The notes under the pieces: generated by a model | Database searches by the model: none | What the model was told of the DNA's origin: nothing | What the model saw: the letters and a program-made list of their open reading frames with translations, nothing else | Shown: positions 1 to 64,000 of the stretch, piece by piece | Layout: each line of letters starts with the position of its first letter | Numbering within the stretch: the stretch's first letter is position 1 | Sequence record: SRR31156797_661 | Strand: one strand, 5' to 3' | DNA length: 64,000 nucleotides | Program-made: the position numbers and the translations under genes

Positions 1-29
1 TAAGGCCCCCGGCAGGGTCGCCGAAGGCA
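1..29 (+). repeat. 3' end of a dispersed intergenic repeat (REP/MITE-like), cut by the window edge
   Basis: taaggcccccggcagggtcgccgaaggca resembles the tail (taagccgccggagg) of the element at 24074-24179. Confidence 0.45.
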
Positions 30-35
30 TACATC

Positions 36-3000
36 ATGAAAAAATTAATGCGTTTCACTCTTAAGCAGACAGTTTTCATCAACATTGTTTTCGTCTTGTT
101 GATGATTGTTGGAGTCTTCAGCATGGCTGATCTGCCTGTTGAACGTTACCCCAATGTTCACATGGGCAAAGTTGTTATCTCCGGTTTCCTACCTGGGGCC
201 TCACCTTCAGACGTGGAAGCTCTGGTAACCAAAAAGATTGAGGATGCTCTGGATGACCTTGAAAATGTGGAATATATCCGCTCAAGATCATTCCGAGAGC
301 GGACCAGTATCATGGTCAAATTTCTCGATGATACTGACTATACCAAGGGGTTCGATGAATTGCGTTTCCGGGTGCTTTCCATCCAGAATGACCTGCCCCG
401 GGAAATGGACCCTCCTACTTTTACGGAAATCAATGTAAGTGAATGGCTCCCTGTAGTAAGGGTCTGCCTTGTTGGAGACCGTGCCAACCGGGCTTTATCT
501 ATGATGGCTGATGAGATGAAGGTCCAGCTGCGCAAGATTGCGGGTGTGAACGAAGTGGAGGTTGAAGGGGAATATACCCGTGAATTCCATGTAAATCTTG
601 ATCCTCATAAACTGGTCCGTTTCAAGCTGACCTTTGATGATGTGGCCCGTGCCTTGGCTGATGCCAATATTTCCATTCCGGCAGGGGATTTTTCCGCTGC
701 CGGCGGTGAGTATGTGATTGTTGTGGATGAGCGGTTCCGTACCCGTGAGGAGATAGCTGAAACCATAGTGCGCATGGACGGTGACGGATCGTTCGTTACT
801 GTGGGTGATGTGTTGAGCGATGCCCGGGTTTCCTACCGTGATCCGCAGGTGATCACTTCCATTAACGGACGCAACGCAGTGACACTCAAGGTGGTGAAAT
901 CCTTGGATGGCAATGCGGTGACCATTGCTGAGGAAGTGGAAAAAATAGCAGATTCTTTTAAAGTTGCTCTGGAAAAGGAAGGGGTTGAACTTGTCTTGAC
1001 CAGTGACCAGCGGCTGCACATTGAAGATGCTATTAATACATTGGGTATGAACCTGTTGGTGGGTATTGTACTTGTCTTTATTGTTATCTATCTGGTCATG
1101 GGATTCAGGAATGCCATGCTGACCACCATCGGGGTGCCTTTTGCTTTTCTGGTGACCATGATCATCATGAAGCTGACCGGAAACTCCCTGAACCAGATTA
1201 CGCTTTTTTCATTTGTACTGGTCAGCGGGATCATCGTGGATGACGCCATTGTGGTGGTTGAGAATATTTTCCGTCACGTGCAGGAAGGTAAACCGATTGA
1301 AGAAGCGGTTGTGGATGGTGCCTCAGAGGTCTTTCTGCCGGTAATATCAGCTACTGCTACCACAGTTGCTGCTTTCCTGCCCATGCTGATCATGACTGGG
1401 TCCACCGGGGAATTTTTTGCGCAGGTACCCAAGGCGGTAACCTTTGCACTGATTGCTTCCTTGATTGAGTGTCTGCTGATCCTGCCTCCGCATTTTCTGG
1501 ACTGGCCCGGGGCTAAGGGGTTGATGAAAAATCGGGAAAAACACACCCGTGAGCCCGCTTTCATGCGTCCTTTGCGTAGATGGACCGATAAATTCCTTTC
1601 TGTAGTGGCCCGTTTTAGATTTATCTCGCTGGCAGTTGTTTTCGGGGCTTTTGTTTCAGCAATTTTTATTCTCGGGGTATCTATTTCAGGGAAACTGCCG
1701 CTGATCAAAATTAAATTTTTCCCGGACGATTATTCTCTTTACTACATTGAACTGGATGGTCCGGAGGCTACCCCCATTCAGGTTACTTCCGATAAATTGA
1801 AGCGCATTTCTGTATTTGTGGAAAATATGGGGCCGGGAATGGCTAAGTCTGCCACGGCTTTTGCCGGATTTTACCAGAACGAGGATTATGAAATGGTCCA
1901 CGGCTCCAACCTCGGTAATATTGTGGTGGAGTTGCCGGCCAAGGATAAACAAGCCTTTGCTGATGCCCCGGAAAATGATCCGGGTGCGCATCTGGAATTT
2001 ATGCGCAAGGAACTTGAAAAGTATGCCGAACCGGGCTGGACTTTCCGAGTCCGACCGGAAAAAGATGGTCCACCAGCAGGTAAGGATATCAATATCAGGA
2101 TTCTTGGAGCTGATCATGCGTCAGTTAAAGGGCTGACTGCGTCGATCATGAAATTCATCAAGGAGAACGATGATCTTGGTCCGCATCTGGTCAACCTTGC
2201 TACTGATGACGGTACCCCCAACCGTATTTTCAGGTTTAATCCCATTAATGAAAGGGTGGCTGAATACGGGCTGACTCCGAAACAGGTTGCCAACCTTTCA
2301 GGCTCAGTGCTTGATGGCCGTTTTGTGGGTGAATTCCGGCTCTCCGATGAGGATGTGGATCTGCGTTTGAAGATTGATCCCCGCTATTTGAATACCCCGG
2401 AAGATGCTCTTTCCGTGCCTGTGCTGGAGCATAATGAAAGTCCGGTACGTATCGGCGATATCTGCGATGTGTCTATTTATATGGAGCCGGGGCAATTCAA
2501 CCGTTTCATGAGCCAGCGGGCTGTGACTATCACCGCTAATATCAAGTCCGGATCACGTCTTTCATCACCTGCTGCAGTGAATATGGTCAGTAAGTTTTAT
2601 GACACTGTGCGTGCCGAATATCCCGGTGCTACGGTGAACTTCTCCGGTGAATATGAATCTACCCGCAAGTCGTATACTTCATTGGTTTACGCCTTCATGA
2701 CCGCCATTTTGATTATATATCTGATTTTGGCTACTCAGTTCCAATCTTATGCCCAGCCGGTAATTATTCTTTCGGCAGTGGTATTCTCGCTTACCGGGGT
2801 GATTCTGGGGACATTTTTTTCCCAGACCATTTTCACGGTGAACAGTTTTATCGCCACCGTGGGTGTAACCGGGGTTGTGGTCAACGATTCATTGGTTTTG
2901 CTGGATTTTATGAACAAGCTTTATAAATCGGGCATGGACCGTAAGGCTGCCATGCGCGAAGGGGTGCGAATCCGTTTGCGGCCTATCCTTTTAACCACCC

Positions 3001-3200
3001 TGACTACCACTCTCGGCCTGCTGCCCATGGCGGTAGGTTTTCCGTCATATTCACTTGTCTGGGGGGCCATGGCTTCCACATTTGTTACCGGCCTTTGCAC
3101 CGCTACTTTCCTTACCCTGTTCATTATTCCCATTGAGTGGGATTTGCTGATGGGTTTTATGGAATGGCGGGAGAAAAGAAAAATGATTCGTGCAAAATAA
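36..3200 (+). CDS. RND efflux transporter permease (AcrB/AcrD/AcrF family)
   Basis: 1054 aa, two blocks of TM helices separated by large periplasmic loops; GIIVDDAIVVVENI and RLRPILLTTLTT motifs. Confidence 0.95.
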   Translation: MKKLMRFTLKQTVFINIVFVLLMIVGVFSMADLPVERYPNVHMGKVVISGFLPGASPSDVEALVTKKIEDALDDLENVEYIRSRSFRERTSIMVKFLDDTDYTKGFDELRFRVLSIQNDLPREMDPPTFTEINVSEWLPVVRVCLVGDRANRALSMMADEMKVQLRKIAGVNEVEVEGEYTREFHVNLDPHKLVRFKLTFDDVARALADANISIPAGDFSAAGGEYVIVVDERFRTREEIAETIVRMDGDGSFVTVGDVLSDARVSYRDPQVITSINGRNAVTLKVVKSLDGNAVTIAEEVEKIADSFKVALEKEGVELVLTSDQRLHIEDAINTLGMNLLVGIVLVFIVIYLVMGFRNAMLTTIGVPFAFLVTMIIMKLTGNSLNQITLFSFVLVSGIIVDDAIVVVENIFRHVQEGKPIEEAVVDGASEVFLPVISATATTVAAFLPMLIMTGSTGEFFAQVPKAVTFALIASLIECLLILPPHFLDWPGAKGLMKNREKHTREPAFMRPLRRWTDKFLSVVARFRFISLAVVFGAFVSAIFILGVSISGKLPLIKIKFFPDDYSLYYIELDGPEATPIQVTSDKLKRISVFVENMGPGMAKSATAFAGFYQNEDYEMVHGSNLGNIVVELPAKDKQAFADAPENDPGAHLEFMRKELEKYAEPGWTFRVRPEKDGPPAGKDINIRILGADHASVKGLTASIMKFIKENDDLGPHLVNLATDDGTPNRIFRFNPINERVAEYGLTPKQVANLSGSVLDGRFVGEFRLSDEDVDLRLKIDPRYLNTPEDALSVPVLEHNESPVRIGDICDVSIYMEPGQFNRFMSQRAVTITANIKSGSRLSSPAAVNMVSKFYDTVRAEYPGATVNFSGEYESTRKSYTSLVYAFMTAILIIYLILATQFQSYAQPVIILSAVVFSLTGVILGTFFSQTIFTVNSFIATVGVTGVVVNDSLVLLDFMNKLYKSGMDRKAAMREGVRIRLRPILLTTLTTTLGLLPMAVGFPSYSLVWGAMASTFVTGLCTATFLTLFIIPIEWDLLMGFMEWREKRKMIRAK

Positions 3201-3227
3201 TATTGCTTAATTGGCCCCGGACTGAGC

Positions 3228-3689
3228 TTAGTTCGGGGCTTTTTCCATAACTACTGTTTTTATACCTGCTGGATTCATGGTGCCCGGTCCGGTCTGCTTG
3301 AAACCGTATTTTTTGTACAGGTTTACGGCTGGTCTTCCTGATTCTATTTCAGGAGCAAAGGTGGTGACTGTAATGGGGCGTTCGTTGTTTAATTTCTTTA
3401 TAGCATAGCCCAGAAGTTCGTAGCCTATCCTTTTACCTCTGGCTTTTTGCGCTACAGCAAACCATGCAATCTCATTGAGTTCAGGAACAATGACAATTCC
3501 CCCGAGCAGTTCTGAAGTCGAGGCATGTTCTTTTTTTATACAAAAGGCTGTACCGCTTTTAATGGCTTGCTTTAATCCCTCGTGGAATGCTGGTTCATCA
3601 GCCATGGGACCGAATAAGGGTTCCACCTCTCTTGCTAGTTCAATCCATCCATCAAAGTCTGAAATAGTTGCAGAATTTATTTTGGGCAT
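3228..3689 (-). CDS. GNAT family N-acetyltransferase
   Basis: Acetyl-CoA motif A (VAQKARGKRIGYELL) and motif B (AVNLYKKYGF). Confidence 0.9.
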   Translation of the reverse strand: MPKINSATISDFDGWIELAREVEPLFGPMADEPAFHEGLKQAIKSGTAFCIKKEHASTSELLGGIVIVPELNEIAWFAVAQKARGKRIGYELLGYAIKKLNNERPITVTTFAPEIESGRPAVNLYKKYGFKQTGPGTMNPAGIKTVVMEKAPN

Positions 3690-3731
3690 TTGGGTCCTTC
3701 CGGTTTAAAATACACTTTAATGTAATTGGAA

Positions 3732-3761
3732 CAGGGTGGGTCTATTGCTAGGCCCACCCTG
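3732..3761. terminator. Strong hairpin between rsgA and the GNAT gene
   Basis: cagggtgggtcta-ttgc-taggcccaccctg; T-rich tail on the + strand. Confidence 0.6.
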
Positions 3762-3768
3762 CTTTTAT

Positions 3769-4845
3769 TTATCTTCTTTTATTGTTCTTCATGGTCTTTT
3801 TGATCAACCTGGAAAGTGCCTTTTCTTTTGCTTTTCTTTCATGGCGTTTTTTATCGTCCAATTTGCTTTCGATAAAGGCGAGTTCAGTCTGCATATCAGA
3901 GAAGTTCTCATAGCGTTCTGTTTCCAGTGAACCGTCGATCAATAGTTCACGTACGGCGCAGCCGGGTTCATTTTGGTGCGTGCAGTCCCTGAAACGGCAG
4001 TGTTTAGCTGCTTCATGGATCTCACTGTAAGTCTCATCCAGACTTTTGCGGCTTCCCCATAACTGCAATTCGCGCATACCGGGGGTATCGATGACCATGG
4101 CTCCGCTTTTAAGGAAAAACATTTCCTTATGGGAGGTGGTGTGTTTTCCCCGCAGGTCGCTTTCTCGAAGTGCTCCGGTTTTAAGTGTCTCCATACCAAG
4201 CAGGCAATTGATCAGGGATGATTTTCCCACCCCGGATTGACCGCTGAAGGCTACGGTAGAACCTTTTTCAAAGCTTAATGAGAATTCCTCTAGACCTTCT
4301 TTGGTCATGGCACTGACCATGTGGATGTGGATGTTTTCCGCAACACTCTGGGCCTGCAGCAGAGCTAATTTCCGGTCTTTGCAGAGATCAGACTTGTTCA
4401 GCACGATAACCGGCCGGGCACCGCCTTCCGTAACCATGGCAATATAGCGTTCAATGGAGCGGAGGTTGAAGTTTCTGCCTCCATCCAGTCCGCAGACTAT
4501 GCACAGGTAATCGATGTTGGCGGCAACCACCTGTTCCCTATTTCCATTTCCGGAACTGTTACGGGAAAATCCGCTTGTGCGGTCCAATACATATTCAATC
4601 TGGGCGTAATCAGCGCGTTGCCTGAAGACGACCCAGTCACCCACTGTGGGGTAGTCTGAGCGATCCATGGCGGTGTAATGGAAATGTCCGGAAACATCCC
4701 CGCTGATGAGGCCTTGTTTTGAGTGCAGGGTGTATTGCTGGCGTACTTCCCTCAATACCCTGCCGACACTTAACCCTTGTTCTTTGTATGGCTGAAATTG
4801 TTTTGCAAAAAAAGAATTCCAGCCCAATTCATTAATATTCATCAT
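3769..4845 (-). CDS. rsgA: Ribosome small subunit-dependent GTPase A (RsgA/YjeQ family, possibly a paralogue)
   Basis: Circularly permuted GTPase motifs NKSD, GQSGVGKSS, GKHTT and DTPG, plus Zn site CRFRDCTHQNEPGC; start placed at ATG 4845 or 4842, overlapping the upstream stop. Confidence 0.92.
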   Translation of the reverse strand: MMNINELGWNSFFAKQFQPYKEQGLSVGRVLREVRQQYTLHSKQGLISGDVSGHFHYTAMDRSDYPTVGDWVVFRQRADYAQIEYVLDRTSGFSRNSSGNGNREQVVAANIDYLCIVCGLDGGRNFNLRSIERYIAMVTEGGARPVIVLNKSDLCKDRKLALLQAQSVAENIHIHMVSAMTKEGLEEFSLSFEKGSTVAFSGQSGVGKSSLINCLLGMETLKTGALRESDLRGKHTTSHKEMFFLKSGAMVIDTPGMRELQLWGSRKSLDETYSEIHEAAKHCRFRDCTHQNEPGCAVRELLIDGSLETERYENFSDMQTELAFIESKLDDKKRHERKAKEKALSRLIKKTMKNNKRR

Positions 4846-5236
4846 GGCTAGCACCCATTTGCTGACGTTCAATTTTCTCCAGTGCGATGTTTGCAGGGAA
4901 AGGCAATTGGGTAATCAGGCGTGCTGCCAGTGTGAACAGCACGACCTCATTATCGTCGCCGGCAATACGGTTGGTGCGGATAAATCCGCACTTGAGGCAG
5001 CGATGAATAACTGCACATTCTTTGTTTTCTTTTACCCATAAACCAATGGGCTCCATGATACCCCGGCAACCGGAACGGCGGTCACCGATCTTCATATCCA
5101 TATGCTTGCTGTGCAAACAATGGATACAATGGTTGCGGTTCTGGGTCCCGCTCTCCGGTGACGGTACTGTCAGACCGCAATTTTCGCAGATGAACGGGTT
5201 GGTATCGATGTGAATGGTTTTTTGTTGTCTGGACAC
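4832..5236 (-). CDS. RNHCP domain-containing Zn-binding protein
   Basis: FICENCG...RNHCIHCLHSKH...GDR...CRG.MEP...HRCLKCG...NRIAGDDN; GTG start with AGGAG RBS. Confidence 0.85.
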   Translation of the reverse strand: MSRQQKTIHIDTNPFICENCGLTVPSPESGTQNRNHCIHCLHSKHMDMKIGDRRSGCRGIMEPIGLWVKENKECAVIHRCLKCGFIRTNRIAGDDNEVVLFTLAARLITQLPFPANIALEKIERQQMGASHDEY

Positions 5237-5577
5237 GACTCTACTCCTGCAAACACATAAATGTATTTACCTTATCTAGTGAGCTGTCTTTATAAGCGAT
5301 GCTTTGATCGATAGTAACACAAGGCAATGGGATATCCCTGCTGTGCGTTAACACAAAACAAAAAAGTCAGCTAAGACAGCTGTATATTAAACTAATCCTG
5401 GGTAATAACAGTTAGGTGCTGGGATGCCCCTGTTCTGCGGGAGTGGAATGCAAAAAAGACGGGTAGAATTAAGCAAGATACTTAGAATAGAAACATTCTA
5501 AATTTTTAATGTCCTTAAAGTGCACTCCTAGAACAGGAACACCCTTCTCACATTAGTAAACATAAAAATCTCCTTTA
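5237..5577 (-). promoter_or_regulatory. Structured 5' leader, putative attenuator of the RNHCP-rsgA operon
   Basis: uORF plus several overlapping inverted repeats whose mismatches are G-U pairs on the minus strand; hairpin followed by a U-tract at about 5354-5382. Confidence 0.6.
5528..5563 (-). CDS. Putative leader peptide MFTNVRRVFLF
   Basis: Minus strand reads AAAGGAGATTTTT-ATG TTT ACT AAT GTG AGA AGG GTG TTC CTG TTC TAG, with a strong SD at normal spacing. Confidence 0.65.
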   Translation of the reverse strand: MFTNVRRVFLF

Positions 5578-5976
5578 AAAGTTAATAATTGAGCCCGTTT
5601 TTCACGATTAAATTAATTTGTCAATAACAAAGTTAACAGATCAAAAATTTGGCTCCAATACTTAGTAAACCTTGCAGAGTTTAGTTAATGTTAATTTGAT
5701 TTTTTAAATAGTAAATTCTCTATTTTTGCAAAAATGGCAAAAAAAGTTCTGGACAGAACCGTATTATCCGCGCAAGTAAACCTGTTGTGCTTGATGGTGA
5801 TAATAGCCTGCCAGTGTTTTATACATCTCCAGCAGGGATTATGCAGGCTTTATTTCATGATCATTGATTTTTTATGGATGGGTTGCTTCCCGGGGTTTGT
5901 TTTCCAGATGCTGAACTGTTTGTTGGATGAAGGGAAGATTGAATGGAAGATTGTGTAAAAGGGGTGATTGTTTAAA

Positions 5977-7302
5977 ATGGATAATTTACAGAAGAAATAC
6001 GGTTTCTGGACTGCAACCGCTATGGTTGTGGGCATTGTAATCGGCTCAGGGGTTTTCTTTAAAGCCGATGATGTACTCAAGGCTGCTGGTGGAGATCTGC
6101 CTACCGCTTTGCTTGCGTGGCTGATCGGTGGTGCCATTATGGTTGTTACTGCATATGTTTTTTCAAAGATCGCGACTCGCATTGAAAAGGTTAACGGGCT
6201 GGTTGACTATTTTGAAGAGGCATACGGCGAAAAGGCCGGGTACATGGTCGGCTGGTTCATGACCTTTATTTATTACCCGACCCTCGTTGCAGTTCTTGCT
6301 TGGGTTTCCGCCAACTACTCCGTGGGACTCATGGGCATGAAAAATATGCTCTGGCCTCTTTCTTTTGTATACCTGACTGGATTTTTCCTGCTTAACTACT
6401 ACTCCCCGGTTCTGGCTGGTAAGTGGCAGGTTTCCTCCACTGTAATCAAGCTTATCCCGCTTGGCTTGGTTGCTGTTGTTGGTGGGATTACCGGCCTTTC
6501 CAGCGGTCAGACCATGCAGAATTTCATGCAGACTGCCAGTGAAATTTCCGGCAGCGGCGGCGGGCTTGCTGTGGCTACCCTTTCCACCGCATTTGCTTAC
6601 GAAGGCTGGATTATCGCTACCGTAATTAATGCCGAGCTTAAAGACGCCAAAAAGACTCTGCCCCGTGCATTGGTCGTCGGTACCATCGCGGTTATGACTA
6701 TCTATATGCTCTATTATCTGGGTATTTCCGGCGTACTGACCAACGATCAGGTTCTGGCTGAAGGCGACGCTGCACCTGTTCGCGTTATTGAAATGATTTT
6801 CGGCAACGTTGGCGGTACTCTGCTGACTGTGTTTGTTATCATTTCCTGCCTCGGTACCTTGAACGGCCTGATCATGGGTTCTGCACGCGGCATGTTCTCC
6901 ATTGCTTCCCGTGACCTCGGCCCCAAGGCATCTCTTTTCAAGCAGGTTAATCCGGTTACCAACAGCACCAGCTGGTCTGCAATCATCGGTTATTTCCTGT
7001 CCTGTTTCTGGCTGGTTGTCTGGTATGGCAACTTTCACGGCTGGTGGGGTCAGTTCATGGATGTTTCCGAATTGCCCATCGCGTTCCTGTATGTGATCTA
7101 CATCTCCATCTACATCTGGGTGATGAAGACTTTCACCGATCTTGGACCTTTGAGCCGTTACCTCTGCCCGCTGTTGGCAGGATGCGGTTCTGTGTATATC
7201 ATCTGGGGTGCCATCCAGAAGGACATGTTCATTCACTTCCTGATCATCTTCCTGCTTATACAAGCAGCAGGGGGCATGTTGATGAACAGCTCCAAAAAGT
7301 AA
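5977..7302 (+). CDS. APC family amino acid permease
   Basis: About 12 TM helices; IGSGVF in TM1 and FAYEGW in TM6; ATG 5977 preferred over TTG 5968. Confidence 0.92.
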   Translation: MDNLQKKYGFWTATAMVVGIVIGSGVFFKADDVLKAAGGDLPTALLAWLIGGAIMVVTAYVFSKIATRIEKVNGLVDYFEEAYGEKAGYMVGWFMTFIYYPTLVAVLAWVSANYSVGLMGMKNMLWPLSFVYLTGFFLLNYYSPVLAGKWQVSSTVIKLIPLGLVAVVGGITGLSSGQTMQNFMQTASEISGSGGGLAVATLSTAFAYEGWIIATVINAELKDAKKTLPRALVVGTIAVMTIYMLYYLGISGVLTNDQVLAEGDAAPVRVIEMIFGNVGGTLLTVFVIISCLGTLNGLIMGSARGMFSIASRDLGPKASLFKQVNPVTNSTSWSAIIGYFLSCFWLVVWYGNFHGWWGQFMDVSELPIAFLYVIYISIYIWVMKTFTDLGPLSRYLCPLLAGCGSVYIIWGAIQKDMFIHFLIIFLLIQAAGGMLMNSSKK

Positions 7303-7304
7303 TT

Positions 7305-7333
7305 AAAAAGCCCGCATTACGCGGGCTTTTTTT
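7305..7333 (+). terminator. Intrinsic terminator
   Basis: aaaaagcccgc-attac-gcgggcttttttt. Confidence 0.85.
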
Positions 7334-7335
7334 AT

Positions 7336-7397
7336 GATGCTTCCAGCTGATGAGGAAGGTCCCATCCCTTTTAAAACCTTTTAGTTTGGCTTCGCCG
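7336..7397 (-). repeat. Degenerate copy of the dispersed intergenic repeat
   Basis: Reverse complement cggcgaagccaaactaaaaggtttt...gctggaagcatc resembles ggcgtagccccactaaaaaagtttt...gccggagg at 24074. Confidence 0.5.
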
Positions 7398-7431
7398 ATT
7401 TTTGTGTATAGTTGTGCAGTGGAGGTTAAGT

Positions 7432-7725
7432 ATGGCTACACTTGACGAAAAGATTGCTGAACTTAATAAGAGATATGCTGTCGCATTGGGTGGAAGAGTT
7501 GCGGAACTGGAAGGGTATTTGGCTGCTTATGAAAGCGGCGGGTCATCCAGTGATCTGGAAAAGCTTTATAAAAATGCCCATGCTGTGGCAGGTTCGGCAC
7601 GCACTTTCGGATTGCCCGACGTGACGGTCAAGGCTAAAGAGCTTGAATTGGCTGCCCGCGATCGGGCTGACACAAAAATTTTACATAAAAAATTATCAGC
7701 GTTGAAAGATTGCATTTCTTCCTGA
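7432..7725 (+). CDS. Stand-alone Hpt (histidine phosphotransfer) protein
   Basis: AHAVAGSARTFG...AKELE motif; GGAGG RBS before ATG 7432. Confidence 0.85.
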   Translation: MATLDEKIAELNKRYAVALGGRVAELEGYLAAYESGGSSSDLEKLYKNAHAVAGSARTFGLPDVTVKAKELELAARDRADTKILHKKLSALKDCISS

Positions 7726-7848
7726 TTATTGAAGGGTTTAAAAATAACATTTAACTGCTGTGCATATGGATTCCGAATGGTGAAATCCCTGTTTCGGTAA
7801 TTTTTTATGGTTGCATAGTGTTCTCTTGGTGGTTATAGGCTGCAAACT

Positions 7849-10251
7849 ATGAGCAAAGATTTGATTGTTGTTGAGTCCCCGGCAAAGGTGAAGACTATTA
7901 GTAAGTTTCTTGGCAGGAACTATCAGGTTGCTGCGTCCGTAGGTCACGTTCGCGACCTGCCCAAGAACAAGCTTGGAGTCGAAGAAGATGGTGATTTTAC
8001 CCCCCAGTATCAGGTCATTCCCGGCAAAGAGGATGTGGTCAATAAACTGAAGAAGGCAGCGGCAAAAGCCGACCATGTCTTCCTCGCACCTGACCCCGAC
8101 CGCGAAGGGGAGGCCATCGGCTGGCATGTGGCAGCCATTATCAAAGAAGTGAACGAGAACGTCAGTCGTATTCAGTTCAACGAAATTACCGCAAGGGCAG
8201 TAAAAGAAGCCCTTGAACATCCGCAGCCGCTCAATGAACAGCTTTTCGATTCCCAGCAGGCCCGCCGTATTCTGGACCGTCTGGTGGGTTACAAAATTTC
8301 TCCCATTCTTTGGAAAAAGGTAAAGAGGGGTATTTCCGCAGGGCGTGTACAGTCTGTTGCGCTCAAGCTCGTAGTGGAGCGTGAAAAAGCCCGTCGTGCT
8401 TTCATTCCTGAAGAATACTGGCTCTTCAAAGCCCATGTTGAAGGCAAAAATCCGCCGCCTTTCGTGGCCGATCTCTGGAAAGTGGACGGCAAAAAGGCTG
8501 AGATCGGTTCTGCTGATGAAGCAGAAGCTCTGCAGGGTAATGTAAAAGGTGTGCCTTTCGAGATCACTGATCTCACTGAAAAGGAACGCAAGCGCAATCC
8601 TCTGCCTCCTTACATTACTTCCACCTTGCAGCAGGACGCAAACCGCAGGCTCGGTTATTCCGCCAAGCGGACCATGACCCTTGCACAGCGTCTGTATGAA
8701 GGTGTCGAGCTTGGCGACAAGGGAACCACCGCACTGATTACCTATATGCGTACCGACTCCGTGCGTATCGCTAACGAAGCGCGTGATACCGCCAAGAAGG
8801 TCATCCTTGAAAAATATGGTGATGAGTTCTATCCGGCCAAGCCAAGGGTCTACAAATCCAAAGGCGGTGCGCAGGATGCTCACGAAGCCATCCGTCCGGT
8901 TGACGCAACAATTATGCCTGAAGACGTGAAACCTTTTTTGCCTGCGGACCAGTTCAAGGTCTACAAGCTTATCTGGAACCGCTTTATTGCTTCCCAGATG
9001 GCTCCGGCTCGTTTCTGGGATACCGTGGTTACCATTCAGGCCAAGAATACCATCTGGCGTTCCAAGGGTGAAAGGTTGCTCTTTCCCGGTTTTATGCGTG
9101 TTACCGGAAAGACCGGCGATGAAAAGCTCATCGAGCTTCCTAAGCTGGAAAAAGGCGAAGTTCTCAAGGTCGAGAAGATTGAGAGTGAACAGAAGTTTAC
9201 CCAGCCTCCGGCCCGTTATTCTGAAGCTTCACTTGTTCGTGAGCTGGAAGAAAAAGGTATCGGCCGTCCGTCTACTTACGCATCCATTATTTCTACCATT
9301 CAGGATCGCGGTTACGTGAATCTGGAGGAAAAGAAATTTATCCCCACTGAACTCGGTTTTGTGGTCAGTGACCAGCTTTCCGAGCATTTCAAGGAACTCA
9401 TGGATGTAGGGTTCACCGCTGCCATGGAAAAGCAGCTTGATGATGTTGCCGACGGTAAGATCGTGTGGACCTCGCTGATGAAAAATTTTGTGGATGGGTT
9501 TTACCCCACCCTTGAAACCGCTGCCAAGGAAATGAAGCGCGGTGGCGAGGATACCGGGATTACCTGCGATAAATGCGGTTCACCGATGGTTATCAAGTTC
9601 GGGCGTACCGGGGAATTTCTCGGCTGTTCCAACTACCCGGACTGTAAAAATATCGTTAACTTCACTCGTGATGAGAAAGGCCAGATTGTGGTTCTTGAGG
9701 AAGAGCCGCCGGAAGAGACAGGTGTCACCTGCGAAAAGTGCGGTAACCCTATGGCTATCAAGCGTTCCAATCGCGGTGAATTCCTCGGTTGTACCGGTTA
9801 TCCGGATTGCCGCAATATTAAGAATTTTGAGCGTGACGATGAAGGCAAGATCAAAGTTGTGGAAACTCCCACATCCCAGATTGTCGGCAAATGTCCAGAT
9901 TGTGATGGCGGCGATCTGATCATCAAGCATGCCCGCACCGGAAGCCGTTTCATCGCCTGTTCCAATTACCCGGACTGCAAGCACGCCAAACCTTTTTCAA
10001 CCGGGGTTAAATGTCCTCGTGATGGCTGTAAGGGTGAGCTGGTGGAAAAAAGCTCCCGACGTGGCAAGCTCTTTTACTCCTGTGATCAGTATCCGGATTG
10101 CGATTACGCAGTCTGGTATCCGCCCATTGATGGTCCCTGTCCCAAATGCGGCCATCCCGTGCTGGTTAAAAAGACCACCCGCGCCAAAGGCGAGCATATT
10201 GCGTGTCCCGAAAAAGGATGTGGTTATGTTCAGGGTGAGGAAGAAGGCTAA
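7849..10251 (+). CDS. topA: DNA topoisomerase I (type IA) with C-terminal C4 zinc ribbons
   Basis: TOPRIM motifs VESPAK and DPDREGE, SAGRVQ, catalytic ITYMRTD; about five Cys4 ribbons. Confidence 0.98.
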   Translation: MSKDLIVVESPAKVKTISKFLGRNYQVAASVGHVRDLPKNKLGVEEDGDFTPQYQVIPGKEDVVNKLKKAAAKADHVFLAPDPDREGEAIGWHVAAIIKEVNENVSRIQFNEITARAVKEALEHPQPLNEQLFDSQQARRILDRLVGYKISPILWKKVKRGISAGRVQSVALKLVVEREKARRAFIPEEYWLFKAHVEGKNPPPFVADLWKVDGKKAEIGSADEAEALQGNVKGVPFEITDLTEKERKRNPLPPYITSTLQQDANRRLGYSAKRTMTLAQRLYEGVELGDKGTTALITYMRTDSVRIANEARDTAKKVILEKYGDEFYPAKPRVYKSKGGAQDAHEAIRPVDATIMPEDVKPFLPADQFKVYKLIWNRFIASQMAPARFWDTVVTIQAKNTIWRSKGERLLFPGFMRVTGKTGDEKLIELPKLEKGEVLKVEKIESEQKFTQPPARYSEASLVRELEEKGIGRPSTYASIISTIQDRGYVNLEEKKFIPTELGFVVSDQLSEHFKELMDVGFTAAMEKQLDDVADGKIVWTSLMKNFVDGFYPTLETAAKEMKRGGEDTGITCDKCGSPMVIKFGRTGEFLGCSNYPDCKNIVNFTRDEKGQIVVLEEEPPEETGVTCEKCGNPMAIKRSNRGEFLGCTGYPDCRNIKNFERDDEGKIKVVETPTSQIVGKCPDCDGGDLIIKHARTGSRFIACSNYPDCKHAKPFSTGVKCPRDGCKGELVEKSSRRGKLFYSCDQYPDCDYAVWYPPIDGPCPKCGHPVLVKKTTRAKGEHIACPEKGCGYVQGEEEG

Positions 10252-10257
10252 CTGTTT

Positions 10258-10273
10258 GGTTTCACGTGAAACT
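10258..10273. promoter_or_regulatory. parS site
   Basis: gGTTTCACGTGAAACt, with a 14-bp perfect palindromic core of the TGTTTCACGTGAAACA consensus. Confidence 0.85.
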
Positions 10274-10315
10274 AGAATAACTCTAGAAAAATTCTAGATA
10301 AATATTAGATCAATT
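10272..10315. repeat. Four degenerate 11-bp tandem repeats
   Basis: CTAGAATAACT / CTAGAAAAATT / CTAGATAAATA / TTAGATCAATT. Confidence 0.6.
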
Positions 10316-10350
10316 AAACCCTTCCTGATCGATAATTGGGAAGGGTTTTT
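10316..10350 (+). terminator. Intrinsic terminator after topA
   Basis: aaacccttcc...ggaagggttttt. Confidence 0.75.
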
Positions 10351-10427
10351 CCAATTGGCGTGTCTTTGTTTTTTCGTGTACTTTGAGCGCCAAAGACTGA
10401 ATAAACTTTTTTTTGAGGTAATAAAAA

Positions 10428-11342
10428 ATGTCTGAATATAAATTTGGTTGGGTAGCTTTGATCGGTCCCCCCAACGCTGGTAAATCCACTCTCATGAATC
10501 ACTATCTGGGCCAGAAGGTGGCAATTGTCTCGCCTAAACCCCAGACTACACGTAACCGCATCAGCGGTATCCTGAGTGATGAAAATTCACAGGTTGTCTT
10601 TCTGGACACCCCCGGTATCCATCGCATGCGCGGTAAGATGAACCGTTTCCTGCTCGATTCCGCTTGGGAAGCTCTGGGCAATGCTGATGCTATCGTGGTT
10701 CTTTTTGACGCTGCTCTTTACGCTGCCAAACCCCATCTTATGGAACAGGAACTGGCTCCGGTTGTTAAGCCGGTCAACCAGTCCAATAAGAAATTGTTCG
10801 TTGCAGTAAACAAAATCGATAAGGTCAAAGATAAGGCCAAATTGCTTCCGGTCATGGAGAAGGCTCAGGAATTATGGCCTGAAGCTGAATTCATTCCTGT
10901 TTCCGCCCTGAAAGGTGATGGCGCTGATGTATTGCTGGAAAAGGTTGTTGAGACCCTGCCTGAAGGCCCGCCTATGTTTCCGGAAGATCAGGTTTCTACT
11001 GTACCTATGCGTTTCATGGCCGCAGAGACCGTGCGTGAAAAGCTGTTCATGAGCCTGCAGCAGGAATTGCCTTATTCCACAGCGGTTGAGATTGAATTCT
11101 GGACCGAGGAGACTGAGCGTAATCTGGTCAATATCGGAGCTATCATTTACACCACCAAGAAGAATCACAAAGGCATGATCATCGGTAAGGGTGGACAGAA
11201 CTTGAAGAAAATTGGTTCTCAGGCCAGAAAAGAGCTGGAAGAGATGCTTGAGATGAAAGTTATGCTCGAACTTTGGGTTAAAGTCCGTGAAGGCTGGACC
11301 GAAGATGTGGGTTTCCTGCGTTCACTTGGGCTTGGCGAGTAG
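10428..11342 (+). CDS. era: GTPase Era
   Basis: GPPNAGKST, PQTTR, DTPG, NKID and a KH domain (IIGKGG, LWVKV). Confidence 0.97.
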   Translation: MSEYKFGWVALIGPPNAGKSTLMNHYLGQKVAIVSPKPQTTRNRISGILSDENSQVVFLDTPGIHRMRGKMNRFLLDSAWEALGNADAIVVLFDAALYAAKPHLMEQELAPVVKPVNQSNKKLFVAVNKIDKVKDKAKLLPVMEKAQELWPEAEFIPVSALKGDGADVLLEKVVETLPEGPPMFPEDQVSTVPMRFMAAETVREKLFMSLQQELPYSTAVEIEFWTEETERNLVNIGAIIYTTKKNHKGMIIGKGGQNLKKIGSQARKELEEMLEMKVMLELWVKVREGWTEDVGFLRSLGLGE

Positions 11343-11416
11343 TCAATTCAGCGAAATCTTGTCCTTTTGTTTTCTTTTTATTAAAGAAATTTATATAATC
11401 AACCGAATTTTAATGT

Positions 11417-12151
11417 ATGCCGCTTACTAAAAACGGCAGTTTGACGATGAGTAACAGGGAAAAAGAACTTATTGAAAATCTTTCAGAGGTTAAGGAAGAA
11501 GTGGCTCAGGCCTGCTTGCGGGCCGGGCGTAAACCGGAAGATGTTACCGTAATGGCAGTCTCCAAACTTCATGCCGCCTCTGATATTGAAATTTTGTACA
11601 ATGCCGGGCATCGCTGCTTTGGGGAATCCTATGTGCAGGAGGCTCTTGCCAAGCAGGAAGAGCTGTCCGGTCTGGATATTGACTGGCATTTTATCGGCGG
11701 CCTGCAGTCCAAGAAGGCCAAACAGGTGGCCGGAAAGTTCTGCGCCGTGCACAGTGTGGATTCTTCCAAACTGGCCGGACTGCTGAACAAGAAAGCCGAA
11801 GCATTGGGTGTGGTCCAGAATATTCTCATTCAGGTGAATACCGCGAGTGAGGATCAGAAAAGCGGGGTCAGCGAGGAATCTCTCCCGGCTTTGGTAGAAG
11901 AAATTCTGGGCTACAAAAACCTTAAGTTGACCGGATTGATGGCTCTACCTCCATTTTTCGGTGATCCGGAAGGGGCAAGGCCTTATTTTGCAAGGTTGCG
12001 CATGCTTTCTGAAGGTATGGAAAAGCTTTTCGGAATCAAGTTGCCGGAACTCTCCATGGGCATGACCGGAGATTTCCGGGTAGCCATTGAGGAAGGTTCT
12101 ACCATGATCAGGGTCGGGACTAAGATTTTTGGCACTAGACCGGGATACTAA
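11417..12151 (+). CDS. yggS: PLP homeostasis protein (YggS family)
   Basis: AVSK, FGESYVQE, WHFIG.LQ and LSMGM motifs; start may be ATG 11447. Confidence 0.95.
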   Translation: MPLTKNGSLTMSNREKELIENLSEVKEEVAQACLRAGRKPEDVTVMAVSKLHAASDIEILYNAGHRCFGESYVQEALAKQEELSGLDIDWHFIGGLQSKKAKQVAGKFCAVHSVDSSKLAGLLNKKAEALGVVQNILIQVNTASEDQKSGVSEESLPALVEEILGYKNLKLTGLMALPPFFGDPEGARPYFARLRMLSEGMEKLFGIKLPELSMGMTGDFRVAIEEGSTMIRVGTKIFGTRPGY

Positions 12152-12178
12152 ACCTTAAAACACCCACAGGCGGACTGA

Positions 12179-12940
12179 ATGGATCTGGGTACAGTAATAG
12201 GAATAGTTCTTTCTTTCGGACTTGTGCTTTCGGCTATTCTGGTCGGAAGTCCTCTGGGTATTTTTATTTCCGTTCCCTCTGTGCTGATCGTTATCGGCGG
12301 GACCATCGGGGCCTCGCTGGTCAACTATCCCATGGGTCATGTGCTAGGCGTTGTTGGGGTTATTAAGAAGACTTTTTTTTCCAGTCTTGAATCCCCTGGT
12401 GAGATCATCGATAAGTTCATGGATTTTGCCAACCGCGCCCGCCGTGAAGGCATCCTTTCCCTTGAACCTGCCTTGAAATCCATTGAAGACGACTTTTTGC
12501 GTAAAGGGCTGCAACTTACTGTTGACGGCCTTGAGCCGCAGGTTATTCAGGAAATTCTGGAAACAGAAATCCAGTACCTTGAGAATAGACATGAAACCGG
12601 GGCTGAGATCCTGAAGATTTTTGCCGACTTTGCTCCGGCTATGGGTATGATCGGTACAGTTATCGGGCTGGTACAGATGCTCCAGACCATGAGTGATCCC
12701 AGTACAATCGGTCCGGCAATGGCGGTTGCGCTGTTGACCACTCTTTATGGTGCGATTCTGGCCAACCTTGTTTTCACACCTATGTCAGGAAAGCTCAAAA
12801 CCCGCAGCAAGGAGGAAATCCTGCTCCGGGAGATGGTCATGGAAGGCATTATTTCAATTTCCAAAGGTGAGAACCCCAAGATCATTGAGGAAAAGTTGAA
12901 TAGCTTCCTGCCTCCGAAAATCAGAAAGATTACTGATTAG
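12179..12940 (+). CDS. motA: Flagellar stator A subunit (MotA/PomA type)
   Basis: ARREGILSLE rotor-contact motif, PAMGMIGT, ALLTTLYG. Confidence 0.93.
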   Translation: MDLGTVIGIVLSFGLVLSAILVGSPLGIFISVPSVLIVIGGTIGASLVNYPMGHVLGVVGVIKKTFFSSLESPGEIIDKFMDFANRARREGILSLEPALKSIEDDFLRKGLQLTVDGLEPQVIQEILETEIQYLENRHETGAEILKIFADFAPAMGMIGTVIGLVQMLQTMSDPSTIGPAMAVALLTTLYGAILANLVFTPMSGKLKTRSKEEILLREMVMEGIISISKGENPKIIEEKLNSFLPPKIRKITD

Positions 12941-12998
12941 CGGGGCATAGTTTTATTGTGTACTGGGCCGGTTCAGCAAATGTTTGAACGGGGGATTG

Positions 12999-13829
12999 AT
13001 GGGTAGGAAGAAAAAGCCGCAAGAGCCTGAAGGTCAGCCTTTATGGCTGATTACCTTCAGTGACCTGATGACCCTGATGCTCACTTTTTTTGTATTGCTG
13101 GTGAGTATGTCGGTTGTTGACGAGCGTCGTAAGATGGTTGTTCTCGGCTCCATTATCGGTACGTTCGGGTTCGGATCCAAGGGATTCGATGTTCTTTCCG
13201 ATACCCAGTCCCGCAAAACCGTTCAGGTCGGCCCCATGGAGCTACAGGAAGACCTTGAGCCCATTAAACCGTTGCTTTGGGAATTTGCGGAAGAAGATTT
13301 GCGTTTTGAATCCAATCGCTTCGTGCAGATTCTTTCTATTGGAGCTGATGTTTTATTCACACCGGACAGCACTAATATCTCCCTCGAAGGTACACGCATC
13401 CTCGATACCGTTCTTCCGGTTCTGAAAAGAGTCAAGCACCCTGTACTGGTTGCCGGGCATACCTCAATCCTGCGCGATGAGCTGGGCGAGGATTACCGGG
13501 TGGAAGATCGGGATCTTACCCCGGATATTTCATGGAAGATTTCTCTGAACAGATCCCTTGCTGTTTATAATTATCTGATCCGCAATGGCATGAATTCAGA
13601 GATGCTTAAGATTGAGGCTTTTGGAAAATTTCGGCCCCGGCATCCTAACTCCACTCCTGAAGGTCGCAAGATGAACCGCAGAGTGGACCTTGTTCTTGAT
13701 ACACGTAGCGCTGCTGTTTCCAAGGAGATCAGGGAGTATCAGCCTCCGCGTAAGGAAGATGACAAATTCAAGTTTGATGATTTTGTCTTCCCCATCGGTG
13801 ATGCCGAAAAACCGCCTAAGGGCCAGTGA
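12999..13829 (+). CDS. motB: Stator B subunit (MotB/OmpA-like), copy 1
   Basis: WLITFSDLMTL TM segment with conserved Asp; OmpA-like domain ending NRRV. Confidence 0.88.
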   Translation: MGRKKKPQEPEGQPLWLITFSDLMTLMLTFFVLLVSMSVVDERRKMVVLGSIIGTFGFGSKGFDVLSDTQSRKTVQVGPMELQEDLEPIKPLLWEFAEEDLRFESNRFVQILSIGADVLFTPDSTNISLEGTRILDTVLPVLKRVKHPVLVAGHTSILRDELGEDYRVEDRDLTPDISWKISLNRSLAVYNYLIRNGMNSEMLKIEAFGKFRPRHPNSTPEGRKMNRRVDLVLDTRSAAVSKEIREYQPPRKEDDKFKFDDFVFPIGDAEKPPKGQ

Positions 13830-13838
13830 GGGTGATCC

Positions 13839-14567
13839 ATGGGCCGCGATAAAGTAAAAAAGCCGCCGGATCCGGGTGGGGGATGGCTGGTCACATTCTC
13901 TGATTTGGTTACCCTGCTTTTGACTTTTTTTGTGCTCTTGCTAAGTATGGCTTCAATGGACCAGAGTTTTATCACTCGGGTTACTATTATGCCTGCGGAA
14001 CTCGGTTTCCTTGATAAGCGTGGTTCCGGGCGCGTAACAGCCAAGATAAAGCTGGTCAGTGAATTTCTGGAGCGGCCTTGGGAAGTGCTTGAAAAACAGA
14101 ACCGGATCAAGGATCTGCTTTTTCCGGACGATGTTTTGCCGCCGGATATGGACCGGGCTACACTTGAAGAAAACCTGAAGGTTCTTGCCAAGCCTGAAGG
14201 GGTGGCTCTGGTGCTTACAGATAAGCTCATGTTTCCCCTTGGGAAGTCTGAACTTGACGAGAGGGCAAAAAGATTGCTTTACCAATTGGTTCCGGTGCTT
14301 GATTATCTTGGCTCAGCTGATGTGAATATTGCCGGGTATACGGATGATGTGGGTGGTATGAGGTCATCCAACTTTCAGTTATCCGGAGAGCGGGCCATGG
14401 CCGTGCTTACATATTTTGTGGAGCAGGGCATTATGAATGATCGTTTGACAGTATCCGCTTGCGGTCCGACTTTTCCGTTGTACAGTAACACAACACCGGA
14501 AGGGCGCGCACAGAATAGGCGGGTTGAAATTTTGATAAAGACGACTCCCCCTATGGGGGGCTATTAG
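13839..14567 (+). CDS. motB: Stator B subunit (MotB/OmpA-like), copy 2
   Basis: WLVTFSDLVTL; GYTDD, LSGERA, NRRVE. Confidence 0.88.
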   Translation: MGRDKVKKPPDPGGGWLVTFSDLVTLLLTFFVLLLSMASMDQSFITRVTIMPAELGFLDKRGSGRVTAKIKLVSEFLERPWEVLEKQNRIKDLLFPDDVLPPDMDRATLEENLKVLAKPEGVALVLTDKLMFPLGKSELDERAKRLLYQLVPVLDYLGSADVNIAGYTDDVGGMRSSNFQLSGERAMAVLTYFVEQGIMNDRLTVSACGPTFPLYSNTTPEGRAQNRRVEILIKTTPPMGGY

Positions 14568-14596
14568 CTCAGTACAAATACTTAAGAGGGTGAATC

Positions 14597-15097
14597 ATGG
14601 CTGATGAAGGTCAGGAACCGAAAAAGAAAGGCGGAATGCTGAAGTGGATAATTCTTATCCTGCTTCTTGCTATACTTGGTGGCGGTGGTTTTTTCGCCTA
14701 CAAGAAATTTTTTGCCGCCCAGCCTGAAGATGCTGTGGAAGAACCTAAGGAAGATCAGGCCGCTGAGGGTGAAGATCCTGGGACACTTCCCGGTGACGGT
14801 TTTACCGTTACCCTGCCTACTTTTGTAGTCAACCTTGCTGACCCGCTCGGCCGCAGGTATTTAAAACTTGGAATTGATGTTGAGGTTGTCAGCGAAGAGG
14901 CTGTGGCTGAGCTTTCCAAGAAAGAACCTATGGTTAAGGATACGCTTATCCTGCTTCTTTCCAGCAAGACTTATCAGGATCTTTCCACTATGGAGAGTAA
15001 GATTCTCCTGAAAAAGGAAATTGTGGACCGGCTGAACCAGATTTTGGGCGGCTCTAAGGTTTTACAGGTATATTTTACGGATATGGTTATCCAGTAG
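14597..15097 (+). CDS. fliL: Flagellar basal body-associated protein FliL
   Basis: N-terminal TM, FVVNLAD...RYLK, VYFTDMVIQ. Confidence 0.93.
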   Translation: MADEGQEPKKKGGMLKWIILILLLAILGGGGFFAYKKFFAAQPEDAVEEPKEDQAAEGEDPGTLPGDGFTVTLPTFVVNLADPLGRRYLKLGIDVEVVSEEAVAELSKKEPMVKDTLILLLSSKTYQDLSTMESKILLKKEIVDRLNQILGGSKVLQVYFTDMVIQ

Positions 15098-15192
15098 CAC
15101 GGTTTTTGCTTAACCCATTGATGGTGTGTCGATTTTATGTCGTCAGGACTGTTTTTACGGATGGCCAATGAATAATCCGGAGGTAGGCTGCA

Positions 15193-15885
15193 ATGATGTC
15201 AGATGATCTTGATCAGGATAAACTAGCGCAGGAGTGGGCGGACGCACTCACTGACGATTCCGCAGGTGGTGACCCTCTGGGTGGTGATCCTGGTGACGGC
15301 AATGATGAGGCTTTGGCCGACGAATGGGCTGCTGCTCTGTCGGAGCAGGATGATAGCGGAGCCACTGATGAGGACGCCCTTGCCAATGAATGGGCGGCAG
15401 CACTTGGCGAGCAGGGTGATGAAGGTGGCGGCGAAATGGATCTCGGCGGCGGTGGCGGAGGTGGTGACGATGCCCTTGCTGATGAGTGGGCGGCTGCACT
15501 GGCTGAAGATACCGGCGATGATATTCGTAAGGAAAAGGAGCAGGAATTCCTGCGTACTCAGACCCGTGATGCTGACTTTAAAGACCTGACCAATGAGGCC
15601 AAGAACCCGCGCCATGATGGTTCAAGACGTGACCTTGATTTTATTCTCGATATTCCGCTGGATGTTTCCGCTGAACTTGGCCGGGCTAAGATGCTCATCA
15701 ATGAACTTTTACAATTGGGAACCGGATCGGTTGTGGAATTAACCAAGCTGGCCGGGGAACCACTCGAAATTTATGTTAACGGCAAACTAGTCGCTCGTGG
15801 AGAAGCTGTTGTTATTAATGAAAAATTCGGTATAAGGCTGACTGATATCATTAGCCCCATTGAAAGGGTTAAGCACCTTGCCTAA
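15193..15885 (+). CDS. fliN: Flagellar motor switch protein FliN with repetitive acidic N-terminus
   Basis: C-terminal SpoA domain LDFILDIPL...GEAVVINEKFGIR; four LAxEWAxAL repeats. Confidence 0.93.
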   Translation: MMSDDLDQDKLAQEWADALTDDSAGGDPLGGDPGDGNDEALADEWAAALSEQDDSGATDEDALANEWAAALGEQGDEGGGEMDLGGGGGGGDDALADEWAAALAEDTGDDIRKEKEQEFLRTQTRDADFKDLTNEAKNPRHDGSRRDLDFILDIPLDVSAELGRAKMLINELLQLGTGSVVELTKLAGEPLEIYVNGKLVARGEAVVINEKFGIRLTDIISPIERVKHLA

Positions 15886-16243
15886 TGCAACTGCAACTAC
15901 ACTCATGGCGCCAGAGACCGGGCTTGATTCTGTGCTTAAGATGTCGGCAGCGCTTTTTCTTATTCTGGCAATGCTGCTTCTGGCTTATTATTTTATGCGT
16001 CGCTTGAATATCGGGGGTTCTTTTCCCGGTACCAGAAAAGGCGCACTGGAGATTGTGGACCGGCTTCCGCTGGGCCCGCGCCAGAATATTACTGTGGTCA
16101 GGTATCGCGACCGTGAAATGGTGGTCGGTGTTACTCAGGAAAATATTACTCTGCTCCATGCAAGGGATGAAGGGCATGCAAAGATTGATTCTGATTTTGC
16201 CGGATATCTTGAAAAAGAAAGTTCCGGCTCTTCTGACTCTTAG
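15878..16243 (+). CDS. fliO: Flagellar biosynthesis protein FliO
   Basis: One TM then LPLGPRQNITVV...VVGVT; lies between fliN and fliP; start uncertain (TTG 15878 or ATG 15905). Confidence 0.85.
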   Translation: MPNATATTLMAPETGLDSVLKMSAALFLILAMLLLAYYFMRRLNIGGSFPGTRKGALEIVDRLPLGPRQNITVVRYRDREMVVGVTQENITLLHARDEGHAKIDSDFAGYLEKESSGSSDS

Positions 16244-16967
16244 CGCTATTTTTCTGCTGCTGATTCCGGCAGCGGTTTATGCCCAGGAGACAGTACCCAC
16301 CCTTACGCTCAATCTTGCGGCCGGACAGGAAGAGCCAGAGCAGGTTGCCAAACTTCTGGAAATCCTGTTCCTGCTGACTATTCTGGGTATGGCTCCGTCC
16401 ATTTTGCTGACCATGACTTCCTTTACCCGGATCATCATTGTTTTTCATTTCCTGCGTCAGGCCATGGGAACGCAGCAGATGCCTCCCAACCAGATTTTGG
16501 CTTCCCTCGCTATTTTCATGACCGTTGTCATTATGATGCCTACCGGGAAGGCTGTTAACGATGCAGCCTTGCAGCCTTATCTTAATGAGGAAATTGGTTT
16601 TAAAGAGGCCATAGACCGGGCGCAGGTTCCCATCAGGACTTTTTTATTCAAGCATACCCGAGAGAAAGACCTTTCCATTTTTTATTCCATCACCGGTGAA
16701 AAGCGGCCTGAAACCAAAGAGGACGTCAATACTATGCTCCTCGTTGCCGCTTATACCATCAGTGAGTTGAAGACCGGATTTACCATTGGCTTTTTGATCT
16801 ATGTGCCGTTTTTGATTCTTGATATGGTTATCGCCAGTATTCTGCTGGCTATGGGTATGATGATGCTGCCCCCGGCAATGGTTTCGTTGCCGTTTAAAAT
16901 TTTACTGTTCATCATGGTTGACGGGTGGTCGCTTTTGACGGGTTCAATCGTCAACACGTTCCAGTGA
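16176..16967 (+). CDS. fliP: Flagellar export gate protein FliP
   Basis: TSFTRIIIV, QQMPPNQ, GMMMLPP, DGW motifs. Confidence 0.96.
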   Translation: MQRLILILPDILKKKVPALLTLSAIFLLLIPAAVYAQETVPTLTLNLAAGQEEPEQVAKLLEILFLLTILGMAPSILLTMTSFTRIIIVFHFLRQAMGTQQMPPNQILASLAIFMTVVIMMPTGKAVNDAALQPYLNEEIGFKEAIDRAQVPIRTFLFKHTREKDLSIFYSITGEKRPETKEDVNTMLLVAAYTISELKTGFTIGFLIYVPFLILDMVIASILLAMGMMMLPPAMVSLPFKILLFIMVDGWSLLTGSIVNTFQ

Positions 16968-17009
16968 CCCGGGCAGTAGTGCGTTTTTTTTACGCGGAGG
17001 CATAGAAAA

Positions 17010-17279
17010 ATGACCCCAGAATTTGTTATTGGATTTGCAAAACAGTCTATTGAACTGGCCCTGACTCTGGCTCTGCCCATGCTCATGGTCGGGCTGGTTG
17101 TGGGTATTTTTGTTTCCGTTATTCAGGCCGCTACCCAGATTCAGGAAATGACCCTGACTTTTGTTCCCAAGATCGTTTCCATGTTTTTGGCTCTGCTTTT
17201 TGCTTTTCCATGGATTATGGATAAAATGATTGATTTTACTCGCAATATTTTTCTGAATTTGCCCAACTATATTAAGTAG
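17010..17279 (+). CDS. fliQ: Flagellar export gate protein FliQ
   Basis: QAATQIQEMTLTFVPK. Confidence 0.96.
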   Translation: MTPEFVIGFAKQSIELALTLALPMLMVGLVVGIFVSVIQAATQIQEMTLTFVPKIVSMFLALLFAFPWIMDKMIDFTRNIFLNLPNYIK

Positions 17280-17307
17280 AGATTTTTAAGATTATTTCTA
17301 AAAAATT

Positions 17308-17346
17308 GCCCCCTGAAGAAAAGCTTATCTTCAGGGGGCTTACTTT
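17308..17346. terminator. Hairpin terminator between convergent fliQ and the methyltransferase gene
   Basis: gccccctgaaga...tcttcagggggc. Confidence 0.8.
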
Positions 17347-17376
17347 ATGTCTGTCCGAACAGAAATATATATTAAT

Positions 17377-18132
17377 TTAGCCTAAACGTCTGGCAAATTC
17401 ACTGATCAGCATGGCTCCAGCCTGTGCTACGTTCAAGGAATCAAAGTCCCGGCGGAAGGGAATGTGAATAAGTTTTTGACAACGTTTTTCCACATTGAAA
17501 CGGATGCCTTTTTCCTCGTTGCCGAGAACAAGGATGGCCGGGGTGTGGATTTCAGCTGTGTAGGCGGATGAAGAGTCCTCGTCCAATCCTGCGCCGTAAA
17601 TGTTGATGCCCATATCGATGGCTTTGTCGAGAGATTGAGAAATGTTGTTGACCCGTGCCACGGGCAGTTTGTTTAACGCTCCGGCGCTTGCTTTTACTGC
17701 TGCCGGTCCCAGAAATGCCCCGCCGTGCTTGGCGGTTACAATTCCGGCCCCGCCTAATGCGTAGAGAGAGCGAGCCAATACTCCGACATTGCCGGGGTCC
17801 TGCACCTGATCAAGGACAATAAGCAAGGGCAGTGGTGAATCGGCAAGGTTTTCCAGCATGTCATCGTAGTCGGCAAAGGGGAGTGCTGCTACGCGGGCAA
17901 TTACTCCCTGATGGTTGCCGGAAAATACCCGTCCCAGTTCTGCTTTGTCGGCAATTTTGTATTTGATGCCGTACTTTTTGCAACGCTGGATAGTGCGTTC
18001 GAAATTCTTGTCCTGACGCCCTTTTTGCAGGTAAAGCAGGTCGATCTTCTCAGGAGCGTCTAAAAGCAGCTCCTGAACCGGTTTGCGGCCCGCTATGATG
18101 GTGTTCTCGTCTTCTCTGGTCTTTTTTTTCAT
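17377..18132 (-). CDS. TrmH/SpoU family RNA 2'-O-methyltransferase (RlmB-like)
   Basis: NHQG, QDPGNVG, GNEEKG and SLNVA SPOUT motifs. Confidence 0.9.
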   Translation of the reverse strand: MKKKTREDENTIIAGRKPVQELLLDAPEKIDLLYLQKGRQDKNFERTIQRCKKYGIKYKIADKAELGRVFSGNHQGVIARVAALPFADYDDMLENLADSPLPLLIVLDQVQDPGNVGVLARSLYALGGAGIVTAKHGGAFLGPAAVKASAGALNKLPVARVNNISQSLDKAIDMGINIYGAGLDEDSSSAYTAEIHTPAILVLGNEEKGIRFNVEKRCQKLIHIPFRRDFDSLNVAQAGAMLISEFARRLG

Positions 18133-18569
18133 TCAAAATCTACCTTTTATTAAAAATCTAAAAATCTGCACAGGGCGCTGATTTTTTCTTCTTCTGTTTT
18201 TATTTTTTGAAGCTGAAAGTTGCTAACTTTCAGATCACATAATTGGTTAATTAAACTGCTTTGTTATGGTGAATACGATTCTCATTATATTAACACCGAC
18301 TCCGTTCAATACACGGTCATAATGGGCTAAAACCCTTGCGCCTGAACGGTTTGGGCAATCTATACCTTTCGTTTTACTATTGCAAACCCTCGCGGTTTAG
18401 TATAGCTCTACATATGTTTGAACAACTCAAATCTTTGCACTGAAAAGCTTGTTTTTTTAAGCTGTTGAGTTTTTTTTTCAGTGTCTAACCGGGTTAAATT
18501 TATAGTTTTTCTAGATAAATTATGGATAAAATCAATACAATTGACGTCCACAGTGACAAGGAGTCGAAG

Positions 18570-20192
18570 ATGCTGAAATCGTTTCGGTTAATTGCTCTTC
18601 TGGCTTTATTTGCATTTTTTGCCGGGTGTTCTGCCAAGACTGCTTCGGTTAACGAGGCTGCTCTTGATGCGCAGACTGCGGCTGCACTTAAAAGTGAAGC
18701 TTCAGTTGAAACCGAGGTTGCCGATTCCGGTGTTGAGCCTCTTGACCCTGAACTTGAGGCCGCTCCTCAAGAAGCTGAAGAGCTTACTCCTGAAGAAGAG
18801 AAGGTTCTCCAGTCCAGCAATGGCATCTACTTCAACCTCGATGAGCACGATACCAAGGAAGTTCAACAGTACTTCGGTTTTTTTACCCATAAAGCGCGCA
18901 AGACTTTCGATCGTTGGTTGAAACGTTCTGAGCCTTTCCTGCCTTATGTGCGCCAGGTGCTTTCCGAGAACAACCTGCCTCAGGATCTGGCCATGCTGCC
19001 CTTTGCCGAGAGCGGTTACAATGCTTGGGCCTATTCTCGTGTTGGCGCGGCTGGTATGTGGCAGTTTATGCCTTATACGGGCCGATTGTATGGCCTGCGT
19101 GTGGACTGGTGGGTTGATGAGCGCCGTGATCCCTACAAATCCACCAAAGCAGCGGTGAAATATCTTACAGTGCTGCATGAAATGTTCGGTGACTGGTATT
19201 TGGCCCTTGCAGCTTATAATGCTGGTGAAGGAAAAATCGGTCGGGCCTTGAGAAAAACTGGGTCCAAGGATTTCTTCGATCTGACCAAGAATAACCATAA
19301 GCTCAGCAGAAGAGCGAGATTGCGCGCTGAGACTAAGAATTACGTTCCCAAATTCATCGCCATCTCCAAGATTTTCAAAAACCTTGATGAACTAGGTTTT
19401 ACCAATATCGACTGGAACAATGGCATTCAGGTTGAGACTGTTAAAGTTCCCGGTGGAACCGACCTTCTGGCCCTTGCCAAGGCCTGCGGTATGAAATGGA
19501 GTGAGTTCCACAAACTCAACCCTCATTTCCGCAGACAGGTCAGCCCGCCTAATGCAGTTATCAATGCCTACCTGCCCGAAAGGGTTATGGCTAACGCTGC
19601 CGATTACCTTGAATCCCCCAATTCCCGTCCTTTTGCCGGGTACAAGCGCTACAAGATTCGCAAAGGTGATTCTTGGTATCGTATTGCCCGCCGCTACGGT
19701 ATGCCCGTGGCAGTGCTCAAGTCGGTCAATAATCGCAGGTCCAATCTGATTAAGCCCGGTCAGTACATCATGATTCCGGGTAAGGGTGCTTCAAAATCTC
19801 TCTATGCTTCCAAGGCCAGCAAAACCCGTCGTACCGCTCAGAGCAGGGCAAACTACCGGGTCCGCAAGGGGGATACCCTCTGGGATATCGCTAGCCGTTA
19901 CAAGGTTAGTGTACGTACACTCAAACGTGCCAACGGTCTTTATTCGTCCAAACTGAAGATTGGTCAGAAGCTCTACATTCCTGATAACAATGCCAGCCGT
20001 TCCGCACGTTCCGTTGCCAAAGCTGAGAACGTAAAACAGCAGTTGGTCAAATATCGGGTTCGCCGTGGCGATAACCTTTGGAAAATCGCCCGTCGTTTTG
20101 GAGTGAAAGTATCTTCACTCATGGAATGGAACAGCCTGAATTCAAAATCAATTCTTCGTCCCGGTGATAGAATCAAGGTTTACGTTCAGTAG
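18570..20192 (+). CDS. MltD-like lytic transglycosylase lipoprotein with LysM repeats
   Basis: Lipobox FAGC; AES...GMWQF...AAYNAG SLT motifs; three C-terminal LysM repeats; AAGGAG RBS before ATG 18570. Confidence 0.92.
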   Translation: MLKSFRLIALLALFAFFAGCSAKTASVNEAALDAQTAAALKSEASVETEVADSGVEPLDPELEAAPQEAEELTPEEEKVLQSSNGIYFNLDEHDTKEVQQYFGFFTHKARKTFDRWLKRSEPFLPYVRQVLSENNLPQDLAMLPFAESGYNAWAYSRVGAAGMWQFMPYTGRLYGLRVDWWVDERRDPYKSTKAAVKYLTVLHEMFGDWYLALAAYNAGEGKIGRALRKTGSKDFFDLTKNNHKLSRRARLRAETKNYVPKFIAISKIFKNLDELGFTNIDWNNGIQVETVKVPGGTDLLALAKACGMKWSEFHKLNPHFRRQVSPPNAVINAYLPERVMANAADYLESPNSRPFAGYKRYKIRKGDSWYRIARRYGMPVAVLKSVNNRRSNLIKPGQYIMIPGKGASKSLYASKASKTRRTAQSRANYRVRKGDTLWDIASRYKVSVRTLKRANGLYSSKLKIGQKLYIPDNNASRSARSVAKAENVKQQLVKYRVRRGDNLWKIARRFGVKVSSLMEWNSLNSKSILRPGDRIKVYVQ

Positions 20193-20216
20193 ATATAGTT
20201 GACTTAAAGACAAAAT

Positions 20217-20252
20217 AAAGGCGGTTTCCCAAGGGGGGCCGCCTTTTTCTTT
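20217..20252 (+). terminator. Intrinsic terminator
   Basis: aaaggcggtttcc...ggggccgcctttttc. Confidence 0.8.
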
Positions 20253-20341
20253 TGCCCCATTCTTGTTAAGTAGCCTTTCCACGTATTAATCATATTCAGC
20301 TCTAATTTGAGAAAAATCATATAAAATAAGGTATTGCCCCG

Positions 20342-21706
20342 ATGGCTATTCAGAGTACCAACCCCATGACCGGAAAGGTCGAAAAAAGTTTTGATGAATA
20401 CAGCTCTGCTGAAACAACTTCCATTTTATCCTCAGTTGCAGATGCTTTTTCCACTTGGAAATTAAGTTCTTTTGGGCAGCGCGCAGATAGCCTGCGTAAT
20501 TTGGCGGGTCTTCTTCGTGAACGCGCGGACCATTTTGCAGCACTTATGGCTGCTGAAATGGGTAAGCCGCTTAAGTCAGGCAGGGCAGAAATGCTTAAAT
20601 CCGCAACTGTCTGCGATTTCTATGCTGACAACGGTGCTGCCATGCTGGCCAGCGAGCCGAAGACTGTGGATGGCATGCAGTGTTATGTTGACTATGCCCC
20701 CATGGGAACCGTGTTGGCTGTAATGCCGTGGAATTACCCCGTCTGGCAGGTTTTGCGTATAGCTGTGCCCACGCTTATGGCTGGTAACACCATGGTCCTG
20801 AAGCATGCTTCAAACGTGCCTCAGTGTGCATTGGCACTAGATGATATTTTTCGTGAATCCATCTTCCCTGAAAATGTATTCCGGACCCTGCTGATCGGGG
20901 CCGGGCAGGTTGAAGATGTCCTAAAGCATGATTCAGTTGTAGGTGTTTGTCTGACCGGTAGCGAAGGGGCAGGACGTAAAGTTGCAGCAGCAGCCGGGGC
21001 ACAGCTTAAGAAGAGTGTTATGGAGCTGGGCGGAAGTGATGCTTTTGTAGTCCTTGCTGATGCTGATTTGGATAAAGCTGCAGCCATCGGTGCTGAGTCC
21101 CGTTGTTCCAATGCCGGACAGGCTTGCATTGCTGCTAAGCGTTTTATTGTTCACCGTGATATTTACGATGAGTTTATCGGAAAGCTGAAAGAGCGCATGG
21201 AATCAGTGCCTACGGGGGATCCTCTGGATGAGAATACCGTTATGGGGCCCATGGCTTCGCACCAGTTCCGCAATGATCTGCAACTGCAGGTAGATGCTTG
21301 TCTCAAAGTTGGCGGCAAGGTTGTAATTGGTGGTGTTATTCCAGACGGCGAGGGTGCTTTCTACTCTCCAACCATCATCACTGAGGTCCCTTTCGAAAGC
21401 AAAGCAGGGCGTGATGAAATTTTTGGACCCGTGGCACTTGTTTTTCGTGCAGAGAGCGAAGAAGAGGCCATGGAAATGGCCAACGACAGTGCATTTGGCC
21501 TTGGCGGTTCTGTATGGACTCGTGACGAGGAAAAAGGGCTGGCACTTGCCCGTCAGATTGAAGCCGGTTTAGTCTACCTGAATGGTCGGGTCAGCAGTCG
21601 CCCGCCGCTTCCTTTTGGAGGGGTTAAGAATTCAGGTTATGGGCGTGAACTTTCTACATACGGAATCCGTGAGTTCGTGAATGTAAAGTCTGTTTGTATT
21701 GGGTAG
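20342..21706 (+). CDS. NAD(P)-dependent aldehyde dehydrogenase (succinate-semialdehyde dehydrogenase-like)
   Basis: PWNYP, TGS, ELGGSD, GQACIA (catalytic Cys), EIFGPV. Confidence 0.9.
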   Translation: MAIQSTNPMTGKVEKSFDEYSSAETTSILSSVADAFSTWKLSSFGQRADSLRNLAGLLRERADHFAALMAAEMGKPLKSGRAEMLKSATVCDFYADNGAAMLASEPKTVDGMQCYVDYAPMGTVLAVMPWNYPVWQVLRIAVPTLMAGNTMVLKHASNVPQCALALDDIFRESIFPENVFRTLLIGAGQVEDVLKHDSVVGVCLTGSEGAGRKVAAAAGAQLKKSVMELGGSDAFVVLADADLDKAAAIGAESRCSNAGQACIAAKRFIVHRDIYDEFIGKLKERMESVPTGDPLDENTVMGPMASHQFRNDLQLQVDACLKVGGKVVIGGVIPDGEGAFYSPTIITEVPFESKAGRDEIFGPVALVFRAESEEEAMEMANDSAFGLGGSVWTRDEEKGLALARQIEAGLVYLNGRVSSRPPLPFGGVKNSGYGRELSTYGIREFVNVKSVCIG

Positions 21707-21735
21707 CCTTCAGTCTCCTTTTTAGTCAGCAAGTT

Positions 21736-21772
21736 AATGCCTCTCTTGTCTTAAGAGGGGCATTTTTCTTTT
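21736..21772 (+). terminator. Intrinsic terminator
   Basis: aatgcctctctt...aagaggggcatttttc. Confidence 0.8.
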
Positions 21773-21823
21773 GTCCGTCGCGCATCAGCTGTGTTAAACT
21801 TGTATAAGCACAGGAGTAGTGAC

Positions 21824-23059
21824 GTGGATAAGATTAATAAGGCGTGTCAAAGCGAAATCATTACGGTCGTCTCTGAAAAGGGAGTTAGTGTTTTTTTTCA
21901 GCCTGTCGTTTCCCTTAAATTAAAGGGTGTGATCGGTTTTGAAGCCCTTTCCCGTGGTCATGCCAGCGATGGTGGTGGCTATGTTCCCACTTCCTGCCTT
22001 TTTAACAGCAAGCTCCCTCCTCAAGCCAAATTTTCGGTTGAGCGTGTTTGTCTGAGAACTATTCTTGATTCCTATCATTCCATTTATGAGAAGCATTTGA
22101 AAAAAGTACTTTTTATGAATGTTAAGTGCGAATTGTACTGTCTTGATAAGTATATCGATAAGACTCCGCTGGAACTGGTCAAAGATTATGGATTCGACCC
22201 TCATATAATTGTCTTTGAGCTTGATTCCTCTCACTTACGTACGGATATCCCTTGGAAATTTGTTAATTCCTGCAAGGAAAATGGTTATCGGATTTCAGTT
22301 GATAACTGGAATCCAGGGTTGAGTTTTAAGGAACATATGTTCCGCATAAAGCCTGATTTTGTAAAATTAGATCGCCGTTTTTTTGCCGGTATCGATAGTA
22401 ATGACAATGTAAAAAAGGTGGTAGCTTCAGCTGCGATTAATTTTCGCCAGCTCGGGGCGATCCCCATTGCCAAGGGCGTTGAAACAGCGGAGCAGGCTGT
22501 GGCGCTTGCCGAGGCCGGATTTTATATCCAGCAGGGCTTTTTCTATGCCAAAGAACATTATTCCACTGGGTTAGCGGATAAGATGGCTGAGGGACATGAG
22601 CGATTTTCTGAGTTAAAGAAGCATAGTTTCGATGTAGCTCAGAAGAGTTTCCACAATTATTACCTGCTGCTTCAGCGGACCTTGAATAAACTGAAGCAAG
22701 TAGAATTATGGGATATGCACAAGTCTCTTGAGAGAATTGCGAAGTCAAATCCCGATCTTGTTTCGGCCTGCGTTCTAGATTCAACTGGTCAGCAGATAGG
22801 TAAGCTGGTGGTAGGGCAGGCCGGTGAATTGGTTGGCAGAAGAATAGAGTCCTTATTTATGGGAAAAGACCACAGCAAACAAGATTATTTCATGTATTTG
22901 AGTTCAGGCCTTGAAAAATGTTCAGGGCTTTTAAGCGTTCTCCCTCTGGGTGACGGCTGTGTGCGTTATGTGGCTGGTTATTTTCATAAAATAGAATCAC
23001 GCACAGGATTTATTCTGGTCATTGAGTATGTTGACCGGGAGCATGTCGATGAGGAATAG
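21824..23059 (+). CDS. EAL domain protein with degenerate catalytic motifs and a C-terminal sensor-like domain
   Basis: FQPVV, FEALSR, VKLD and QGF present; DDFGxGYS replaced by DNWNPGLS and AEGVE by AKGVE; GTG 21824 follows AGGAG. Confidence 0.8.
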   Translation: MDKINKACQSEIITVVSEKGVSVFFQPVVSLKLKGVIGFEALSRGHASDGGGYVPTSCLFNSKLPPQAKFSVERVCLRTILDSYHSIYEKHLKKVLFMNVKCELYCLDKYIDKTPLELVKDYGFDPHIIVFELDSSHLRTDIPWKFVNSCKENGYRISVDNWNPGLSFKEHMFRIKPDFVKLDRRFFAGIDSNDNVKKVVASAAINFRQLGAIPIAKGVETAEQAVALAEAGFYIQQGFFYAKEHYSTGLADKMAEGHERFSELKKHSFDVAQKSFHNYYLLLQRTLNKLKQVELWDMHKSLERIAKSNPDLVSACVLDSTGQQIGKLVVGQAGELVGRRIESLFMGKDHSKQDYFMYLSSGLEKCSGLLSVLPLGDGCVRYVAGYFHKIESRTGFILVIEYVDREHVDEE

Positions 23060-23116
23060 GTTATTAATTTTGTGCTTCTTAAATTGTGCAGATTCTAAAC
23101 AGTCTCTCTCGTTTTT

Positions 23117-23935
23117 CTACAATTGATCCAGCAGCAATTCCCGTGCTTTTTTTTCATCTAATTTTGTTCCCGTCCATAACCGGAATTGTTCAAGTCCTTG
23201 ATGGATGAACATTTCAATTCCGTGGATGACGGTGCACCCTTTGGCCTTTGCTTCTTTGATGAAAACGGTTTCCATAGGATTGTAGACCAAGTCGAAGACG
23301 ATGCTGTTCGCGTCTTGATTATCCATGATCATAGGGTTGATCTGTTCAAACTTTCCGGACATACCCAGCGATGTTGAGTTCACGATAAGATCAAAGTGTT
23401 GATCTCCACGAGCATCCCAATCAAGAAATGATATCTTGAATTCAGCAGCGAGATCATTCGCTTTGGATTTGGTGCGGTTGGTGATGAATATTTCTTTGAT
23501 ACCCAATGACTGAAGTCCTGTGATTGCAGCGCGAGCGGCACCTCCAGCACCGATCAGAAGGGCTTTACTAACTTGATCAGAATAGGGACGCAGCGGTTCG
23601 GATACTCCTGCGGCGTCTGTGTTGTCGCCCACTATAATATCATCTTTCCAATAGAGTGTATTTATCGCTCCCACAGACTTAGCTCTATCTGTCAGTTGAT
23701 CAATGTAGTCCATTACGGAAAGTTTGTGTGGAATGGTCACACTTGCACCCGAAATTGGTAGATTTCTGAAAGTCTGCATGAAACTTCCAACTTTTTCAGG
23801 CTCAGTGGGCCAAGCCATGTAAACTGCCGGAATTTCGTGCTCCGCAAATCCCCAATTGTGCAGTAAAGGACTCATAGTATGCCCAAGAGGGTGTCCAATT
23901 ATTCCATAAAGCTTTTCAGGCTTGAAAACTTCCAT
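23117..23935 (-). CDS. aroE: Shikimate dehydrogenase
   Basis: SPLLHN, VTIPHK, NTD, GAGGAA, NRT, DLVYNP. Confidence 0.95.
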   Translation of the reverse strand: MEVFKPEKLYGIIGHPLGHTMSPLLHNWGFAEHEIPAVYMAWPTEPEKVGSFMQTFRNLPISGASVTIPHKLSVMDYIDQLTDRAKSVGAINTLYWKDDIIVGDNTDAAGVSEPLRPYSDQVSKALLIGAGGAARAAITGLQSLGIKEIFITNRTKSKANDLAAEFKISFLDWDARGDQHFDLIVNSTSLGMSGKFEQINPMIMDNQDANSIVFDLVYNPMETVFIKEAKAKGCTVIHGIEMFIHQGLEQFRLWTGTKLDEKKARELLLDQL

Positions 23936-24073
23936 ATTTCGCTCCTGAAGACCTTTGTGGTCTTGTGTAAGGTCTGGGTCGTTTTTTTGAAATAAAATGC
24001 TTAAAATTAATGATAAAATTAAAGAAAATTTTAAAGGCGAGTGATTGTGTTCGATTGGTCTAAATTTCTACAT

Positions 24074-24179
24074 GGCGTAGCCCCACTAAAAAAGTTTTGG
24101 GATTCTTAAATCCTTTTTCAAAAAGGTTTAAGCCGCCGGAGGAGAAATCTTTTTATCAAAAAGCGTGGAGCGTATCAAA
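24074..24179 (+). repeat. Dispersed intergenic repeat with internal hairpin (REP/MITE-like)
   Basis: ggcgtagccccactaaaaaagttttgggatt-cttaaatcctttttcaaaaaggtttaag-ccgccggagg; related fragments at 1-29 and 7336-7397. Confidence 0.55.
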
Positions 24180-24183
24180 AAAA

Positions 24184-24219
24184 TAAATGCCCCCTGCGAA
24201 AATTTGCAGGGGGCATTTA
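24184..24219 (-). terminator. Terminator after the oxidoreductase operon
   Basis: taaatgccccctgc...gcagggggcattta. Confidence 0.8.
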
Positions 24220-24231
24220 AATTGTGCGTAC

Positions 24232-24774
24232 TTAGATAGCGTCAGCGCCTGCTTGGAGGGCTTCTGCGTTTTTGGGGATAAGGTGATGGTAGTGAGCGGA
24301 GATCACGTTTTCGAGGGAGTCGATGACTGCCTGCATTTCCATGATTCCGGTTGCCTTGATAAAGGCACCGAGTGCTACCATGTTTGCCAAGCGGGTATTG
24401 CCGAGTTTGTCAGCAATATCGTTGCAGGGCACGAGGTAGGATTTAATACGGTCAGTATCAACCAACTCTTCATCAATGAGAGAGGAGTTGACGATCTGGA
24501 TACCGTCATCCATGAGCATGGGCTGGAATTTATCCAGAGAAGGACGGTTCATGATGATCAGGCTGTGCGGGCTGCGGATGATGGGTGAACCGATTTCGTC
24601 GTCGGAAAGAACGACTGTGCAGTTCGCGGTACCGCCGCGCATTTCAGGGCCGTATACCGGAATGTAGGTTACATTGAGTCCGGCATTCATGCCTGAATAG
24701 GCCAGCAGGTTACCGATGAGCATAACGCCCTGTCCGCCGAATCCGGCAATGATGCTGTCGAGGTATTTGCTCAT
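24232..24774 (-). CDS. 2-oxoacid:ferredoxin oxidoreductase gamma subunit
   Basis: [21 protein letters not shown]. Confidence 0.93.
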
Positions 24775-24775
24775 C

Positions 24776-25534
24776 TTAGTCCTCCGCGGTTGCGTCTTTA
24801 TATACACCCAGCGGGAAGTAGGGGATCATTTCAGATTCAACCCTTTCGTTCGCCTGAATGGGAGTCATTCTCCAGTTGGTGGGGCAGGTCGCCAGCAGTT
24901 CGATAAAACCGAAACCGAGACCTTTCTGCTGCACTTCAAAAGCTTTTTTCATAGCTTTTTTGGCCTTGCGGATGTTCTTCACATTGTTCAGGGCCACACG
25001 TGCGGAATATGCGGTGCCTCCAAGCTGGGCGATGATCTCAGCCATGCGGATAGCCTGACCTTCCTTCATAGGGTCGCGTCCATTGGGGGAGGTGGTGGTT
25101 TTCTGGCCTTCCATAGTCGTGGGGGCCATCTGTCCGCCGGTCATACCGTAAACTGTGTTGTTCACGAAGATGATGGAGACTTTTTCACCACGGTTCGCAA
25201 TGTGCATGATTTCAGCCATACCGATGGAAGCGAGGTCGCCGTCACCCTGATATGAGAGTACAAACTTGTCTTTGCGTGCGCGTTTAACACCTGTGGCAAC
25301 TGCCGGAGCGCGGCCGTGAGGTGCTTCCACACTGTCCACTTTCAGGTAGTTGTAGAGGAATACGGAACAGCCGATAGAGGTGACCAGAAGGGTGTCTTCG
25401 GTCAAACCCATTTCGCTGAGCAGTTCACCCGCAAGCCTGTGGGCTACGCCGTGCTGGCAGCCGGGACAGTAGTGAGTGGGAACGTCTACAATAGCGTCAG
25501 CCTTATCAAAGGCGAGAATTTCTTGTTCGCTCAT
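24776..25534 (-). CDS. 2-oxoacid:ferredoxin oxidoreductase beta (TPP-binding) subunit
   Basis: YCPGC, IGCS, GDGD...NN, CPT. Confidence 0.93.
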   Translation of the reverse strand: MSEQEILAFDKADAIVDVPTHYCPGCQHGVAHRLAGELLSEMGLTEDTLLVTSIGCSVFLYNYLKVDSVEAPHGRAPAVATGVKRARKDKFVLSYQGDGDLASIGMAEIMHIANRGEKVSIIFVNNTVYGMTGGQMAPTTMEGQKTTTSPNGRDPMKEGQAIRMAEIIAQLGGTAYSARVALNNVKNIRKAKKAMKKAFEVQQKGLGFGFIELLATCPTNWRMTPIQANERVESEMIPYFPLGVYKDATAED

Positions 25535-25536
25535 AT

Positions 25537-26604
25537 CTATTTCCCTCCAAGGCTTTTGAGGATTGGCTCCTCGAAATCGTCGGGGGTGGGCAGGTTTCCG
25601 GGCATGAAGCCGAAGAAATCACTGTCAGTAATGGTGCGGATGGAAAGACGTACGTCTTCAACCATTTGACCAAGGTTGTGTTCAATGGTCAGGAACTTCT
25701 TACCCTGCTTTGCAAGCTTGTTCAGCTCTTTGGAGGGGAAGGGGTAGAGGGTGATGGGACGGAACAAGCCGACCTTGTGACCCTGTGCGCGCAGTTTGCG
25801 TACTGTGCTCTTAACGATACGGCCGATGGAACCGTAGGCAACTACGATGAGTTCGGCATCTTCGGTCTCGAAAAGTTCCTGCTTGGTGGATTTGGCCATG
25901 TCGTCATACTTGGCCTGCAATGCCTGGTTGTGGCCTGCGAGAGAACCTTCAGTGAGGAACAGGGACTTGATGATGCGATGATCACGGTCCTTGGCACCTT
26001 CAATGCGCCACTCGGTTCCTTCGCTCTCATCTCTTTCCTCGTCAGCCCTTGTGATTACGGGCTCTTTCATCTGGCCGACGATGGCATCACCGAGGATCAT
26101 GACCGGGTTGCGATATTTGAAAGCGAGGTCAAATGCTTCGATGACCAGATCGTAACATTCCTGACAGGTACCGGGGGCGAGGACGAGAGTACGGTAGTCA
26201 CCGTGTCCGCCGCCTTTGGTGGCCTGAAAATAGTCACCCTGACTGGGGCCGATGTCGCCGAGACCCGGTCCGCCACGGTTCATATTGACGATGACCGCGG
26301 GAAGCTGGCTACCTGCGAGGTAGGAGATGGCTTCCTGTTTGAGGGATACACCGGGGCTGGAGGAAGAGGTCATGCAGCGTGAGCCTGCAGCTGCTGCGCC
26401 GATGAGCATGTTTGCTGCTGCAACTTCACTTTCAGCCTGAACGAATTCGCCGCCGACCTTCGGGAGTTCTGCGGACATGTATTCTGGAATGTCGTTCTGG
26501 GGGGTGATGGGGTAGCCGAAATAACATTTAAGCCCGGCTGCAATCGCGCCGCGGGAGATAGCCTCGTTGCCTTTAATGAAAAGCTTATTGCCATTCTTAG
26601 TCAT
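25537..26604 (-). CDS. 2-oxoacid:ferredoxin oxidoreductase alpha subunit (VorB-like)
   Basis: GNEA, GYPITPQ, QAESE, RGGPG. Confidence 0.93.
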   Translation of the reverse strand: MTKNGNKLFIKGNEAISRGAIAAGLKCYFGYPITPQNDIPEYMSAELPKVGGEFVQAESEVAAANMLIGAAAAGSRCMTSSSSPGVSLKQEAISYLAGSQLPAVIVNMNRGGPGLGDIGPSQGDYFQATKGGGHGDYRTLVLAPGTCQECYDLVIEAFDLAFKYRNPVMILGDAIVGQMKEPVITRADEERDESEGTEWRIEGAKDRDHRIIKSLFLTEGSLAGHNQALQAKYDDMAKSTKQELFETEDAELIVVAYGSIGRIVKSTVRKLRAQGHKVGLFRPITLYPFPSKELNKLAKQGKKFLTIEHNLGQMVEDVRLSIRTITDSDFFGFMPGNLPTPDDFEEPILKSLGGK

Positions 26605-26605
26605 A

Positions 26606-26836
26606 CTATTCTCCTTTGGCCTTTTTGGTTCTGTAAACCCGGATAGCAATATCCGGACAGATCAGCGCACAGGAAGTACATCCGGTACACTTTTCCATAT
26701 CCTCAGCCGCGACTTCAGCAACTTTATAACCGTGCTGGTTGAATCGGTCGGATTGCCTTATGATTTCCTTTGGACAGACGGTAGTACAGAGCAGACAGCC
26801 CTTGCACCGTTCATCCAAAAATTCTACTCGTGACAT
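26606..26836 (-). CDS. 2[4Fe-4S] ferredoxin-like delta subunit
   Basis: CKGCLLCTTVCP and CTGCTSCALICP. Confidence 0.93.
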   Translation of the reverse strand: MSRVEFLDERCKGCLLCTTVCPKEIIRQSDRFNQHGYKVAEVAAEDMEKCTGCTSCALICPDIAIRVYRTKKAKGE

Positions 26837-27016
26837 CCTAAACTCCTGTTACCGTGGACAGAAAAGCCCGTTATATCAACGGGCTGGGACCAAAAGAGTC
26901 TTTATTAACTTGTGGGCAGCACATTATGAAAATGTGACTGTTGGAAACAACGTATAATTATTTGCGCTGCGGTGCAAATTTTTCCGTCAAAACTACGTTT
27001 AAACGTTATTTGTACC

Positions 27017-28117
27017 TTATTTTATATACATTGAATCGCCATAGGAGAAGAATCTGAATTCGTTTTTAACAGCTTCAGAATATGCATTTAATACATTTTT
27101 CCTACCGGCAAGAGCGGAAATCATAATGACAAGGGATGATTCTGGCAAATGGAAATTGGTAATCATGCGGTCTACCACCTTGAATTCAAATCCGGGGTAA
27201 ATAAAAATATTGGTTTCTCCCTTGAATTCACATATTTCCCCGGCCTGCTGGAATGATCCTTCAAGGGTCCGGGCGGAGGTGGTGCCCACAGCGATCACCG
27301 GACGTCCTTCCTGCTTGGCCTTGATCACTGCGGCTGCTGTTTCCTCCGGTATTTCAATATATTCACTGTGCATTTCGTGATCACGGATATCTTCGGCGCG
27401 TACCGGACTGAATGTTCCGTATCCTACATATAATGTGACCTCGGCCCGTTCAATGTTTTTGGCCTTGAGCCTCTCATTGATTTCCTCCGAGAAATGGAGA
27501 CCGGCAGTGGGAGCAGCCACTGAACCGGCTTTTTCGTCGCAGGCGTAAAGGGTCTGGTAGCGGTCATTATCGGTTTCATCTGCTGCACGGCGGATGTAGG
27601 GGGGCAGGGGGATTTTGCCGCATTCTTCGAAAATTGTTTTCAGATCTCCGGTCCATTCGAGTTCAACATCTGATAGACCGAACCTGCCTTTGCCCAATAC
27701 GGTCAGCTTCAGGCCTCCCTCAAAACTGATTATGTCACCGGGTTTGGGACCTTTTGATGCCCGGAGCAGACCGCGGGCCTGGGCCTTGAATCCACCGGAA
27801 AACTCCTGCGCTTCAATAAGCGGCAGGGGAGTCAGCAACAGGAATTCCACCCGTCCTCCGGTAGATTTTTTGCCAAAGATGCGTGCCGGGACAACTTTTG
27901 AGTTATTGGCTACCAGCAGGGCGCCTTCGGGGAGCAGGTCTACAATGTCGGTGAAGTTTTTGATTTCGGTTTTACCGCTCTCTTGATCAAGGACCATGAG
28001 CTTAGAGCCGTGGCGCATCACTGCAGGACATTGTGCGATATGTTCTTCAGGTAATTCAAAGTCGTAGCTTTTAAGGAAAAAGTCTTCTGTATTTATGTTC
28101 ATTTTTTCAGTTTTCAT
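27017..28117 (-). CDS. queA: S-adenosylmethionine:tRNA ribosyltransferase-isomerase
   Basis: PLPPYI, YQT, AAPTAGLHF, TNFHLP, FFSYGD; start at 28117 or 28102. Confidence 0.96.
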   Translation of the reverse strand: MKTEKMNINTEDFFLKSYDFELPEEHIAQCPAVMRHGSKLMVLDQESGKTEIKNFTDIVDLLPEGALLVANNSKVVPARIFGKKSTGGRVEFLLLTPLPLIEAQEFSGGFKAQARGLLRASKGPKPGDIISFEGGLKLTVLGKGRFGLSDVELEWTGDLKTIFEECGKIPLPPYIRRAADETDNDRYQTLYACDEKAGSVAAPTAGLHFSEEINERLKAKNIERAEVTLYVGYGTFSPVRAEDIRDHEMHSEYIEIPEETAAAVIKAKQEGRPVIAVGTTSARTLEGSFQQAGEICEFKGETNIFIYPGFEFKVVDRMITNFHLPESSLVIMISALAGRKNVLNAYSEAVKNEFRFFSYGDSMYIK

Positions 28118-28249
28118 TATTGATGATAATCTGGTAAGAATCTTTACAACAAACACCTTCAAGGTTTATGAATACTGTGTTTGTCTTTGATTGCCCAGTC
28201 AAACAAGTCTGTTTGATTGTCACGTTGATCACCAAATCCGGATTAGATT

Positions 28250-28927
28250 ATGAAATGGTTGTCAGTAGCTGAAATATCCAAGATTACGATGATCCCCGCT
28301 CCTACAGCAAGACGTTATGCCTCGCTGTTCAAGGATTTTCTTTCCAGTAAAAAAATGGGCCGGGTAACCAAGTACCCGGAATCCGCTGTGGAAATCTTCA
28401 AGCGCATCGTCACATTATATAATGATGGGATGGTTACCACGGAAATTGAGCAGCAGCTTCGTTCCGAATTTCCCCGCACTATTGAGATCAGTCCTTCCGA
28501 GCGTGGCGTGCCTGCCCAGCCGGCCATGAATATTCAGGCTGAGCTGAGTGGTGCATTTGCCGAGATGATGGACAAGATGAGCAAGTCACTTGAAGTGATT
28601 GCCGATCAGAAGTCAATCATTGAAGAGCAGCGTGAAGATATTTACAAGCTCAAAAAAGCTTTTGTTCTTCTTGCCCGCAGCCAGAAAAAAATCAAGGCTT
28701 TGCCGCAGCTTGATCTTAAATCCATAACTGATGAATATGACGAGCGTACTAATGCCTTGCAGCAGAAGGACGTTGAGCTGGAGTGCGCAACATCTGAATT
28801 AGCTCAGGAAAACACAGCTTTAAAGCATAAGCTTGAAGTTATGGAAGCGGAACTCATCCGTTTACGCAAGGACCGACGGGAAATGGAAAATTATTTTATG
28901 GATAAGATCAAGCGCCTGAACGGTTGA
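28250..28927 (+). CDS. MerR-like winged-HTH protein with a long C-terminal coiled coil
   Basis: LSVAEISKITMIPAPTARRY N-terminus; heptad-rich C-terminal half. Confidence 0.7.
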   Translation: MKWLSVAEISKITMIPAPTARRYASLFKDFLSSKKMGRVTKYPESAVEIFKRIVTLYNDGMVTTEIEQQLRSEFPRTIEISPSERGVPAQPAMNIQAELSGAFAEMMDKMSKSLEVIADQKSIIEEQREDIYKLKKAFVLLARSQKKIKALPQLDLKSITDEYDERTNALQQKDVELECATSELAQENTALKHKLEVMEAELIRLRKDRREMENYFMDKIKRLNG

Positions 28928-29095
28928 TTTTCCTGCTTGCGGAATTGATTTTTTGTTCTCATGGCTGTAGAAAAAGTCTAGACGATGCAGTGGAGATTTC
29001 GAATCGATGCTGCACAATTTTAGTTATGCTAATTATGTCCAGCACAGCTGGCCTGAATTTCAATATGCGTCGGCATTAAAATCGGAGGATTAAAT

Positions 29096-29587
29096 ATGCG
29101 TACTTTCATTAAAATGCTTCTCGTTTCCATGATCTTTGTGGGGCTGACCGGTTGTCTGGCCGGAACTAACAAAACTTCTGAAGAACCCGTTGTTGCCGCG
29201 TCTGGAGCGACTGAAAGTTACGAGGAATTCGTTCCTTACACTGAATTTGACGACATTGCAGTGCCCAACGAATTGAGCAGGGTTCCTGACCAGTCCTATG
29301 TTGCAGACGGAAAAGATTTCAAGTACGGGAAAATCGTGCTCAAGGGGCGTGTCGAAAACCAGTCTCTCATCGATTTTTTCAAGAACCAGATGGTAAAGGA
29401 TAACTGGACTCTGGTAAGTGCTTTTACTTCTACTGTATCCGCACTCACTTTTGAGAAGCCTTACAAAAGCTGCACCATCAGGATTTTTGATGGATCTTAC
29501 AATACCGAAGTTGAAATCTACGCCGTTGAAATGAAGTCTGATTCCATGTCTTCTTCCGACGGTATGCAGGAACAGAATATACAATAA
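29096..29587 (+). CDS. Hypothetical lipoprotein
   Basis: Lipobox LTGC; GGAGG RBS. Confidence 0.8.
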   Translation: MRTFIKMLLVSMIFVGLTGCLAGTNKTSEEPVVAASGATESYEEFVPYTEFDDIAVPNELSRVPDQSYVADGKDFKYGKIVLKGRVENQSLIDFFKNQMVKDNWTLVSAFTSTVSALTFEKPYKSCTIRIFDGSYNTEVEIYAVEMKSDSMSSSDGMQEQNIQ

Positions 29588-30798
29588 TGAATGAACATCT
29601 TAATTTTGACTGCTTTTTAGGGAAACGCATCCACCTCGGAGTCAGCGGTTCCATCGCAGCCTATAAGTCTTTAGATTTGCTGCGCATGTTTCGTAAGGCC
29701 GGGATAGAAGTAAGCGTTACGCTTACTTCCGGTGCGCAGGAATTTATCAGGGGCCTCAGTTATGAGGCCCTTGGTGCGTTCAAGGTCTGGGAAAAAATGT
29801 ATCCTACCATGGATGACACCTTCGGCCACCTTGAACCCGGACAGGCAGCTGATGCCATGCTGGTTGTTCCGGCAACAGCTTCTGTTCTGGCGCGTATGAC
29901 CCACGGCCTTGCTGATGACATGCTTTCCTGTCAGGCTTTGGCCTTTAGCGGACCTAAGCTGGTGGCCCCGGCCATGAACCCGGCCATGTGGGACGCTCCG
30001 GCGACTCAGGATAATTGCCGTGTACTTGCTGAAAGAGGGGTTGAATTCATTGGCCCTGATTGCGGGGATGTTGCTTGCGGTGATCATGGCCGCGGTCGTC
30101 TTGCGCCGCTTGAATCCATTTATGCCCACGGCTTACGTGCAGTTGCTCCTGATGATATGAGAGGTAAGCATGTGCTGATCACTCTTGGGCCAACCCGTGA
30201 GAAGTGGGATGCGGTTCGTTTTTGGTCCAATCCTTCTTCCGGATTGATGGGCGCTTGCATTGCCATGGCCGCTTGGCTTCGCGGTGCGAAGGTGACTGTT
30301 GTTTCCGGTCCGGTGAACTGGTGGTTTCCTGAAGATATTAATGTGATCAAAGTTGATTCCGCCCAGCAGATGTTTGACGCTGTGACTGAGGTCTGGCCCA
30401 GTTGCACAACCGGATGCTTTACTGCTGCGGTTGCCGATTTCAAGCCCATCCCCCACGGTGAGGGTAAGTTCAAGAAAGAGGGTAGCAATGCATTGCGGGT
30501 GGATTTTGATACCAACCCGGACATCCTCAAGACTATCGGGACCATGAAAAAGGATGAGCAGCAGTTGATCGGCTTTGCGGCTGAGACTTCGAATATTAAA
30601 GAAGCTGCAAAGGGTAAACTTGAGCGCAAGAATCTGGATCTGATTGTCGCCAACCCCATCAACAAACCCGGAGCGGGATTTGAGTCGTCCACCAATTCGG
30701 TCTATGTTCTGGACAGGGCAGGGCGGTCGGAGGAATGGCCTGATCTACCTAAAACCGAAGTAGCGTGGCGTATATGGGATCACCTTCTGCAGAATTAA
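29587..30798 (+). CDS. coaBC: Bifunctional phosphopantothenoylcysteine decarboxylase / phosphopantothenate-cysteine ligase
   Basis: GSIAAYK, PAMN, ACGD.G.GR, GPTRE, AAVADF, GFAAET. Confidence 0.96.
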   Translation: MNEHLNFDCFLGKRIHLGVSGSIAAYKSLDLLRMFRKAGIEVSVTLTSGAQEFIRGLSYEALGAFKVWEKMYPTMDDTFGHLEPGQAADAMLVVPATASVLARMTHGLADDMLSCQALAFSGPKLVAPAMNPAMWDAPATQDNCRVLAERGVEFIGPDCGDVACGDHGRGRLAPLESIYAHGLRAVAPDDMRGKHVLITLGPTREKWDAVRFWSNPSSGLMGACIAMAAWLRGAKVTVVSGPVNWWFPEDINVIKVDSAQQMFDAVTEVWPSCTTGCFTAAVADFKPIPHGEGKFKKEGSNALRVDFDTNPDILKTIGTMKKDEQQLIGFAAETSNIKEAAKGKLERKNLDLIVANPINKPGAGFESSTNSVYVLDRAGRSEEWPDLPKTEVAWRIWDHLLQN

Positions 30799-31616
30799 AT
30801 GTACTTGAAAGTGTCAGGCCGTGGTATCAAAACGGTCTGCAATATGTTTTCAAGGATGCACTGCCCGGTGTCGAGGAACTCGAGAAACCGAAGAGGCAGC
30901 GTCCGGCTGCGCCCGCACAACCTCGCCAGCAATATGGTCAGCAGGCTCCACGCAGGCCTCAGCAGTTTGCAGAACAGCAGGCGCAGCCTATGCCCGCTCA
31001 ACAGCGGGTACAGCGGCAATCTCCTGTTCAGAATCAGCACCGGCAAGGTCAACCTGCACAACCCCAACAGCAGCGGCCTTCTTTTGACCAAACTCCTCCG
31101 GCAAAGCCTTCTCGTATGCCCTCGCAGCGTAAGGCTCCGGTTCAGCCTCAAGTCAATCTTCCTGATCCACAATCTTGGCCTGCTCCATGGTCAAATCTTG
31201 CCTCGCGCATCACACCGCGTTTGCAGATTTTCTGGACTTATGCCCAGATGGGGCAGGATTTATCCGGTCAGGCCGATGCAGCACGTCGTAAACTTTTTCA
31301 GTCATTAATCGGTTATATGGGGTTGCCCAAGGGTGCCATTTCTTTCTGGCCCTGTACTGCTTGGAACGGTAGTGAATTGGAGAACAAGTCTGACATTTTC
31401 TGGAAAGGGGTTGAGTCATACGGCGTGAAATTTGTAGCCTGCTTTGGAGACCAGACCCGGTCCATCATTGCCCCGGATGCACCTTCTTCTTCAGCATCAG
31501 TGCATATTAACGGAGTACAGATGCTCATGCTTCAGGACCCGGACTTCCTCAAGAATCTGCCCCCTGATGAGCAGCAGCTGCTCTGCATATCTCTTTTGCG
31601 CCTGCCGCTATTTTAG
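30765..31616 (+). CDS. Hypothetical protein with a Gln/Pro-rich linker and a globular C-terminal domain
   Basis: Long ORF overlapping the coaBC end and followed by a terminator. Confidence 0.7.
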   Translation: MAYMGSPSAELNVLESVRPWYQNGLQYVFKDALPGVEELEKPKRQRPAAPAQPRQQYGQQAPRRPQQFAEQQAQPMPAQQRVQRQSPVQNQHRQGQPAQPQQQRPSFDQTPPAKPSRMPSQRKAPVQPQVNLPDPQSWPAPWSNLASRITPRLQIFWTYAQMGQDLSGQADAARRKLFQSLIGYMGLPKGAISFWPCTAWNGSELENKSDIFWKGVESYGVKFVACFGDQTRSIIAPDAPSSSASVHINGVQMLMLQDPDFLKNLPPDEQQLLCISLLRLPLF

Positions 31617-31641
31617 AATTTGTTTCTTTTTGAAATTATGT

Positions 31642-31672
31642 ACCCCGTCTTAATAAGGCGGGGTTTTCTTTT
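31642..31672 (+). terminator. Intrinsic terminator
   Basis: accccgtctt-aat-aaggcggggttttctttt. Confidence 0.8.
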
Positions 31673-31740
31673 TCCATAGTTTATTTATTCTCTGTGATTT
31701 GGCATTATGAATTATAAAAGCCTATTTCACGGGAGTCGCT

Positions 31741-33051
31741 ATGCATGGTTTAAAGAAGCGTTTAGTTTTCATTTATTGCTTGATCATCATTACAGTGCTC
31801 TTCATCTGCGTGCCAGTCGAATCTGTGTTTGCCAAAGAAATAAGTGTTCTGTTCCTTGAATTACAAGGGGGAATAAGTCCTGCACAGGTTCATTTGCTTG
31901 AGGATGGACTTGAGCAAGCTGGTGATGACGATCATGATCTTTTGCTGTTGAGATTAGATACTCCGGGAGGTTTGGGTACATCCATGCGTGAACTGGTCAA
32001 AATTATCATGAATAGCGAAATTCCGGTTTGCGTTTGGATTGGACCTGAAGGCGCTCACGCAGCATCAGCAGGAACATTTCTCACCGCGGCAGCTCAAGTT
32101 GCTGCCATGGCCCCCGGAACCACTATTGGTGCCGCCAGTCCTGTTTCCCCTTCCGGAGACGACCTTCCCGAGACTATGAGCAAGAAAGTTACCGGGGACA
32201 TGGTTAGCCTGATTAAGGGTATCGCCCGTAAGAGAGGGCGTAATATTGAGTGGTATGCCCAGTCTGTTCAAGATGGTGTCAGCGTCGGTGCGCAGGATGC
32301 TGTAACCCTGAATGTTGTCGACTTTATGGCTCTCTCTGTTGATGATTTTCTTGAGCAACTCGGTGCTAAGGGTGTTCAAATTGATGGACAGAAAGTTAAA
32401 TTTTCAAAATCAGATGTAACGGTCGATAAATTTGATCCGGGATTTCGCTATGCTGTGCTTTCATGGCTGCTTGATCCGCAGGTTGCATATTTCCTTCTTT
32501 TAGGCGGTATGCTGGGATTGTTTTTTGAGCTTTCCCATCCCGGAGTTATCCTGCCTGGAGTGCTCGGGGCATTCTGCCTTGTTACCGGGCTTTATGCTAT
32601 GTCGATTCTCCCCACCAATGCAGCTGGTTTGCTTTTGCTCATGCTCGGTGTTGTGCTTTTTATTCTTGAAGTCTTTATTGTCAGCTATGGACTGCTAAGC
32701 ATTGGAGCGGTGATAAGTCTTTTTGTCGGTTCCTTAGTGCTTTTTAGGGAAGGCACTCCCGGAATCCCCTTGGGAACTATACTTGGTACAGTCCTTACTT
32801 TTGCCGCGTTTGCGGGATTCATTATCTATCTGGTGACCAAGGCTCAGATATCCAGATCAGGCGTAGGCATGGAAAGTATGGTTGGTCTGGAGGGTGAGGT
32901 TCTTGAATCGAAAGATGAGCGGATGAAAGTCCGCGTGCGGGGTGAAATATGGAATGCAGAGACAAATGATGAAACTTTTTTTGATCCCGGAACAGCGATC
33001 AAGGTCGTTCAGACCCGTGGTCTGACCCTGATTATTGTAAGAAAGAGCTGA
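31741..33051 (+). CDS. nfeD: NfeD family membrane-bound serine protease (long form)
   Basis: LDTPGG, AASAG, IGAA ClpP-like motifs; TM block; C-terminal OB fold (GEIWNA). Confidence 0.92.
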   Translation: MHGLKKRLVFIYCLIIITVLFICVPVESVFAKEISVLFLELQGGISPAQVHLLEDGLEQAGDDDHDLLLLRLDTPGGLGTSMRELVKIIMNSEIPVCVWIGPEGAHAASAGTFLTAAAQVAAMAPGTTIGAASPVSPSGDDLPETMSKKVTGDMVSLIKGIARKRGRNIEWYAQSVQDGVSVGAQDAVTLNVVDFMALSVDDFLEQLGAKGVQIDGQKVKFSKSDVTVDKFDPGFRYAVLSWLLDPQVAYFLLLGGMLGLFFELSHPGVILPGVLGAFCLVTGLYAMSILPTNAAGLLLLMLGVVLFILEVFIVSYGLLSIGAVISLFVGSLVLFREGTPGIPLGTILGTVLTFAAFAGFIIYLVTKAQISRSGVGMESMVGLEGEVLESKDERMKVRVRGEIWNAETNDETFFDPGTAIKVVQTRGLTLIIVRKS

Positions 33052-33078
33052 TCAACTTAATGTTTAAGGGAGGTTTGT

Positions 33079-33861
33079 ATGACATTTTTTATCCCCGTTG
33101 TTCTCTTGGTTGTCTTTTTTCTGATCACTGCCTTGAAAGTCTTGAACGAGTATGAGCGAGGTGTGATTTTTAGGTTGGGTAGGGTGATAAATGCTAAAGG
33201 TCCCGGGTTGATAATTCTGATTCCAATCGTAGATCGCATGGTCCGTGTTTCGCTTAGGATTATGACTTTGGATGTGCCTAATCAGGATGTTATCACTCGT
33301 GATAACGTGAGTATCAAGGTGAATGCGGTTGTCTATTTCCGGGTGACTGATCCGATCAAGGCTATTCTTGAGGTAGAGGATTTTATGTTTGCCACTTCTC
33401 AGCTTGCACAAACCACCTTGCGTAGCGTATGTGGAGGCGTTGAACTTGACGAGATACTTTCCCAGCGCGAAAAAGTTAACGGTGAAATTCAGGAAATACT
33501 GGATACCCATACTGATCCTTGGGGCATTAAAGTAAGCACTGTTGAGCTCAAGTATATTGACCTGCCTCAGGAGATGCAAAGGGCTATGGCCAAACAGGCC
33601 GAGGCTGAGCGAGAGCGTCGGGCTAAGGTTATCAACGCTCAGGGAGAGTTTCAGGCTGCAGATAAGTTGTCTGAAGCTGCTGAGATTATTTCAGCTCATC
33701 CTGAAGCGTTGCAATTGAGATATTTGCAGACTTTGAGAGAGATGTCTGCTGAAGGAAAATCTTCCACCATAATTCCTCTTCCTCTTGATTTAGTTAAGAT
33801 GTTGGCGCCGTTCAGCGGCAGGGGAGAGGTAATGGATAAAAAAGACCAAGAGAGCGATTAA
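33079..33861 (+). CDS. SPFH/stomatin-like (slipin) protein
   Basis: [38 protein letters not shown]. Confidence 0.93.
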
Positions 33862-33863
33862 TA

Positions 33864-34871
33864 ATGAAAGTCCTTGTAACAGGAGCAGCCGGATTTATCG
33901 GCTTTCACCTTTCCAAACGTCTTCTTTCTGAAGGCCACGAAGTTGTTGGCCTTGATATTCTTAATGATTACTACGATGTAAATGTTAAGAAGAACCGCCT
34001 CAAACAGATTGAGGACAACGAAAAATTTACCTTTGCCTACATGGATATGGCTGATCGCGAAGCTATGGAAAAGCTTTTTGCCAAAGAGAAGTTCACCCAC
34101 GTGGTTAACCTCGCGGCTCAGGCAGGTGTTCGTTATTCCTTGATCAATCCGCAGGCCTACATTGATTCCAACGTAGTCGGCTTCATGAACATTCTTGAAG
34201 GCTGTCGTCATAATGGTGTTAAGCATCTTGTGTACGCTTCTTCCAGTTCTGTTTATGGTCTGAATACTAATATGCCTTTCAGTATTCATGACAACGTTGA
34301 CCATCCTATCAGCATGTATGCGGCCACTAAGAAGTCCAATGAGCTTATGGCTCATTCTTATAGCCATCTGTTCAATATCCCCACAACAGGCCTTCGTTTC
34401 TTTACTGTATACGGCCCGTGGGGCAGACCTGATATGGCTCTTTTTCTTTTCACCAAGGCTATCTTTGAAGATAAGCCCATCAATGTGTTCAACCACGGTA
34501 AAATGCTCCGTGATTTCACTTTTATTGATGACATCGTAGAAGGTGTGGTCAGGGTTATGAAGAACACTGCTACTTCAAATGCAGACTGGTCCGGAGATGC
34601 TCCTGATCCGGGAACAAGCCCCGCGCCTTTTCGTATCTACAATATCGGTAACAACCAGCCCACAGAGCTGATGCGTTACATCGAAGTTCTTGAAGATTGC
34701 ATTGGTAAAAAAGCTGAGAAGAATATGATGCCCTTGCAGGCAGGTGATGTTCCCTCCACTTATGCAAACGTGGATGACCTTGTTCGCGACGTTGGTTTCA
34801 AACCCGAAACAACTGTTGAAGAAGGTATCGCTAAATTTGTTGAGTGGTACAGAGGTTACTACAACGTATAA
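33864..34871 (+). CDS. NAD-dependent epimerase (UDP-glucuronate 4-epimerase-like)
   Basis: [31 protein letters not shown]. Confidence 0.92.
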
Positions 34872-34895
34872 CTCTTCGATCGATATGAATTTATC

Positions 34896-34922
34896 AAGGC
34901 CGCTTTTAAGCGGCCTTTTTTT
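34896..34922 (+). terminator. Intrinsic terminator
   Basis: aaggccgctt-tt-aagcggccttttttt. Confidence 0.85.
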
Positions 34923-35105
34923 ATGATGCTCAATTAAGTTGTATTTTTTTTAGTTCACTGAAATATTTTATCAATTCATAAGTTGACGGTAATAATCAGC
35001 TGATATTCTGGTTTTAACGAATCATTTTTAGCTTCGCTTTTCTTGATTTAAAGTTTTTTTCAGACTAGCTTTGGCTCTGTTGTTTTGGTGTCAACTTGGT
35101 TGAAA

Positions 35106-35121
35106 TGTTTCACGTGAAACA
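35106..35121. promoter_or_regulatory. parS site (perfect consensus)
   Basis: TGTTTCACGTGAAACA, ending 37 bp before the parA start. Confidence 0.92.
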
Positions 35122-35158
35122 TGAAAAAATTGAAATCTCATTAACAAGGTGGTTTCAA

Positions 35159-35929
35159 GTGGCAAAGAGAATTGTTGTAGCCAACCAGAAGGGTGGAGTA
35201 GGTAAAACCACTACCTCTATCAATCTTTCCGCTTCCCTTGCTGTGATGGAAAAGAAGGTCTTGCTTGTTGATTGTGACCCTCAGGGGAACGGCTCAAGCG
35301 GACTAGGATTTTATCCCGGTGATTCCAGAGAAAACGTATACTCTGTACTTTTTGAGCCGGAGCGAGCAAAGGACGCAATATATCAAACAGACATCCCTTA
35401 TCTTTCACTCATGCCAGCAAGCCAGGATTTGGTCGGAGCAGAGATTGAATTGATCGATAAGATGGGGCGCGAATACTACCTGAAAGACCTCGTGGAGACA
35501 GTCGATGATGAGTATGATTATATCATTTTTGACTGCCCGCCTTCACTTGGATTACTGACTGTAAACGCACTTTGCGCTGCAAAGGAACTCTTGGTCCCGC
35601 TCCAGACAGAGTATTATGCTCTTGAAGGGGTGGCCCAGCTGTTGATGACTTTTGAGCTGGTAAAGAAAAGATTAAATCCGGATCTATCGGTCTTGGGTGT
35701 TGTTCTGACCATGTACGATAAACGTAATAGGCTTGCCCGTCAGGTGAAAAATGAAGTTCGTAAGGCTTTTCCTGACAGTCTTTTTGAGACCATTGTTCCG
35801 CGAAATGTTCGCCTCTCTGAGGCGCCGAGTTTTGGTAAGCCCGCGATATCTTATGATGCAAAATCAAATGGAGCTATGGCTTATCTGAGTCTGGCACAGG
35901 AAGTGGTTAAGCGTCACAAAGAAGAATAG
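35159..35929 (+). CDS. parA: Chromosome partitioning ATPase ParA/Soj
   Basis: KGGVGKTT deviant Walker A, DCDPQGN, DCPPSLG, PRNVRLSEAPS; GTG start after AAGGTGG. Confidence 0.96.
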   Translation: MAKRIVVANQKGGVGKTTTSINLSASLAVMEKKVLLVDCDPQGNGSSGLGFYPGDSRENVYSVLFEPERAKDAIYQTDIPYLSLMPASQDLVGAEIELIDKMGREYYLKDLVETVDDEYDYIIFDCPPSLGLLTVNALCAAKELLVPLQTEYYALEGVAQLLMTFELVKKRLNPDLSVLGVVLTMYDKRNRLARQVKNEVRKAFPDSLFETIVPRNVRLSEAPSFGKPAISYDAKSNGAMAYLSLAQEVVKRHKEE

Positions 35930-35934
35930 TTCAT

Positions 35935-35962
35935 AAAAAAGGCCGACATCTCTGTCGGCCTT
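35935..35962. terminator. Hairpin between parA and the convergent gene
   Basis: aaaaaaggccgaca-tctc-tgtcggcctt; U-tract on the minus strand. Confidence 0.75.
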
Positions 35963-35987
35963 AGATTGTGCGAATCGGGAGAAGTCG

Positions 35988-36413
35988 CTAATAGCGAGCT
36001 TCATAGTTCGTGTCTTTTTTTTCAACGTAGGGCGTACATTCAACAGTAATTTCATCTTTGAAATGTTTTTTGACGATGCGGGCATTACACTGGGAGCATT
36101 TGAATGAAACAAGACCGCCGAGGTTGCAGGACATAAGTCTGAACTTGCGGGGATCATCTTTTTCCCAGTCTTCAGTCTTGTTACCGCAAAGCTCACAGTG
36201 AACATCGGTATCCACAGGGTAGGGGAAGTCCCAGTACTCTTTCAAAGTCTCCCACTCGCCGATGGGCTCCGGACGTTCCGGCGGTGCTTCCTGAGGGAGC
36301 AGCTCTTTGATCATAGGCTTGACCTTGTTCCAGAGATCCGCAGTGAGCAGGGCACCTATCAGGTTGCCGTTTTTATCGAAAAGTTCTGTAAGATTATCAT
36401 CGTGTTTAGACAT
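35988..36413 (-). CDS. Hypothetical Cys-rich (putative Zn-ribbon) protein between parA and parB
   Basis: GGAGG RBS before ATG 36413; CELC...C...CSQC...C. Confidence 0.8.
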   Translation of the reverse strand: MSKHDDNLTELFDKNGNLIGALLTADLWNKVKPMIKELLPQEAPPERPEPIGEWETLKEYWDFPYPVDTDVHCELCGNKTEDWEKDDPRKFRLMSCNLGGLVSFKCSQCNARIVKKHFKDEITVECTPYVEKKDTNYEARY

Positions 36414-36532
36414 GTAGCCTCCGACGTCATTGTTATAGATGAGTTCGGGATACAATAATCACGGTTTCAATCAAGTCAAAGGAAATATTGTCAGGCCCGT
36501 TTAGCGGAGCCGAAAACATAAGGAGAAAATCC

Positions 36533-37459
36533 ATGGCAGGTGTCACTGGCGGTTTAGGAAGGGGATTGGATGCCCTTCTTGGGGGCGGCAAGGGTGTTGA
36601 TGAAAAATCATCTTCTGAAGTTTTAATAGATGCACGGAAGATTGATATTGATATGATCGTTGCCAATCCGAACCAGCCGCGCAAGGAATTTTCCTCTGAT
36701 GCTCTGAAGGATCTTTCCGAATCCATTCGTGCAAAGGGTGTATTACAGCCCATTCTGGTTCGTCCTGTTGCAGGACGCAAAGATCGTTTCGAGCTGGTTG
36801 CCGGTGAGCGTCGTTTGCGGGCATCCAAGTTGGCAGGACTGGGCGAGATCCCAGCTTTGGTCAAGGAAATGACCGATCTTGAGAGCATGGCCATCGCTCT
36901 GATCGAAAATCTGCAGCGTGAAGATTTGAACCCTATTGAAGAGGCTAAAGGTTATCAGGAGTTGATCTCCAAGTTCGGTCTCAGTCAGGATCAGTTGTCA
37001 GGTCAGGTGGGTAAAAGTCGTTCAGCGCTTTCTAACTCTATGCGACTGCTGACCCTGTCCGAGCCGGTACAGAACGCTATCGGAGACGGTAAAATTTCTG
37101 CAGGTCACGGGCGTGCTCTTATGGCCGTTGGTGATGATGATGCCCGTGATGAACTTTTCAACAGGCTCATGATCAGCGGTATGTCCGTGCGTCAGTGCGA
37201 AGGTGCTGCGACTTATTTTAAGGAGCATGGAGAACTCCCCGAAGGTGAGGTTGTTGCTAAACCTAAATCCGCAAATAGCAAGAAGAAGGAACCGAAAAAG
37301 GTTGATGAGAATCTTGAGCGGATCAAGGGGCGTCTTGAGTCTGCACTTGAAACCAAAGTCAGGTTTAGCGGCTCTCCCAAAAAAGGTAAGATGACTATCA
37401 GTTACGCCAATGAAGAAGAGCTTGAGCGTCTGGTGGCTATCCTTGAACTTCGTTCTTAA
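36533..37459 (+). CDS. parB: Chromosome partitioning CTPase ParB/Spo0J
   Basis: N-terminal LGRGLDAL, QPRK, GERR, ENLQREDL, HTH (VGKSRS), GHGRAL. Confidence 0.96.
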   Translation: MAGVTGGLGRGLDALLGGGKGVDEKSSSEVLIDARKIDIDMIVANPNQPRKEFSSDALKDLSESIRAKGVLQPILVRPVAGRKDRFELVAGERRLRASKLAGLGEIPALVKEMTDLESMAIALIENLQREDLNPIEEAKGYQELISKFGLSQDQLSGQVGKSRSALSNSMRLLTLSEPVQNAIGDGKISAGHGRALMAVGDDDARDELFNRLMISGMSVRQCEGAATYFKEHGELPEGEVVAKPKSANSKKKEPKKVDENLERIKGRLESALETKVRFSGSPKKGKMTISYANEEELERLVAILELRS

Positions 37460-37473
37460 AGGAAAAGAAAGGA

Positions 37474-38484
37474 ATGGATAATAAAATTTTAAGTGTCCTC
37501 CCCGAATTGAAAGATCGCAAGGTTCTCATTATCGGGGACGTGATGCTTGATCATTATGTGATTGGTTCGGTTGAACGTATTTCTCCGGAAGCCCCGGTGC
37601 CAGTAGTGCAGGTTACCGAAGAAAAGTATTTGCTTGGTGGAGCCGGAAACGTGGCCCGCAATATATCCGCTCTTGGCGGGGAACCTCATCTTACCGGATT
37701 TGTAGGTCACGACGGAGAAGGGCAGGTCTTTGAAAGGCTTTGCTCCGAGTCTGGCATTCCGTATTCCTTGTATGAGGCTGATGATCGTCCGACTACCAAG
37801 AAGACTCGGGTTATGGCCCATAATCAACAGATGGTTCGTGTTGACCGGGAAAAGACTGTCGATTTTGCTGATTCTCTCATGGATCAGCTCTTTACATTTC
37901 TTGATAGGGAAATCTGTGATTACAAGGTGGTCATTCTTTCTGATTATGGAAAGGGACTCTTGTCCGATTCCTTTTTTGAGCGCTTTTGGAAACTTTTGGA
38001 AGAAAAGAATCATACTCCGCACATTCTGGTCGATCCCAAGACCGTCAATTACGATCGCTACAAGTCGGTCAGTATGCTCACTCCCAACTCCAAAGAGGCG
38101 GGAGAGGGTGCTAATATGCAGGTCAAAACCCGGGAAGATGTACTGGAAGCTGGGCGCAGGCTCTTTGATCGTATTGATCCAACTCACCTGTTGATCACCC
38201 TTGGCGGTGACGGTATGGCCCTCTTTGAATCAAGGGATGTGGTTAAACATGTGCCCACATTTGCCCGTAAGGTTTTTGACGTGACTGGTGCCGGTGATAC
38301 GGTGATTGCAACTCTTGGACTCGGGCTTGCTGCCGGACTTGATCCGCTGACTTCAGCGGTGTTGGCGAACTATGCTGCCGGGATTGTTGTTAGCCAGGTT
38401 GGTGCTGCTACTGCTTCTGTTGATGAACTGGCAGAGGCTGTGCGCAACTGGCCCAAGCCGGAAGTCAATGTCTGGAACGAGTAA
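37474..38484 (+). CDS. rfaE1: D-glycero-D-manno-heptose-7-phosphate kinase (HldE domain I)
   Basis: GDVMLD, RISPEAPVPV, GGAGNVA, DVTGAGDT. Confidence 0.93.
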   Translation: MDNKILSVLPELKDRKVLIIGDVMLDHYVIGSVERISPEAPVPVVQVTEEKYLLGGAGNVARNISALGGEPHLTGFVGHDGEGQVFERLCSESGIPYSLYEADDRPTTKKTRVMAHNQQMVRVDREKTVDFADSLMDQLFTFLDREICDYKVVILSDYGKGLLSDSFFERFWKLLEEKNHTPHILVDPKTVNYDRYKSVSMLTPNSKEAGEGANMQVKTREDVLEAGRRLFDRIDPTHLLITLGGDGMALFESRDVVKHVPTFARKVFDVTGAGDTVIATLGLGLAAGLDPLTSAVLANYAAGIVVSQVGAATASVDELAEAVRNWPKPEVNVWNE

Positions 38485-38554
38485 CATTTGTATAATTTCA
38501 AAATATATTAAAATAGTGTATACTACGCAGTCTGGTTAAATATTTGTAGCGCAA

Positions 38555-39832
38555 TTGATCCGGGGGGAAGTCTTGAACACACAGGTTAATAGGCTAAAGA
38601 AGTTAATTCAGGCCAATGAGGTGTTGGCCAGTATTGAGTCGTTGGTCGATCTACTGCCTCAGTTGCTTAGGTTGGCTCAGGATGTGACCGGTGCTGAGGC
38701 TTCCTCAATCATGCTTTACAATGAAAAAAAGAATGTTCTTGAATTTGCTTGGGCCATGAACGATGTGCTTGGTGATAAAGCCATGAAAAACCTGAAAACC
38801 GGATTTGAACTGCCCATGGGACAGGGCATTGCTGGCTGGGTCGCTGATCACCGGGAAGCTCTGAATGTGTTTGATGCCCAGAATGATAATCGTTTTTCCA
38901 AAGTAGCAGATAAAAAGACCGGGTTTGTGACTAAGTGTATTCTTTGCACCCCTATTATCCATCAGGGTAAGCTGCTGGGGGTTGTTCAGGTTCTTAATTC
39001 TATAGAAAAGGAATGTTTCGGCAAAGAAGACGAAGAGCTTCTTGAGAGCTTCGGTCACTTGGCCGGGGTGGCCCTTGTCCGCTCCGAACTTATGCTGCAG
39101 CGGCTGAATCAGCAAAAGTTCGAAACACAGCTTGAAGCAGCAGCTCGTATTCAGAAACAATTTAATCCCCCCCAGCCAGAATTGAATGGTGAAAACCTTA
39201 TCTGGGGCAGCTCTTTGCCGGCCCAATTTGTTGGTGGGGATTTGTACGATTTTATACCCAATTCTGACGGAAGCTGGTATATTTATGTGGCTGATGTTTC
39301 CGGGAAGGGCTTGCCTGCAGCCTTGATTATGTCTGCCTTGTGGACGAGAATCAGGGCAGAAGCATTGGTTGAAAGGACTCCCGGTGAAATGCTTAAGGCC
39401 GTTAATGCCGGTGCTTATGAATTCATGAATGGTGAAGTTTTCGCTACCATGGTTCTCTTGCGTTACTTTCCGGAAAGTGGAAAGTGCGAATTTGCTTTGG
39501 CTGGACATCCTTCTCCTCTGCTGGTGGCTGATGGTAAGGCGGAATCTCTTGAAAGACCTTTTGGCTTGCCGGTGGGCATTCTAGATGAAGGTGATTTCGG
39601 GACCAGCGAATTTGTACTCGAAAAAGGAGAGTCCCTGATCATCGTTACTGACGGTGTTGATGAAGCCCGGGCCGGGGATGGTGAATTCTTCGGCGAAGCG
39701 CGTATGGAAGAAATACTTAGACAGGGCGGAGCACCCAAGGCCGGGGAAAAACTTCTTAAGGCTGTTGCTGATTGGAGAGGGGAGACTCCCCCAAATGATG
39801 ATACTACCGTGGTTGAAATTTATAGGGCTTAA
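38555..39832 (+). CDS. GAF domain + PP2C/SpoIIE phosphatase (RsbU-like)
   Basis: GAF (GQGIAGWV...D.RF...D..TG); GGDLYD, ADVSGKG, TDG, DD motifs. Confidence 0.92.
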   Translation: MIRGEVLNTQVNRLKKLIQANEVLASIESLVDLLPQLLRLAQDVTGAEASSIMLYNEKKNVLEFAWAMNDVLGDKAMKNLKTGFELPMGQGIAGWVADHREALNVFDAQNDNRFSKVADKKTGFVTKCILCTPIIHQGKLLGVVQVLNSIEKECFGKEDEELLESFGHLAGVALVRSELMLQRLNQQKFETQLEAAARIQKQFNPPQPELNGENLIWGSSLPAQFVGGDLYDFIPNSDGSWYIYVADVSGKGLPAALIMSALWTRIRAEALVERTPGEMLKAVNAGAYEFMNGEVFATMVLLRYFPESGKCEFALAGHPSPLLVADGKAESLERPFGLPVGILDEGDFGTSEFVLEKGESLIIVTDGVDEARAGDGEFFGEARMEEILRQGGAPKAGEKLLKAVADWRGETPPNDDTTVVEIYRA

Positions 39833-39864
39833 TGCTTTCTGACAGGAGCAGTAAGGAGTTTAAT

Positions 39865-40173
39865 ATGGGTGCTGGCTGGAAAATGGAATCTTCAGTGGAA
39901 GAAGTCTTGATCAAAATCAGCGGTGAAGTTGATTTTACCGGGACCCCTGATCTCCGAGCTAAAATGCATGATTTTGTTAAGCTGACTTCCGGTGAGGTTC
40001 GAGTAGATCTTTCCGAGCTAGAATATCTGGACAGTTCCGGTTTAGCTTCATTGATCGAGCTGCGCAGGATGCTGAACAAGGAAAGTCGGACAGTGAAGAT
40101 TATTGCTGTTACGGATCAGGTGGACAGGCTTCTAAATCTTACGCAGGTAAAGTCTCTATTCGGGATGGACTAA
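39865..40173 (+). CDS. STAS domain protein (anti-sigma antagonist or MlaB-like)
   Basis: DLSELEYLDSSGL motif; AAGGAG RBS. Confidence 0.9.
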   Translation: MGAGWKMESSVEEVLIKISGEVDFTGTPDLRAKMHDFVKLTSGEVRVDLSELEYLDSSGLASLIELRRMLNKESRTVKIIAVTDQVDRLLNLTQVKSLFGMD

Positions 40174-40212
40174 TTAAGTCGTTCCGGCATAGCAGGAAGG
40201 GAGTTCTTCGGG

Positions 40213-40962
40213 ATGAATGGATTGCAGGTTCTTGCTTGGATGGTTTCCAGACTCCTTGGCTGCCTGCGTCTTACGCCCGGAAACAAAAAATCATTTTACC
40301 GTAAAAGACTTTTCCGTGATCTTGCCTCAGTCGGGGCCGATTCCATTCCCATCGTCAGTGTCATCTCCGCCTGTACAGGCATTATTCTCGCTTTACAGTC
40401 CGCCCAGCAACTAGAGAAGGTAGGGGCCATCAGCTATGTGGCCAACCTTGTAGGCGTTACTATCATTCGTGAGCTGGGTCCCCTGCTTACCGCTATCATT
40501 GTCACCGGCCGGTCCGGGGCCGCTTTTACCGCTGAAATTGCTACCATGCAGATTTCCGAAGAGATTGATGCCCTTGAGGTCATGGGCATTGAACCTGTCC
40601 GTTTTCTTGTTGTTCCCAAAATGATTGCCATGCTGATCATGGTTCCCTGTCTGACTGTCTGGGCCGATTTTGTGGGTATTTTTTCCGGCGGGGCTTTTTC
40701 TGCTGTTGCCCTTGGGATCAACAAGGTCACCTATTTCAATAATTCCGTTGAGTTTCTCAAACTACATGACGTTTTGGCTGGATTGGTCAAGGCCGGGGGG
40801 TTCGCCGTGGCCATAACCATTATCGGTTGCTGGCAGGGGTTTCTTGCGCGTGAGGGGGCTGCTGATGTTGGTCGCAAGACAACCAATTCTGTCGTTATCT
40901 CCATCTTTGTGATAATCTTGCTGGACCTGTTCTTTACAGCACTTAACTTTCTTTTCCGGTAG
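40213..40962 (+). CDS. mlaE: MlaE family ABC permease
   Basis: RELGP, GRSGAAFTAEIATM, EEIDALEVMG, VGRKTT. Confidence 0.9.
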   Translation: MNGLQVLAWMVSRLLGCLRLTPGNKKSFYRKRLFRDLASVGADSIPIVSVISACTGIILALQSAQQLEKVGAISYVANLVGVTIIRELGPLLTAIIVTGRSGAAFTAEIATMQISEEIDALEVMGIEPVRFLVVPKMIAMLIMVPCLTVWADFVGIFSGGAFSAVALGINKVTYFNNSVEFLKLHDVLAGLVKAGGFAVAITIIGCWQGFLAREGAADVGRKTTNSVVISIFVIILLDLFFTALNFLFR

Positions 40963-40968
40963 CAGATC

Positions 40969-41772
40969 ATGAAATTATCAAGGGTTGCACAGGACATAAA
41001 ACTGAAGAAACTCAGCCTAGGTTATCCGGGCAAGGTGCTTATGGAGGACCTTAATGCTGTGTTGCCTGCCGGAAAGATCAGCGTGATTCTTGGCGGATCA
41101 GGCTGCGGGAAATCTACTCTGTTACGACATATTCTCGGCTTAAACACTCCGGTGTCCGGAGAAATATTTTTGGGTGATACGAATCTGACCGCTCTGAAAG
41201 ACGAGCTGGAATATAAGCAGATACGCACCCGTATGGGCGTTCTTTTTCAGGATGGGGCCATGCTCGGCTCCTTAACCCTTGGTGAAAATGTTGCCCTGCC
41301 CATGCAGGAGCATACTGCGTTGCCGGATTCCATTATTGAGGAAGTTGTGCAGATGAAATTGCGCATGGTCGGCTTGGGTGATTTTATGCATTACTTTCCC
41401 AGCCAGCTTTCCGGGGGCATGCGTAAAAGGGCGGGGCTTGCAAGGGCCATGGTTATGGACCCCACCACATTGCTCTGTGACGAGCCGTCTTCCGGGCTTG
41501 ATCCTATCACTGCCGCCGATCTCGATCAGTTGATCCTCAAGCTTAAAGAAACTTTTCATGTTACCACCGTGGTAGTGACCCATGATTTGGATAGCCTGTT
41601 CAACATTGCCGATCACGTGGTGGTTCTGCATAAAGGACGTTGCCTGTACCAAGGGGATGTTAAAGGACTGCAGCAGTCTGATGACAAATATATAATCGAC
41701 TTTCTGGAACGTAGACCCACGGAACTTGATCCCAATATGGAAAGGGCAGTTAAGTTCCGCAGCAGGTCCTGA
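40969..41772 (+). CDS. mlaF: MlaF family ABC ATPase
   Basis: GGSGCGKS, LSGGMRKR, DEPSSGLDP, THD. Confidence 0.88.
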   Translation: MKLSRVAQDIKLKKLSLGYPGKVLMEDLNAVLPAGKISVILGGSGCGKSTLLRHILGLNTPVSGEIFLGDTNLTALKDELEYKQIRTRMGVLFQDGAMLGSLTLGENVALPMQEHTALPDSIIEEVVQMKLRMVGLGDFMHYFPSQLSGGMRKRAGLARAMVMDPTTLLCDEPSSGLDPITAADLDQLILKLKETFHVTTVVVTHDLDSLFNIADHVVVLHKGRCLYQGDVKGLQQSDDKYIIDFLERRPTELDPNMERAVKFRSRS

Positions 41773-41787
41773 TTAGGGAGATATGTG

Positions 41788-42753
41788 ATGGTTCTGAATC
41801 CACGCAGCTCGGCTGCCGACATGATTAAAGCTGCTTTGGCTGCTCTTGCCGGACTTTCCGTCCTCGGTTTGTTTATTGTCTTTTTGGGCGGACATGATTT
41901 TTTCTCCGACTATTCTCAATACAAGATCCTTTTCCGTAATGTGAAGGATCTGACTTCAGGGCGACCGGTTAAATATGCTGGGTTAAGCGTGGGTAAAGTG
42001 GACTCCATCAACGTTGATGCCGATAACCCCGGACGTATATCAGTGATTATTAATGTGGACCGTGATTTTCCTCTCTACAGAGGGACAACGGCCATGGTCA
42101 CTCAGAAGGGGTTGGTGGGGGATAACTATATCCTTTTGGAACTGCGCGGAGATGCCGGACAAAAATTGTCTGAAGGAGATACAATTCCTTCAGCAGTAAA
42201 GATGAGCATGAATGAAGTGGCTGCTCAGATGGGGCGTTCGGTTGCCGCTCTTACTCCACAGCTGGAAAGGGCTGTAAATGCCTTTGAGTTGCTTTTTTCT
42301 CCTGAAAACATGTCCAACATAGGGAAAAGTTTGAAAATGGCACCTGAGGTGCTTGCTGAAACTAATGCGACATTGGTTACTTTCAGGAATGAGTGGAAGA
42401 AGCTGGCCCGTTCCGGTGCCGGTGCCATGAATAACGGTTCCAAAAATATCACAGTGCTGACCAATGAGCTTATCGATACCCTGCAGAAAGTTGAAACAGC
42501 AATTGCAACTCTACAGGGGGATATGAGTGTCACTCTTGGCGGTGTCGGTAATGATGTAACGCGCGCGGTGGACGGCATCGAGGGGTTGACCGCAGATCTG
42601 CGGCGAAATGTTGAGTACGATCAGGAAGAGCTGGAAATAATACTTATGAACATCAACCGTCTTTCCCGGGAAATGAACAGGTTGGCCCGGTCACTGCGCG
42701 AACGTCCGTGGCAGGTTCTTAATCCTCCGCAGGGAGCTGAAAATGAACAGTAG
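41788..42753 (+). CDS. MCE/MlaD family protein with helical extension
   Basis: TM then PVKYAGLSVGKV...GLVGDNYI MCE motif; long coiled coil ending ERPW. Confidence 0.88.
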   Translation: MVLNPRSSAADMIKAALAALAGLSVLGLFIVFLGGHDFFSDYSQYKILFRNVKDLTSGRPVKYAGLSVGKVDSINVDADNPGRISVIINVDRDFPLYRGTTAMVTQKGLVGDNYILLELRGDAGQKLSEGDTIPSAVKMSMNEVAAQMGRSVAALTPQLERAVNAFELLFSPENMSNIGKSLKMAPEVLAETNATLVTFRNEWKKLARSGAGAMNNGSKNITVLTNELIDTLQKVETAIATLQGDMSVTLGGVGNDVTRAVDGIEGLTADLRRNVEYDQEELEIILMNINRLSREMNRLARSLRERPWQVLNPPQGAENEQ

Positions 42754-43369
42754 ATTATATTTCATCGCAATTTTGATTCTTGCACTGTCCTGCGCCGGGT
42801 GTATCGGCGGAAAATCTGTGGGTTCATCCTATCTGCGGGTGGACGGTTACAGTTCTGTCGGCGAATGTGAAAGGGTGAACCCTGATATGCCCCGTTTGGC
42901 CCTGAAAAGATTCAGCAGTCTGCCCGCGCTGGACCGCGAGACTGTTATCGTTGCTAAGGGGCAGGTTATGAAGCCTGATTATCGCTGGAGCTGGGAAGGA
43001 ACTCCGGCGGAGATTTTCGATCTTGTGGCCGGACCATCCCTGAATTGTATGAACAGCTACGAGGTAATAAGTCCGTATCGGCCGGGAATTGAAAAGGATC
43101 TGGTTCTCTCTGGGGTAATTACCTCATTTGAGATTCAGCGCAGGGGGGGGGATGCATTTAAGGTCGCTGTGCGTTATTCACTTTGGGACGAAAACGGTAA
43201 GAAATTATTGGCCCGAAAGTTGATTGAAGCTGAAGCTCCGATCAGTTCCATGCGCGGTGAAGCGATTGCTCAGGCAGCGCAGGAAGCAGTTGATGGACTC
43301 ATGAAGAACACTATTGCCTGGATAGATGGATTGGGAGGGGAGATGCTCTCCCGGAATGCGGGGCGTTAA
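42743..43369 (+). CDS. PqiC-like ABC auxiliary lipoprotein
   Basis: Lipobox CAGC, W..TP motif, position after the MCE gene. Confidence 0.7.
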   Translation: MNSRLYFIAILILALSCAGCIGGKSVGSSYLRVDGYSSVGECERVNPDMPRLALKRFSSLPALDRETVIVAKGQVMKPDYRWSWEGTPAEIFDLVAGPSLNCMNSYEVISPYRPGIEKDLVLSGVITSFEIQRRGGDAFKVAVRYSLWDENGKKLLARKLIEAEAPISSMRGEAIAQAAQEAVDGLMKNTIAWIDGLGGEMLSRNAGR

Positions 43370-43767
43370 TGTATTTAATTGCGGCCATAGCCGAATCACG
43401 GATTAAGGAAGCGGAGCGCAAAGGTGAATTTGAGGATCTTCCTTGTAAGGGTAAACCCCTTGATCTGGAAGATGACTCCATGATTCCCCCTGAGTTGCGT
43501 ATGGCATACAAAGCCTTGAAGAATGGCGGGTACCTTCCTCCTGAGATGCAGCTCAGAAAAGATATTCATTCTGCTCTTGATTTGCTTGAATATATGGAAG
43601 ATGAAAAGGAACGCTATACCCAGATGCAGAAGGTGAATCTGCTTTTCGAGCGCATTAAAAATATGCGTGGAAAAGAAATAGCTATTGACGAGGAAGACGA
43701 ATATTACAAAAGCATAGTTGAGCGCATTACATTACAGAGCAGGATAACCAAGGAAAACGAGGGATGA
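43369..43767 (+). CDS. DUF1992 family protein
   Basis: IAESRI.EA...GEF.DLP.KGKPL...LKN.G.LPPE. Confidence 0.8.
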   Translation: MYLIAAIAESRIKEAERKGEFEDLPCKGKPLDLEDDSMIPPELRMAYKALKNGGYLPPEMQLRKDIHSALDLLEYMEDEKERYTQMQKVNLLFERIKNMRGKEIAIDEEDEYYKSIVERITLQSRITKENEG

Positions 43768-45137
43768 TTTCTAAAAAATTCAAGGTCGGCCTTACCGGTC
43801 TGGCTTTATTGTTTGTTACAGCCGGAATGCCCATGCAGGGAAATGCGGCGTCCAAAGAAAGGGTTGGGCAGTCTTATATTGAGGTTCCTTCCCAGCTGCG
43901 GAAGGGGACCACAAAATCCCTGAAAAGTTATGTCTCCCAATTATTAAGTAAAAGATATGTCAGCGCGAATAAACTGTATGAGCCGCCTTTTGAAGGCATT
44001 GAAGATAAGATTTATATTTCCGTAAAAAGAGAAAAGGCCCTACCTATTATTGCCGGGGGTGTTTCTTCCTACGCCGGTAACGAAGAAGGTTTGGCTGCAG
44101 CTCTTTATGACGGTACAATTCGGATATGGAGCAAGCACAAATGCCGCAAAGTTCGCCTTCCCGGCGGTGGTGGAGCCTTACAGACCGGGTACGGTCCCGG
44201 CAGCCCGACTCTTGCGGCCACCGGAAGTGACGGTGATCAGATTTATGTATTCAATCTTGATGAGTGCTCAAGGATACCGGGGGAGATTCCGGTGAAGCAC
44301 GGCCCTGTCAGGATGATGGCCCTTTCCCGGACCGGAGAATGGCTCGCTGCCATCGACAGTTTCAATGCTCTGCTTTGCGGACCTGTTTCCGGCCCGCTTC
44401 AGGAAATTTCTATCCTCGAAGGAACTCTTCTCTATCTTGGATACACACCGGGGCAGGGTGTTCTGGTGGCAGTGGAAGCCTCAGGCAGAATCCTCAAGCA
44501 GGGTATGAAGACTCAGACCCGCATGGATTCCGACGAAGTCCCCGGCGGTCCTTTTGTAGACGCTCGAATGGCCGGATATGTGGTCTGTCTGACCCGAGAT
44601 AACGGCAGTGAAGTCTATTGGGACCTCAGTAAAAGGGCGACAGTCAAAAAGAGCGAAGCCCTGAAGCAGGAGCCGGCTTGGGTTTATAAAAGAAATGGCG
44701 GATTGGTCTATTCTACAGGGGTGGACCGCTGGAAAATTACCGAACATTTGGGCATGCCCATGTTCATTGTATCCTATTCCGCTACAGAAAAGTTACTCAG
44801 GGTTCGTGACCTCGATCGTGAAACCCGTTACTATAGTGTTTTGGATGGCAAGGAAATTGCCGGATCTGATGCAGAAGACTGGAAATTGCTTTCACCAAGT
44901 AAAGGTGTATACAAAGCTGGTAAGAAGCCTTTTCGTCTCTACGACGCTGTCTGCCAGAGAGGCACAATGCGTTTGTACGGCAGACATATCGAGGATAAGG
45001 GGTTTTATCTTTGGTGGGAAAATGTTGGGGCTCCGGCCAATCTGAATCCCCACCCCATGGAATTGCCCGTACGCGAATCCATGCTGGCCGATAAGCCGGC
45101 CATGTGGGTGCCCCTAGTCGAAGGTGAAGTAAGATAA
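43764..45137 (+). CDS. Exported hypothetical protein, probable WD40/YVTN-like beta-propeller
   Basis: Signal peptide; DGTIRIW and DQIYVFNL-type repeats. Confidence 0.6.
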   Translation: MISKKFKVGLTGLALLFVTAGMPMQGNAASKERVGQSYIEVPSQLRKGTTKSLKSYVSQLLSKRYVSANKLYEPPFEGIEDKIYISVKREKALPIIAGGVSSYAGNEEGLAAALYDGTIRIWSKHKCRKVRLPGGGGALQTGYGPGSPTLAATGSDGDQIYVFNLDECSRIPGEIPVKHGPVRMMALSRTGEWLAAIDSFNALLCGPVSGPLQEISILEGTLLYLGYTPGQGVLVAVEASGRILKQGMKTQTRMDSDEVPGGPFVDARMAGYVVCLTRDNGSEVYWDLSKRATVKKSEALKQEPAWVYKRNGGLVYSTGVDRWKITEHLGMPMFIVSYSATEKLLRVRDLDRETRYYSVLDGKEIAGSDAEDWKLLSPSKGVYKAGKKPFRLYDAVCQRGTMRLYGRHIEDKGFYLWWENVGAPANLNPHPMELPVRESMLADKPAMWVPLVEGEVR

Positions 45138-45182
45138 CTGCTATTCACGACTGGCGGAACGTTGTTCCGCAGGAGGTTTGAA

Positions 45183-46520
45183 ATGGTTAAAAAAGCTGAC
45201 AAAGCAGAGCAGATAAATACCGATATTCCGGTGCTGGGCAAGGCTAAGATTCCTTCTCCTCTGAAACGATGTGTTTTCATTGAAGATAAGGAAAGGACTC
45301 TGGTTAACCTTGCAGAAGAGGAAATGGATTCATCTTCCAGCAATGACGTTTATCAGGAATTCGAAAAAGCCGGGCCTCGGGCTTTTACCTATTTTGATCC
45401 TTCAAAGACCAAATGCGCGGTAGTGACCTGCGGGGGACTTTGTCCCGGCTTGAATGATGTTATTCGCTCCATCGTACTTGAGGCCCATTACCTTTACAAA
45501 GTTCCTTCCGTGCTGGGCATTAAGTTCGGTTTGCAGGGATTTATCCCCAAGTACGGCCATGATGTTGTTGAGCTTACTGCTGACACAGTGGCAAACATCC
45601 ACCAGTTTGGCGGCACTATTCTCGGCTCTTCTCGTGGGCCGCAGGACCCGGAAGAGGTTGTCGATGCCCTTGAGCGTATGAATATTTCAGTGCTGTTTAT
45701 GATCGGCGGGGACGGCACCATGCGTGCGGCCCAGAAAATTGTGAAAGAAATTGAGAATAGGCGGATCAGAATTTCCATCATTGGTGTCCCCAAAACCATT
45801 GATAATGACATTAGTTTTGTTACTAAGTCCTTTGGTTTTGATACCGCAGTTGATAAGGCCACCGAGGCTATTCAGTCCGCACATGTTGAATCCGTGGGCG
45901 TGGTCAACGGCATCGGTCTGGTAAAGCTTATGGGGCGCGAGTCCGGTTTTATTGCCGCGCAGGCAACTCTGGCGCTCAAGGATGTTAACTTCGTACTCGT
46001 ACCTGAACATCCCTTTGAATTCGATGGAGAGTATGGCTTGCTGCGTTCTCTTGAAAAACGTCTGGATGAGCGTCAGCATGCGGTTATTGTTTGCGCAGAG
46101 GGGGCTGGGCAGGAACAATGCGAATATACCGGAGAAAAGGATGCTTCCGGTAACCCTGTGCTTTGCGATGTCTGCACCCTGATCATCCGCCGCATCAAGG
46201 ATTACTTCAAGGATGTGGGTAAGGATATCACTTTAAAATTTATCGATCCCAGTTATATTATCCGTTCAGTCCCGGCTAATGCCAACGATTGCGTATATTG
46301 CGGTTTCTTAGGCCAGCACGCTGTGCACGCGGCCATGGCCGGAAAAACCGGAATGGTAGTCAGTCGCTTGCAGGCCCGCTACGTGCACCTGCCGCTTGAT
46401 GTAGTCACTCTCAAGCGCAAGAAGCTGAACATTAAGTCCGACTATTGGCGCGCAGTTCTCGAATCTACAGGTCAGGGCCATCTGCGCAATGACATGGAGA
46501 AGGATATATGTGAAGTATAG
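45183..46520 (+). CDS. pfkA: 6-phosphofructokinase (likely ATP-dependent)
   Basis: GGLCPG, GSSRG, GGDGT, PKTIDND, MGR. Confidence 0.92.
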   Translation: MVKKADKAEQINTDIPVLGKAKIPSPLKRCVFIEDKERTLVNLAEEEMDSSSSNDVYQEFEKAGPRAFTYFDPSKTKCAVVTCGGLCPGLNDVIRSIVLEAHYLYKVPSVLGIKFGLQGFIPKYGHDVVELTADTVANIHQFGGTILGSSRGPQDPEEVVDALERMNISVLFMIGGDGTMRAAQKIVKEIENRRIRISIIGVPKTIDNDISFVTKSFGFDTAVDKATEAIQSAHVESVGVVNGIGLVKLMGRESGFIAAQATLALKDVNFVLVPEHPFEFDGEYGLLRSLEKRLDERQHAVIVCAEGAGQEQCEYTGEKDASGNPVLCDVCTLIIRRIKDYFKDVGKDITLKFIDPSYIIRSVPANANDCVYCGFLGQHAVHAAMAGKTGMVVSRLQARYVHLPLDVVTLKRKKLNIKSDYWRAVLESTGQGHLRNDMEKDICEV

Positions 46521-46540
46521 TTCACTTTTTGGATTGTATT

Positions 46541-46579
46541 AAAATCGCCCTGTCGAGTTGCTCGGCAGGGCGATTTTTT
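46541..46579 (+). terminator. Intrinsic terminator after pfkA
   Basis: aaaatcgccctgtcgag...ctcggcagggcgatttttt. Confidence 0.85.
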
Positions 46580-46615
46580 CAGTATTTAGGTGTAGGCGTT
46601 TTTCTTTAATATAGC

Positions 46616-46657
46616 AAAAAAGTCCCCGGTTCAGCATTGCTGAACCGGGGACTTTTT
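46616..46657 (-). terminator. Intrinsic terminator after the HD gene (bidirectional)
   Basis: aaaaaagtccccggttcagca-t-tgctgaaccggggacttttt. Confidence 0.85.
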
Positions 46658-46679
46658 GATGTGCCGAGAGATTAATTAG

Positions 46680-48005
46680 CTAAGACATCTTAGCCTGATC
46701 AATAACATACTCAATGGCTTCGTCCATATTGGTTACGTCGCCGGAGATCTGTGCTTTAAGCAGTGATTCGCGGATGATACCGACGCCGGGACCGGGGTTG
46801 AGTCCGGTGTGCTGCATGATCTCGTTACCGTTGAGGAAAGGATCGAGAGCTTCTTCGGGGATATCGGCGCGCTCAAGCATTTTAAGGTTGTGGTTGAATT
46901 CCTTGTAAGTGGTGTCGCGGGCTTTGATGTCTGCGCGAACCATCTCGATGAGGCGGGGATATTCATCCAGTGCTTTGAACTTGCGGATACCTTTGTCAGT
47001 GAGCATGAAGTGGAAACGCATGTGGTTGCGTACCAGATCGCAGATCAGGTCCACATCTTCCTGAGGGAAGTTGAGGCGGGTCAGGATTTTTCTGGTCACT
47101 TTTGCGCCAACGCGGTGGTGCTGCAGAAACTGCCAGCGTCCTTCTACTTCTTCTGCTGTGTAGAGTTTACCCACATCGTGGAACATGCATGCTACCACGC
47201 CGAACCAGTCGTAAGGCAGTTCTTCGGGGTAGAGGCGCATGACGTCGAGGGTGTGGGTGAAAACGTCTTCGGTTTCACCGGTCTTGCTGTTCTTCACCTG
47301 AGTCAGGCGGGAAAGAGCGGCAAGTTCTGGAATCAGGCCGTGCAGGAGCATGGTTTCGAAGAGCAGGGAAACGAAAACGTACATGTTTTCGGATTCAACC
47401 TTGCGCCATTCGTCCATGATTTCAGGCACGGGTACGTAATCGAGAATACGCTTGCAGGAGCGGATAATCGCGATTTTGGTATTGGTTTCAATGGGCAGGT
47501 TGTAGTTGGCTGCGAAGCGCAACGCCCTGATGCCCATGAGGTAATCTTTTTTAAGAGTCTGATCCGGGATACCCAACAGGCGGACTTCACCGCTGCTCAG
47601 TTCGGCGAATCCTTCATAGGGGTCATGCGCCTTGGGAATGTAAGGACAGGCAGCGGACATAGGGATCTGGTGCTGTTTTTCCAGAGCCTTGAGCAGTCTT
47701 GGAGTCATGCGGGATACGCATTCTTCGGGATGTGAAGAGTTGCTGGTCTCGGAAGTGTAGAAATAGAAAATATTTCCACCTTCTTTCAGAATAGCGGTAA
47801 CGTCCTGCTGCTCAGTGGGCTGGATGTTGGGAAACAGTTTGGCCAGCTTTTTGAAATCAAGCTCAGTGGAAATATCCAGTTCAACTTCTTCGCCTTTGTC
47901 TTCAATAGTCAGCTTCTGAAGTCTTTCATTAATAATGTAAGCATCATAGCCGTTACGCATGATGGTTTTACAAATTCCCACCGCGTCCTTGAAAGGTTCG
48001 CTCAT
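46680..48005 (-). CDS. CCA-adding/poly(A) polymerase-like protein with intact HD domain and degenerate nucleotidyltransferase head
   Basis: RALRFAA, HT...HDVGK...H...HM...AD, C-terminal LNG...PGP; AAGGAG RBS. Confidence 0.82.
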   Translation of the reverse strand: MSEPFKDAVGICKTIMRNGYDAYIINERLQKLTIEDKGEEVELDISTELDFKKLAKLFPNIQPTEQQDVTAILKEGGNIFYFYTSETSNSSHPEECVSRMTPRLLKALEKQHQIPMSAACPYIPKAHDPYEGFAELSSGEVRLLGIPDQTLKKDYLMGIRALRFAANYNLPIETNTKIAIIRSCKRILDYVPVPEIMDEWRKVESENMYVFVSLLFETMLLHGLIPELAALSRLTQVKNSKTGETEDVFTHTLDVMRLYPEELPYDWFGVVACMFHDVGKLYTAEEVEGRWQFLQHHRVGAKVTRKILTRLNFPQEDVDLICDLVRNHMRFHFMLTDKGIRKFKALDEYPRLIEMVRADIKARDTTYKEFNHNLKMLERADIPEEALDPFLNGNEIMQHTGLNPGPGVGIIRESLLKAQISGDVTNMDEAIEYVIDQAKMS

Positions 48006-48124
48006 TAAAATCTCCTTATCAAAAATAAACCTTCTGTTGCTTAGGCAGCAGATGTAGATCAACTATATAAAATTATTAGTTTTTACCTTTGTTTAACAGA
48101 CTTATGCACTGTCTGTTAAAGAGG

Positions 48125-49396
48125 TCATACTATTTTTTTGCCACTAAGGAAATGGCTTATGACCCGTCCTTTCAAGGTTTGTCCGCGGAAAGGAGTGTTT
48201 TTGCCTTTGGAGTGCATGGTTGTGGAATCCAGCACCCATTCCTCGCTGGGATCAAAGAGGAAAAAGTCAGCAGGATCACCTTTCTTGAAGCTGTTCAAAG
48301 GCAGAGCGAAAGTCTCGCATGGGGCAGTGGTCCACATGCGGATAAAATTATCTAAGGAGATCTTCCCGGAGGCTACCAGTGACCAGGTCAGTGAGAGCGC
48401 TGAATCCAACCCGGAAATGCCACAGGGCGCGTGCATGAATTCCACTTCCTTTTCATGTGCTGCGTGAGGCGCATGGTCGGTGGCGAACATGTCGATAGTG
48501 CCGTCCTTGATGCCTGCCAGTAGGGCTTCAACATCGTCTGCGGTACGCAGGGGTGGGTTGACCTTGGTGTCCGAGCTGTAGCCGTGCAGGGCTTCTTCGG
48601 TAAGCAGCAGGTAGTGGGGGCAGGTTTCAGCTGTGACTTTGACTCCGCGTTTTTTGGCCCACGCAATAAGGTCTACAGACTTGCGGCAGGAGATATGGGC
48701 CAGATGGATGTGCATATCCAGATATTCAGCCATGAGCAGGTCCCGGGCTACCTGTGCGGCTTCGGCAACATCAGGCTGTCCGGTGAGTCCGAGCACGGAT
48801 GAGACTTCACCCTCATTCACCCCGGCTGCGGGTGCAAGGTAAGGGTCTTCGCAGTGGTCGATAATCGGTTTTCCGGTATCAGAACCGTATTCCATGGCTC
48901 TGCGGAAAAGTTCACTGCTTTTGACCGGAATGCCGTCATTGGAGAAAGCTGCACAGCCAGCTTCAGCCATTTCATGCATGGGAGCCAGTTCTTTGCCTTC
49001 CAGCCCTTTGGTTAGTGCGCCGATGGGGAAGAGACGCGGCCCGCCTTCAGGAAAAGCAGCCTTGGCCTTGCGCAGCATCTCATCGGTAACAACCGCGTTA
49101 TCGTTGACCGGATCGGTGTTGGCCATGCACATGATATTGGAGAAACCGCCGTGCACAGCTGCTTTTAAACCGGATGCGATATCTTCCTTGTATTCGAATC
49201 CCGGTTCGCGCAGATGGACATGGACATCGGTCAGGGAAGGCATGAGTAGCAGTCCCTTGGCGGCTACGATTTCAGCACCTTCGTACATAGTATCGGAGGA
49301 AGGAATAACTTCTAAAATTTTTTCGTCAGCAACTAGGAGATCGACTTCTTGGCCTTTCCATACTGCCTTGCGGACGACAAGTTCAGGATGAGTCAT
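48125..49396 (-). CDS. pyrC: Dihydroorotase
   Basis: DVHVHLREPG, HCED, KVNPPLR, TDHAPH, SKGKNTPF. Confidence 0.95.
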   Translation of the reverse strand: MTHPELVVRKAVWKGQEVDLLVADEKILEVIPSSDTMYEGAEIVAAKGLLLMPSLTDVHVHLREPGFEYKEDIASGLKAAVHGGFSNIMCMANTDPVNDNAVVTDEMLRKAKAAFPEGGPRLFPIGALTKGLEGKELAPMHEMAEAGCAAFSNDGIPVKSSELFRRAMEYGSDTGKPIIDHCEDPYLAPAAGVNEGEVSSVLGLTGQPDVAEAAQVARDLLMAEYLDMHIHLAHISCRKSVDLIAWAKKRGVKVTAETCPHYLLLTEEALHGYSSDTKVNPPLRTADDVEALLAGIKDGTIDMFATDHAPHAAHEKEVEFMHAPCGISGLDSALSLTWSLVASGKISLDNFIRMWTTAPCETFALPLNSFKKGDPADFFLFDPSEEWVLDSTTMHSKGKNTPFRGQTLKGRVISHFLSGKKIV

Positions 49397-49408
49397 GTTT
49401 TGTTCTCC

Positions 49409-50332
49409 TTATTTTTTACGGGTGAGGTAGAGATAGAGTAAAGCCATGCGGGTGGCGACGCCGGAGGCAACCTGATCAAGCACGAGACTTGCTTCGCAGT
49501 CGGCAAGCTCGGAGTTGATTTCAACTCCCCGGTTCATGGGACCGGGATGCATGATCTTCACATCCGGATTGGCAAGCTCTATCTGCTTGTGTCCCAGACC
49601 GAAGTAATTGGAGTATTCGCGCAGGTCGGGCAGAAGGCCATCCTGCTGGCGTTCCAGCTGTAAGCGCAGACACATGACCGCATCCACATTTTTACAGGCT
49701 TCGTTGATGTCGGTGTAGACCTCTGCGTCCCAGTTCTTGATGTAGGGCGGCAGCAGAGTGCGTGGCCCGCAGAAACGGACTTTTGCACCCATTTTGTTGA
49801 GTAGGGTCAGGTTAGAACGAGCCACCCTGCTGTGGGCGATGTCGCCTAGAATGAGTATGGTCTTCCCTTCCAAGGAACCCCATTGCTGATAGAGGGTGAA
49901 ACCGTCCAGCAGAGCCTGTGTGGGGTGGGCGTGACGACCGTCGCCGGCGTTGATGATGCTGCAGTCGAGGCGTTCGGCAAGAAATTGCGCCGCGCCGCTG
50001 GCCCAGTGGCGGATAACAATGCCGTCCGGGTTCATGGCCTGAAGGGTCAGGGCTGTATCCTTGAGTGTTTCACCTTTGGTCAGGCTGCTGGAGCTTTTGG
50101 CAAGGGAGAAGGTGTCACAGGAGAGACGTTTTCCGGCCATGTCAAAGGAGGTCTTGGTTCTTGTGCTTGCTTCGGCAAAAAAAAGGACCACACTATGGCC
50201 TTTTAATGTCGGTACCTTTTTTACCGGACGGGAGTTAATTTCCTGAAAGTAAGTGGCAGTTTCAAAAACGTGCTGCACTTCCTCTTTGCTGAGCTGGGTA
50301 ATATCCAGCAAATCCTTATGTCGCCATTCCAT
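49409..50332 (-). CDS. pyrB: Aspartate carbamoyltransferase catalytic subunit
   Basis: STRT, HPTQ, HSRV, RLQ.ER, HPGP. Confidence 0.97.
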
Positions 50333-50365
50333 AAGAGTTCCTCTCGGTTGTGGTGCGAAAAAGTA

Positions 50366-51508
50366 TTAAAACAAAAGATCTTCAAGGTGGGCGGGAACTG
50401 TCGCGTAAACAGCCCTTTTACCCTTTTCCAAAGATCCGTATGAGTCGTTTATCTTAAGAGCCTTGGCGCTGTTGCTGGTGACCAGTGCAAGCGCTTCAGT
50501 TGTGGTTAAGGAATTTTTTATGTTTTTAAGCAGGTATTCCAGCTCGTTCCACATGGATAAGTCATGGTTGGAAGCAATGCTGTCCGTACCCAGACAGGTG
50601 TTTATACCAGATTTCAGAATCTTTTCCCACGGTGCACGCCCTTCGCCGATGTATGTATTGGATCGTGGGCAAAGGCAGACATTTACCTTGCGCTCGGCAA
50701 GGGTGTTGATGTCTTCGTCTGCAACCCGAACACAATGGACCGCAAGGGTCGATTCATCAAGCAAGCCAAGTGAATCTGCGTATTCAACAGGACGCAATCC
50801 TTTGTTGCCGCAATCTGCCAGCAGCCTGGCCCCTTTGAGCATCCCGGCAAACTCACCTGTGCCTGAGGCCACGATTTCATCCTCTTCTTCGTTCTCAGCA
50901 AGATGGATGGGGTAGGGCAGTCCGGCTTCGTTATTGGCTTTTTTTACGGCCTGTAAAAGTTCTGCTCCGGTGGAGTAAAGGGAATGTCCTGATCCGGCGG
51001 CACGACCATAGGTGAATCCCTTTTGCGGGAAGAATTTGGCCCCTTCCTTGGGAATATTCACCCCGATAGCCTCGCAGCAGGCATAAAAGCCCATGGACAG
51101 CTCATCCATAATCCCGGCAACCTGTGCGCAATTACGGGTGGAAATGTCCACGCAGAATGCAGTACCGTCTGCACGCATTTGCTGCACTGCGTTGCGAACT
51201 GCTTCTGTTTCGAGGTCATAGAGGGGATTGGAAAGCAGGGATTTGATCCAGTTGGTGAATCCCTGTTCCTGCACGGTCTTGCCTTTCAGATGGGAAAGTT
51301 CAAGGTGGACGTGCGCGTTGATCAGTCCGGGGACTATGGTTACATCGCCGAGATCTTCAACATCACCTGAAAAGTCATTTTTCAGCGTGGACCAAGTTCC
51401 TGTTTCCAGAATCCGCTCCTCGTCATGAATGAGGGCGAAATCTTCGATAATCGGATTTTTCCCGCTGGCCATTGTTACGGCTCTAGCCGTTCTTATGCAT
51501 TTGTTCAT
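50366..51508 (-). CDS. Amidohydrolase family protein (TRZ/ATZ or nucleoside deaminase-like)
   Basis: PGLINAHVHLE, HLAE, HCV, CPRSN, GTDS. Confidence 0.85.
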   Translation of the reverse strand: MNKCIRTARAVTMASGKNPIIEDFALIHDEERILETGTWSTLKNDFSGDVEDLGDVTIVPGLINAHVHLELSHLKGKTVQEQGFTNWIKSLLSNPLYDLETEAVRNAVQQMRADGTAFCVDISTRNCAQVAGIMDELSMGFYACCEAIGVNIPKEGAKFFPQKGFTYGRAAGSGHSLYSTGAELLQAVKKANNEAGLPYPIHLAENEEEDEIVASGTGEFAGMLKGARLLADCGNKGLRPVEYADSLGLLDESTLAVHCVRVADEDINTLAERKVNVCLCPRSNTYIGEGRAPWEKILKSGINTCLGTDSIASNHDLSMWNELEYLLKNIKNSLTTTEALALVTSNSAKALKINDSYGSLEKGKRAVYATVPAHLEDLLF

Positions 51509-51512
51509 GGGC

Positions 51513-51542
51513 AAAAAAATGCCGGACCATCAAGGTCCGGCA
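51513..51542 (-). terminator. Intrinsic terminator immediately before the amidohydrolase start
   Basis: Minus strand tgccggacc-ttgat-ggtccggca-ttttttt. Confidence 0.75.
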
Positions 51543-51549
51543 GGAATAG

Positions 51550-51909
51550 TTATTTTTTAGCTTTGGGGTCTTCAAAGAAGACGTAATTGGTAGAGTAATC
51601 GCTGAATTCAAAGTAGACCTTGTTTTCACCGGGGTCTGCTTTGCCGTTCAGGTTGGCATCAAGAACACCGTAACCGAATCGGTAGGGTCGCTGTACGCGT
51701 TCCTTGGTGCCTGCGGCAGTGGAAAGTTTGTCGATTTTTACAAATCGTCTGATCAGCTTGCCGCCAGAATAGATTTCAAGAACACCGTTGACCCCGGTCC
51801 AGTTTTGGATGGAACGGCCGATGCGGTTCTGGGTTTCCTGAGTGCATGCGCTGAAAACAGCGAGAGAAAAAAGCAGGATGAATGTAAGGATCAGGCTGTT
51901 CTTTTTCAT
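51550..51909 (-). CDS. Hypothetical lipoprotein
   Basis: Lipobox FSAC; GGAG RBS. Confidence 0.75.
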   Translation of the reverse strand: MKKNSLILTFILLFSLAVFSACTQETQNRIGRSIQNWTGVNGVLEIYSGGKLIRRFVKIDKLSTAAGTKERVQRPYRFGYGVLDANLNGKADPGENKVYFEFSDYSTNYVFFEDPKAKK

Positions 51910-51999
51910 TTGGTTCTCCGTTCAAGAGGTTGCTGTCATCAGGTCAAACGGTCAGTTCATACATGTTTTTTTCAGGAATGCAAAGCAGTGCGACTATAA

Positions 52000-52968
52000 T
52001 CATTCCGCAGCCGGGAGCCAGAGATAATGGAATCCGGCCTTGGGCGGCATAAGGTTTCCGGCATCAATATTAATCAGCGCCGGAGAAAAAGCCTGCGATG
52101 ATGCGGAGTTGTAGAGTGTGTCGTTGGGGTAGCTCTTACGTTTGTAGGTGATTACCTGTGAATCTTCGGCAATTCCAGCCAGCTTGCAGGCCTCTTTGAC
52201 CGCATCGGGCAGATAACCGAGGCTGTCCACCAGTCCGGTTTTTTTGGCGCCCTGTGCGCTGAATACCTGAGCAGTAAAGATTGTCTGCAACTGCTCATCA
52301 GAAATAGAACGGTGTTTTTTGACCAATCCCTGAAAGCGGTCCGCGTAATCTTTGATGATCTTGTCGATGATCTTTTTTTGTTCCGGGGTGTCCGGCTTAA
52401 AGGGGAATCCCATATCCTTGTTGCGTCCGGACTTGGAAACTTCCACGGATACACCGATTTTGTCCATGAGGCCGTCAATTTTGGGGCGGATGAAGATAAC
52501 CCCGATTGATCCGGTCAGCGTAGTGGGGTGGGCCATGATGTGATCAGCGGGAAGGCTTACGTAGTAACCGCCGGAAGCAGCCACATCCATCATATTAACA
52601 ACAACCTTGGCTCCGGCCTTCTCTTTGAAGCGCAGGATTTCATTATAAAGGATGTCGCTGGCAGTGACTGATCCGCCGGGGGAATTGACCTTGAGCACAA
52701 GGGCTTTGATGTCTTTATCTTCGGCAGCAAGTTTGAGTCGCGATGTAACTTCTTGAACGAGGCTGGGAGAACTGCCCAGCAGTCCGCGTTTGCCTTCATC
52801 AGAAATGGTTCCGTCAATGGAGACTACGAGCACTTTGTATTCCCCTTCGCCCTGCAACTTTTTTTCAAGCAGGGGATCGGTCCCATCCGGGAACAAATTC
52901 ATTTTAGGCTGGCAGCCGCAAAGGGCGATAGTTGTGAGTATGAATATGGTCAGTAATATTTTTTTCAT
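52000..52968 (-). CDS. sppA: Signal peptide peptidase SppA (peptidase S49)
   Basis: NSPGG, AASGGYY, GSIGV, SG.NKD. Confidence 0.92.
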   Translation of the reverse strand: MKKILLTIFILTTIALCGCQPKMNLFPDGTDPLLEKKLQGEGEYKVLVVSIDGTISDEGKRGLLGSSPSLVQEVTSRLKLAAEDKDIKALVLKVNSPGGSVTASDILYNEILRFKEKAGAKVVVNMMDVAASGGYYVSLPADHIMAHPTTLTGSIGVIFIRPKIDGLMDKIGVSVEVSKSGRNKDMGFPFKPDTPEQKKIIDKIIKDYADRFQGLVKKHRSISDEQLQTIFTAQVFSAQGAKKTGLVDSLGYLPDAVKEACKLAGIAEDSQVITYKRKSYPNDTLYNSASSQAFSPALINIDAGNLMPPKAGFHYLWLPAAE

Positions 52969-53054
52969 GGGAAACTCCTTTGGTTAGCCGGAAAGTAGCA
53001 GATGGGGATGTTTAAATAAAGGGTGGGGTGAGCACCTTTTATTTAACTTAATTA

Positions 53055-53690
53055 TTATCTTTCATACATAGCCAGCTTAACCCCGAAAGCCACAAATACT
53101 GACCCCAGTGCGCGGTCCAGCCATCTTTGCAGTTTTTGACTTTCACGCAATCTTCCGGTGATGCGGTCCCCCGCGTAGATCAGAGGAGGTTCTACTAATG
53201 CTGCGGTGACGATGATCAGTGTGCCGTGAAGCATGAGCTGGGCCCAGACCGGACCTGCTCCTTCAACTACGAATTGCGGCAGGAAGGCTATGAAGAATGT
53301 CGCGACTTTGGGATTGAGCAGGTGGATGAACATGCCCTGTTTGAAGATGGCGGCAGAGTTTAATTGATTTGAGTTTTTGCTTATGTCCAGCACGCTTCCC
53401 TTGGATCTGAAGGCGCTGATCGCCAACCAGAAGAGGTAGGCCACCCCGACCCATTTTACGATACTGAAAGCTGTTGCCGATGCAGCGATAATGGCTGCAA
53501 GGCCAAGAGCGGTCAGCAGTACATAGAGAAATGCTCCAGACCAAATTCCGAACATAGCTGCAAATCCCGCTTTTCGGCCTCCGGTAACGGTATGGCTGAG
53601 TATGTAGGCCATGTCCGGTCCCGGTGCTATGTTGAGTAGCAGGGCGGCTAAGAGAAAGGTTGTCCAATGGGTAAGATCGTATTCAAACAT
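53055..53690 (-). CDS. LysE/RhtB family translocator
   Basis: PGPD, LLNPK, AFLPQF. Confidence 0.92.
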   Translation of the reverse strand: MFEYDLTHWTTFLLAALLLNIAPGPDMAYILSHTVTGGRKAGFAAMFGIWSGAFLYVLLTALGLAAIIAASATAFSIVKWVGVAYLFWLAISAFRSKGSVLDISKNSNQLNSAAIFKQGMFIHLLNPKVATFFIAFLPQFVVEGAGPVWAQLMLHGTLIIVTAALVEPPLIYAGDRITGRLRESQKLQRWLDRALGSVFVAFGVKLAMYER

Positions 53691-54038
53691 GATTGAACCT
53701 CGGTGAGTTAGAAATGCAGAAAGGCACGATACAAAAAGTACCGTGTGCTTTGATCAAGGTTCTGTTTTTGGCGCGGGAAACAGGACTGCCATTTCAGGTG
53801 AAATGGCGGAAAGGCCAGTTGATATTATTCCAACCGACAGGAAAAGCAAACCCCGGAAAGGGATTCTCAATTGAATAAACCCGGCCCACTCGCAACTGAT
53901 CACAAGGGACCGGGGTTATAATATGGCACCGCTCATCAGAAAAGCGGCAAAAGATGTATTTACCGAAAACTAGCGGTTCTAAATAAAATTCTATTTAGTA
54001 CCTCAAATTCATGTAAATGAACTTGAGCAGTTTTATCT

Positions 54039-54290
54039 CTAGCGAGACATGCGTGCAAGCTGTCTGCGGTATTCGGGAGAGATTTCAAGACGTTCAATGT
54101 GGCGCAGGTCCACGAGAGAACTTCTCATCTGTGCTCGGTTGGTTTCGCGGATTGCAGCCACGGTCCAGACGGGAAGCCAGAGACCGAGGGTCGCAATGGT
54201 CAGCACAGCGTGTAAGCTGTGGTTTACTTCGCCGCCGTTGCGTGCTGCGCGGGTAGCTGCCCAAGCCTTGATGGTTCCGATTGCGTACAT
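54039..54290 (-). CDS. Small hypothetical membrane protein
   Basis: GGAGG RBS before ATG 54290; NHSLHAVLTIATLGLWLPVW hydrophobic segment. Confidence 0.7.
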   Translation of the reverse strand: MYAIGTIKAWAATRAARNGGEVNHSLHAVLTIATLGLWLPVWTVAAIRETNRAQMRSSLVDLRHIERLEISPEYRRQLARMSR

Positions 54291-54962
54291 ATTATATTCC
54301 TCCAAAAAAATTGGTTCAATTTGCGTTGTTCACAATTCCCACCTATGCCCGAGTCCATTGCAAGTCAACAGTTGGCAATGCAAAACTTAAAAATACATAG
54401 CAAATAATGTTCACTGCCTTCTGTGGGAGTATAAGTTATAAAAAACAGTATCTTGTGTTTGTTTAGACAAGCTCTGGAAGAGGCTGTGTCGGAATTCAGA
54501 CAGCGTTGATTTTAAAATCAATGCGTTGGTGAAAAATTTCCCAAGCTTGTCTTGTGGGTACACGCTTTAACAATATTGGGATAAGGGTTGAACTGCTATC
54601 TTACTGAAATATAACTAATAATTTTCAAAATAAGCAGAAAAATAGCATTTTTGTAAAATTGCAGACAAGCAAACGAATGGTCGGGATAAAGAGGAATCGA
54701 TTATCCTTCACTGTTTGTTTTTATATAGCGATATAAGTGTTAATGTAGTAGTTGTGTGCAATTTGTGTTGTAGAGGTGGTTACAACATTAAATATAAAAA
54801 AATTACATCGGATATACATAAAAGGTGCTTTTGCTAAAATAGAAAACAAAAATGAACGAACTAAATTCATGGTTTTAAATAAAGTTCCAACTTTTAGCTG
54901 CTAAAAACGCCTTTCGACTGAATAAAATTCGAGTGTTTTTCTATGAAGGTAATTCTTACTCG

Positions 54963-55889
54963 CTAATAATCGACAATCGCAGCTGTCTTCATGCTTGCTT
55001 TTGGCTTAAACATATCCCCGCTTCCGGCAATTCTTGGCAGTCCGGTTATCCTTTTATCCAACTCAAAGCGGGGGGAGAAAGGGACGTTGCGTTTGAGGGC
55101 GTTTTTCCAATTGTTCTCTTCCTTGGCGAGGGCAATGTTTGCAGCGCCAATGGGATCGAAATTCAGGGCCACGGCTTTTTCCGGGGAATTGAGCAGGTCC
55201 ACCACCAGCCGGTAGGAGTAGTCGATGATGGAGTGCAAGTAGGCTTGACGATAGGCCGGGACTACCTTCTTTGAAATCTTTAGGGATTTGCTCACTGTCT
55301 TGTATTCCAGCAGGCCGATGGTCTGGTGAAATACCTTTTTCTTGAACAGAAAGCTGTATTTTTTGGCATCCATATGTTTGCGCAGACTAAAATCCGCATC
55401 TTGATTAGCCTTGCGGAAGAGGCGGGCCGCTTCCTGAGCTGACCAGTCTACCTGATCGTCAGCCAGCATTTCTATATAGACATGGCTCAGCCTACCCCCG
55501 GACCGGGCCTGCTGCATGAGGTTGGGTACATAGTAGTTGTGAGCGATGATATCCGCTGCCAGATGGGAAAGATAACCCAGAGAGTATGCTCTCAGGTGCT
55601 CATCATCGGATTCGTCGAGCAAGTTGAATCCGGTCTGCCAGTTGTGGCTGTGCAGCCGCTTGGCTTTGCTGCCTTTGCCGATGAATATGTCCGCACTTAA
55701 GCAGCCGTAAAGAAATATGGCCGAGTTGGAGAGTAGTAGCTTAGCAACGGTATCGGAAAGGAGTAAAGAGTTGGAAAGCACCGCATTGCCGATGGCCATA
55801 TGCACACCCGGACCCCAGGCTAAGCCGTTCGCGGCAAAGCCCAGAACCTGCAGAACAGTAAAGAATAAAATCAGAGTCAGTTTTCCCAT
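54963..55889 (-). CDS. Zinc-dependent phospholipase C family protein
   Basis: Signal peptide then WGPGVH; GYLSHLAADIIAH; HVYIE. Confidence 0.85.
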   Translation of the reverse strand: MGKLTLILFFTVLQVLGFAANGLAWGPGVHMAIGNAVLSNSLLLSDTVAKLLLSNSAIFLYGCLSADIFIGKGSKAKRLHSHNWQTGFNLLDESDDEHLRAYSLGYLSHLAADIIAHNYYVPNLMQQARSGGRLSHVYIEMLADDQVDWSAQEAARLFRKANQDADFSLRKHMDAKKYSFLFKKKVFHQTIGLLEYKTVSKSLKISKKVVPAYRQAYLHSIIDYSYRLVVDLLNSPEKAVALNFDPIGAANIALAKEENNWKNALKRNVPFSPRFELDKRITGLPRIAGSGDMFKPKASMKTAAIVDY

Positions 55890-55934
55890 ACCTATAAAAT
55901 AAGCTCCGCTCCGGGTGAGGTCAATGAATTCCGT

Positions 55935-57320
55935 TTAAAGCAGCGGGGCGACTAACCTTGCCGCACCTTCCACGGTATCGCGGACCATTCCAACAGGAAC
56001 AGTTCCCTCGGTGCTGACGTCGATAAGTCCCTGAACCCAGTCGTTTACTGGCTTAACATCAGCTTCAGAATAGGAGAACATAACTATTTCATAGTTGAGG
56101 AACAGGCTGCGCATATCCATGTTTGCTGAGCCCACAACTGCCAGTCGATCATCAACTACAATGACTTTGGCATGGACCATGTGCGGATATTTAACCACCC
56201 GACCTCCGCATTGCTCCAGATCACGCAGGTGCGTACCCCGGGCAAGGTCAGCCAGTTTGTGGTTTGATTTTGCCGGAACAACTACCCGCAGGTCTACTCC
56301 GCGCAGGGCTGCCAGACGCAGGGCCTGTGCAAGGGCTTCGTCGGGTACGTAGTAGGGAGTAACGATCCAGAGTCGTTTTTCAGCAGTGAAAGCTGCGGTG
56401 AGCAGGGCGTCGTGTACCGGGTCACGCGGTACGTCAGGTCCTGATGGAACGACCTGCATGACTCCGTCTCCGCTGACAGCAGAACCTTTGGTGCAGGGAG
56501 GAATGATGTTTACTTTTTCTCCGTGTGCAAAGAGCCAGTCTGATTGAAATACTTCAATGTAGTGGCGTACAGCCGGACCCTGCAGCACAAAGGAAAGGTC
56601 GGTCCAACGATCTTCGCATGGCTTGGGGCCGATGTATTCATTGGCGATGTTGGTTCCTCCTGCCAGCACAATCTTCTGGTCGGCAATGGCTATCTTGCGA
56701 TGGTTGCGCAGGTTGCTGTTGCCGTGGAAGGGGGCACGGAAAAGAGGCATGAAATAGGCAACCTTGCCCCCGTTATCGATAAGTTTTCTCAGGAAGCGAC
56801 GGGAAGTGAACAGGGAACCTATATCATCCAGCAGCAGCCTCACGGTAACTCCTGAAGCGGCCTTGCGGGCCAGCCTTTCCACAATGTCTTTACCCACTTC
56901 GTCCCGTGAGAGAATGAAGGTGGTTATCAGGATTTGGTGCTCAGCGTTTTCAATAAGCTTGACCAGTTCCGTGTAGATGTCGATGCCTGTTGGGCAGAGC
57001 CGGACCTTGTTGCCGCTGGTTGCACCGGGAATACCGTATTCACGCAGCATGGCGTCAATGGGGTCGGCATCTTCAGCGGGAACGGTTTCCTGCACTTCAA
57101 GATGGATATCCTCTTTGGTGTGGGCATCCCGTTTGAGTTTACGGCCTCCGAAAATGAGATAAAAGGGGACGCCGACGTATGGTACAAAGAAAATTGCCAG
57201 CAGCCACGCAAAGGCTGCCGAAGATGTGCGTTGCTTGCGCAGGATGGACATAACCAGAATTGCAGCCAGCAAAAAACCGCCTACAACCGCGAGGTGTCCA
57301 AATAAGAGATTCCATTCCAT
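55935..57320 (-). CDS. cls: Cardiolipin synthase (PLD family)
   Basis: Two N-terminal TMs; HRKIAIAD and HAKVIVVD HKD motifs; SGPD, TPYYVP, GSANMD.RS. Confidence 0.9.
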   Translation of the reverse strand: MEWNLLFGHLAVVGGFLLAAILVMSILRKQRTSSAAFAWLLAIFFVPYVGVPFYLIFGGRKLKRDAHTKEDIHLEVQETVPAEDADPIDAMLREYGIPGATSGNKVRLCPTGIDIYTELVKLIENAEHQILITTFILSRDEVGKDIVERLARKAASGVTVRLLLDDIGSLFTSRRFLRKLIDNGGKVAYFMPLFRAPFHGNSNLRNHRKIAIADQKIVLAGGTNIANEYIGPKPCEDRWTDLSFVLQGPAVRHYIEVFQSDWLFAHGEKVNIIPPCTKGSAVSGDGVMQVVPSGPDVPRDPVHDALLTAAFTAEKRLWIVTPYYVPDEALAQALRLAALRGVDLRVVVPAKSNHKLADLARGTHLRDLEQCGGRVVKYPHMVHAKVIVVDDRLAVVGSANMDMRSLFLNYEIVMFSYSEADVKPVNDWVQGLIDVSTEGTVPVGMVRDTVEGAARLVAPLL

Positions 57321-57672
57321 GTCAGTTCCTGAATAGGGTTTAATCATTTATTACCGGACCTTGTTCAGCCCTGTAGACAGCTTAGCAGTATTTTAATTGT
57401 AAGGTAAACAATTAAACGGAGCCGGAAAAAGAGTAGTTTTCTGAAGTGCAAATGTTTATGTCATTAATGCTTTCTTTTTGGTATCCTTAGGGATAAATCC
57501 TTGGTGTATTGTCCTTTATAATGATCTAATATATGATAAATAGTGTTGTTGCTGATTTTTATTGCCGCAAAGGAAGCTGAATTTCCGATGGTTTCACGCG
57601 TCAGTTTCAGAGTTGTTGTTTGATAGTTTTTATTTCTCGCCCGGGAATGGGTAATATTGAGGGAGTTTCTTA

Positions 57673-58839
57673 ATGGGGTCCAGCAGTCCTAATATCAAGT
57701 CCTTTTACAAAGGGCAGGAAATTTTCAAGGAAGGACAGGAGAGTTCAGTCGCCTATATGATCAAAAAAGGCGCAGTGAACATCTACAAGGTCCAGAATAA
57801 TGAAAAAATCATCCTTGCCCGTCTAGGGGAAGGCGAGATCTTCGGTGAAATGGGCATTATCTCCAAGGGAGCCCGTTCAGCAAATGCCGAAGCCGCTGAG
57901 TACTGTGACCTTGTCATTCTTACCGATCAGATCATTCTAAAGCTTCTGGACCAGTGTCCGCGTACGGTCCAATATATGACCCGGCTACTGGTCAAGCGGC
58001 TGCATCGAACCGGTGAAATGATTTCAGCTAAGGGACACCGCAGCAATTTTACAAGCATCTGCAATATCCTTGATCTTGCCTACCGAACCCATATCAGCAT
58101 GGATCGAGAGCAGGCCCGCAAAGAACGCAATCATGATCTCGGCCTTGATTACAATAAGCTCTGCAAAACAATCCGCAGTATTATTCTCGTTTCTCAGAGT
58201 GAGATAGACGCAGTGATCAGCAAGCTCAAAAGCTTGAAGATTATCGACGCCATTGATTTACGAACCGGAAAAGCCTTTCCTGATCGCTTTATCCAGATTT
58301 CCGATCCTGATAATTTTCTTGAAGTTGCCAACAACCTGTTCAAGGAGCTACAGCAGACCGCCTACACTCCCACATCTGACCTGCAGATTGTGGATATCTA
58401 CGAAATTTCTGAAATGCTGGAGAGTGATCCCAAGATCATCTACAAAAAAATCGCACAGGAAGATTTTCCGGAAACCATGTTCATGTTTGACCGTAACAAG
58501 GTTAGTGACTGGGCATCTGAAAAAGAGCCGGACTACTTCAGCAAGGTTAAGAAAAAGAAGAAATCCATTGAAGAGTTGGAGGACATCGAAGACATCGTCT
58601 ACGTGGACAATGCTACTCTCAAGGAAGTATTCACCCGTTTGGGTTACCATAAACTGGGCGTGCTGATGAGCATTGCAGAGGATGATGCCCGCAAGAAGAT
58701 TCTGGCCAACCTTGCCAAGAAGATTGCCAAGATCGTGCAGGATGAAGTCCGTGATAATGTGGATGAGACTGAGGCTGAAGACGTGCTCACCGAGCTTTTT
58801 GAGATGGTCCGGGAAATCAAAGGAGGGGATAAGAAGTGA
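57673..58839 (+). CDS. cNMP-binding domain protein with putative HTH modules and a C-terminal FliG_C-like domain
   Basis: IFKEG...FGEMG...RSANA cNMP cassette; C-terminus IEDIVYVDN...RKKILANLAKKIAKIVQDEV...VREI aligns by eye with the FliG C-domain; GAGGGAG RBS. Confidence 0.8.
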   Translation: MGSSSPNIKSFYKGQEIFKEGQESSVAYMIKKGAVNIYKVQNNEKIILARLGEGEIFGEMGIISKGARSANAEAAEYCDLVILTDQIILKLLDQCPRTVQYMTRLLVKRLHRTGEMISAKGHRSNFTSICNILDLAYRTHISMDREQARKERNHDLGLDYNKLCKTIRSIILVSQSEIDAVISKLKSLKIIDAIDLRTGKAFPDRFIQISDPDNFLEVANNLFKELQQTAYTPTSDLQIVDIYEISEMLESDPKIIYKKIAQEDFPETMFMFDRNKVSDWASEKEPDYFSKVKKKKKSIEELEDIEDIVYVDNATLKEVFTRLGYHKLGVLMSIAEDDARKKILANLAKKIAKIVQDEVRDNVDETEAEDVLTELFEMVREIKGGDKK

Positions 58840-59612
58840 ATATAGCCACCATAATCGGTATATTCTTCGGTATTGCCATCCTCATGGTTGCTACCTACAC
58901 TTCCACTGATTCCGTGGGTGTATTTATCAATATTCCCGGTATTGCAATTGTAGGTGGGGGAACCATTGCTTCCACCTTTATCTGTTATCCGTTGCGCGAA
59001 GTAATGCGCGTGCTCGGTGTATTCATGATGGCCATGGGGGCTGACGAACTGCCTCTTGAAAACTACATCAACGTTATTGTCGGACTTTCCAAGGATGTTT
59101 CTTCCAAAGGGGAGGAGCACCTTGAGGGTAGTCTCAAAAATATCGAGAACGATTTTCTGCGTGAAGGATTGCAGATGCTTGTGGACGGTTATTCCAAGGA
59201 AGAGATCAAGGAGATTCTTGATAACCGCATCCAGCAGTATCACGAACAGGAATACAGTGCCGCCGGGATTTACCGGACCATGTCCACCCTTTCTCCGGCC
59301 TTCGGTATTATCGGGACCCTGATTGGTCTTATTGCCATGATGCAGGGTATGGGCGCAGATATTGCCGCCATCGGTCCGGCTATGGCAACAGCCTTGACTA
59401 CCACTCTCTACGGTGCGCTTTTTGCCAACATGCTTTTCATGCCTATTGCCATTAAGGTTGAGAAACGAATTGACGAGATTACCCTGCTCATGCGGGTTAT
59501 CCGTGACGGTATTCTGTTCATCAAGGACAAGACCCCGTCTGCCATCGTCATGGATAAGCTCAAGGGTTACCTGCCCCCGCGTAAGTGGGCTACAGTTAAA
59601 GCGAAGAAGTAG
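58836..59612 (+). CDS. motA: Second stator A subunit (MotA/PomA-like)
   Basis: FLREGLQMLVDG, PAFGIIGTLIGL, ALTTTLYG; GTG start overlaps the upstream TGA (GTGA). Confidence 0.9.
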   Translation: MNIATIIGIFFGIAILMVATYTSTDSVGVFINIPGIAIVGGGTIASTFICYPLREVMRVLGVFMMAMGADELPLENYINVIVGLSKDVSSKGEEHLEGSLKNIENDFLREGLQMLVDGYSKEEIKEILDNRIQQYHEQEYSAAGIYRTMSTLSPAFGIIGTLIGLIAMMQGMGADIAAIGPAMATALTTTLYGALFANMLFMPIAIKVEKRIDEITLLMRVIRDGILFIKDKTPSAIVMDKLKGYLPPRKWATVKAKK

Positions 59613-59624
59613 GCAGAGTGCATT

Positions 59625-60350
59625 ATGTCGGATGATTTCAGTCTGAAAAAGCCTGCACAGGGCGGAGAGGAGGGCGGCTGGGCCCTGACTTTGGCAGATA
59701 TGATGACTCTGCTGCTCTGCTTTTTTGTGCTTTTGCTGGCCATCGCCGATGTTGACCAGAACAAATATAAAGATGTTTCCGATTCACTGGCCTCGGCTAT
59801 GGGGGTGCCTGTGCCGCCTAAAGGTGAGGCAGACACCTTTGAAGGTGCTCCGGTTGCCCGCAGGGTGATCAGTGATGAGCAACGCAATATTTTTGAAATG
59901 CAGCTGGAGATGGCCCGGCTGGTAGGTCGTGAATCTGATGCTTTGAAGATCAAGATGCGCCCTGATTCCGTAGCCATAGTGCTTAAGGGCGGTTTCTTTT
60001 TTCCCAGCGGCAAGGCTGACCTGACCCGTGGAGCCAAGAGGGTTCTGGCCAAGATCGCACCCACTCTTGCCAAGTCTCCATATGACGTGGTTGTCGAAGG
60101 CCATTCCGACAATATCCCCATGAGATCAAAACAGTTCCCGTCTAACTGGGAGCTTTCTTCAGCCCGGGCCAGTGCCGTTGCCCGCTACCTGCTCAATAAT
60201 GGATTCAGCAAGGATCGCATTAAAGTGCTGGGTATGGCTGATACAGTACCTGCCTATCCCAACGTAGATGAAAACGGCAAAGCCATTCCCGCTAACCAGA
60301 AGCGCAACCGCAGGGTTGTCTTGTTAGTTTATCCGCCTAAGAAGAATTAA
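59625..60350 (+). CDS. motB: Stator B subunit (MotB/PomB-like) with OmpA-like peptidoglycan-binding domain
   Basis: WALTLADMMTLLLCFFVLL; EGHSD, NWELSSARA, NRRV. Confidence 0.9.
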   Translation: MSDDFSLKKPAQGGEEGGWALTLADMMTLLLCFFVLLLAIADVDQNKYKDVSDSLASAMGVPVPPKGEADTFEGAPVARRVISDEQRNIFEMQLEMARLVGRESDALKIKMRPDSVAIVLKGGFFFPSGKADLTRGAKRVLAKIAPTLAKSPYDVVVEGHSDNIPMRSKQFPSNWELSSARASAVARYLLNNGFSKDRIKVLGMADTVPAYPNVDENGKAIPANQKRNRRVVLLVYPPKKN

Positions 60351-60351
60351 A

Positions 60352-60390
60352 AAAGAAAAAGGGGATCGGTTATCGATCCCCTTTTTCTTT
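60352..60390. terminator. Bidirectional intrinsic terminator
   Basis: aaagaaaaaggggatcg...cgatcccctttttcttt. Confidence 0.88.
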
Positions 60391-61362
60391 TTATTCTTTC
60401 TCAACAACTTCCCGTATCTGATACGTCTTTGTTCCCATGACCGCGTCATAGGTGTTGGCTAACGATTCAAGGATGAATCCTGTGGACATGAAGCCCAGTG
60501 AGCTCAGGTAGAGCAGGATGCAGCCCATGAATGGCGGACGGGTGCCCATGTGGACTCCGAAGAAAACTTTTTCATAAAGCAGCCAGATCATGACCAGCGA
60601 GGCAAGCATGAACATGAGCAGGCTGATGCGTCCGAAAAGATAGATGGGGCGTTGCTTGAATGAGGACTGGAACCAGAGCATGACGATGTCGAAAAGAACG
60701 TCAATGGACCGGGACAGACCATAGTGGCTTTCCCCGGCAAAGCGCGGGGGGGCGGAAATGGGTACCTCGGAAGTGGAACCGCCCATGCCGTAAACCAGCG
60801 CAGGGATGAGTCTGTGCTGTCCTTCTCGCAGGGTCATGGAGCGGGCCAGCTTGCCTTTGAGTACGGAAAGTCCGCCCATATCTTTTACCTGACAGCCGCT
60901 GGTTGCGCGCATGAGGTAGTTGGCGATCTTGCTGGGTAGCTTACGCTTGATCATGGATTCGCCGCGATTGGTGCGGCACCCGGAAACAAGGTCGTAACCT
61001 TTGCGGATTTCTTCAATTAGGGACGGTACTTCTTCAGGCTTATGCTGGAGGTCTCCGTCCATGATAACAACATAGCATCCCTGACTTTCCTGAATGCCGG
61101 CGTAGATTGCAGTGCATTGTCCACGATTGCGCGCCAGCATGACTCCTTTGAGATTAGGGTCATCATCAGCAAGTTCACGAATAATGGATTCGGTGCTGTC
61201 GGTGGAACCGTCATTGACCAGCAGGATCTCATAGGTGGTGTTCATTCCCTGCAGGGCAGCAGTAATGCGTTTGTGGAATTCACGTACACAGCCTTCTTCA
61301 TTGTGCATGGGAGTGACAATACTGACTTCTATCTCTCTTTTACATTCTTCAGTTTCTATCAT
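60391..61362 (-). CDS. GT2 polyprenol-phosphate glycosyltransferase (ArnC/GtrB-like)
   Basis: P.HNEE, NDGSTD, RNRGQ, DGDLQH, RFAGESHY, two C-terminal TMs. Confidence 0.88.
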   Translation of the reverse strand: MIETEECKREIEVSIVTPMHNEEGCVREFHKRITAALQGMNTTYEILLVNDGSTDSTESIIRELADDDPNLKGVMLARNRGQCTAIYAGIQESQGCYVVIMDGDLQHKPEEVPSLIEEIRKGYDLVSGCRTNRGESMIKRKLPSKIANYLMRATSGCQVKDMGGLSVLKGKLARSMTLREGQHRLIPALVYGMGGSTSEVPISAPPRFAGESHYGLSRSIDVLFDIVMLWFQSSFKQRPIYLFGRISLLMFMLASLVMIWLLYEKVFFGVHMGTRPPFMGCILLYLSSLGFMSTGFILESLANTYDAVMGTKTYQIREVVEKE

Positions 61363-62231
61363 GATTTAATCTCTCCGCTACGGGGATCGATCTGCCCGTA
61401 GTTGACGGGGGTAGCCCCCAGTTCTTGAAATATTTTTAGCCATTCCTTGTGGAGCAGGGATTCTGACTCTTCCTTCCATTGCGCTTCTACCCGCATGGGA
61501 CCGAATTCAGACGGCAACGGGCCATCTCCCTGTTCCGGGAGTCCGGGATGGCAGACGATTTCTACTATTTCAGGTCGATAAAATTCGACGTATTTCTTAA
61601 AAAGATGCGGGGCCAGATTTTCTTTCTGGTCGCCGATTCCCCAGACGCAATCGGCCGTGCGCGGCTCCTTGCCGGGAAAGCTTGCTCCGAGGCAGAGCTG
61701 TAAAAATCTGGTGCGCAGCATGCCTTTGTCAAAACGATTCAGGGGCGTGTGCTCGAAGGGTCGGCGTATCCACTTAATTCCGTACTTATTGGCAATTTTA
61801 CCTGCCAGATTGTAGAGTCCGGGCCAGGCATGAATGTGTTTTTCGCTATCAAAGTGGGTCAAACGGACCTTGTGATCGAGCAGGTATTCCACCTGTGCGG
61901 ACCATTCTTTTTCCACCTCGGAAAGCTTGATGCGACCGCTCATGTAGCGCAAGAGCAGGGATGTGTAGTTGCCGAAAAGCAGCCCGTCATCATCCACAAG
62001 ACTGGGGATGTGGTCCGGGTTGGAGATGGGTTTGCCGCGCAGCAGGTTTAAGTGCGCACCAAGTCCCAGCCCTTCGTATTTGTCCTGCAAAAGCACGGAC
62101 TCAGATAAATCCGGCCCGTTGGCAAGAGTGGTGGACGAGGTAACAACCCCGGCTTCGGCAAGTTGGTCCACTGCCCGGCGTACAGCCGGATGCAGTCCGA
62201 GATCATCCACATTTATTACAACTAGCATCAT
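61359..62231 (-). CDS. YdjC/ChbG/HpnK family deacetylase
   Basis: NVDDLG, GAHLNL, THFDSEKHIH, EIVCHPG. Confidence 0.88.
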   Translation of the reverse strand: MMLVVINVDDLGLHPAVRRAVDQLAEAGVVTSSTTLANGPDLSESVLLQDKYEGLGLGAHLNLLRGKPISNPDHIPSLVDDDGLLFGNYTSLLLRYMSGRIKLSEVEKEWSAQVEYLLDHKVRLTHFDSEKHIHAWPGLYNLAGKIANKYGIKWIRRPFEHTPLNRFDKGMLRTRFLQLCLGASFPGKEPRTADCVWGIGDQKENLAPHLFKKYVEFYRPEIVEIVCHPGLPEQGDGPLPSEFGPMRVEAQWKEESESLLHKEWLKIFQELGATPVNYGQIDPRSGEIKS

Positions 62232-62307
62232 ACCTCCGGTTTCAGACCCGGCAGTTTAAATGCATGTGGCGTGAAGGTAAAGTAAAATGGTGCGGCAGAG
62301 CGCGAGA

Positions 62308-62526
62308 TCAGCCAAAATCGCTGATTTTGGCTTGAGAGCGGACCAGATTGATGGCAATTTCTCCGATGGCAGGGCGGTAGGTCCCGGCCCGGATCTGGTC
62401 GCGGAGTTTGTTTAGTTTTTTCAGCCGTTCAGCAGAATCTTCCTCATTAAAAGAGGCGGCTTGCTTTTCAGGCGTAAGTGTACAGGACAGCATAATGCCG
62501 TCTATATCAGTCTTGTCGAAAGTCAT
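62308..62526 (-). CDS. flgM: Short FlgM-like anti-sigma-28 factor
   Basis: RLKKLNKLRDQIRAGTYRPAIGEIA C-terminal motif; GGAGGGGAG RBS; upstream sigma28-like promoter. Confidence 0.7.
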   Translation of the reverse strand: MTFDKTDIDGIMLSCTLTPEKQAASFNEEDSAERLKKLNKLRDQIRAGTYRPAIGEIAINLVRSQAKISDFG

Positions 62527-62588
62527 CTCCCCTCCCGGAGTGGTTTTTCAACTATCCTATCTATGCTTTTTGTGTGTGGTTAATAATC

Positions 62589-62615
62589 CTATCGTCCGTT
62601 TGCCGGGGATATTTA
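62589..62615 (-). promoter_or_regulatory. Sigma-28 (FliA)-type promoter
   Basis: Minus strand TAAA-N15-GACGATAG versus consensus TAAA-N15-GCCGATAA. Confidence 0.6.
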
Positions 62616-62798
62616 GTGCAGAGTGCTAAATAAATATTTTAAAGTCTGTGTATGTAATGCCATGTAATAACATGGTTTTTTGGGTGTGTGAAAGATTGGT
62701 AATTCAGCAAAGTTGCTGTAAATTTTGATTTAATTTAGTCTTGCACAACTTTTAAAAAATGTTTTGCTTGTTTTAATAATTTAAATACCCTCCAGAAA

Positions 62799-63425
62799 AT
62801 GAATGCTGATATATTAGGATATTTTGCTGCCGGGGCTGCTTTGGGCCTTGGCGCAGGAATGACTCCCGGCCCTTTATTGACCCTTGTGCTGAGCCAGACC
62901 ATGGCCCATGGTCCCAAAGAGGGGGTCAAGGTGGCCTTTGCGCCATTGCTTACGGACCTGCCTATTCTTTGTGTTTGCTTGCTGGCAATGTCATGGATAA
63001 ATACCCATCCGATGTTTATGGGGATTGTTTCATGCGCCGGAGCAGTCGTTGTAACGATGTTCGGGATCGACTGTTTTAAAACAAAAGCAATTGCTTTGAC
63101 AGGAATTGAGGTCAAGCCCGGATCGTTGAAGAAAGGCATGTTGACTAATTATATGAATCCCCATGTATATATTTTCTGGGCCACAGTGGGGGCTCCGACG
63201 GTCATTGGAGCTAGCGATTACGGGGCTTCAGGGCCGATTTTGTTTTTGGGAGGTTTTTACGGATGCATAATTGGGGCTAAGATTGTGATTGCCTGTCTTG
63301 CCGGAAAATTCAAATCCCTGCTTTCCAGCAGAGCTTACCTGATAGTCATGCGTTTTTTAGGATTGGCGCTTTTTGTTTTTGCTGCCTTTCTGATTAGAGA
63401 CGGTTATTATTTTTTTGCTTCCTGA
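62799..63425 (+). CDS. LysE family translocator
   Basis: TPGP, NPHVYIFW, about six TMs. Confidence 0.88.
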   Translation: MNADILGYFAAGAALGLGAGMTPGPLLTLVLSQTMAHGPKEGVKVAFAPLLTDLPILCVCLLAMSWINTHPMFMGIVSCAGAVVVTMFGIDCFKTKAIALTGIEVKPGSLKKGMLTNYMNPHVYIFWATVGAPTVIGASDYGASGPILFLGGFYGCIIGAKIVIACLAGKFKSLLSSRAYLIVMRFLGLALFVFAAFLIRDGYYFFAS

Positions 63426-63447
63426 TTTCTGGCTTCTTACAAAAATT

Positions 63448-63490
63448 AAAGCGGCGGCACCGTAATTATACTGTGCCGCCGCTTTTTATT
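63448..63490. terminator. Hairpin terminator between convergent genes
   Basis: aaagcggcggcac...gtgccgccgcttttt. Confidence 0.8.
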
Positions 63491-63522
63491 TGCTTATGGT
63501 ACGGCTTAGCCGCTGGAGGTTT

Positions 63523-64000
63523 TTATAATACATCCACCAGATCGAGTTCAAGTCCGGATTCTTCCATGGCTTTCTTGCTGCCGAGTACAACGATATCTCC
63601 GTGCTCAGCTACAGATTTGGCTGCATCTCCGAAGTTACGGAAATCCTGCTCGCTGCAATTCAGCACCTGCTCGCGGATATCCTGCCTGAAGGCTGCATCC
63701 TCGCCGCTGAGATGACGGACCATGGAGGTGTAGCCCTTGGCATCGGGCAGCATGTAATTGTCGATTTCTCCGATTCCGCCAAGAATGGCTTTTTCCAACT
63801 CGTCGCTGTTCACTTCAAGAGTGTTTAAATATTCGGCAACACCGTCATAGGTGTCGATGGTGCGGGTCAGGTTGGGATCCCGGTAGGAGACAAAACTCAG
63901 GCTACCGGAAGCACGGTCAAACATGGAGAATGAACCGTAGGCCCCACCCTGTACACGGACTTTGTCCCAGAGATAACCGGTACGCAGATAGCGGCTGATT
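63523..64000 (-). CDS. C-terminal part of an M16C/presequence protease (insulinase family), 5' end outside the window
   Basis: The frame continues to the window edge: YLWDKVRVQGGAYG...SYRDPN. Confidence 0.85.
   Translation of the reverse strand, partial: ISRYLRTGYLWDKVRVQGGAYGSFSMFDRASGSLSFVSYRDPNLTRTIDTYDGVAEYLNTLEVNSDELEKAILGGIGEIDNYMLPDAKGYTSMVRHLSGEDAAFRQDIREQVLNCSEQDFRNFGDAAKSVAEHGDIVVLGSKKAMEESGLELDLVDVL

Follow-up and report, generated by a model that had tools for sequence, protein, structure and literature searches.

The bacterial flagellum derives its force from stator units, whose recruitment is known to serve in load and surface sensing. To our knowledge, all soluble proteins acting at the interface that MotA, of the stator, makes with FliG, of the rotor, are c-di-GMP (PilZ) effectors or a biofilm clutch. 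Related 5:2 ion-driven motors with dedicated partners are ExbBD-TonB, TolQR-TolA and the ZorAB unit of Zorya. PMC11302681 describes how an isolated C-terminal fragment of FliG (FliG_C) binds MotA5B2, being gripped between adjacent MotA subunits with charges at both ends of its torque helix in contact; the rotor-stator charge pairs of this helix are named in PMC12505986. The YcgR/PilZ brakes are soluble receptors of a second messenger, for which PMC10140304 and PMC12713396 propose a site of action at the MotA/FliG_C interface. A further relevant architecture is that of Bd2879 from Bdellovibrio bacteriovorus (9sfa), a putative transcription factor composed of a nucleotide-binding domain (NBD; residues 1-118) and two winged helices, wHTH1 (125-228) and wHTH2 (from 237) (PMC12750041).

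Here we characterize an operon of a sulfate-reducing bacterium, contained in a 64,000-nucleotide stretch of DNA (sequence record SRR31156797_661; hereafter the window), in which a fusion of a cyclic-nucleotide (cNMP) receptor to a FliG_C domain, termed P1, is encoded together with a MotA/MotB pair, MotA2 and MotB2. The likeness to the FliG_C/MotA (PomA) interface lies in a shared fold, in a basic residue followed seven to eight positions later by an acidic pair, and in a partner gene encoding a MotA/PomA homologue with the equivalent of E98. P1 differs from FliG in that its FliG_C domain forms one chain with a soluble cNMP receptor and is missing two of five charges, and MotA2 differs from flagellar MotA in having no R90 equivalent. 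The domain boundaries of P1 (1-118, 125-230 and 236 onwards) correspond to those of Bd2879; however, P1 carries FliG_C at its C-terminus, in contrast to the disordered tail with a zinc-finger motif in Bd2879, and the middle region of P1 has no detectable sequence similarity to Bd2879. In contrast to the YcgR/PilZ brakes, the predicted messenger is a cNMP rather than c-di-GMP, the sensor has another fold, the output domain replicates the rotor surface itself, and P1 is co-translated with a private stator; no Pfam match to PilZ or YcgR was obtained at E <= 1 in the proteins of the operon. As with ExbBD, TolQR and ZorAB, a MotAB-type unit is inherited with a specific partner and not with the flagellar rotor, but unlike ExbB, TolQ and ZorA, MotA2 and MotB2 are true flagellar-type stators (138 bits to PomA; plug and OmpA domains), and the partner is cytoplasmic and predicted to use the flagellar interface. 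Full-text literature searches yielded no paper on a cNMP/winged-helix/FliG_C architecture associated with MotAB.

Results

Operon structure and genomic setting

The three genes occupy positions 57673-60350 on the + strand and comprise gene 1 (57673..58839), encoding P1 (388 aa); gene 2 (58836..59612), encoding MotA2 (258 aa) from a GTG start; and gene 3 (59625..60350), encoding MotB2 (241 aa). Genes 1 and 2 are translationally coupled through a GTGA stop/start overlap at 58836-58839, and the corresponding 1-nt coding overlap recurs in P1/MotA loci as far removed as 33-38% identity; 12 nt (59613-59624) separate genes 2 and 3. A strong terminator, in the form of a bidirectional intrinsic-terminator-like hairpin at 60350..60392 (19-20 pairs, seven of them G-C, with T runs on both strands), closes the operon. 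The canonical motA-motB-motB-fliL-fliN-fliO-fliP locus lies at 12179-16967, about 42-45 kb upstream, and the flanking ORFs, cardiolipin-synthase-like on the - strand upstream and glycosyltransferase-like downstream, include no rotor or basal-body gene. The original prediction had read the overlap, the 12-nt gap, the terminator, the remoteness of the canonical locus and the lack of adjacent rotor or basal-body genes in the same way.

Upstream of gene 1, a consensus scan identified a promoter-like site (TTGTCC, 17 nt, TATGAT; 57509..57537, +), a candidate by sequence, inside the only conserved block of the region. This block, including part of the spacer, is fully or nearly invariant across 22 distinct upstream regions, the flanks of which have diverged; inspection by eye showed no convincing sigma-28 or sigma-54 motif upstream of gene 1.

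A cyclic-nucleotide receptor with two winged helices

P1 is made up of four parts, as represented by an AF2 model with a pLDDT of 91.0: a cNMP domain, wHTH1, wHTH2, and a basic linker leading to a FliG C-terminal subdomain. A search retrieved 144 homologues, and the family carries the source annotation of Crp/Fnr regulators. The first part, a cNMP-binding beta-roll and C-helix (aa 1-118; 57673..58026, +), matches Pfam cNMP_binding (PF00027) over aa 9-94 (E 1.2e-18), and its closest structure is the NBD of Bd1971 (Z 18.4, rmsd 1.4 A over 111 aa, 41% identity), with which it shares the same ligand contacts, the ribose and phosphate contacts of Bd1971 (PMC12750041) falling on the positions of E59/M60 and R68/S69 in P1. 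The phosphate-binding cassette G58-E59...R68-S69, which had been read directly from the translation, is intact, and invariant or nearly so in 25 relatives. Class III cyclases are present in all three of the close relatives (G001-G003) that served for whole-genome comparison.

The second part is a CRP/Bd2879-like winged helix (wHTH1, aa 125-230; 58045..58362, +). VIA-align placed residues 7-228 of the model on Bd2879 (9sfa_B) with Z 16.3, and aligned chains of CRP, FNR, NtcA and FixK2 over residues 3-229 with Z 12-15, those of CRP, FNR and NtcA covering 7-222; profile alignments to CRP-family chains extend to aa 194-214. The third part (wHTH2 with the basic linker KVKKKKK, aa 236-295; 58378..58557, +) resembles MerR and excisionase winged helices in a fold search of 48,161 chains (model 1-60), in which the matches other than FliG were mostly excisionases and MerR-family N-domains and were weak (Z 3.6-4.8). 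Among 87 relatives, K259 and P266 are each retained in 75 and E264 in 69, and few parts of the family are better conserved than this motif. Separate Pfam searches with aa 125-236 and 236-295 returned nothing meaningful (no match at all for the latter), and phmmer with aa 120-300 gave no match in the PDB at E <= 10. Because the middle region matches no solved DNA-binding protein by sequence, DNA binding by P1 is uncertain, and the winged helices are not basic, having family mean net charges of +1.0 (wHTH1) and -3.6 (wHTH2). If they do act on a target, it would probably be DNA, possibly at the operon's own conserved promoter. The earlier cNMP/HTH/FliG_C reading stands in its domain identities and is refined by the presence of two winged helices, laid out as in Bd2879.

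These features invite comparison with an ordinary CRP-type transcription factor, which would exert cNMP-dependent control over the motA2B2 operon and perhaps other genes, its FliG_C-like domain being a helical add-on for dimerization or for another partner and never touching MotA2. The Crp/Fnr annotation, the CRP-like fold spanning aa 7-228 and the conserved promoter block are all in keeping with such a role, and regulators are often encoded beside their targets. P1 also has the family's cassette-bearing beta-roll and its C-helix followed by a winged helix-turn-helix; yet the curated NCBIfam CRP model scores at best 49.2 bits against a cut-off of 266, and the CRP, FNR and NtcA equivalog cut-offs all lie above the scores of P1. 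Moreover, the supposed add-on is specifically the torque-helix subdomain, with charged positions kept over about 20-98% identity, and co-inheritance with a single MotA clade, translational coupling and an altered MotA loop (see below) would be unexpected for a plain regulator and its target. We consider this reading unlikely.

The C-terminal domain is a FliG torque-helix subdomain

Pfam, PDB profile, Foldseek and fold-score comparisons all identify aa 301-388 of P1 (58573..58836, +) as the six-helix C-terminal subdomain of FliG, with the torque helix at aa ~346-360 bearing K350, D357 and E358. The Pfam FliG_C model (PF01706) matches aa 300-382 with E 6.6e-7 and 30.0 bits (cut-off 23.3), relatives scoring 25-46.5 bits, and a profile search of the PDB retrieved 11 FliG sequences (best E 2.7e-10) and, below E 0.1, no other protein; such matches greatly exceed what chance would give. 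That the region adopts the FliG_C fold and corresponds to the stator-facing part of FliG, as had been proposed, is borne out by Foldseek, in which FliG entries fill ranks 1-16, by superposition on 4fhr_B/8wiw (Z 12.7, rmsd 1.6 A, 85 aa), and by two Foldseek-independent searches in which FliG was the top non-NBD match (1qc7_B, Z 12.3-12.6); FliG_M, FliG_N and MgtE come out far below (Z 4-7.6). P1 also matches residues 239-323 of 8ucs_H (Z 11.5), which is described in PMC11302681 as a FliG 239-333 fragment fused to MotA and seen bound to MotA5B2. An ESM Atlas feature search returned FliG_C clusters at 0.81-0.83, taken as a lead only, and a protein search with aa 296-388, limited by its word index, retrieved the same family only and no new architectures.

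The original prediction had aligned this domain to FliG by eye, and the alignment was reproduced with HMMER against Thermotoga FliG and with MAFFT against the canonical FliG of relatives. K350 aligns to a conserved Arg and D357/E358 to the acidic pair at +7/+8 (D-E in Thermotoga FliG, E-D in the canonical FliG of relatives), positions that we take to be those of R281, D288 and D289 in E. coli FliG. The charge is kept among 87 relatives down to about 20% identity, with K/R at position 350 in 76, and D/E at 357 in 56 and at 358 in 56. Two of the five classical FliG charged positions are absent: where the canonical FliG of relatives has the Lys of 'LKGAS' and the 'GPVK' loop, P1 has 'MSIAE' and 'DNVD', with no counterpart of either. 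These are presumably the K264 and R297 equivalents, and their absence, like that of the FliG N and M domains, accords with the initial reading. The full-length FliG model (TIGR00207) gives P1 only 21 bits against a cut-off of 226.7, at model positions 236-296 only, and the structural match begins at FliG residue ~233-239; relatives encode a separate canonical FliG (FliG_C 146 bits). Since it has neither the FliG N/M domains nor ARM_C, P1 cannot sit in the C-ring.

The same comparisons bear on a regulator directed at the rotor, whose FliG_C domain would target the C-ring instead of a stator, stacking on FliG or FliM being one example. Within the ring, FliG domains are indeed packed against one another, and the C-terminus of P1 has a weak fold likeness to FliG_M and FliG_N (Z 6.4-7.6). 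However, P1 is without the ARM_C, M and N domains that make the ring contacts, its match starting only at FliG ~233-239, and such an activity would leave the private stator unexplained; we judge it very improbable.

MotA2 and MotB2 form a flagellar-type stator with an altered rotor-facing loop

MotA2 and MotB2 constitute a PomAB-like MotA/MotB pair. MotA2 matches Pfam MotA_ExbB (PF01618; E 1.3e-27), has Vibrio PomA as its best solved relative (138 bits, aa 1-250; C. sporogenes MotA, 122 bits), and is 40% identical to the canonical MotA of the window (MotA1). It scores below the equivalog cut-offs for PomA (171.5 vs 341), MotP (168.6 vs 394) and MotA (149.4 vs 340), and TolQ/ExbB models reach at most 24 bits. 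MotB2 contains MotB_plug (E 5.6e-17) and OmpA (E 3.2e-19) Pfam domains; its nearest NCBIfam models are of the MotD/MotS type, below their cut-offs. The transmembrane Asp D25, in 'LTLADMMTLL', is by its position presumably the ion-binding Asp. Because MotB2 keeps the plug, this Asp and the peptidoglycan anchor, MotA2B2 looks competent for ion conduction.

The rotor-facing loop of MotA2, with the clade-specific sequence SSKGEEHLE, keeps the E98 equivalent (E97) but has S89 at the R90 position, with K91 two residues on. All 55 distinct MotA sequences linked to P1 keep the E98 equivalent and lack a basic residue at the R90 equivalent, and nearly all have K/R two residues after that position; MotA1 keeps both rotor-facing charges (RR...E). 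A Zorya-type defence function was considered and rejected, since MotA2 had no PADLOC match at E <= 0.01; MotB2 showed only generic ZorB/MotB similarity, and MotA2, at 258 aa, has no ZorA-type long cytoplasmic tail.

P1 and MotA2 are strictly co-inherited

Among 301 genomes of the order surveyed, 64 encode a full-length P1 homologue, and the same 64 encode MotA2-type proteins (456-491 bits, whereas the next-ranking match in any genome scores 205), each directly beside P1; none of the remaining 237 has a MotA2-type protein without P1. The order P1-MotA-MotB was found in all 50 loci fetched. These figures uphold the earlier proposal that P1 and the second stator belong together, gene 1 being conserved beside motAB in other genomes. 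The order was also found in nine of the 12 full-length loci from a species collection, among the matches listed by a scan with a peptide pattern from the cNMP domain; most of those 80 loci encode unrelated cNMP proteins and 12 reach the C-terminal domain, the main counts being taken from the 301-genome search. At G+C-rich loci, where greedy ORF calling gave spurious antisense ORFs, only clean flanking ORFs were scanned.

Nineteen of the 64 genomes also carry unlinked P1 paralogues arranged as tandem pairs, and more distant cNMP...FliG_C relatives are found without an adjacent stator; the family is thus wider than the operon, and its FliG_C domain needs no private stator. Neighbours of the unlinked relatives include an MCP (L015), response regulators (L011, L146), and an RR-GGDEF protein with a histidine kinase (L147, L149). 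Charges of the torque helix and of the MotA2 loop were also compared: the close clade shows a suggestive pairing of a more basic helix with a more acidic loop, but the distant clade does not fit, and because the pattern fails there and is confounded by phylogeny, it was not used as evidence.

The distribution can be read in a purely flagellar sense, which we regard as possible but doubtful. MotA2B2 would be an auxiliary flagellar stator, possibly of the Na+ type, and P1 would control the motor, filling the rotor-binding cleft by FliG_C mimicry while cAMP or cGMP determines whether the stator is held off or released to the C-ring, much as YcgR and its relatives, the c-di-GMP brakes, do for another messenger. 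This reading draws on the same structural and co-occurrence evidence as the explanation we prefer, fliM adjoins motB in one locus (L131), the neighbours of the unlinked relatives are the usual company of motility regulators, and the soluble proteins known to contact MotA or FliG_C are regulators of swimming, as described for YcgR. FliG is present in all 64 module genomes, although this carries little weight because its base rate in the order is 276 of 301. On the other hand, loss of the R90 equivalent in 55 of 55 MotA2 sequences makes their fit to canonical FliG doubtful; a mere second flagellar stator should sometimes lack P1, as is seen in 0 of 237 genomes; and two well-conserved winged-helix domains would be left unexplained.

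The obligate, two-way linkage of P1 and MotA2 and the altered rotor-facing loop might also indicate an autonomous, non-flagellar ion-driven device, in which P1 is the sole rotor-side partner of MotA2B2 and ion flow releases, remodels or rotates it, or works on its cargo, either DNA via the winged helices or membrane via the basic linker. MotB2 has kept its plug, Asp and peptidoglycan anchor, and a conserved gene for a cytoplasmic TPR protein, a conceivable fourth partner in one sub-clade, lies directly 3' of motB in 12 loci. However, none of the 64 genomes with the module is non-flagellated, all holding FliG; MotA2 has no ZorA-type PADLOC match; and we know of no other case in which torque is taken up by a soluble partner. 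Such a device appears decidedly unlikely.

Discussion

In the explanation that we find best overall, and advance tentatively, P1 and MotA2B2 form a dedicated pair whose docking is set by cNMP and which acts as a partner switch. P1 would be a dimeric, CRP-like cyclic-nucleotide receptor, its C-terminus the minimal stator-binding piece of FliG. In the mechanism that we find most likely, this domain would dock on its own stator in a cNMP-dependent manner, as FliG_C does on the flagellar stator, entering with the torque helix first the cleft that adjacent MotA2 subunits form at the cytoplasmic side of a MotA5B2-type unit. Binding of cAMP or cGMP at the N-terminal domain would reposition the C-helix and both winged helices, and so set the freedom of the dimer's two FliG_C domains to dock. 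We favour a switch in which P1 held by the membrane stator would be barred from acting through its winged helices, and a stator occupied by P1 would be barred from engaging a rotor, such that a regulatory output would depend, through the module, on both a second messenger and the state of one stator species.

Observations counting for this dedicated pair are the co-inheritance, the translational coupling, the altered MotA2 loop, the FliG_C fold and the Bd1971-type contacts, together with the cyclases of relatives, the Bd2879-like layout and the conserved promoter block. Counting against it are the non-basic winged helices, the absence of any solved DNA-binding protein similar in sequence to the middle region, the merely putative standing of Bd2879 as a transcription factor, the weak wHTH2 matches, the two missing FliG charges of five, the stator-less relatives and the lack of a clean charge covariation; the presence of FliG in all 64 genomes would suit a purely flagellar role equally well.

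A bolder and rather unlikely proposal is that MotA2B2 is a free-standing, peptidoglycan-anchored 5:2 motor that is no part of the flagellum, its only 'rotor' being the dimeric DNA-binding cNMP receptor, which envelope-gated ion flow would mechanically release or remodel, or through which it would exert force on the receptor's DNA. If true, this would be the first flagellar torque interface reused for signalling to the chromosome. More generally, if the winged helices bind DNA, an ion-driven membrane motor would be linked directly to transcription.

The proposed P1-MotA2B2 pair points to an undescribed wiring of a second messenger to an ion-driven motor. It would add to the MotA/FliG interface an input by cAMP or cGMP, a mechanism in which the rotor surface itself is mimicked, and a stator paralogue whose co-evolution has been with a soluble partner instead of the rotor. 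As a natural, minimal and soluble FliG_C-stator pair, it could open the torque contact to biochemistry and structure determination without the C-ring.

Organization of the operon

ORF calls reproduced the three plus-strand genes of the original prediction, together with their overlap and spacing. The first (57673-58839) encodes P1, a 388-residue protein combining a cNMP-binding domain, two winged-helix domains (wHTH1 and wHTH2) and a C-terminal FliG_C domain; the second (58836-59612; 258 aa) encodes a MotA homologue, MotA2, whose GTG start overlaps the P1 stop codon as GTGA; and the third (59625-60350; 241 aa), 12 nt beyond, encodes a MotB homologue, MotB2. At the 3' end of the operon is a hairpin of 19-20 bp with A and T runs on its flanks (60350-60392). 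The closest proteins to P1 are from Maridesulfovibrio (98% identity).

The canonical stator locus of the window, motA-motB-motB-fliL-fliN-fliO-fliP, occupies 12179-16967; within it a single motA precedes two motB genes (281 and 242 aa; 12179-14567), both encoding plug and OmpA domains, with fliL, fliN, fliO and fliP next. One close relative carries six genes of the MotA_ExbB family in total. Divergent from the P1 gene, on the minus strand, is a cardiolipin-synthase-like gene (55935-57347), a neighbor kept only within Maridesulfovibrio-type loci; its presence may be coincidental, though the basic linker of P1 could face acidic lipid.

Resemblance of the P1 C terminus to the stator-binding fragment of FliG

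Pfam places a FliG_C domain at residues 300-382 of P1 (E = 6.6e-7; score 30 bits, cut-off 23.3). The structural comparison proposed at the outset bore out this assignment: residues 301-386 adopt a FliG fold, with FliG entries alone filling Foldseek ranks 1-16, and align with FliG over 85 residues (Z 12.7, rmsd 1.6 A; VIA-align). When the separately folded C-terminal 153 residues were aligned independently of Foldseek against 48,161 PDB representatives, FliG C-domains (Z 11.1-12.3) scored well above FliG_M (7.3-7.5), FliG_N (6.4-6.6) and MgtE (5.7). Searching every PDB sequence with a profile built from 52 C-terminal sequences retrieved 11 from FliG, the best at E = 2.7e-10, and no non-FliG match below E = 0.1. 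The region matched, approximately FliG residues 233-321, is the six-helix subdomain that includes the torque helix (P1 residues ~346-360). Since the match excludes the ARM_C, M and N domains, P1 is not itself a FliG (TIGR00207, 21 bits against a cut-off of 226.7); a separate canonical FliG is present in all three close relatives.

Within the torque helix, K349-K350 of P1 falls on K-R, and D357-E358 on D-E, of Thermotoga FliG (HMMER, family consensus), and MAFFT alignment with the canonical FliG of relatives gave an identical register. PMC12505986 gives the stator-rotor pairs as R90/D288-D289 and E98/R281, and the numbers R281, D288 and D289 were transferred to P1 by position. Of 87 relatives, some with identity as low as about 20%, 76 have K or R at position 350; an acidic residue stands at position 357 in 56 and at position 358 likewise in 56. 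The MAFFT alignment also upheld the predicted loss of the K264 and GPVR equivalents: neither the lysine of the FliG 'LKGAS' motif nor the 'GPVK' loop has a counterpart in P1.

The domain further corresponds to residues 239-323 of 8ucs_H (Z 11.5), a construct in which FliG 239-333 is fused to MotA. As described in PMC11302681, as many as three copies of this construct bound to MotA5B2. The cytoplasmic domains of two neighboring MotA subunits held each copy between them, and the torque helix made contact through its charged residues at either end. On that description, P1 therefore carries the fragment sufficient for docking when held near a stator. We regard as established that the P1 C terminus specifically resembles the stator-binding fragment of FliG, and consider it probable that this domain docks on MotA2.

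The linked stator pair

MotA_ExbB (E = 1.3e-27) was identified in MotA2, and MotB_plug and OmpA domains in MotB2 (Pfam), which has the plug, the transmembrane-segment Asp and the OmpA-type domain all present. The best matches of MotA2 are Vibrio PomA, at 138 bits over aa 1-250, and, at 122 bits, Clostridium sporogenes MotA. MotA2 is 40% identical to MotA1, the canonical MotA of the window, and falls below the cut-off of every curated NCBIfam stator model. In a gap-free alignment, 'ARREGLLSLE' of C. sporogenes MotA lies opposite 'VSSKGEEHLE' of MotA2; the E98 equivalent is kept (E97), whereas S89 occupies the position of R90 and is followed two residues on by a Lys. All 55 distinct linked MotA sequences keep the Glu and have a non-basic residue at the R90 position, and nearly all have K or R before the Gly. 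MotA1 retains RR...E.

The ligand-binding and winged-helix domains

A cNMP_binding domain spans residues 9-94 of P1 (Pfam; E = 1.2e-18). An AlphaFold2 model built from 87 relatives had a pLDDT of 91.0 and a pTM of 0.58, the latter leaving the arrangement of the domains uncertain; the C-terminal 153 residues, folded separately, gave a pLDDT of 90.1. In an alignment of the full model to 48,161 PDB representatives, again made without Foldseek, the N-terminal domain came closest to the Bdellovibrio Bd1971 domain that binds cAMP/cGMP (41% identity over 111 aa; Z 18.4, rmsd 1.4 A). The phosphate contacts R67/S68 and ribose contacts E58/M59 described for Bd1971 in PMC12750041 match R68/S69 and E59/M60 of P1, which are nearly invariant across the family.

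Residues 7-228 align with Bd2879 (9sfa_B, Z 16.3) and also with CRP, FNR, NtcA and FixK2. Bd2879, presented in PMC12750041 as a cNMP-binding putative transcription factor, comprises an NBD (1-118), wHTH1 (125-228), wHTH2 (237-335) and a zinc-finger tail that is disordered; the boundaries of its first three parts agree with those of P1. Residues 236-295 of P1 gave weak, consistent structural matches (Z 3.6-4.8) to excisionases and MerR-family N-terminal domains. Two points speak against DNA binding by P1: its winged helices are not basic, and Bd2879 is itself uncharacterized. The domain identities of P1, the conservation of its key charges and the integrity of its ligand site are taken as established. 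Separately, forms of ~290-310 residues that match P1 residues 2-300 and stop before FliG_C (L012:6019-6903, from a Nitrospirales MAG; P0148, P0157, P0160 and P0161) are Bd2879-like cores that lack the stator-binding module.

Upstream region and a possible partner switch

A single conserved block upstream of P1 (57505-57540), common to 22 distinct orthologous regions, consists of a promoter-like site, TTGTyC-17-TATGAT, and part of its spacer, some positions of which are invariant; it may serve as an operator as well. A small hairpin just 5' of the ribosome-binding site (~57639-57655) shows compensatory changes between species. Class III nucleotide cyclases occur in all three close relatives; in the genome of one (G002), two of three such genes lie ~17-32 kb from its copy of the P1 operon.

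We marginally favor a partner switch, in which a regulator of the CRP/Bd2879 type would be held at, or released from, a private stator. The preference is drawn from the strong conservation of both winged-helix domains, the co-translation of P1 with the stator, as in sigma/anti-sigma-like pairs, the conserved block at the promoter, and the loss from MotA2 of the residue that normally meets FliG.

Distribution of P1 and its linkage to MotA2

Profiles of P1 and of the linked MotAs were run on 301 genomes sampled from the order around a close relative. Full-length P1 matches (368-607 bits) occurred in 64 genomes, and matches to the N-terminal cNMP domain only in a further 30. With the MotA profile, 64 matches likewise scored 456-491 bits, and no other match anywhere exceeded 205 bits. 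The two sets comprise the same 64 genomes, and MotA directly adjoins P1 in every one; the co-occurrence, for which a neighborhood survey had originally been suggested, is strict in this sample. The order P1-MotA-MotB was confirmed by tblastn in 30/30 and 20/20 fetched loci (P1 identity 33-98%) and, among the matches listed from the species collection, was seen in nine of the 12 loci whose P1 relative is full length. An obligate genomic partnership of P1 with one diverged stator clade is thereby established.

Relatives outside the stator operon

Paralogues of P1 (35-39% identity) also occur as tandem pairs, far from any MotA gene, in 19 of the 64 genomes. Such pairs (L010:5989-8299, L084, L088, L089 and L092) have a VTT-domain protein on one side and a biotin/lipoate ligase-like gene on the other, Pfam FliG_C being detected in the second copy and falling below threshold in the first. 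At other loci a P1 relative is followed by a response-regulator-TPR protein (L011) or preceded by an MCP (L015). More distant relatives (23-26% identity), sought in a sample of 401 genomes of the phylum, have a clear FliG_C domain (39.5 and 46.5 bits) and no MotA2/MotB2-like gene within 1.5 kb; next to them lies either a histidine kinase together with an RR-GGDEF cyclase, or a response regulator. Of the cNMP...FliG_C proteins at L147:1102-2313, L149:1501-2712 and L145:1432-2634 (39.5-46.5 bits), those at L147 and L149 have the kinase and the cyclase, a diguanylate cyclase, on their flanks. The L147 and L149 neighborhoods hint at cross-talk between cNMP and c-di-GMP signaling.

A flagellar clutch or decoy, nearly as likely as the partner switch, would fit these signaling neighborhoods of unlinked relatives, as well as the fact that every P1 host is flagellated. 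FliG (TIGR00207) is found in all 64 P1 genomes, which says little given its base rate (276/301) and the many incomplete genomes.

At 12 loci of a distant sub-clade a conserved cytoplasmic TPR protein of ~270 aa is encoded directly after motB, creating a four-gene operon (L009:8843-9652, L123:6831-7652, L126:1422-2288 and nine more); neither of two translations read has a hydrophobic N-terminal segment, and the operon of the window has no such gene. Response-regulator-TPR genes occur near these four-gene loci. At another distant locus (L131:965-2362 and L131:5255-7744), fliM is convergent to motB, and the gene just upstream of the P1 homologue encodes a response regulator of the GAF-HD-GYP type.

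Relation to known systems

Database names for members of the P1 family go no further than 'Crp/Fnr family transcriptional regulator' and 'cyclic nucleotide-binding domain-containing protein'. The titles and abstracts of the literature searched describe neither a cNMP-FliG_C protein nor a soluble FliG_C partner of any stator. In a recent survey of MotAB diversity (PMC12505986), the terms 'cyclic nucleotide' and 'Desulfovibrio' are both absent from the main text, though the supplements could list such neighborhoods. What appears to be new here is that the known interface between flagellar rotor and stator would have been reused in a second-messenger receptor.
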